Made by a program: the position numbers and the translations under genes
Shown here: positions 1 to 29,717 of the stretch, in pieces
Numbering within the stretch: position 1 is the stretch's first letter
How the letters are laid out: each line of letters starts with the position of its first letter
NCBI GenBank assembly: GCA_037380845.1
Contig: JARRRI010000023.1
Location: forward strand, 10,368 to 40,084
Length of the DNA: 29,717 nucleotides
From: Candidatus Sulfobium sp.
GTDB taxonomy: Bacteria > Nitrospirota > Thermodesulfovibrionia > Thermodesulfovibrionales > UBA6898
Direction of reading: 5' to 3'
Notes under the pieces: generated by a model
Told to the model about the DNA's origin: nothing
Database searches by the model: none
What the model saw: only the letters and a program-made list of their open reading frames with translations

Positions 1-1419
1 CTTGAACGCCAGGTCTCCCCTGTTGGCCCGCGTGAGAAATTCCCTCAGCTGTCCGGGAAGCATCGCGATGTCGGATATTCTGTCCCTGAAGACATTAAAC
101 AACTGTCTTGTCTGTTCTTCGGCTCCTCCGCGCAGGAATTCTTTAATATAGGGCTTCCCTATTTCGATAATATTGATTTCCGGGTTCAGTCTGAAGGCAA
201 TCCCGTTCAGTATGCCGATTGTTCTTCCCAGCAGGATGAAGTTATTGGGAATCTGGATATACTTGATGATGCTGAATACATTCGATATTTCCTGTGAGAT
301 GTCATCAACGGTAAGGGCCTTCAGCTCAGAAGGGGATATATTCCTGTACTTGTCGATCAGGGACTGGGCAACTCCCGTCAGAGCATCGTAATCCGCTCCC
401 TCTATGATGAAGCCCATGGTCTCCATCGAGTCTATAATACTGCGCGCGCTGCTTTCGACCACCGCATTTGCAAATCTCCGCAGTTCCCTCTTAATCGCCT
501 CGGGCATAACCTGGACCATACCGAAATCCACGTATATAAGTTGTGGTCCTTCCCGAATGAATATGTTGCCGGGATGCGGGTCGCCGTGGAAAAAACCATG
601 GACAAAGATCATTTTCGAGTACGATTCAGCAAGGAGGCTTACAACCTCACGGCAGTCGATGCCGGCAGCCTTGACCGCACCGCAGTCTGTTATCTTGATC
701 CCTTCCACGAACTCCAGGGTGAGGACCTTTTTCTTTGTATATTCCCATTCCACCGAAGGGATGACGATCCTTTCATCACCCATGAAATTCTGTCTGAACC
801 TTTCCGCATTCTTTCCTTCCTGGATATAATCAAGCTCCGCCCTGATAATCCTGGAGAATTCTTCATGGAGCACCCTGAGATTGATATGTCCGTATCTGCC
901 GCGGAGCAGCCTTATCAGCACCCCGAACATCAGGATGTCCGTCTCGATTATCCTGTCGATATCCGGGTACTGTATTTTCACGGCAACGTCCCGCCCGTCC
1001 GCCAGCACGGCCCTGTGGACCTGCCCCAGGGAAGCAGCGGCAAGAGGTCTCTCATCGAATCCGGAAAAGATTTCTTCAGGAGCTGCGCCGAGAGAATCCA
1101 TTATCTGCTTCCGTATGCCCGCGTACTCGTGGGGGGGCACCTGGTCCTGCAACTCGGAAAGTTCCGTGATATATTCATCGGGCAGAAAATCTATTCTCGA
1201 ACTAAGGAACTGACCGACCTTGATCATAACCCCCTTCATTTCTATTGCCTCTTCCCTTATCATTACGGCATTTTTCCTGTGCAGTTCTCTGAGGTGATGT
1301 TCTTTCGATTCGGAAGAGCGGAGGACCCCCAGGATATTTGCGATCTTGTAGGAAATCAATACCCTCAGCGCAAGGTAGAGCCCCTTGATAAATCTTCTTC
1401 GGTAATGAATCCTTGCCAT
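1..1419 (-). CDS. ABC1/AarF/UbiB-family atypical protein kinase (3' end runs off the window)
   Basis: Not in the ORF track because there is no stop in the window. Manual minus-strand translation from ATG 1419 gives MARIHYRRRFIKG...GVMIKVGQFLSSRIDFLPDEY...HGFFHGDPHPGNIFIREGPQLIYVDFGMV, the ABC1 kinase motifs. AAGGGAG SD-like sequence upstream. Confidence 0.92.
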   Translation of the reverse strand, partial: MARIHYRRRFIKGLYLALRVLISYKIANILGVLRSSESKEHHLRELHRKNAVMIREEAIEMKGVMIKVGQFLSSRIDFLPDEYITELSELQDQVPPHEYAGIRKQIMDSLGAAPEEIFSGFDERPLAAASLGQVHRAVLADGRDVAVKIQYPDIDRIIETDILMFGVLIRLLRGRYGHINLRVLHEEFSRIIRAELDYIQEGKNAERFRQNFMGDERIVIPSVEWEYTKKKVLTLEFVEGIKITDCGAVKAAGIDCREVVSLLAESYSKMIFVHGFFHGDPHPGNIFIREGPQLIYVDFGMVQVMPEAIKRELRRFANAVVESSARSIIDSMETMGFIIEGADYDALTGVAQSLIDKYRNISPSELKALTVDDISQEISNVFSIIKYIQIPNNFILLGRTIGILNGIAFRLNPEINIIEIGKPYIKEFLRGGAEEQTRQLFNVFRDRISDIAMLPGQLREFLTRANRGDLAFK

Positions 1420-1610
1420 TTCGTTGCAAATACTCCCTTTTTAGGATAGTACAAAAAAGACGCCGACGCCATAAAAATAGAACGCGCTGCGGCCGGTTTG
1501 CAGGCCGGTGGTACGAGGGGAGAGGGAGAAATAGCTGTATATTTTTGTTCCCCGATATGGTAATCTGTACCTATATGTCGATTTTCGGCCGGCGTTCGAA
1601 AACTGGCGGA

Positions 1611-1745
1611 TTCTTAAAGGGTCGTCATACCCGCAAGGGTCGGTGCGACTCTGCGCGACCCTCTTTCAGCGGGTGTCCGGGGCGACACGACTACCTTAAA
1701 GAACGGACTCCCGTTTAAAAATTCGGAGACGACGACTTTAAAGAA
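1611..1745. repeat. REP/BIME-like composite palindromic element
   Basis: Nested inverted repeats: atacccgc 1627-1634 / gcgggtgt 1669-1676; agggtcg 1636-1642 / cgaccct 1656-1662; ttcttaaagggtcgtc 1611-1626 is complementary to both 1687-1703 and 1731-1745. Confidence 0.55.
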
Positions 1746-1777
1746 GACTTAGGCGGGAATCTGATGGCGCACCTGAC

Positions 1778-2359
1778 ATGACAAAAGAAATAAGAGAGAT
1801 CATAGAACTCGGGAGGCGACTGGATGAACTGTCCTACGAGACATACAGTCTGTTTGCGGCCAGGGAGGATTTCGACAAGGTCCTCGTTTCTTTCTGGTCC
1901 GGGATGGCGGAATGGAAGAAAAGTCATCTCAGGCACTGGAAGAAGATCGCCAAATCCTTTGTATACAGGAACTTCTTTAACAGGACAACGGAAGACCTCA
2001 GGGTAATCATAAAGCAGCTGAAAAATATTCAGTCCGAGCAGGTGGAATTCATGCGCCGGCTCAGGAAGAAGAAAATAAGCCAGAGTGAGGCGATCTCTCA
2101 GACTATTCTCAACGAATTCTGCCTCGTTACCGACATATTCCTGGAAATATTCTATACGTACGACGAGGCCGCTCATGACAGTACATTCTGTTTCGTGGAA
2201 GAATGCGAATCACATCTCGTGGAAATGGCAAACACACTGAAGCCTTACCTGAAGCTAAACCCCCTTTATGCCGTACTTCTGCGTTCTATCGTAGACCTGA
2301 AGCACAAATACGATTTTCTCCTCACTTCGTTCGGGAGGGTAAAAAAGCAGGCCGTCTGA
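1778..2359 (+). CDS. Hypothetical helical protein, possibly ferritin/rubrerythrin-like four-helix bundle
   Basis: 193-aa ORF with coding-like composition. Y..FA...FW..MAEWKKSH and EECESHL recall ferritin-like ExxH helices, with the first site degenerate. Confidence 0.7.
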   Translation: MTKEIREIIELGRRLDELSYETYSLFAAREDFDKVLVSFWSGMAEWKKSHLRHWKKIAKSFVYRNFFNRTTEDLRVIIKQLKNIQSEQVEFMRRLRKKKISQSEAISQTILNEFCLVTDIFLEIFYTYDEAAHDSTFCFVEECESHLVEMANTLKPYLKLNPLYAVLLRSIVDLKHKYDFLLTSFGRVKKQAV

Positions 2360-2429
2360 GGCGCACGACCATGGCGGCGTCTCGCTGGGGAGGCTGGAGA
2401 GAGACACCGGGCCCGACACTGCATATGTA

Positions 2430-2903
2430 ATGAAACTGAACATAGAGGGTCTCTTTAAAAGCGAAAACGAAGTGAGGGAAATTGTCGGCAGGCGAAAAAT
2501 CTGCTACGACACGGAACCTTACTATCTCAACAGGAAAGGCAAACTGGTACAGATCGGCTATCAGCTCAGCATTTACGGGACATTCGACAAGCCTGTAGAG
2601 GGGAAGGAGGCCACTCCTGACACCCCCGGATATGAGGAAGTTGAGCGCGATGTGAGAAAGCTGGCCGAAGCGGTATCTCACACATGCGGCGCACTGCACA
2701 TGTGCGAATCCACCATTCCCGATCCGAGCCAGATAACATATTCCCATGAGAGAGGGATGAGGCCCGACGTGACCGTACACATTCCCGTCTTCGACCAGGA
2801 AAATTTCGGTCATCCTGTCGACGACAACGTCACCGAAATGCTCCAGGCAGCGACAGGGCTCCTCGAATCTATGGGCGTCAGAAAGACACGATGGCACGAC
2901 TGA
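2430..2903 (+). CDS. Hypothetical protein
   Basis: 157-aa ORF co-oriented with its neighbours. No recognisable family. Confidence 0.75.
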   Translation: MKLNIEGLFKSENEVREIVGRRKICYDTEPYYLNRKGKLVQIGYQLSIYGTFDKPVEGKEATPDTPGYEEVERDVRKLAEAVSHTCGALHMCESTIPDPSQITYSHERGMRPDVTVHIPVFDQENFGHPVDDNVTEMLQAATGLLESMGVRKTRWHD

Positions 2904-2940
2904 GTATTACACTTACACATCTGCAGCCCCCGGGGGACGC

Positions 2941-3870
2941 TTGGCCACATTGAGGATCGGCCATCTGTCGACGTTCTATCACACGGCGGTACTGCTCATG
3001 GCACAGAAGGATACCGGTCGCCGGCTCTCAAGCGACATCCAGTGGAGACTTTTCGGCACGGGCCCCGCTATAGTAAACGCCTTTGAAAAAAAGGAAATCG
3101 ACCTGGCCTACATCGGCCTGCCTCCCGCCACAATAGGTATAGACCGCGGGATCCCCATCACCTGCATAGCGGGCGGACACATCGAGGGGACGGTCTTGAG
3201 CGCCAAAAACCTTTACGGAGGGTTTCCCGAGATAAAGGAACTGGGTGATGTTCTGGCACAGTTCAGGGGACTGAAGATCGGCGTTCCGGGTAAGGGGTCC
3301 ATTCACGACGTCATATTGATGGAGTATATCGGAAAATACGGTCTCGGGAAGGACATAGAAGTGGTAAATTTCCAGTGGGCCGATCAGATCACGGAGGCAA
3401 TCGTCCATGACGAAGTGGCTGCCGCCGTGGGTACCCCGGCTCTCGCGGTCGCGGTCAAGAGGTTTGCGGGAGGCAGAGTGCTCTACCCCCCTTCAAGGCT
3501 TTGGCCGTATAACCCGAGTTACGGCATCCTTGCCGACAGGGAATTCCTGAACAGCCGAAGGGAGACGGCCGAACTGTTTCTTACACTGCATGAGGAGGCG
3601 ACCTCTTTTCTGCGCGACGACCCAGCCGGCGCCGCCGACGTAATTTCCGACCAGGTCGGCTTCATAGACACGGAATTCGTCCTCGACACTCTGCTGCTCT
3701 CTCCGAAATACTGCGGACAGCTTACCGACTCCTATATAGCCGCTTCGATGGAATTCGTGAAGGTCCTGAAAGAGTTGGGATATATCAGCCGCGACATAAG
3801 ACAGGACGAGATTTTTGATATCTCACTGATCAGGAAGATCCATCCTGCTGGAAACCACTATGAGGCTTAA
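2941..3870 (+). CDS. SsuA/TauA/NMT1-like (type II periplasmic-binding fold) protein without signal peptide
   Basis: LRIGHL at the N-terminus, FGTGPAIVNAF...IDLAYIGLPP, GLKIGVPGKGSIHDVIL. TTG start after GGGGGA. Confidence 0.85.
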   Translation: MATLRIGHLSTFYHTAVLLMAQKDTGRRLSSDIQWRLFGTGPAIVNAFEKKEIDLAYIGLPPATIGIDRGIPITCIAGGHIEGTVLSAKNLYGGFPEIKELGDVLAQFRGLKIGVPGKGSIHDVILMEYIGKYGLGKDIEVVNFQWADQITEAIVHDEVAAAVGTPALAVAVKRFAGGRVLYPPSRLWPYNPSYGILADREFLNSRRETAELFLTLHEEATSFLRDDPAGAADVISDQVGFIDTEFVLDTLLLSPKYCGQLTDSYIAASMEFVKVLKELGYISRDIRQDEIFDISLIRKIHPAGNHYEA

Positions 3871-3923
3871 AGCTTGAATTGCGAAATACAGAGGGTCCAC
3901 AATGAACAAACGGAGGTCCTATA

Positions 3924-4475
3924 ATGTCAGCCAAAGAAAGACCATTGCCAAAACCGCCGGGGAAAAAATTTTATCAGGAGCAGGATAACACCCGGCTACT
4001 TGCCGATAAAATAGCGGAGGCCGTCGCCCAGGGGAAACTGGACGAGTTCATGAAGAGCGAAATCCCTGACAGCGAGCAGGCCAGAACGCTTGTCTCTATG
4101 ATGATGGGAATGACCGGAATGCTGCCACCCCACGGTCTGAAGGATGAGGCTGGGGAAGGATCTTCCGGTATCCCTCCGGAAAAGGGCTCCGAAGAAGCCC
4201 CTCCGTCTTCAGAACCTCCCCAAGACGCGCGGGAGGCCGCTCATGCGGGCGACACGGAAAAGCTCGTGGAGATCCTGAAAAGGGAACACGGAAGACGCGG
4301 GGACAGCACGCCCGATGCAGGGTGTGAGGAGCAGACGGGGAGCGCAACGATCGAAAGGGCAGACATTGACCGCCTCCTCAGAATCGCGTCCGAAAACGGC
4401 CTGTCCCCCGACTGGATAATCCTGAGGGCGATCAGGCTTTATATCCGGGAGTACGAGAGGACGGGACGCCTCTGA
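3924..4475 (+). CDS. Hypothetical protein with possible C-terminal ribbon-helix-helix-like domain
   Basis: GGAGG SD then ATG. 183 aa. C-terminal IERADIDRLLRIASENGLSPDWIILRAIRLYI pattern. Confidence 0.75.
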   Translation: MSAKERPLPKPPGKKFYQEQDNTRLLADKIAEAVAQGKLDEFMKSEIPDSEQARTLVSMMMGMTGMLPPHGLKDEAGEGSSGIPPEKGSEEAPPSSEPPQDAREAAHAGDTEKLVEILKREHGRRGDSTPDAGCEEQTGSATIERADIDRLLRIASENGLSPDWIILRAIRLYIREYERTGRL

Positions 4476-4981
4476 TCGCAGAAAATATTTTTGCCGCGGA
4501 TCAACACGGATAGGGACGGACCCACACGGACTTCGGGCTTTTTCATCACTGGATCACGGTCTTCCAAAGGCACTTGCTTTTAAAGTTACTCATTGAGTTG
4601 TGCGGGACTTTTCAGAAGGACTCCCGCCAGGCGGGAGCGACAAATTGCTCGATACTGCACGGGTCAGCAAAAGCTGCGTTCATCTGCGGTTATTAAAAGT
4701 CCCGGGATATAGAAATAGAATTGGAGAAGCCCTCCTGACATTACAGCCAAGCTGTTATTGAAACCCAAACACACCAGTTGTAATACGCCGATATACACCC
4801 CGGGGTGAAGGAGCGTATTACCCCCGTAGAAGCCCCGGCCGCCTTTCATTCCTGATCCAGAGCCCCCGGGGCGACCTTTACAAGGCAGGGACGATGTGGG
4901 TTATGGATGGATGCTCTGCCAGGGATTGATGATATAATAAATGGACTTTCTTGAATTCCTGCTGGTAATGGAGGCGATGAA

Positions 4982-5473
4982 ATTTCATCAATCATTGTAG
5001 ACGGCTACAATTTCACGGGTGTGGACCATGGCGACCTTCGCTCTGAAAGAGAAAAACTGATCCGTCTGCTTGTAAAATACAAAAAGATCAAGGGCCATGA
5101 CATTACCGTAGTCTTCGATGGCTGGAAATCGGGCGGACATACCGAAGCGTCCATGATTACGGGGGGGATCAGGGTCATCTATTCACGGCTGGGGGAAACA
5201 GCCGACTCGGTCATAAAGAGGATCACAAAGAGAGAGAAGAAGGAATGGATAGTGGTAAGTTCGGACCGTGACATAGCGGCGCACGCCTGGTCTCACGGAA
5301 GCGTTGCCGTTCCGACAGCCGAATTCCACTCACTGCTCATGAAGGCTTCAGGTTCCTTTGGGGGTGACTATGAACTTCTCGAAGAGTACGACGAGGCTCT
5401 GGAGAAAAAAGGGAACCCGAGAAAACCTTCAAAAAAGGAGAAGGCATTGCTCAGGGCGATGAAGAAGCTCTGA
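4982..5473 (+). CDS. NYN-domain (YacP/Rae1-like) ribonuclease, probable ATT start
   Basis: In-frame upstream of the track's GTG (5021) is (I)SSIIVDGYN, the family N-terminal motif. Also VVFDG, ETAD and VVSSDR. In-frame stop at 4952, GGAGG at 4970-4974, ATT at 4982. Confidence 0.88.
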   Translation: MSSIIVDGYNFTGVDHGDLRSEREKLIRLLVKYKKIKGHDITVVFDGWKSGGHTEASMITGGIRVIYSRLGETADSVIKRITKREKKEWIVVSSDRDIAAHAWSHGSVAVPTAEFHSLLMKASGSFGGDYELLEEYDEALEKKGNPRKPSKKEKALLRAMKKL

Positions 5474-6354
5474 TGGCGGAGACGTTGCTCAAAATGCGTC
5501 CCGCTGATCTCCTGAATGTTCTGTTTCTGGCTTTTCTCCTTGCAGTCACCGTAGTATTCCATCAGAGAATTGACCACCCATGGGCGCCGATATCACTCTA
5601 CCTTGCCCTCCTGCTATGTCAGGGGGGACTGATATTTTTTCAAAACAGAAACAGCGTCGTAAGACTGTTTTACGATATCCTTTTCCCGCTGATATCGATT
5701 CTTTGCATTTTTGACAGTCTGGGATGGATCGTCCATTCCGTCAATCCCCGGGACATCGACCCTCTTCTCATCAGGCTGGACTTTATGCTTTTTAACGGGA
5801 CCCCTGCTCTAATGCTGGAGAAGATGCAGACCCCCCTGCTGACAGACGTACTGCAAGTCTCCTATTCCAGTTACTACTTCCTCCCGCTTATACTCGGCTT
5901 TTCTCTCAAAGCGAACGGGGAAAATTTACGCTTCGAACGCTCCCTCTTTTTGGTCATGCTATGCTTTTACCTGTCTTATATCGGGTACCTTTTATGGCCC
6001 GCTCTCGGCCCGAGATTTTCCATTCAGGCGCTTCAGGAAACCAGGCTCAGCGGGTTCTTGATAGCCGATCCCGTAAGGGACCTCCTCAACAGGCTGGAAG
6101 GAATCAAGCGAGATGCGTTCCCGAGCGGGCACACGGGGGTGTCGCTGGTGGTCCTTTACCTGGCATTCAGGTTCCGGAGACGGCTTTTCTGGTTCTTCCT
6201 GCCTGTTGTGATGGCCCTGATCTTTTCAACGGTTTACTGCAGATACCATTATGTGGTAGATGTAATAGCAGGGATAGCCCTTACTCTTGTAACGATAATC
6301 ATAGGAGAAACATACTATGGATACAGGTCAAAGAGAATCCATACTGATAGTTGA
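5473..6354 (+). CDS. PAP2-superfamily integral membrane phosphatase/phosphotransferase (AUR1/PAP2_3-like)
   Basis: Multiple TM segments. WPALGPRF, DAFPSGH and STVYCRYHYVVD motifs. TGATG overlap with the NYN gene. Confidence 0.9.
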   Translation: MAETLLKMRPADLLNVLFLAFLLAVTVVFHQRIDHPWAPISLYLALLLCQGGLIFFQNRNSVVRLFYDILFPLISILCIFDSLGWIVHSVNPRDIDPLLIRLDFMLFNGTPALMLEKMQTPLLTDVLQVSYSSYYFLPLILGFSLKANGENLRFERSLFLVMLCFYLSYIGYLLWPALGPRFSIQALQETRLSGFLIADPVRDLLNRLEGIKRDAFPSGHTGVSLVVLYLAFRFRRRLFWFFLPVVMALIFSTVYCRYHYVVDVIAGIALTLVTIIIGETYYGYRSKRIHTDS

Positions 6355-7021
6355 AGACGAAAAGAAGATTGCGGAGATCGTCAAAGCATATCTCGAAAAG
6401 GAAAAATACCACGTGGTACACGTAGAGACAGGTGAAGCGGCACTGAAACATCTGAACGAGCCTTTTGATCTCGTCATACTGGACCTTATGCTCCCTGACA
6501 TTCAGGGTGAGGAACTGTGCGGTATCATCCGCAAAAACTCCGATGTGCCGGTGATCATGCTCACCGCCAAGAGCGGAGAAGAGGACAGGATAAAGGGACT
6601 CGGCATCGGGGCGGATGACTACGTAGTTAAACCTTTCAGCCCCCGGGAGCTGGTGGCGAGGGTAAAGGCCCACCTCCGGCGGGCCGGAAAAGCAAAGAAG
6701 AAAGTCCTGAGCTATAACCATGGCGCCCTTAAAATCGACACATCTCTCTATGAGGTCCTGAAGGAAGGCGAACAGGTCGTTCTCACCCCCACGGAGTTCA
6801 AGATACTGCTGGCCCTGGCGGAAAACCCGGGCAGAGTTTTTTCTCGCGACCAGCTTGTCAATGTGGTTCAGGGTTATGATTTTGAAGGATATGACCGCAC
6901 TGTCGATGCCCATGTAAAGAACCTGCGACACAAGATCGAAAAGGATTCGAAAGACCCGCAGTTCATAAAGACGGTGTATGGGATAGGGTACAAGTTCACA
7001 GGCACGCCTGATGAGGACTAA
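6317..7021 (+). CDS. OmpR/PhoB-family response regulator
   Basis: ILIVEDE, LVILDLMLP, MLTAK, GADDYVVKPFSPREL, and winged-helix RTVDAHVKNLRHKIE...TVYGIGYKF. Confidence 0.97.
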   Translation: MDTGQRESILIVEDEKKIAEIVKAYLEKEKYHVVHVETGEAALKHLNEPFDLVILDLMLPDIQGEELCGIIRKNSDVPVIMLTAKSGEEDRIKGLGIGADDYVVKPFSPRELVARVKAHLRRAGKAKKKVLSYNHGALKIDTSLYEVLKEGEQVVLTPTEFKILLALAENPGRVFSRDQLVNVVQGYDFEGYDRTVDAHVKNLRHKIEKDSKDPQFIKTVYGIGYKFTGTPDED

Positions 7022-8363
7022 ACTCTTTTTCGCCTTTTTTATCGTAATCATGATAGCCCTGATCTCGAACGTCATCTTCGAACAATTTGTGGAGAAGGAT
7101 TTCGAGGAGTATGTGAAAGGTGCGAAAGAAGACAAACTTTATTGGGTCCTCGCATCCATCGAGGGGAGTTTTTCCAGAGGCAAATGGGACACACAGGAGT
7201 TGGACGATTCGGTCCACTGGGCCACCATGCTCGGCTTCGAACTGAGGATTACCGACACGTCGGGCGAAATAGTTACGACATCGGAACAAGTACTCAGCGA
7301 ACTCACTCCCCTGATGAGGCGGAGGATGGAAGGGATAGTTGATATTCATTCCGCAGAGGGGAAATACGAAACATATCCTCTCTACCTCGAAGGCAGCCAG
7401 ATAGGGACGATGTATGTAAGACAGCTCAGCAGGGTCGGCAGTATCAGCGAAAAGGAAGCGACCTTCAAGGGGAGGGGGATGGAATTTCTTATTATATCCT
7501 TCATCATTGCCGGCGGCAGCGCGCTTTTCCTTGCCCTGTTCTTCAGCCTGTTCCTGTCGAAGCCCCTCAACAGGATGAAAAAGGCGGTGGAATCCTTCGC
7601 AAAGGGGAACTTCAGCGTACGCGTAACTGCGGGCTCGAAGAAAGACGAAATAGGCCGGCTCGCTGAAAGCTTTAATTTCATGGCGGAGGCCCTCCAGAGG
7701 GAAGAAGCACTCAGAAAGCACCTGACGTCCAACGTTGCCCACGAACTGAGGACACCCCTCTCTGTGATGAAAGCCAATGTCGAGGCCATGATCGATGGGG
7801 TGGTGGACCGTCAGGAGCAGGGGCTTGAAAATGTGCGGATGGAGGTTGAAAAACTGATCAGGCTTGTTGAAGGTATCGAGGACCTGGCAAAGGCCGAGGC
7901 CAGCTTCTTTTCCGGGATGGATTATATCGAGATAAATCTGCAGGGTTTTCTTTCGAATCTGGCAAACAAGCTGACGCCCCTGGCAAAAGAAAAAGGGTTG
8001 AGGATAACATTGGCGACAAACCGGGTTCTGCACGTTTCCACCGATCCGGGGAAGCTTGAGAGTATTGTCCAGAATATTCTTACAAATGCCATCAGGAACA
8101 CCGAACGTGGAGGTATCCGGATCGAATACGGCATGTCGGACAGGTCTTTCTTCATCGAAATAGCGGATACGGGCCCGGGCATAACGACAGAAGAGGCGGC
8201 ACTGATCTTCAAAAGGTTTTACAGGGGGGAAGACTCCATGGGCAAGGGGCTGGGATTGGCCATCGTAAAAGAACTTGTGGACATGATGGGAGGCCGCATC
8301 GACCTCAAAAGCAAAGTTGGGGAAGGGTCGGTATTCACTATATGGCTGCCCACTGGAAGCTGA
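7011..8363 (+). CDS. HAMP-domain sensor histidine kinase (BaeS-like)
   Basis: Two TM helices, HAMP (DEIGRLAESFNFMAE), H-box AHELRTPL, N-box NILTNAIR, DTGPGI and GLGLAIVK. Confidence 0.96.
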   Translation: MRTKLFFAFFIVIMIALISNVIFEQFVEKDFEEYVKGAKEDKLYWVLASIEGSFSRGKWDTQELDDSVHWATMLGFELRITDTSGEIVTTSEQVLSELTPLMRRRMEGIVDIHSAEGKYETYPLYLEGSQIGTMYVRQLSRVGSISEKEATFKGRGMEFLIISFIIAGGSALFLALFFSLFLSKPLNRMKKAVESFAKGNFSVRVTAGSKKDEIGRLAESFNFMAEALQREEALRKHLTSNVAHELRTPLSVMKANVEAMIDGVVDRQEQGLENVRMEVEKLIRLVEGIEDLAKAEASFFSGMDYIEINLQGFLSNLANKLTPLAKEKGLRITLATNRVLHVSTDPGKLESIVQNILTNAIRNTERGGIRIEYGMSDRSFFIEIADTGPGITTEEAALIFKRFYRGEDSMGKGLGLAIVKELVDMMGGRIDLKSKVGEGSVFTIWLPTGS

Positions 8364-8365
8364 CA

Positions 8366-8632
8366 GTGGAAATTCCTTTCAGAAAAACGCATAACGGCAT
8401 ACGGATCGAGGTGAAAGTGGAGCCCCGGTCTTCCAGGAAAGGGATATCCGGGGTCATGGGAGACGTGGTAAAGGTCAAGCTTACCGCACCTCCGGTCGAG
8501 GGCGCGGCAAATGAGCAGCTGATAGAAGTGATTGCGGAGGCGACAGGAGCAAGGAAATCAAGCATAAGTATTGTGAGAGGCCTTTCCGGTAAAAGAAAAA
8601 TTCTGGAAATAAAAGGGATAGATACGTTGTGA
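8366..8632 (+). CDS. DUF167/UPF0235 (YggU-like) protein
   Basis: VKVEPRSS, VKLTAPPVEGAANEQL, GLSGKRK. GTG start immediately after the kinase stop (the track uses ATG 8342). Confidence 0.9.
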   Translation: MEIPFRKTHNGIRIEVKVEPRSSRKGISGVMGDVVKVKLTAPPVEGAANEQLIEVIAEATGARKSSISIVRGLSGKRKILEIKGIDTL

Positions 8633-8642
8633 TGCCGTCCTG

Positions 8643-8661
8643 TTCTTCATATTTTCTTCAT
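8643..8661 (+). promoter_or_regulatory. Putative OmpR-family regulator binding site (direct repeat)
   Basis: TTCTTCAT-att-TTCTTCAT, a perfect 8-mer repeat with 11-bp period. It lies about 22 bp upstream of a TAGGAT -10-like box (8684-8689). Confidence 0.55.
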
Positions 8662-8695
8662 GACTATCCCTTACTATTTGTTTTAGGATAGTACA

Positions 8696-9016
8696 GTGAC
8701 CAGGGCTATGACTTTATTGATATTGGTTTGCTCTTTTTTCCTCATGGTCCGGAGTGCCGGAGCATTCGACAGGGTTATCACGCCTTACGGCGATTACTGC
8801 AAGGGGTGCGCGAGCTACTACGGTGTCTGTCGGGATGTGATCCCGGTGAAGGAATCCGTCAATGCAATAAGCAAATATTACCGGGACAAGGGATACACCG
8901 TAGGCAACATCTATCACAAAGGGAGGTTTATTGAGGCCGATATTTTTAAAGACGGCAAGCAGGTTGACAAGGTGCTCTTCGACAGAAAGACGGGGAGACT
9001 GAGGTCCGTCTATTAA
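8696..9016 (+). CDS. Small secreted Cys-containing protein with PepSY-like C-terminus
   Basis: Signal peptide ending AGA, YGDYCKGCASYYGVC, and C-terminal IEADIFKDGKQVDKVLFDRKTG. Confidence 0.8.
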   Translation: MTRAMTLLILVCSFFLMVRSAGAFDRVITPYGDYCKGCASYYGVCRDVIPVKESVNAISKYYRDKGYTVGNIYHKGRFIEADIFKDGKQVDKVLFDRKTGRLRSVY

Positions 9017-9283
9017 GGGGACTTCTTCGGCAACGCCTCGTCGACCGTCTCTGGCATTCAAAGAATTTCCTTATCCTTTTGTCGTACTCTCCGTAGTCCA
9101 TATTCATCAAATTTTTCGTGTTCCGTCAGATGTCCCAACCCGTTCGTTGCCGACTGGACCTCCCTCGGAGCAAATCCCGGGAAATGCCTCATTTCGCCTG
9201 CCTTCCCCTCACAGCCCGGGGGAATGGCACAAAAATTCACAAGAAAGTTATAATTAATAAATCACAGTTGAAGGGAGACCGAT

Positions 9284-9727
9284 ATGACGGCAGTCAAAAA
9301 AGGAGATACTATTAGAATACATTATAAAGGCAAGCTTGAAGACGGGACGGTCTTCGACTCCACAGAAGGTGGGGCTTCTCTTGAGTTGACCGTCGGAAAC
9401 GGCGAGTTTCTTGCCGGGCTTGAAAACGGGGTGATGGGGATGGAAGCGGGCGAGTCGAAGACGCTTTTTATCCCGGCAGAAGAGGGTTACGGCCAGCACA
9501 AAAAGGAAAGGGTCTTTGAATATGACAGGAATAAGCTGCCTGAGGGTTTCCAGCCCGCGGTGGGGCTGCAGATGCAGATGTACCGGGCGGACGGAATGCC
9601 CGTAACGGTCACGTTGGTCGGTGTATCCGAATCGACTGTCACCATGGACTGCAATCATCCGCTTGCGGGCAAGAATCTTATTTTTGATATTACTCTTGAA
9701 GATATCGTTCGGGGGAATAATAACTGA
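9284..9727 (+). CDS. FKBP-type peptidyl-prolyl cis-trans isomerase (SlyD/SlpA-like, no His-rich tail)
   Basis: IHYKGKLEDGTVFDST, PAEEGYG, NHPLAGKNLIF. AAGGGAG SD. Confidence 0.95.
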   Translation: MTAVKKGDTIRIHYKGKLEDGTVFDSTEGGASLELTVGNGEFLAGLENGVMGMEAGESKTLFIPAEEGYGQHKKERVFEYDRNKLPEGFQPAVGLQMQMYRADGMPVTVTLVGVSESTVTMDCNHPLAGKNLIFDITLEDIVRGNNN

Positions 9728-9791
9728 ATGCAGCCCGTCCGTTCCCGAGGGTAAGTAATCCGTGCTTTCTCAAGTTGTCAAAGACGGGGCT

Positions 9792-10823
9792 GTGAAAATA
9801 CATGAAAAGATTAATCTGAAAGCCCTGTCCCGTGACGACATATTCTGTTTTGTCAAGGACCTGGGTCTTCCCCGGTACAGGGCGAACCAGCTTCTGCATT
9901 GGATGTACGACCGTTGTGTCCGTCATTTTTCCGAGATCAGCGAGTTTTCCTTCGATTTGCGGAGAACCCTGGACAACCTTGCCTGCATGGAGTCTCTCGA
10001 GCTGCTCAAAAACCTGAAGTCCGAAGACGGCACGGAAAAATTTCTCTTTTCTTTGAGCGACGGACTTGCGATCGAGAGCGTGCTTATACGGGACAAGGAC
10101 CGCCGCACCCTCTGCGTGTCGTCCCAGGCGGGTTGCGCCATGGGCTGCCGCTTCTGCCTGACCGGCACGCTCGGGCTGGCCAGAAACCTTGGTTCCCATG
10201 AGATAGTGGACCAGATAATATCTGTCAACAGGTTCATCAGGCCCGAAAAAATAACAAACATTGTCTTTATGGGCATGGGCGAGCCGCTCGCGAATTTTGA
10301 TGAAGTGGTGGAAGCCCTCTGGCGGATTGTGAACCTGGTGGGAATTTCGCGGAGGAAGGTCACCATTTCCACTGCGGGGCTGGCGAATAAGATACCTTTG
10401 TTGTCGGAAAGTGCCCCGGACATCAACCTCGCTGTTTCCCTCAACGCGGCGACGGACGGCACCCGCGATAAGATCATGCCGGTAAACAGGAGTTATCCTT
10501 TGAAATCGCTGCTTGACGCCTGCGGGCGGTATCATCTCAAACCGCGCAGGAGGATAACATTCGAATATGTCCTGATACAGGGAATCAACGACTCGCCCGA
10601 AGAGGCCCGTATGCTGGCGGACATCCTCAGGGGACTCAGGTGCAAAGTAAACCTTATTCCCCTGAACCCTCATCCAGGCAGTGATTTCGGGCGGCCATCG
10701 GACGAAAGCATCCTGAAGTTCCAGAAGATACTCGTGCAGCGCAACCTGACCGCTCTCATACGTGAAAGCAAAGGGGCGGATATACTGGCGGCCTGTGGCC
10801 AGCTGAGGGCGGAACATCAGTAA
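9792..10823 (+). CDS. rlmN: Dual-specificity 23S rRNA/tRNA m2A methyltransferase RlmN (radical SAM)
   Basis: TLCVSSQAGCAMGCRFC, VFMGMGEP, AACGQL. Start uncertain (GTG 9792 or GTG 9762). Confidence 0.96.
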   Translation: MKIHEKINLKALSRDDIFCFVKDLGLPRYRANQLLHWMYDRCVRHFSEISEFSFDLRRTLDNLACMESLELLKNLKSEDGTEKFLFSLSDGLAIESVLIRDKDRRTLCVSSQAGCAMGCRFCLTGTLGLARNLGSHEIVDQIISVNRFIRPEKITNIVFMGMGEPLANFDEVVEALWRIVNLVGISRRKVTISTAGLANKIPLLSESAPDINLAVSLNAATDGTRDKIMPVNRSYPLKSLLDACGRYHLKPRRRITFEYVLIQGINDSPEEARMLADILRGLRCKVNLIPLNPHPGSDFGRPSDESILKFQKILVQRNLTALIRESKGADILAACGQLRAEHQ

Positions 10824-10960
10824 CCGGCTGCGGGGGCCCCGCCCGGCCCCTCTTCCGCGGGAGCCCGGCATATGGCATTGATCGGCCGTGTAAATATTTA
10901 GCTTTACTTGCAGGCGGACTTCTGCTAGTTTAAGAAAGAGTTTCTGCACGACCTTTACTG

Positions 10961-11692
10961 ATGAGGAGCAGGATGGCACCGATTATATTACGAGTTACCG
11001 TCTTTTTAATGGCTCTTTCCCTTCTGGTTTCCTGCGCGTCAACGGGGACGGAGAGCCGCAAACAGGCTGATGCACACTACAAGATCGGCGTGGCCTATTT
11101 GCACCAGAACGAAATACAGCGGGCTTTTGTTGAATTCCATAAGGCATATGAGCTCAACCCGCATGATAAAGAGGTGCTGAATGCAATCGGGATAGTCTAC
11201 CTGCTGCATCTGGATGAACCGACAAAGGCGATCGAGTTCTTCGAGAAGGCGGCCGAAGAGGACCCTGACTATTCGGAGGCATATAACAACCTGGGTTACT
11301 CCTACCAGAAGCTGGGGAAATTTGAAAAAGCAATAGCTTACTACAAGAAAGCGTTATCCAATCCGCTCTACCCCACAGCAGAAAAGGCATATGCCAACAT
11401 GGGCGATTCCTATTACAGGCTCGGCAGATACGACACGGCAGTAAGGGCCTTTAAGGAGGCTCTTAAGCGGTCGCCGGATCTGGTCCCTGCTTACAAGGGT
11501 CTGGCGCTTTGCTACAATGCGATGGGTCGCTACGGAGAGGCTTCAACGGCGATTACGCAGGCGATAAGGCTGGATCCAAAATACAAAGGAAACCGGGACG
11601 AGGCAATCCGGGATCTTAAAGCGAAAAGGCTGGGTGCCTCCGGTTACGATGAGCAGGACATCAGAGATTATCTGGAAATCCTCAAGTATTAA
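10961..11692 (+). CDS. TPR-repeat lipoprotein, PilW/PilF/Tgl-like
   Basis: Lipobox LVSC, tandem TPRs, ALSNPLYPT motif. The position downstream of rlmN is the known synteny for pilotin-type TPR lipoproteins. Confidence 0.88.
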   Translation: MRSRMAPIILRVTVFLMALSLLVSCASTGTESRKQADAHYKIGVAYLHQNEIQRAFVEFHKAYELNPHDKEVLNAIGIVYLLHLDEPTKAIEFFEKAAEEDPDYSEAYNNLGYSYQKLGKFEKAIAYYKKALSNPLYPTAEKAYANMGDSYYRLGRYDTAVRAFKEALKRSPDLVPAYKGLALCYNAMGRYGEASTAITQAIRLDPKYKGNRDEAIRDLKAKRLGASGYDEQDIRDYLEILKY

Positions 11693-11919
11693 GCTGTTTT
11701 CGCCGCCCCGGTCAAATTCCATCGCCTCAAAGGGATTTGCGAGATACTCTCTATCCGCCGGAACTTGTTACTTCGGCAATTAAATATCTTAAAGTGTCTT
11801 TCCGCGGCCGGACCGGGGTGCCCATACACCGGATGCTCCGCTCAAATCGGAGCATGACATGTTTCACTTGTATCTGCCGGAGTAATAGAGATTATTTTTT
11901 GTTTCCCCAACTTCCCTTA

Positions 11920-11948
11920 TTGACATGCCCCCGATTCGGCGATAATAT
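11920..11948 (+). promoter_or_regulatory. Sigma70-type promoter for the OmpA-family gene
   Basis: TTGACA (11920-11925), 17-bp spacer, TAATAT (11943-11948). AGGAGG SD downstream. Confidence 0.5.
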
Positions 11949-11974
11949 TTAGCAAAAACCTCCAGGAGGGGACC

Positions 11975-12934
11975 ATGAAAAAGATTCTTTTTTTGATACT
12001 TTTATCTCTGGCTGTCGTTTTAGTGCCCATCATGTCAACCGCGGAAATCAGGGAAGGCAGTGTTGAAATCAATCCCTTCGCCGGCTATTATTTTCCTTCG
12101 ACTGAAGCGCGGGACCATGGGCTCTACGGTCTCCGCATCGGATATAACCTGACGAAAAACTGGGGTGTTGAGGGCGCCTTCGACCACTTTGTAGCCCGGG
12201 CTGAAATGTACCACGCTGACGTCCTTTACCATTTCACCCCAAAGACAAATTTTAACCCCTTTATCGTGGGCGGCATCGGCAACGCCTTCATACGTGAGGA
12301 TACGCATAATGCCTTCATGGGAGACATAGGGCTCGGGTTCAAGTACTTCCTTTCCGATACAGTGGGGCTCCGCTTCGATGCCCGGGGAGCGTTCACTGAT
12401 TTCTCCAGTCTGGTCACGACAGCGGGCATCACATTCCAGCTCGGAGGGAAAGTTCCCAAGGCCGCTCCTGTTCCGCCGATGCCTGCTCCGACGCCTCCGC
12501 CCGCGCCTTCTCCCACGCCCCTGCCCACTCCAATGCCGATGGCGACCCCGCCACCCGCGGCCACCCCTGCGCCGGTCAAGGTAATCCTTGAAGACATCCA
12601 CTTCGAATTCGACAAGGCCACCCTCACCAAAGCCGCGGAAAAAATCCTCGACGACAATATCCGGATGATCAGGGAAAACCCCGGCATCGAGGTCCAGATT
12701 GAAGGACATGCATGCGCACACGGACCAGACGATTACAACATGGCCCTCAGTGAAAGAAGGGCCAACGCAGTAAAGGAATATCTGATAAAGGGCGGAATCC
12801 AGGCGGACAGACTGACAACGATAGCTTATGGGGAGACAAGACTCGCCATGCCCGAGATCCCTACTCCTTACAATAAGGAATCCATAGAAGCGAAGACCAA
12901 CAGGAGGGTGCATTTCGAAGTTATTGTAAGGTAA
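11975..12934 (+). CDS. OmpA-family outer membrane protein (beta-barrel, Pro-rich linker, peptidoglycan-binding domain)
   Basis: Signal peptide, amphipathic beta strands, PAPTPPPAPSPTP linker, IHFEFDKA, YNMALSERRANAVK and NRRVHF. Confidence 0.95.
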   Translation: MKKILFLILLSLAVVLVPIMSTAEIREGSVEINPFAGYYFPSTEARDHGLYGLRIGYNLTKNWGVEGAFDHFVARAEMYHADVLYHFTPKTNFNPFIVGGIGNAFIREDTHNAFMGDIGLGFKYFLSDTVGLRFDARGAFTDFSSLVTTAGITFQLGGKVPKAAPVPPMPAPTPPPAPSPTPLPTPMPMATPPPAATPAPVKVILEDIHFEFDKATLTKAAEKILDDNIRMIRENPGIEVQIEGHACAHGPDDYNMALSERRANAVKEYLIKGGIQADRLTTIAYGETRLAMPEIPTPYNKESIEAKTNRRVHFEVIVR

Positions 12935-12945
12935 GAGAATGAACC

Positions 12946-12975
12946 GGAAACGCCGGCTTCGGGGCCGGCGTTTCC
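12946..12975 (+). terminator. Strong hairpin after the OmpA-family gene, probable terminator
   Basis: ggaaacgccggc / gccggcgtttcc perfect 12-bp stem, 11 nt after the stop. Weak U-tract. Confidence 0.65.
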
Positions 12976-12994
12976 ACTTCTTATCCCATCGGAA

Positions 12995-13260
12995 TCAGGG
13001 GTCCCGCAACTTCGTAGACCCGGGGATATCCCCGAGAGCTGCAGTGATAATCGTTGAGCTCCTGACGTGATCAGTTGTGGCCGGTCCTTTAGATGCTTCA
13101 GCATTGCTGATGGCAGCTACGGATGTGTCTGAGGAAGTCCATGTTACCAGAGTTGTTATATCCTGCGTCGAATTGTCCGCAGGTCCTGTGTGGCAAAAGA
13201 TCCCTTTTTCCGGCCAAAATGGCTGATTGCCGGAAAAACTCGTTGCCGCTTTAATGTCGT
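12995..13260 (-). pseudogene. Eroded bacterial Ig-like (Big_2, Lig-type) domain remnant
   Basis: Minus strand reads GPADNSTQDITTLVTWTSSDTSVAAISNAEASKGPATT...TIITAALGDIPGSTKL. There is an apparent frameshift near 13190 and no credible start. Confidence 0.7.
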
Positions 13261-13287
13261 TCGGTATAATTCGGGTATAATGTACGT

Positions 13288-15054
13288 GTGAGAAAATTTC
13301 TCCTGAATACCGGAGCCGCCGCTTTCATGCTTCTGATTTTCGTTTCCTGTTCTACAACAGAGAAGACGGTTCCTCCCGTAGCGGAAACTCTCCCCCCGGC
13401 CGGGATTTCCGAACCGGTCAAACCGCCGCCTGTTGAATATAAAACCCTGATCCGCTGCAGGGAAGATACCAGAATGACTTTTAACAGCTGCGGGATCAGG
13501 GCTCTCCCTTTCATCCGGCCTTCCTTTTATGACATTGACGGCGACGGCCGGCAGGAACTGATCGCCGGCAGCAAGGACGGCTCCCTGCGCCTTTACAGGA
13601 AGGCCGCCGGAACAACCGGCTGGACGCCGGTGCCCCATTATTTTGACGGCATACGGGCGGGCGCCTTTTCCGCACCCGCCGCCGGCGACATTGACGGCGA
13701 CGGCAAGCCGGAGATCCTGCTGGGAACGGGCGGGTTTTCCTCTGATTCCGGGCGGGTCGTGGCATACAGGAATTCAGGTACTCCCGACCAGCCTTTATGG
13801 CAAAAGGCGCCGATGAGAAAAATAAAGGTCGGCAATGACGCCACGCCTGCGCTTGCTGATGTGGACGGCGATGACTTGCCCGACCTTATTGTAGGCAATT
13901 CGAGCGGTCGCCTTTTTCTCTTCAGAAACAGGAGCATGCCTGGAAGCATCTCATTCGTCAGGGACAGATCATGCTTCAGGAACGTACATCTGGGGATGTA
14001 CGCCGCACCTGCTGTCACAGTCTCGGGCGGAAATGTTCTGGTAATTGCCGGAAACAGTATGGGCAGGCTCTACATGCTCGCAAAACATCGGGACAAGAGG
14101 TGCTCGTGGCGAAAAGCGGCACTCAGTGTCAGTCTGAGCAGTTTTGCCGCTCCCTCATTTGTAAAAAACGGGGATCATGAGGAACGGGACCTGGTAGTTT
14201 CGGACGGAGACGGCGAGTTGCACTATTACAGGAATATCAAAAACTACCGGAAATGGGAGGAAATTTCCTCCCCTTTCTCCGGCAGGATCCTGCCGGGACC
14301 TGCCTGCGCACCGGCTGTATCCTCAGTCGACGGCAGGCGCGTCATGGTCGTCGGAAACATCTATGGCAAACTGAAACTCTATGAAGCCGCCGGTACCTCC
14401 GGAAACCTGCCATGGGCGGAGAGGTCCGATTTTTTTGAGGGACTGAAACTTCACGGTTTTTCCAGAGGCGTTCTTACTGTCTGGGAAGGGGACGACCTTT
14501 TGATCACCGGGGAGCAGGACGGTGTGTTGAGGGCCTTTCTCAATGCCGGCAGCTTTGACAACCCAGTGTGGGTGGAGAAGAAAAAATTCTTTGAATCCCT
14601 GCCCAGGATGGAGCACGCTGCTCCGGCAGTTTTCGACATCGACGGTGACGGAAAACCGGAACTCATAGTAGGCAGTGCGGACGGCCGGGTCAGGGCGTTC
14701 AGATATAAGACAGGGGAAAACGGTATGCCACGATGGAGCGAGATAGGAGGAATTTTCGATCAAGTCAGGGTCGACCGCTTCGCGACGCCGACGCTCTATA
14801 AGGATTCCGACAGGTTGTGGCTCCTTGCGGGGGAACAAGACGGAAAAATAATTACTTATGTCGCCGGGCGCGACCGGAAGGGCCCTGAGGCTTTCCGGAA
14901 AAACGGCGTTCTGGACGGCATCCGCGTGAAGAATCACAGTTCGCCCTCGGCAAGGATGAAGGACGGACGGATAAGCCTGTCGGTCGGAGATTACGACGGC
15001 AACCTCTCCCACTTCGCCTGCAGGGAGGAAAGGATCCGGGTCGTAAAGCGGTAA
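13288..15054 (+). CDS. FG-GAP/VCBS repeat lipoprotein (beta-propeller)
   Basis: Lipobox FVSC. Repeated P.F.DIDGDG..ELI.G..DG motifs (DxDGDG calcium-binding loops). Confidence 0.9.
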   Translation: MRKFLLNTGAAAFMLLIFVSCSTTEKTVPPVAETLPPAGISEPVKPPPVEYKTLIRCREDTRMTFNSCGIRALPFIRPSFYDIDGDGRQELIAGSKDGSLRLYRKAAGTTGWTPVPHYFDGIRAGAFSAPAAGDIDGDGKPEILLGTGGFSSDSGRVVAYRNSGTPDQPLWQKAPMRKIKVGNDATPALADVDGDDLPDLIVGNSSGRLFLFRNRSMPGSISFVRDRSCFRNVHLGMYAAPAVTVSGGNVLVIAGNSMGRLYMLAKHRDKRCSWRKAALSVSLSSFAAPSFVKNGDHEERDLVVSDGDGELHYYRNIKNYRKWEEISSPFSGRILPGPACAPAVSSVDGRRVMVVGNIYGKLKLYEAAGTSGNLPWAERSDFFEGLKLHGFSRGVLTVWEGDDLLITGEQDGVLRAFLNAGSFDNPVWVEKKKFFESLPRMEHAAPAVFDIDGDGKPELIVGSADGRVRAFRYKTGENGMPRWSEIGGIFDQVRVDRFATPTLYKDSDRLWLLAGEQDGKIITYVAGRDRKGPEAFRKNGVLDGIRVKNHSSPSARMKDGRISLSVGDYDGNLSHFACREERIRVVKR

Positions 15055-15102
15055 GTACGACTTATAGAATAACAGGCCTTCATTATATCTTCACCGCACC
15101 GA

Positions 15103-15111
15103 TGTTATAAT
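15103..15111 (+). promoter_or_regulatory. Extended -10 promoter for the glutaredoxin-copA operon (probably leaderless)
   Basis: TGtTATAAT ends 7 nt before ATG 15119. No SD. Confidence 0.55.
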
Positions 15112-15118
15112 AATTTTC

Positions 15119-15385
15119 ATGGAATACCCGGAGGTAACAGTCTTTACGGCACCAAACTGAAACGACTGTGCGGCACTGAAAGAGTTTCTTTCGGCAAAGG
15201 GGATCCCTTTCACAAATAAAGACGTCGCCGCCGACAAGGCCGCACGCGAGGAGCTGGCGGAAAAACATGGAAGGCTGGCAACCCCCACACTGATAATCGG
15301 GGACAGGTTGTTCCTCGGGTTTCGCCAGAACAGGGATGAAATAGAAAAGACATTGAAAGAAATCAGCAGGGATAAGAATGGCTGA
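15119..15385 (+). CDS. Glutaredoxin/NrdH-redoxin-like selenoprotein (UxxC), 88 aa
   Basis: [13 protein letters not shown][TGA 15158-15160][74 protein letters not shown]. This is a complete Grx fold with the TP cis-Pro motif, and the TGA is exactly at the first Cys of CxxC. Confidence 0.88.
15176..15194 (+). promoter_or_regulatory. Candidate bacterial SECIS hairpin
   Basis: Stem ctgaaag/ctttcgg with loop AGUUU starting 23 nt after the in-frame UGA. G at loop position 2 is followed by U. Confidence 0.6.
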
Positions 15386-17846
15386 GGATACTCTTACGGA
15401 TGAAAAAAGGATAGACCTGCCCGTTACAGGGATGTCTTGCGCTTCCTGCGCTGCACATATCCAGGAAAGTCTCTCCTCTCTTGAGGGGGTCGGCAGCGCC
15501 TCGGTAAACTTCGCGGCCGAGAGGGCAAGTGTCCGTTATGACAATTCCCTTGCGTCTGTCGATGACTTCATAAAGGTCGTCAGGGACCTCGGATACGGCG
15601 TCTCGGTATCGAAGATGACGCTGCCCATAAAGGGCATGTCATGTGCCTCCTGTGTCGCCAACGTCCAGGAAGCTCTGAGTTCCATGGACGGAGTAATCTC
15701 GGCGTCTGTCAATTTTGCCACTGAGAAGGCGACCGTCGAATATTTTCCATCCCAGGTTGGGATACGGGATTTCAGAAAGGCGGTAAAGGACGCCGGCTAC
15801 GAGGTTGTCGAAGTTGAGAAGGGTGAAGACATAGTAGAAAAGGAGCAGAGAGAAAGAGAGGCTGCATACAGAAAATTGAGAACAAAGGTGATAGCGGGCG
15901 TATTCCTCATGGTGCCCGTTTTCGTCCTTATGCACTGGGACAACCTCGGCCTGTCGCGAATTCTGGCGATGCCCAGACAAATGAATTTTATCCTCCAGCT
16001 TCTCATAGAGACGCCGGTTCAGTTCTGGATAGGCTGGCAGTTTTATACCGGCGCCATCGCGGCGGCCCGTCACAAAACCACGAATATGAATACTCTAATA
16101 GCCGTAGGTACCTCATCGGCTTATATTTACAGCGTCGCAGCTATCTTCTTTCCTTCCCTCTTCGCAATAAGCGGCTACTCGGCCGAAGTTTACTTCGACA
16201 CTGCAGGAACGATTGTCGTGCTGATCCTTCTCGGCCGGCTTTTTGAAGCAAGGGCCAGGGGGCAGACATCCGAGGCGATAAAGAAACTCATCGGCATGCA
16301 GGCCAAGACCGCCAGGGTGATAAGAAACGGGACTGAAGTCGACGTCCAGATCGAAGAGGTGGATATAGGGGAAGTGATCCTCGTGAGGCCGGGGGAAAAG
16401 GTACCGGTAGACGGTGTAATAAAGGAAGGATATTCTTCGATCGACGAATCGATGGTCACCGGGGAGTCCATCCCCGTTGAGAAAAAAGTGGGAGATCCGG
16501 TAATAGGGGCCACTATCAACAAAACTGGATCGTTCAAATTTGAAGCCACCAAGGTGGGCAGGGACACGATGCTCGCGCAAATCATCGACATGGTGCAGTC
16601 CGCACAGGGCACTAAACCCCCGATTGCCAGACTTGCAGACGTCATAGCGTCCTATTTCGTGCCTGCTGTCATCGGAGTGGCTGCCGTTACTTTTGTTATC
16701 TGGTATTTCTTCGGCCCGGCGCCGGCGTTCACTTACGCCGTCCTCAATTTCATCGCGGTGCTGATTATCGCCTGTCCCTGCGCCCTCGGCCTCGCGACGC
16801 CGACTTCGATCATGGTGGGCACCGGCAAAGGAGCGGAAAACGGCGTGCTTATAAGAAGCGGGGTGTCTCTCGAAACCGCTCACAAAATAGATACTGTCGT
16901 ATTCGACAAAACCGGCACCCTGACCAAGGGAACCCCCGAAGTCACCGACGTTATCTCCGGGGGACTGTCCGAAAAAGAGGTCCTGTTTTATGCCGCCTCG
17001 GCAGAGAAGGGATCCGAGCATCCGCTCGGCGATGCCATACTCAGGAAGGCGAAGGACGACGATATTGTCACCAAAGGCGCTGAACACTTCATTGCAATTC
17101 CAGGCCACGGGATCAGGGCAAGGATCGAGGAGAGGAACATTCTGGTGGGCAACGAGCGGTTCCTCACCGACGAAGGGGTCCACATGGAAAATCTGAAAGA
17201 GGCGGCGGCAAGGCTCTCCCTTCAGGGCAAAACCCCCATATTCCTGAGCGTCGATAACAACGCCGCCGGGATCATCGCCGTCGCCGATACGCTCAAGGAA
17301 GATTCTGTCGCCGCGGTAAAGGCCCTCCACGATCTGGGCATTGAGGTTGTGATGATAACCGGGGACAATAAACGCACAGGTGAAGCGATAGCGCAGCAGG
17401 CCGGCATAGACAGGGTGCTTGCGGAGGTGCTTCCTGAAGACAAGGCGAAGGAAGTCCGGAAACTCCAGGCAGAATCAAAAGTGGTCGCAATGGTCGGCGA
17501 TGGAATAAACGACGCACCCGCGCTTGCCCAGGCTGATGTCGGTATTGCTATCGGCACGGGCACCGACGTTGCCATGGAGGCGTCCGACATCACGCTCATC
17601 GGGGGCAATATAAGGGGAGTTGTCACTGCAATAGCGCTTTCCAAGGCTACACTGAGGAACATTAAGCAGAACCTCTTCTGGGCCTTCGCTTACAACGTGA
17701 TTCTCATACCGGTTGCAGCGGGGGTCCTTTTCCCGTTTTTCGGCATATTGCTCAATCCCATGTTTGCGGCTGCGGCGATGGGGATGTCCTCTGTTACGGT
17801 GGTCACAAATGCACTTAGACTCAGACGGTTTCAGCCGGCCGTCTGA
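15378..17846 (+). CDS. copA: Cu(I)-translocating P1B-1 ATPase with two N-terminal HMA domains
   Basis: 2x [41 protein letters not shown] in TM7 and MGMSS in TM8. Confidence 0.97.
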
Positions 17847-17998
17847 CATCCGGGACCGGCAACCCATTTGAATATGGAATCCACTTGGCGGGGCGGCAGG
17901 ACAAGATGCTTATTTCCCTGAAAACACTGGAAGCTTCGGTCTCCCGTGTGTAGAATAATCGTTACCGGAAAAAGCGATAAAACGGAGGGGCAGACACC

Positions 17999-18622
17999 TT
18001 GAAGAAAGAAGATCCGATGAAATTGAAAATAGGGGTGATGGGCGATGCCGGGGGAGATATTCCTGCGGAGCACAGGGAGGTCGCATTCAATGTAGGCCGT
18101 GCAATCGCCGAATCGGGCTGCATAACCGTCACCGGGGCCTGCCCGGGGCTGCCCCTCGAAGCGGCACGCGGCGCCGGCCTCGCGGGCGGAATGGTGGTTG
18201 GAATATCTCCAGGCCTCAGCCTCTGGGAGCATGTACACAAATACAATTCTCCCACAGAGCATCACGATGTGCTGATATTCACCGGCAGCGGCCTCATGGG
18301 CCGGGAAATCGTCAATATACGTTCCTCCGATATCGTGGTTATCATAGGCGGCCGTTCGGGTACCCTCGGGGAGTTCGCCATTGCTTACGATGAAGGCAAG
18401 TTGATCGGCGTGGTACTGGGCACGGGGGGAATCACCGCTGAAATCAAGAGCATCGTGAAAGTAATCAACAAAAAGACGGGAGCACGGATTTTCTATGATG
18501 ACCGGCCGGACAGACTCATCAGGAAACTCCTGGAGTTTTACAGAAAGGAACACTACAAACACCCTTCGTCCTTCCATGTACGAGAAGCGGAGCCTCTTTT
18601 CACCGACAATAACACACCATGA
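17999..18622 (+). CDS. LOG/SLOG-family Rossmann-fold nucleotide-binding protein
   Basis: KIGVMG, TVTGACPG, VVGISP, IIGGRSGTLGEFAIAYDEGK. GGAGG SD before TTG (ATG 18017 is an alternative start). Confidence 0.88.
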   Translation: MKKEDPMKLKIGVMGDAGGDIPAEHREVAFNVGRAIAESGCITVTGACPGLPLEAARGAGLAGGMVVGISPGLSLWEHVHKYNSPTEHHDVLIFTGSGLMGREIVNIRSSDIVVIIGGRSGTLGEFAIAYDEGKLIGVVLGTGGITAEIKSIVKVINKKTGARIFYDDRPDRLIRKLLEFYRKEHYKHPSSFHVREAEPLFTDNNTP

Positions 18623-18821
18623 AATTCCCGGCTTTAACGGGACATTTGACCAGGAAGTGAAAGACAAAAATTAAACAGGCTCGCTTCTGTGACTTCCCTG
18701 TCTTCTGTGGCAACCCACCGCTCAGGATGACACCGGCCTCCGCAGCAATGATCCCGCATGATATCAGTATTGTGATACAATTAAACCATCAGATACCCGT
18801 GGGGAGAAACGCATTTCGGAT

Positions 18822-20074
18822 ATGGCCACATTAAGCGGCATTCTCGAAAGAATAGAAATCAAGAAGAGCGATTATTCGAAGTACAATTTCAGCCAGACCG
18901 AGAACAACGCCCTCAAGACTTTTTTTGACCTTGCGCAGGAGTTCAGCAGCATAACAGATTTCCATATCCTTTGCGTCGCCGTGCCCAGGAGTTTCTTTAA
19001 TCTTGATGCACGCCTCTACCTGGTCGACCCCGGCGCCAAAGGTCTGAGCCTTGCAGCGACCACCGAGAACGGCGCCGCCGGTCTTCGTACGCCTCCCCCG
19101 GCTGATGTCAGGCCCGGCTCCAGCCCCTATTATACCGACAGGAAAAGTCTGGTGCTGACTATCAGGGGGAAAAAATTACTTATGGAGCAGCTGCCTTTCC
19201 GGACGGAAGACGACGTTCTGGGACTGCTTGAATTATTTCCGGTCGACAAGCCGGATTCCCACACCGAACTTTTTTTCGAGAAATACGCCAACCGGATAGG
19301 CTTCAGAATACATAACAAGATCATGGTGGAAAAGAATGTCGAGCACCTGAGGTTCATCAAGAGTCTCGTTGCCGAAAGCTATCGGACCTGGTGAAAACCG
19401 GCAACGCCGGCAGTTCATCACTCGAAAAAGTCCTCAGAGAACTCGCGAACGTCAATTCCGGGTTCGAAGCAGAAATGGAAAACCTCGAAAAACATTACAA
19501 TAACATGACCCTCTTCATAGAAACGCTCTTCCGCAAGAGTCACTTCGATCAGGGCCGTCTCACTCTCCGCACAAAGCCCTGCAACATGAAAAAAGACGTC
19601 GTTCTCCCGCAGATCGAACGATATCTCGATCAGTTCGAAAAGGCCGGAATTTCGATCGACGACAGGCTGAGCGGCATCCCCGACGAAGAGATCATCAATG
19701 TCGTCGATGTGGGTTTGATCTCCCAGGTATATGCAAACCTGTTTTCCAACGCCCTGAAATATACACAGGATGTCCAGACGGATACGGGCGAACGGAAAAA
19801 ATATATAGCTTACGGCCACAGCGTCGTAAAAGACTATTTCGGCCCGGGAAAAAACGGGGTAAAATACAACGTCTTCAGTACCGGTCCTCACATCCCGGAG
19901 CAGGAAAGACCGAACCTTTTTAAAGAGGAATTCCGCGCCTCAAACGCACTTGATATACCCGGCACCGGCCACGGGCTGTCGTTTATCAAGAATGCTATTG
20001 AAATCCACGGCGGCGTTGTGGGCTATGAGGCCACGAAGTACGGGAACAATTTCTATTTTATAATTCCGAAATAA
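18822..20074 (+). pseudogene. Cytoplasmic sensor histidine kinase split into two ORFs (18822..19394 and 19391..20074), H-box apparently missing
   Basis: ORF1 is a GAF-like sensor ending ...HLRFIKSLVA. ORF2 has the HATPase boxes NLFSNALKY, STGPHI and GTGHGL. The frame changes at about 19374 and no H-box is visible. Confidence 0.65.
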
Positions 20075-20175
20075 GTACGGGAGTCAAAACTAAATCTTGT
20101 CCCTGGAAGAGTACAAAAGAAGCAGAAAGAATTGAGCCGCAAAAGGCACGCAATCGTAACCAATCAGATATGGAA

Positions 20176-20296
20176 TCATAACTCCCCATCCCCCTCCCGA
20201 AGCGGGGCTTCGCGAAGGGTCGCTACGACTTATCTTACGAGGGGGACCGGATTTTCACCTCCCCTTAAGTTAAGGGGAGGCTGGGAGGGGTTATGA
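20176..20296. repeat. Composite palindromic repeat (REP/MITE-like)
   Basis: Terminal IR tcataac.cc / gg.gttatga. Perfect palindrome cctccccttaa-g-ttaaggggagg 20258-20280. A ccccctc...gaggggg stem contains an inserted cgaagc/gcttcg hairpin. Confidence 0.7.
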
Positions 20297-21464
20297 ATAT
20301 TGCGGAGAAATCAACCACTTTCAGCGCGAACCTAAGTAATGACACAATAAAAATAAATCCCGCCGCCACATGTGGGCTTATTATACAGGCCCTCCCGCTC
20401 CCTTCCAAACCAGACACCTTGACCCGGACCTCTCCGTATTTTGTGCGGACCTTCCGCACCACTCTCTCCATCGTCATCCTCGAGGCCTCATACCAGCGGA
20501 TGCCTATGCTTGTGGTTTCCCGCAGTATAAGTGCCATCAGGTCCTCCCTCTTGTCTTTTCCGCACAATACGGTCAACCTTACGCCCGGCCTCATCTTTTT
20601 CATGATTACCTGTGTCATGAATACATCGAGGGCCCCTTTAGCGAAGAGACCTTCCGTGAGGTGCCCGTACACCTGGGGATTCATATCGTCTATATTGGTC
20701 TCGATCACCGTCACCGTCTTTCGGTCCTCTTCCCGGTGGGCTGTGCCGATTAGCAATCTCAGCGCATTCGGCCTTCCTGTGATGTCCCTCTTTCCCGCAC
20801 CTGTTCCGATGATCTGAGGCACAAGGGGGGGCAGGCCGTCAAACCCGCATGACAGGCACTTCAATATCGCCGCGCCGGTCGGAGTAGTAAGCTCATGCAG
20901 ATCACCTGAGGAATAGACCGGTATGCCCTTGAGTATCTCGGCCGTTGCCGGGGCCGGCACCGGCAGCAGGCCGTGCTCAGTACTGACAGAGCCGCCCCCC
21001 ACGTTGAGGGGCGATGCGTACACTTTTTCGACACCCAGCAGTTCAAGTCCGGCTAAGGTACCGAATACATCGGCGAGACAATCCACCGCCCCAAGCTCGT
21101 GCAGATGGACTTTTCTGAACGGTTCGCCGTGCACCTTCGCTTCCGCCTCGAAAAGCGTCCTGAATATCCGCTCCCCCTTCCCTTTTATCCCGCTGCTGAA
21201 GGAAGCTTCCCCTATGATGCCGCGTATATCGTCCCATCGTCTCGCCTCCTTCCGCCCCCGGCCGCCCGACTCAAGCACAACGTCCACCTTCGTCGCCGAA
21301 ATACCGCTCCGGGCGACTTTCTTCGCCCTGAGGCGAAAGCCGGTCACCGGCAGCTTCCGCAGTTCCTTCTTCAACTCCTCCAGGGGCACACCGGCGTCCA
21401 CAAGCGCCCCGAGGCACATGTCGCCGCTTATTCCCGAGAAGCAGTCGAAATACGCTATCTTCAT
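20265..21464 (-). CDS. larC: Nickel-pincer cofactor biosynthesis protein LarC (C-terminus apparently replaced)
   Basis: YFDCFSGISGDMCLGAL, AEAKVHG, VHLHELGAVD, GLLPVPAPAT, ELTTPTGAAI, IETNIDDMNP, MKKMRPG, ETTSIGIR. Lacks the usual terminal PEYED motif. Confidence 0.93.
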   Translation of the reverse strand: MKIAYFDCFSGISGDMCLGALVDAGVPLEELKKELRKLPVTGFRLRAKKVARSGISATKVDVVLESGGRGRKEARRWDDIRGIIGEASFSSGIKGKGERIFRTLFEAEAKVHGEPFRKVHLHELGAVDCLADVFGTLAGLELLGVEKVYASPLNVGGGSVSTEHGLLPVPAPATAEILKGIPVYSSGDLHELTTPTGAAILKCLSCGFDGLPPLVPQIIGTGAGKRDITGRPNALRLLIGTAHREEDRKTVTVIETNIDDMNPQVYGHLTEGLFAKGALDVFMTQVIMKKMRPGVRLTVLCGKDKREDLMALILRETTSIGIRWYEASRMTMERVVRKVRTKYGEVRVKVSGLEGSGRACIISPHVAAGFIFIVSLLRFALKVVDFSAIFITPPSLPLT

Positions 21465-21558
21465 TATGCTCCCCCATTCTTCATATGTTCCGCCTTCAGT
21501 TTAGTTACCCTTCATCATAGCCCTCTTCCGGCAGAAGTTTCCTTAAGACAGACTGTCC

Positions 21559-22674
21559 TTACCGGCCGGGAATATCCGGGCTTTCGCCAGGATTCGGGCT
21601 GAACGGGCCGAGCAGCCACAGGTTGTTTCCTGCGGCCACTGCCAGTTTCGTGCCGTCCGGTGACCACTCGGCAAGACTGTTGTGACAACCGGGAAGTACC
21701 TCCTTCCGGTTTTCCCCGTCCGGGTCGACAATCCATCCGCCCAGGTATATCAGGCCGCCTCGCGGATTCCAGGAAGGATAGAGTCCGTAAAGTCCATCGT
21801 CCACATATGTTAAACCCTTCCTAAGGCTGTAGATGTCCATATGCCCGTCGGAGTCCGTGAGGACCGCCATGCTCCCATCGGGCGACCAGTCGGCAGAAAT
21901 ATAACTCTTTCTGACAGCCCGGGGTGTAATCGGCAGTCTCCGGCCTGTCAAGTGATCAATGCCGATCACCCTGGTAAAAGGCCTTGTTGAAACCGGCGGC
22001 TTTACCTGCTCCATGAGGAGGAGAGAATTGCCGACGGGATCAAGTCCGGCATGGAACCATGCGTGAAGCAGGCCGATATTGGGTTGTCTGGTCGGGTAGA
22101 TTATATCTGAATCGTATATTTTTTTCGTCGTCCCGTCCCGCATATCATAAACAAACAGAGAATAGCCGACACTGGTCCCGATAAACATGACCCTGACACG
22201 GGTTTCCAGGAGAAGAACAGTCTTTCCGTCGGTGGAAGTAAAAACAGCGTCCGGATTGATGTCAAGCCTGACCTTTTTTACTTCGAGGCTTCTCGCGCTC
22301 ACCATACACAGAACGTTCCTGCCGTCTTTCTTTGATATGACGAGTATCGTATCGTTATCAAGCCATGACACAAAGACGGGCTTTATATCCACGTGTTTGA
22401 GTTTCCCGTTTAATGTCTCATAGATCTCCAGCATTTTATCTGCGAAAACTATCTTACCGCCGTCGGGAGACCACGCAAAACGACCCGGTTTGGCCATGAC
22501 CCCTTCACCTATCCTGACCGGATGATATCCATCCGGGGGTGCCGCAGCCGAAGCTGCCCTCAAGGGGGCGCCAAGACAGATAATCATGAGTGCCGCCGCC
22601 ACGATCACAGGGAGAAAGCTCCGGCGTGTAACGCTCATAACTTTATCTATATCGTTAGTCTGCATATCGGCCAT
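21559..22674 (-). CDS. Secreted TolB/PD40-like beta-propeller protein with twin-arginine signal
   Basis: AAGGAG SD before ATG 22674. TRRSFL, hydrophobic core and AxA. Repeated WSPDG motifs. Confidence 0.85.
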   Translation of the reverse strand: MADMQTNDIDKVMSVTRRSFLPVIVAAALMIICLGAPLRAASAAAPPDGYHPVRIGEGVMAKPGRFAWSPDGGKIVFADKMLEIYETLNGKLKHVDIKPVFVSWLDNDTILVISKKDGRNVLCMVSARSLEVKKVRLDINPDAVFTSTDGKTVLLLETRVRVMFIGTSVGYSLFVYDMRDGTTKKIYDSDIIYPTRQPNIGLLHAWFHAGLDPVGNSLLLMEQVKPPVSTRPFTRVIGIDHLTGRRLPITPRAVRKSYISADWSPDGSMAVLTDSDGHMDIYSLRKGLTYVDDGLYGLYPSWNPRGGLIYLGGWIVDPDGENRKEVLPGCHNSLAEWSPDGTKLAVAAGNNLWLLGPFSPNPGESPDIPGR

Positions 22675-22858
22675 CTCCTTTCCCTCCATTATATAATAAT
22701 AGTGTTTACAAAATATTCTGATGACCGGGATCATATAGTGACCGGACAACGGCTTTTTCTCGTGCTCTTTTTCCCAGGTGACCCCGAGCTGTCACCGGAA
22801 GAGCGGAATACCTTTTTTTCTATGATATAATTTGACAAAAAGTGGAACAAAGGAAGAT

Positions 22859-23572
22859 ATGGCGGCCGAAACAGTCAATTCTCAGCATGCACGCAACGAC
22901 CCTTTTTCGAACATTTTGAAGAAATTTGCGGCAGGAAAGACCGACAGGTCGTTGCCTGAACGTGAGGTAAAGAAACTGCTCAAGGAAACGGGGCTGTCCA
23001 TACCCAGAGGCGTGTTCATCCCTCGCGGGAAAACAACTCTTTGCCATGAACTTCGGTACCCTCTGGTCGCAAAAGTCTCCTCATCAACGATTTCTTCAAA
23101 GAGCGATGTCGGGGGGGTAGTGGTCGGCATAAACGACCAAAAGAGTCTCGAGAAAACCGTCGCGAGGCTCATGAAAATCGAAAGCGCCGAGGGAGTTTTA
23201 ATTGAGGAGATGGCGCCTCCGGGGGTTGAGGTGATTGTCGGCGGAACCATCGACATGCAGTTCGGGCCTGTCGTGATGTTCGGCCTGGGCGGCATATTCG
23301 TTGAATTGTTCAGGGACGTCGCTTTCGGCCTGGCCCCCATGAACGAAGAAGATGCGATGAGGCTGGCCAAGCAGGTGAAGGGGTACAAACTCCTGGAGGG
23401 CTACAGGGGAAAACAGCCTGTCGATATCAACGGGCTTTTGAAAATAATGGTAACCGTTTCGAAGCTCATGGCGACAGGTCTGATCGAGGAAATGGACCTG
23501 AATCCGGTCGCACTCTACCCCGAAGGGACCATGATACTGGACGCAAAAATGTCACTGCGTGCGGCTGACTAG
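22859..23572 (+). CDS. Acetate/acyl-CoA ligase (ADP-forming) beta-type ATP-grasp subunit
   Basis: YPLVAKVSS, KSDVGGV, GVLIEEM, QFGPVVMFGLGGIFVELFRDV, LLEGYRG, EMDLNPV, ILDAK. Confidence 0.92.
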   Translation: MAAETVNSQHARNDPFSNILKKFAAGKTDRSLPEREVKKLLKETGLSIPRGVFIPRGKTTLCHELRYPLVAKVSSSTISSKSDVGGVVVGINDQKSLEKTVARLMKIESAEGVLIEEMAPPGVEVIVGGTIDMQFGPVVMFGLGGIFVELFRDVAFGLAPMNEEDAMRLAKQVKGYKLLEGYRGKQPVDINGLLKIMVTVSKLMATGLIEEMDLNPVALYPEGTMILDAKMSLRAAD

Positions 23573-24041
23573 TGTCTGAGTATCTGGTGTAATTCCTGCC
23601 TGTTACAGGGTGCTGAAAAAGATATTTTTTCCCTTTTCGTCATTCTCGTGCCGTCGGCAATCCAATTATTTTCCTTACTGTGGCTAGCCCCTCACGAGCG
23701 AGTCATCCACTTCAAGGCGAAAAAGAGAGGGCAGATAACCTGGAGCGGCGGTCAGTGATCAGCTGTCAAGGCGTCGAAGCCAGGGCGCGCTGGACGGTGT
23801 TTTCGGAGACCTGGAGCTTGAGTGCCGTACATCTCCTTTTGTCGAATGTTGGCTTCCTGTACTTGTGCTTATAGTCATCTTGTCGGCAATGAATGATTCA
23901 GGTGGAAATCGCTAGGATGGCGACTTCCTTGATCTCACTTTTTTAAGTCCTAAAGTAAGTGGGAGTTGCGGCTGATACGGGTCTTCACAATATCTTCACG
24001 ATTGTGTGATAAAAATTGGGGACCAAGGTAATCTTGACTAA

Positions 24042-24105
24042 AACCAAATCCTGTGAAGAATTGGCCGAAAAGGCGGTTCTTGAATAAGATGGCCCGGATG
24101 CCGAA
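24042..24105 (+). ncRNA. Degenerate GEMM-I (c-di-GMP-I-like) riboswitch candidate
   Basis: CAAA-tcctgt-GAA...GGCCGAAAAG-gcgg-TTCTT gaat AAGA-TGGC-ccgg-ATGCCGAA follows the GEMM motif order. The 5' GGCA strand is absent. Confidence 0.3.
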
Positions 24106-24289
24106 GGCATTAGACAGGTTTGCAATGCGATAGCCTATCACGGACAGCAGCAAAAATCGGGGCGGGCTTATGGTTCTTTGAAGGGGATTTGCGTGTGAGT
24201 TAGGCCCAATTATCTGGACAGCAGGAACATATGGAAACCACGGGACAAGTTATCTTTGCTAACGGGTAATTTATAGAAAAGGGGGAGAG

Positions 24290-25840
24290 ATGAAAGTATC
24301 TGTTTTTCCTACAAAAATAAACTTGTGTTTGGGTATTCCCCGGGGCGTTATAGTTTTTGTTTTTTCCCTTATGCTGACGGTGATGGCATGCTCGGTACCA
24401 GGCGCGAACGCAGCGACGATTACCGTCTCGAATCTTAACGACAGCGGCGCGGGTTCTCTGCGTCAGGCTATTACAGACGCAATGGCAAGTGGTGCTGCCG
24501 ACGATATTAATTTCAGCGTCAGCGGGACGATTGCCCTGTCCTCTGTGCTCCCTGACATCACTTCAGGAGGCGGCACCCTGACAATTGACGGAACAGGGCA
24601 AACTGTCACCATCAGCGGTAATGATTCAGTTCGAGTGACGGCAGTTGACGTGAATGCATCACTGAGTCTTATTAATTTGACAATTTCTGGCGGTAACTCG
24701 GGAGACGCCGGTGGCATTTACAACTCAGGCACTCTGACAGTCTCTAACTGCACCTTTTCTAACAACACGGTTGAAGGTATCGGTGGCGCTATTGTCAACA
24801 ATGTCGGTGGTGGCAGTGGATCGGGTATTGGTGCGCTGACCATTGCCAACAGCACCTTTGATAAAAATACGGCGAACGAAGATGGCGGCGCTATTTACAA
24901 TAACAATGGCGACGTTACCATTACTAACAGCACCTTTTCCGGCAACAGTGCAGCAGGAAGTGGCGGTAGCATTACAAATTTCGCTACGATGACGGTAATC
25001 AACAGCACCTTTTCCGGCAACAGTGCGGCAGGAAGCGGCGGCGGCATCTACAACGGCTCCGGCACTGTGACACTGCTGAACACGATCGTTTCCAATAGCA
25101 CTTCTGGCGGGAATTGTAGCGGATTGATCACCAACGGCGGCAATAACATTGAAGACGGCACAACCTGTGGCTGGAGTTCGGCAAATGGCTCGATGAGCAA
25201 CACCGACCCATTGCTTGGGCCGCTTGCTGACAATGGCGGTCTAACTCAGACAATGGCGCTGTTGCAAGGAAGTCCGGCCATAGATGCGGCGAATCCGAAC
25301 AACTCCCCTTCCACGGACCAGCGCGGCATTGCGAGGCCGCAGGGAGCAGGACCTGATGTTGGCGCCTATGAATATGGTTCTACTGTGCAGACTTTGCCGA
25401 TGAGTCTCACACTAAACAAGTCTTTTTACACGGTCGGTGACCCCCTGAATGTGGACGTGACCCTTGCTAACCCGGGCAGCCAACTGACCGCGGACGTATA
25501 CTTCGCGATCCTTCTCCCGGCGTCTTCCGGACCGTCGTTTGGCTGTCCCCAGGGGGACGCACTCCTCTTCTTCTCAAACGGAATGACCGGCGCATCCGTC
25601 GTCTGCGCGTCAGACCCGATCCAAAGTTTTCCGCGGACCTTCAAAGGCGTGGCGATCCCGGCAGGCCTTCCGGCAACGAGCGCTAAGAACTTTCTCAGCA
25701 TCGTGTGGCCGCAAGGCGCTCCTGCCGGCGAATATCAGATCTTCATGGTGCTAACGCGGGCCAGTGCCATCCTGGACGGAACCGTCGACCCCGACGATGT
25801 CGTCGGTGTGGCCACGGCAACAATGTTATTGAGCCCTTAG
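24290..25840 (+). CDS. Secreted beta-helix repeat (polymorphic-membrane-protein-like, choice-of-anchor Q) protein
   Basis: Signal peptide, DSGAGSLRQAI, repeated NSTFSGNSA...GGAIYN, DPLLGPLADNGG.TQTMAL..GSPAIDA, TDQRG..RPQG...DVGAYE, plus an extra C-terminal domain. Confidence 0.9.
   Translation: MKVSVFPTKINLCLGIPRGVIVFVFSLMLTVMACSVPGANAATITVSNLNDSGAGSLRQAITDAMASGAADDINFSVSGTIALSSVLPDITSGGGTLTIDGTGQTVTISGNDSVRVTAVDVNASLSLINLTISGGNSGDAGGIYNSGTLTVSNCTFSNNTVEGIGGAIVNNVGGGSGSGIGALTIANSTFDKNTANEDGGAIYNNNGDVTITNSTFSGNSAAGSGGSITNFATMTVINSTFSGNSAAGSGGGIYNGSGTVTLLNTIVSNSTSGGNCSGLITNGGNNIEDGTTCGWSSANGSMSNTDPLLGPLADNGGLTQTMALLQGSPAIDAANPNNSPSTDQRGIARPQGAGPDVGAYEYGSTVQTLPMSLTLNKSFYTVGDPLNVDVTLANPGSQLTADVYFAILLPASSGPSFGCPQGDALLFFSNGMTGASVVCASDPIQSFPRTFKGVAIPAGLPATSAKNFLSIVWPQGAPAGEYQIFMVLTRASAILDGTVDPDDVVGVATATMLLSP
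24926..25047 (+). repeat. Intragenic near-identical tandem repeat, 75-nt period
   Basis: aacagcaccttttccggcaacagtgc(a/g)gcaggaag(t/c)ggcgg at 24926 and 25001. Confidence 0.85.
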
Positions 25841-25852
25841 TGGCCAAATAGA

Positions 25853-25888
25853 GGGCGGTTAGGCACCATGCTTTTCCGCCCCTTTTTT
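25853..25888 (+). terminator. Possible intrinsic terminator
   Basis: gggcgg/ccgccc stem followed by a T6 tract just after the stop. The loop is long. Confidence 0.4.
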
Positions 25889-26198
25889 AGTTATTGCAGA
25901 AAATTCTCGGCAGTTTCTATCCTAAAGACCTGTCATTAAGTCAGTGGATCCGCCACTCTTTGCTTCTTCCTGAAGTCAACCCTGTAGCATTGCTGCCATA
26001 CATGTAAGATTTTTCTCTGAAATAAATGGTCTATGGACATCCAGCCGGAGGAGATTATGTGCATCATTGATAACTACTAGTTAATAAGATAGGGTGAGCA
26101 ACCTTGCGTCTTGCCGACGCTGAGATAACCCATTTGCGACCGCATTTCGATGCGTGATTTAGCCTTTGGCGAGCCACCGACGGTCTGCAAAACCTGTC

Positions 26199-26684
26199 TC
26201 AGGATCCGGCTCGCATGAGTAGCCCGAATATGAGAGCGTGCGACACCAGCAGAGGCGGCACGATCGCTGTTACGATGTAGAATCCGGCACCTAGGTCTCC
26301 GGGCTTCAGACGCACACGTGCCCCTTTATAAAACGCGAACAACAGATCCGTCGCACCCAAAAGGTTGAATATCCACACTGCCGCAATGGCCCACGTAGCC
26401 GTCAAGGCCAACGCCGCTGTGGCTATAATGGCGAGGATGCCCGCGACAAAGTCGCCGTATCCGGCTGGCATTGCCCAGGCTTTCGGCAGCGATTCGGAGA
26501 CAACTCCGGGAACCAAGAAACTGAGTCCAATAAAACGGAGAAACATGTGCGGTGCCACTAACCAGAGCAGGGCTTTTTCGACGTTGGTGCCCTGAAGCCA
26601 TGGCCACACAAAGAGAGAAGCAGCTACGATGGAACTCAGCAGGCTCATTAGAATGCTTAGCCCAAAAGCGGCGCGCGCGTTCAT
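26199..26684 (-). CDS. Hypothetical integral membrane protein
   Basis: About five hydrophobic segments with conserved-looking PHMFLRFIG, PAGYGD, FNLLGATD and VPPLLVSH. ATGA overlap with the upstream gene. Confidence 0.85.
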   Translation of the reverse strand: MNARAAFGLSILMSLLSSIVAASLFVWPWLQGTNVEKALLWLVAPHMFLRFIGLSFLVPGVVSESLPKAWAMPAGYGDFVAGILAIIATAALALTATWAIAAVWIFNLLGATDLLFAFYKGARVRLKPGDLGAGFYIVTAIVPPLLVSHALIFGLLMRAGS

Positions 26685-27049
26685 CGCCCGCCTCCCGGCG
26701 CCGACTTTCCGAAATCGGGCGCCTTCGCCTTGAGTTCCTTGAGTCGAGGCAGCAGAGAATGCATGCGGTCATCGAATGTGGTAAGCGGAATGACTTGAGT
26801 CTCCATACGCGACCAAATGGGGAGACTTGCAATCAAATCATCCAATTCACGTGCCGACTCAGCACTAACGATTAGCACGAGGGCCACGGCGCCGCTCACA
26901 GGTCCCCCTGCGAGGATCTTCTTCTCATCCTGCAACTTCTTGCATAGCTTAAGCGTTGGAAAGATGAACTTCTCAATAAAGTCAATCCCGTCGTTCTCAC
27001 TCATTGGACGTGCCGCACTACTCAGTTGCATTTGGACCAGATATTGCAT
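26681..27049 (-). CDS. Muconolactone-isomerase/YciI-like dimeric alpha-beta barrel protein
   Basis: MQYLVQM...KILAGG...LIVSAESARELDDLIASLPIW...TQVIPL pattern. AGGAGG SD. Confidence 0.78.
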   Translation of the reverse strand: MQYLVQMQLSSAARPMSENDGIDFIEKFIFPTLKLCKKLQDEKKILAGGPVSGAVALVLIVSAESARELDDLIASLPIWSRMETQVIPLTTFDDRMHSLLPRLKELKAKAPDFGKSAPGGGR

Positions 27050-27331
27050 AATGCCTCCTGTTTTTGATCTCTACCTCTCGAGCGGTGTCATGATATGTCG
27101 TTGCTATCGTAGCCAGCTCGCCTTCCTTACTTGACTCATTTTAGCCTGCTCGGCAGGTCACAGCAACCGCAAGGGCGGGCACAGTCCTCGGTAGTCACTA
27201 CTTCTTCCTGGAACTGACACTCTCCTGCCAGGCATGAGAAATATCGCTTTCGAATGGAAATCATTGTTGGTTAAGTCTCCCAGAGCAGGGTGCCGAGATC
27301 GGGGGAAAGGTCTTGAATCGATACCTCTCCT

Positions 27332-27514
27332 ATTGCCTCAAACAGAAATCGATACGAAACGATATACGTTGCCTCACGGGAAAATCGATACCAAATCAGC
27401 TCCATTTTACCATTGAAGATGGGGAGCGCAGAAGGTGACTTCACCAGATGCCGTAGGATCGATTTCTTATTTGAGGCAACGATTCACTTTCGTATCGTTT
27501 TTCAGTGAGGCAAT
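27332..27514. repeat. ~60-bp imperfect inverted repeat built from TTGCCTCA...ATCGATAC units
   Basis: Arm 27332-27391 matches the reverse complement of 27456-27514. Each arm holds two units (36- and 34-bp periods). Confidence 0.8.
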
Positions 27515-27614
27515 TCGCCTCTTTGATTTTACATTTTCATTTCATATAATGAGATATAACAACGGTCCTTTCAGTTCCTGGGGCAGGGACTATGTCGGGA
27601 AAAGGGGGATTCTC

Positions 27615-28874
27615 ATGGGAAAAAAACTTCTTGCTGCCGCGTTGGCGATTTCTTGTCTTGGTATCATGGGTCTCTTATTGTCCGGATGCAGCGGCTCATC
27701 CTCGACCCAAAAGACCGAGGTGCAAATCGGCGGGCTCTTTTCCCTGACCGGCAATTGGCAGACACTCGGCAAAAGCGGCAGCGCAGCCGTCGAGATAGCG
27801 GTGGAAGACATCAATGCCTACACCTCGTCCGAGGGACTCCCGTTCCACTTCAGCGCGAACATCCAGGATACGGGGCTTGATCCCTCGGTGGCGAGACAGA
27901 AGACGGAGCTGCTCGCCGATTCGGGGGTAAGGTTCGTGATAGGTCCCCAGTCGAGCGCGGAAGTGCAGGAGGTAAAGTCTGTTGCCGACGAGAGGGGGAT
28001 AATCGTCGTGAGCCCTTCCAGTACGGCCGGCAGTCTTGCCATTGCAAACGATAATGTCTTCCGCTTCTGTCCGTCGGACGATCTGGAGGGTCAGGCGATT
28101 TCGGCGCTTATGGCGCACGACGGCATCACCGCCGTTGTCTCCGTCTGGCGGGATGACGCCGGCAACGAGGGACTTCATATTGCGACCAGGGCATACTTCA
28201 CCTCCTCCGGAGGGGTGATGTCCGAGGGAGTCAAATACGGTGCCGACGTGCAGGATTTTTCCCCGGTCGTGGCGTCCCTTTCGAGTCAGGTCACATCGGC
28301 CTCGGAAGAGTATGGCCCGTCTTCAACGGCAGTCTACCTCGCCGGTTTCGACGAGGTGTCTTCCCTTTTTTCACTTGCCTCAAAGGATCCCGTGCTTGCG
28401 TCGGTGGCCTGGTATGGTAGCAACGGCGTAGCGCTCAGTGACGCATTGCTGGCCGATTCCGGGGTCGCGGCGTTTGCTTCGTCCAGGGGATATCCCTGTC
28501 CCATACTCGGTCTGCAGGAAAAAGACCGGGATATCTGGCAACCCCTTGCCGACCGCATCAAGGAACGCTCAGGCGTTTACCCTGACGCTTACGCCCTGGC
28601 CGCCTATGACGCGGCATGGGTCATCGCCAGGACGTATATCTCCGCAGGAGGCGGGACCGACGACCTGGCGCTTCTGAAGCAGAAATTGGTCGAGGCTGCC
28701 GCAGCATATTCCGGAGCGACCGGGAACACCGCACTCAATGCGGCGGGTGACCGGCTCTCGGGCAATTATGATTTTTGGGAGATCACCAGCGGGCCTGCCG
28801 GTTTCCTTTGGCAGCGCGTCGGCGCTTATGACAGCTTAACAGGGGCAATAACTTTTTACTATTTACCGAATTGA
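27615..28874 (+). CDS. Orphan ABC-type substrate-binding lipoprotein (LivJ/PBP type I family)
   Basis: MGKKLL...LLLSGC lipobox, IGGLFSLTG, VIGPQSS, SPSSTA, NVFRFCPSD, AYDAAW, GATG...LNAAGDR. ATG 27615 follows AAGGGGG. Confidence 0.92.
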   Translation: MGKKLLAAALAISCLGIMGLLLSGCSGSSSTQKTEVQIGGLFSLTGNWQTLGKSGSAAVEIAVEDINAYTSSEGLPFHFSANIQDTGLDPSVARQKTELLADSGVRFVIGPQSSAEVQEVKSVADERGIIVVSPSSTAGSLAIANDNVFRFCPSDDLEGQAISALMAHDGITAVVSVWRDDAGNEGLHIATRAYFTSSGGVMSEGVKYGADVQDFSPVVASLSSQVTSASEEYGPSSTAVYLAGFDEVSSLFSLASKDPVLASVAWYGSNGVALSDALLADSGVAAFASSRGYPCPILGLQEKDRDIWQPLADRIKERSGVYPDAYALAAYDAAWVIARTYISAGGGTDDLALLKQKLVEAAAAYSGATGNTALNAAGDRLSGNYDFWEITSGPAGFLWQRVGAYDSLTGAITFYYLPN

Positions 28875-28984
28875 TTAATCGGACAAATTGATAGACAATT
28901 CGCTCTTACTTTCTTTCCATTTCGGACTCTGATCTGTCAAGGATGCTCCGCCCCACCTGCCAACAGCAGCCTGTCCGCCCCTTC

Positions 28985-29212
28985 TTATTTCTTCGCTTTA
29001 TCCAGATCACGTCGGATATCCCGCTGCAAGTCCAGCGTCAAATAGTCCACATTGAGTGGCAAGGATAGCTCCAGGGGATACAGAAATTGTATTTCCGCCC
29101 GGACCTGTTTTACTTTGCACTCCAGCAGATGGCCGCCGTTTTGCCGGTCCTGCGACAAGAAATGCAGATGCACACCTGGCACATTTAACGACGCGGCTCC
29201 CGCTCTAGGCAT
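28985..29212 (-). pseudogene. budA: C-terminal fragment of alpha-acetolactate decarboxylase
   Basis: LNVPGVHLHFLSQDRQNGGHLL matches the HxH...GGH zinc-site motif. Only about 70 residues are present and the upstream sequence is unrelated. Confidence 0.8.
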
Positions 29213-29717
29213 AGGGTCCGGTGTAGGCGTTGGACTAGGTGTTGGACCTTGCAGAGGCCGGAATCAGGCAAGAATTCCAACCAAATGTTCAAGCGGGGAA
29301 CCCGCTTAATTGACTGTTATATCTGTCAGTTTCTTCCGTGTATCCTCAATAGTTTCGCCGCTCTGAAACTGCGGACTTGTCGGTGAACATCTCAAAATGA
29401 GAGGCTTGAGTGGGGGGAGAAAACCTCGGATCTGCCTTTGCGCCAAGTCAAGCGCAACAGTACTTCCTGGACTAAACACCCATGACAGGCGCTGTGAGAC
29501 TAAAGATTACATTCGCAATTTGATAGATGAAAGCATTAAAAGCGAGACATGTGGAAACTAGTAACTCGGGATTGTGTGTTGCTTTATAACGGACTTGGTG
29601 CCGGGCAGATGATGCGATCACACGCTTTACAAATTCAAGCAGCCTGACTTGAGAAGACGTGTCTATTCCTGCTGTCTCTGCACAGACCTTAAACTCTCTG
29701 CTCCGGAAGAATGCTAT

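Follow-up and report, generated by a model that had tools for sequence, protein, structure and literature searches.

A probable selenoprotein glutaredoxin encoded in overlap with the copper-exporter gene copA in Candidatus Sulfobium sp.

An 88-codon open reading frame with a glutaredoxin fold, first noticed in a preliminary description of this DNA and confirmed here, occupies positions 15119-15385 (+) of the window (the whole 29,717-nucleotide stretch that was analyzed) and runs into the start of copA. The frame has a sole interruption, a TGA at 15158-15160, which falls on the first Cys of the CxxC motif. The locus is composed of the following features:

15103..15111, + strand: promoter-like extended -10 (TG-T-TATAAT), read by eye, 7 nt before the grx ATG
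15119..15385, + strand: Sec glutaredoxin-like gene (grx), 88 codons, Sec at codon 14, U-N-D-C motif
15158..15160, + strand: UGA read as Sec, codon 14, attacking position of UxxC (P-N-U-N-D-C)
15176..15194, + strand: SECIS-like hairpin, 8-bp stem CUGAAAGA / UCUUUCGG, GUU loop, 15 nt past the UGA
15378..15385, + strand: overlap of the copA start and the grx stop, ATGGCTGA
15378..17846, + strand: copA, P1B-type Cu(I)-exporting ATPase, 822 aa, two N-terminal GMSCASC HMA domains, CPC

CopA is a P1B-type Cu(I) ATPase by its domains, with Pfam matches to E1-E2_ATPase (1.1e-58), two copies of HMA (5.7e-35) and the HAD hydrolase (2.9e-38), and its translation contains the CPC, YN and MxxSS motifs, which we take to be Cu(I)-type signatures. 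The grx product belongs to the Pfam family Glutaredoxin (PF00462), scoring 52.8 bits where 22.9 are required (E 4.5e-14) over profile positions 1-59 of 60. In a PDB profile search the closest solved structure is 7c10 (residues 4-81, E 1.6e-20), the first Cys of whose CPHC motif aligns with the U position. The best NCBIfam matches are the YruB and NrdH types, to which the protein is similar in size, although it stays below both curated cut-offs (TIGR02196, YruB-family glutaredoxin-like, 68.6 bits vs 88.55; TIGR02194, NrdH redoxin, 40.4 bits vs 85.75). It further differs from them by Sec in place of Cys and by its context, which is copA and neither ribonucleotide reductase nor rubredoxin; no class Ib ribonucleotide reductase genes were seen near grx within the window. 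The Uxx-star glutaredoxin-like selenoproteins (NF041212 and relatives) are not matched either (45.5 bits vs a cut-off of 66), and that class also requires Sec a second time, three residues ahead of the true end. In grx the terminal TGA at 15383-15385 is a real stop, because orthologues end in TAG (2/18) or TAA (2/18) with tails of varying length. Longer or fused forms were sought with the database protein P0003 as query, which scored nothing among 74 candidates, a weak piece of evidence. An apparent in-frame Grx-CopA fusion at one locus (L058) was rejected because its frame changes several times over a few hundred bases, apparently through assembly indels.

If the TGA at codon 14 were a true stop, the real gene would be the 69-aa ORF of the database annotations, or else the locus would be a pseudogene or carry a sequencing error. 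Gene callers do annotate just the part 3′ of the TGA: the public database forms have 51-83 aa, their coverage of the 88 codons is at most 84%, and the named ones (67-71 aa) carry the label 'glutaredoxin family protein'. Such a shortened form, however, would be without strand 1 and the entire active site. This column of the alignment reads TGA in 18/18 orthologous loci from 17 related genomes, and among 42 related loci, 41 of them readable there, it is TGA in 38 and Cys (TGT/TGC) in three; the alternation of Cys and TGA at codon 14 that the preliminary description had named as a check is indeed found. Upstream of the TGA the encoded residues are conserved and their codons vary synonymously, the Pro at -2 being encoded by CCA, CCC, CCG or CCT. 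Two further public runs (X2 and X5) yielded contigs identical to the window over 15050-15450, which argues against an error of sequencing (runs X9 and X10 have no coverage of the grx TGA). Together with the Sec machinery of the genome described below, this leaves termination at codon 14 hardly credible, and to judge from the aligned sequences it appears effectively refuted by conservation.

The genome contains the machinery for Sec decoding: selA (516 bits), selB (331.6 bits), selD and a tRNA-SeC on contig C31. The selD gene itself carries an in-frame TGA, and its score is 311.9 bits when summed over two same-frame matches and 215 for the piece with the in-frame TGA alone. In the relatives selA was found in 40/41. 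The locus shows an in-frame UGA at the catalytic Cys of CxxC with existing Cys homologues, as expected of a Sec-glutaredoxin, and a SECIS-like hairpin lies shortly 3′ of the UGA, with some caveats. In 39 UGA-bearing sequences 92.8% of the cells of the stem are paired, and sliding the partner strand lowers this to 38-72%; double-sided changes occur in 5/8 hairpin pairs, and the observed covariation was reached by 0/500 shuffles. Codon choice at the hairpin is also constrained (Leu CTG, Leu CTT and Ser TCR, each in 18/18). The caveats are that folding of the single sequence gives no significant result (z -0.76), that no double changes exist among the 18 close sequences, that the loops differ in sequence and in many cases have no G, and that another hairpin is used at three of the UGA-bearing loci. 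Among the Cys forms, L051 keeps the hairpin, L069 has a different strong hairpin and L074 has none. Rfam models matched 15000-15500 at chance level only (four hits, E 2.5-9.6), and no SECIS family was among them. A hairpin also lies 3′ of the UGA of selD at a similar distance, without sequence likeness to that of grx. The hidden UxxC selenoprotein glutaredoxin of the preliminary description is therefore supported by the PF00462 match, TGA in 38/41 loci, the Sec machinery that it had asked for and the covariation of the hairpin. Very probably grx is a real selenoprotein gene, shortened by public annotation, that heads a grx-copA unit.

The ATG of copA at 15378 lies inside the end of grx. In the 25 closest loci the two genes overlap in 19 (by 8 nt in 13, by a 4-nt ATGA in four and by 11 nt in two), abut in four, are spaced by 40 nt in one and cannot be read because of frameshifts in one. 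The TGnTATAAT box precedes grx in most of these 25 loci. It was not called by a sigma-70 consensus scan upstream of grx, as there is no -35 match. Since no Shine-Dalgarno motif is present between this extended -10 and the grx ATG, the grx mRNA may be leaderless. A Shine-Dalgarno-like motif for copA lies within the 3′ end of grx in most orthologues, so that copA may initiate independently; control of CopA synthesis by selenium status is speculative.

Over a wider range of relatives, copA is found downstream of grx on the same strand in 36/42 loci. In Ignavibacteria and Zixibacteriota, grx stands between a gene for a SHOCT-domain protein and one for a Met-rich secreted protein, followed by copA, and csoR one gene further upstream (csoR-SHOCT-grx) was seen in L081 only. 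In a mid-distance clade a convergent gene for a 62-aa ferredoxin intervenes between grx and copA. No adjacent copA is present at four loci with enough flank (L066, L069, L072 and L073), and at L069 and L073 a radical-SAM gene takes its place. In three sister genomes (G006, G020 and G021) a copA orthologue of 71-75% identity follows the same TGnTATAAT promoter with no grx present, which makes grx an optional accessory. The conserved and usually overlapping adjacency to copA that the preliminary description had proposed is thus borne out, and none of the outcomes by which it would have failed (no Sec machinery, reads with TGT or TGC at 15158-15160, homologues never adjacent to copA) was seen. 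The comparisons establish the selenoprotein gene, its hairpin and its conserved coupling to copA.

Several known systems resemble this gene pair in part. The structure 7c10 belongs to work on Grx1 of Clostridium (Alkaliphilus) oremlandii (cGrx1), a native selenoprotein, which is described as recycled by GSH and proposed as the dedicated reductant of MsrA (PMC7642778). This cGrx1 (best PDB match 7c10/7c12) is like the grx product in size (~84-88 aa) and in a Sec that natively occupies the first position of its U-x-x-C motif, and differs in having U-P-x-C where grx has U-x-D-C. Unlike cGrx1, grx has an NrdH-like G-F-R/K-x-N stretch and is linked to copA, not to MsrA. In contrast to the GSH recycling of cGrx1, a profile search of the present genome found neither GshA (PF04262) nor GshB (PF02955), and two thioredoxin reductases score above the cut-off. 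Selenium in the copper and heavy-metal machinery of anaerobes has precedents: the cation-transporting ATPase E1-E2 (COG2217, UxxC), CopZ-family 2Fe-2S proteins and MerT/MerP are among the predicted Sec proteins in the tables of two surveys (PMC9312934, PMC13188914). In the proteins listed there Sec sits inside the metal site of the ATPase or chaperone, whereas at the present locus the GMSCASC motifs of CopA retain their Cys and Sec belongs to a different, coupled protein, the redoxin. The same surveys already list Sec-glutaredoxins as a class, as well as heavy-metal ATPases and CopZ-like proteins with Sec (PMC9312934, PMC13188914), and no description of the pairing of a Sec-glutaredoxin with copA was found in the literature searched. 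The gene is a copper-linked U-x-D-C version, NrdH/YruB-like, of the known Sec-glutaredoxins.

Gene context and analogy suggest that this Sec-Grx could service the GMSCASC domains of CopA or carry Cu(I). Human GRX1 acts on the metal-binding CxxC domains of the Cu(I) ATPases ATP7A and ATP7B, and is thus an analogous case of a glutaredoxin that services a Cu(I) P-type ATPase, although it is Cys-based, glutathione-dependent and eukaryotic and without gene coupling. NrdH depends on thioredoxin reductase, and by analogy grx probably shares this dependence. We tentatively propose, at a little less than even confidence, that the Sec-redoxin is a dedicated reductant of the CxxC motifs of CopA. First, grx would open a two-gene transcription unit driven by the promoter immediately 5′ of it, and its UGA14 would be recoded by SelB and tRNA-Sec, guided by the hairpin at 15176-15194. 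Second, the product would be a small thioredoxin-fold Sec redoxin of the NrdH/YruB-like glutaredoxin type with the active site U14-x-D-C17, and by the overlap of the grx stop and copA start both proteins would be made together. Third, as a selenol/thiol oxidoreductase it would keep the CxxC motifs of the two metal-binding domains of CopA, its putative substrate, and perhaps the CPC site reduced, so that the domains can accept Cu(I) under copper stress, and would itself be recycled probably via thioredoxin reductase, not glutathione. It is an accessory, the CopA of the sister genomes working without it. Against the reductase count these three copA-only genomes, though selA is present in 40/41 relatives, the intervening ferredoxin gene, the four loci without adjacent copA, and the invariant Asp in U-x-D-C, which classical redox sites of the CPYC/CPHC kind do not usually have.

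That same Asp, unlike classical redox motifs, speaks for another role, in which the selenolate/thiolate pair of the U-x-D-C motif binds Cu(I) and hands it to the metal-binding domains or entry platform of CopA, the Sec-glutaredoxin being a carrier or buffer that does the job of CopZ with a different fold. Selenolate is a very soft ligand, and human Grx1 binds Cu(I). Firmicutes copZ-copA operons with the CsoR repressor also have a small CxxC-type protein gene immediately upstream of copA, a position shared by grx, with csoR two genes upstream of it at L081; in the distant clade, grx lies between the SHOCT-domain gene and copA, with no HMA among the scanned ORFs. The grx protein, however, has a thioredoxin fold and not the ferredoxin-like HMA fold, with Sec instead of Cys, and gave no HMA match (PF00403) in Pfam and NCBIfam profile searches; it may act like CopZ yet is no member of the CopZ family. 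Two stand-alone HMA (CopZ-like) proteins are encoded elsewhere in the genome, the nearest characterized relative is a reductase, and the slot is empty in the three sister genomes. The preliminary suggestion that grx stands where copZ is usually found holds for its position immediately before copA, while these proteins elsewhere and the empty sister slots tell against it. A Cu(I) carrier is possible but on balance unlikely. A stronger version, in which the Sec-redoxin is the physiological Cu(I) donor or activator of CopA, replacing CopZ, and the efficiency of decoding UGA as Sec sets the amount of CopA because copA starts inside the end of the grx frame, is quite doubtful; if true, it would tie selenium supply to copper resistance and make a selenolate chaperone on a thioredoxin fold.

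A real selenoprotein redoxin could also have a general or other target, such as mending thiols or Fe-S proteins damaged by copper, or a role tied to ferredoxin, and be merely co-expressed with copA under copper stress. The constant neighbors of grx in the mid-distance clade, a gene for a 140-aa Lys-rich protein and the convergent ferredoxin gene, are consistent with this, as are the radical-SAM gene in place of copA at L069 and L073 and the dispensability of grx in the sister genomes. However, the stop/start overlap is kept in 19/25 of the closest loci, the copA linkage recurs in three operon architectures and in other phyla, and no copA was seen near the other Sec-Grx-like genes of the phylum, which have other motifs. 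We consider such a target improbable.

The reductase proposal and the carrier alternative lead to one testable question, whether, in the absence of glutathione, a dedicated Sec-redoxin keeps the metal-binding cysteines of a bacterial Cu(I) pump functional or delivers Cu(I) to it. The gene adds an uncatalogued selenoprotein subfamily that is consistently mis-annotated, and flags a systematic annotation error. It also ties selenium use genetically to copper export, in a clean and conserved arrangement, among anaerobic Nitrospirota that reduce sulfate and live in marsh, groundwater and vent sediments, and as read from these genomes it points to a possible selenium-dependent helper for copper detoxification.

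On the forward strand, the gene for a selenocysteine (Sec) glutaredoxin-like protein, grx, forms a frame of 88 codons once the TGA at codon 14 is read through, and residues 12-17 of its product are then P-N-U-N-D-C. Its terminal TGA overlaps the ATG of copA (ATGGCTGA). The frame, the in-frame TGA, the motif and the overlap with copA, from which the preliminary description had drawn a hidden glutaredoxin translationally coupled to copA, were all found as follows:

Features of the module and its flanks (window positions)
13288-15054 (+), 588-aa FG-GAP repeat protein, upstream of the module; sister genomes retain its synteny with copA
15119-15385 (+), grx
15158-15160 (+), in-frame TGA of grx
15176-15194 (+), 8-bp hairpin CUGAAAGA-GUU-UCUUUCGG, beginning 15 nt after the UGA
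15378-17846 (+), copA, encoding a P-type ATPase of 822 aa in which domain search finds two HMA domains
15383-15385 (+), terminal TGA of grx
17999-18622 (+), SLOG cluster4/LOG-like protein of 207 aa, downstream of the module

When C was substituted for U, the product matched Pfam Glutaredoxin over nearly the entire model (E 4.5e-14; 52.8 bits, cut-off 22.9). No NCBIfam model reached its own curated cut-off, the top matches being of YruB type (68.6 bits) and NrdH type (40.4 bits), and the forms of this family in public annotations are all truncated, at 51-83 aa.

The Sec machinery is present in the window's genome, namely selA (516 bits), selB (331.6 bits), selD and one tRNA-SeC with the anticodon TCA (contig C31). 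This selD (contig C20, about 72213-73058; L009 and L011) is a selenoprotein gene itself, with an in-frame TGA at 72243 in the context S-C-A-G-U-A-S-K and a small hairpin that begins 16 nt downstream. When 41 related genomes were searched with the grx protein, 17 of them yielded strong matches, at 18 loci. Each locus has exactly one in-frame TGA, and the TGA column is identical in all 18, giving U-x-D-C. Over the 8 codons 5′ of the TGA, amino acids are kept while synonymous sites vary, so this region is translated; Pro at position -2, present in 17 of the 18 loci, is spelled by every one of its four codons. A second scan, with one genome per GTDB species, gave 42 loci, a set that overlaps the first and is not an independent sample. 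These come mostly from Nitrospirota/Thermodesulfovibrionales MAGs, Candidatus Sulfobium included, together with one from Ignavibacteria, one from Zixibacteriota and one unclassified. The anticipated alternation of Cys and TGA is seen here: among the 41 loci with a readable column (L075 is cut by a contig end), the codon is TGA in 38 and TGT or TGC in three (L051, L069 and L074). Contigs of two other public runs, possibly of the same sampling campaign, match 15050-15450 identically. That the TGA is a plain stop, or the mark of a pseudogene, is effectively excluded. The terminal TGA is a true stop: orthologues end in TAG (2) or TAA (2) among the 18, at varying positions. Some caution is due for L051 (TGT), the sole Cys form of clade A, since its MAG isolate name shares a prefix with that of the indel-prone long-read locus L058. 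One genome, G005, has two copies on separate contigs, C37 (L023/L057) and C84 (L034/L063), which could reflect duplication or strain mixing; copA lies 3′ of the C84 copy, and the C37 contig stops about 55 nt after the gene, with no copA visible.

The hairpin downstream of the UGA appears to be under selection. Its codons are constrained: two Leu codons (CTG and CTT) and Ser TCR are each invariant in 18/18, while other conserved residues choose their codons freely. Pairing holds for 92.8% of hairpin cells over all 39 UGA-bearing sequences (38 distinct), versus 38-72% with slid partners; double-sided changes occur in five of the eight pairs (16 cells), and none of 500 shuffles matched the observed covariation score. 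The compensatory changes stem from distant clades; L079-L081, for instance, replace G-C by A-U and A-U by G-C. Several caveats apply. The single-sequence fold of 81 nt is not outstanding (z -0.76), and in the 18 close orthologues the stem, 95.8% paired, has only single, wobble-compatible changes. A loop G belongs to the bacterial SECIS consensus; the loops here are variable (GUU, UUU, UUA or 5 nt) and many are without it. L076-L078 keep the UGA but use another hairpin, of 6 bp and 5 nt closer. The Cys forms are an uninformative control, as one retains the hairpin, one has another and one has none. No Rfam family matched the region.

Adjacency to copA, also expected from the preliminary description, is conserved: 36 of the 42 loci carry a full-length homologue 3′ of grx and in its orientation. 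In the other six, contig ends cut in (L057 and L070), other genes take its position (L066, and the clade B loci L069 and L073, where it is a radical-SAM gene), or a partial HMA match only is found, 2.7 kb off (L072).

The three grx-copA architectures
Clade A: 25 loci (copA at least 70% identical) and the window; grx stop and copA start overlapping or abutting
Clade B: L064, L065, L068, L074-L078; 140-aa Lys-rich ORF, grx, convergent 62-aa ferredoxin; copA 326-668 nt after grx
Clade C: L079-L081; SHOCT protein, grx, Met-rich secreted protein, copA; csoR upstream, seen in L081 only

Across the 25 clade A loci the genes overlap by 8 nt in 13, 4 nt in four and 11 nt in two, abut in four and lie 40 nt apart in one; frameshifts make the junction unreadable in L058. 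An apparent Grx-CopA fusion in this long-read MAG locus (3200-3500) was rejected, as the reading frame shifts several times over the end of grx and copA's first HMA domain, most likely through assembly indels. In the mid-distance clade (L064, L065, L068-L070 and L073-L078), the conserved ~140-aa protein 5′ of grx starts with MGFWDKLK, has a Lys-rich tail and has no Pfam match, and the convergent ferredoxin-like gene 3′ of grx is Cys-rich and highly conserved. In the Ignavibacteria/Zixibacteriota-type operons, the SHOCT gene is directly upstream of grx in all three, and the Met-rich gene between grx and copA (L079:3251-3706, L080:3239-3703, L081:3579-4040) encodes a product of about 150 aa, extremely rich in Met, that has a hydrophobic segment at its N terminus and probably binds Cu(I) in the periplasm. 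Where the motif differs, the other Sec-Grx-like genes of the phylum showed no neighbouring copA. More distant glutaredoxin-like genes in the phylum that contain an in-frame TGA (L093-L095 in G257, G383 and G325, and L033 in G034; L095 reads U-M-F-C), with no copA match within flanks of about 1.5 kb, are candidates for further uncatalogued Sec-redoxins.

The stop/start overlap makes translational coupling of grx to copA plausible. Independent initiation of copA is also possible, because a GGAGG-like motif sits inside the last grx codons of most orthologues; that of the window is weak (AGGGA). Selenium gating, in which failed UGA decoding would lower CopA synthesis, is put forward as an idea.

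Upstream of grx, most clade A loci carry an extended -10 element, TGnTATAAT, followed after about 8-10 nt by a conserved ATTCG-AAC-like box (window 15082-15118; L041-L071, 5′ of grx; L102-L104, 5′ of copA). The box could be the operator of some copper regulator; no regulator gene adjoins the module in the window. The -10 box of the window, like that of its congener L040, is only 6-7 nt from the grx ATG, with the leader and a Shine-Dalgarno motif missing, which suggests a leaderless mRNA. Three sister genomes (G021, G006 and G020) have an orthologous copA (71-75% identical) and no grx. There copA comes straight after the same FG-GAP-like gene (likeness by eye) and the same promoter box, with neither grx nor an HMA gene between box and copA. 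As selA is found in 40 of 41 relatives, the absence of grx does not come from loss of the Sec trait, and the redoxin thus forms an optional first cistron in the copA unit.

The redoxin has the features of a thiol/selenol oxidoreductase in its fold, its U-x-x-C site and its conserved cis-Pro stretch (A-T-P). Among solved structures its closest relative is 7c10 (E 1.6e-20), an entry linked to the work on Grx1 of Clostridium oremlandii (PMC7642778), which is a native selenoprotein and the proposed dedicated reductant of MsrA. In the window's genome GshA (PF04262) and GshB (PF02955), the two glutathione synthesis families searched, were not found, two thioredoxin reductases score above cut-off, and the redoxin has an NrdH-like G-F-R-x-N stretch; together these suggest recycling by thioredoxin reductase. 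The main rival for its function, a Cu(I) carrier acting through the selenolate/thiolate pair, is left room by the place of grx in the operon and by the unchanging Asp of U-x-D-C, whereas two stand-alone HMA proteins elsewhere in the genome speak against it, and we consider it rather unlikely. A general copper-stress redoxin without contact with CopA is somewhat less probable still. Our preferred reading, held tentatively at somewhat below even chances, is a dedicated reductase, which would keep the CxxC metal-binding domains of CopA reduced.

Glutaredoxins with Sec (PF00462, UxxC) already form a recognised selenoprotein family, and earlier surveys predict Sec in CopZ-family proteins, MerT/MerP and an ATPase for heavy metals (COG2217, UxxC) (PMC13188914, PMC9312934, PMC2398784, PMC1976440). 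In the full-text literature searched, no account of a Sec-glutaredoxin coupled to copA appeared; none of the NCBIfam cut-offs is reached, and existing annotations are truncated. We rate the copA-coupled protein as a new copper-linked form within the known Sec-glutaredoxins.
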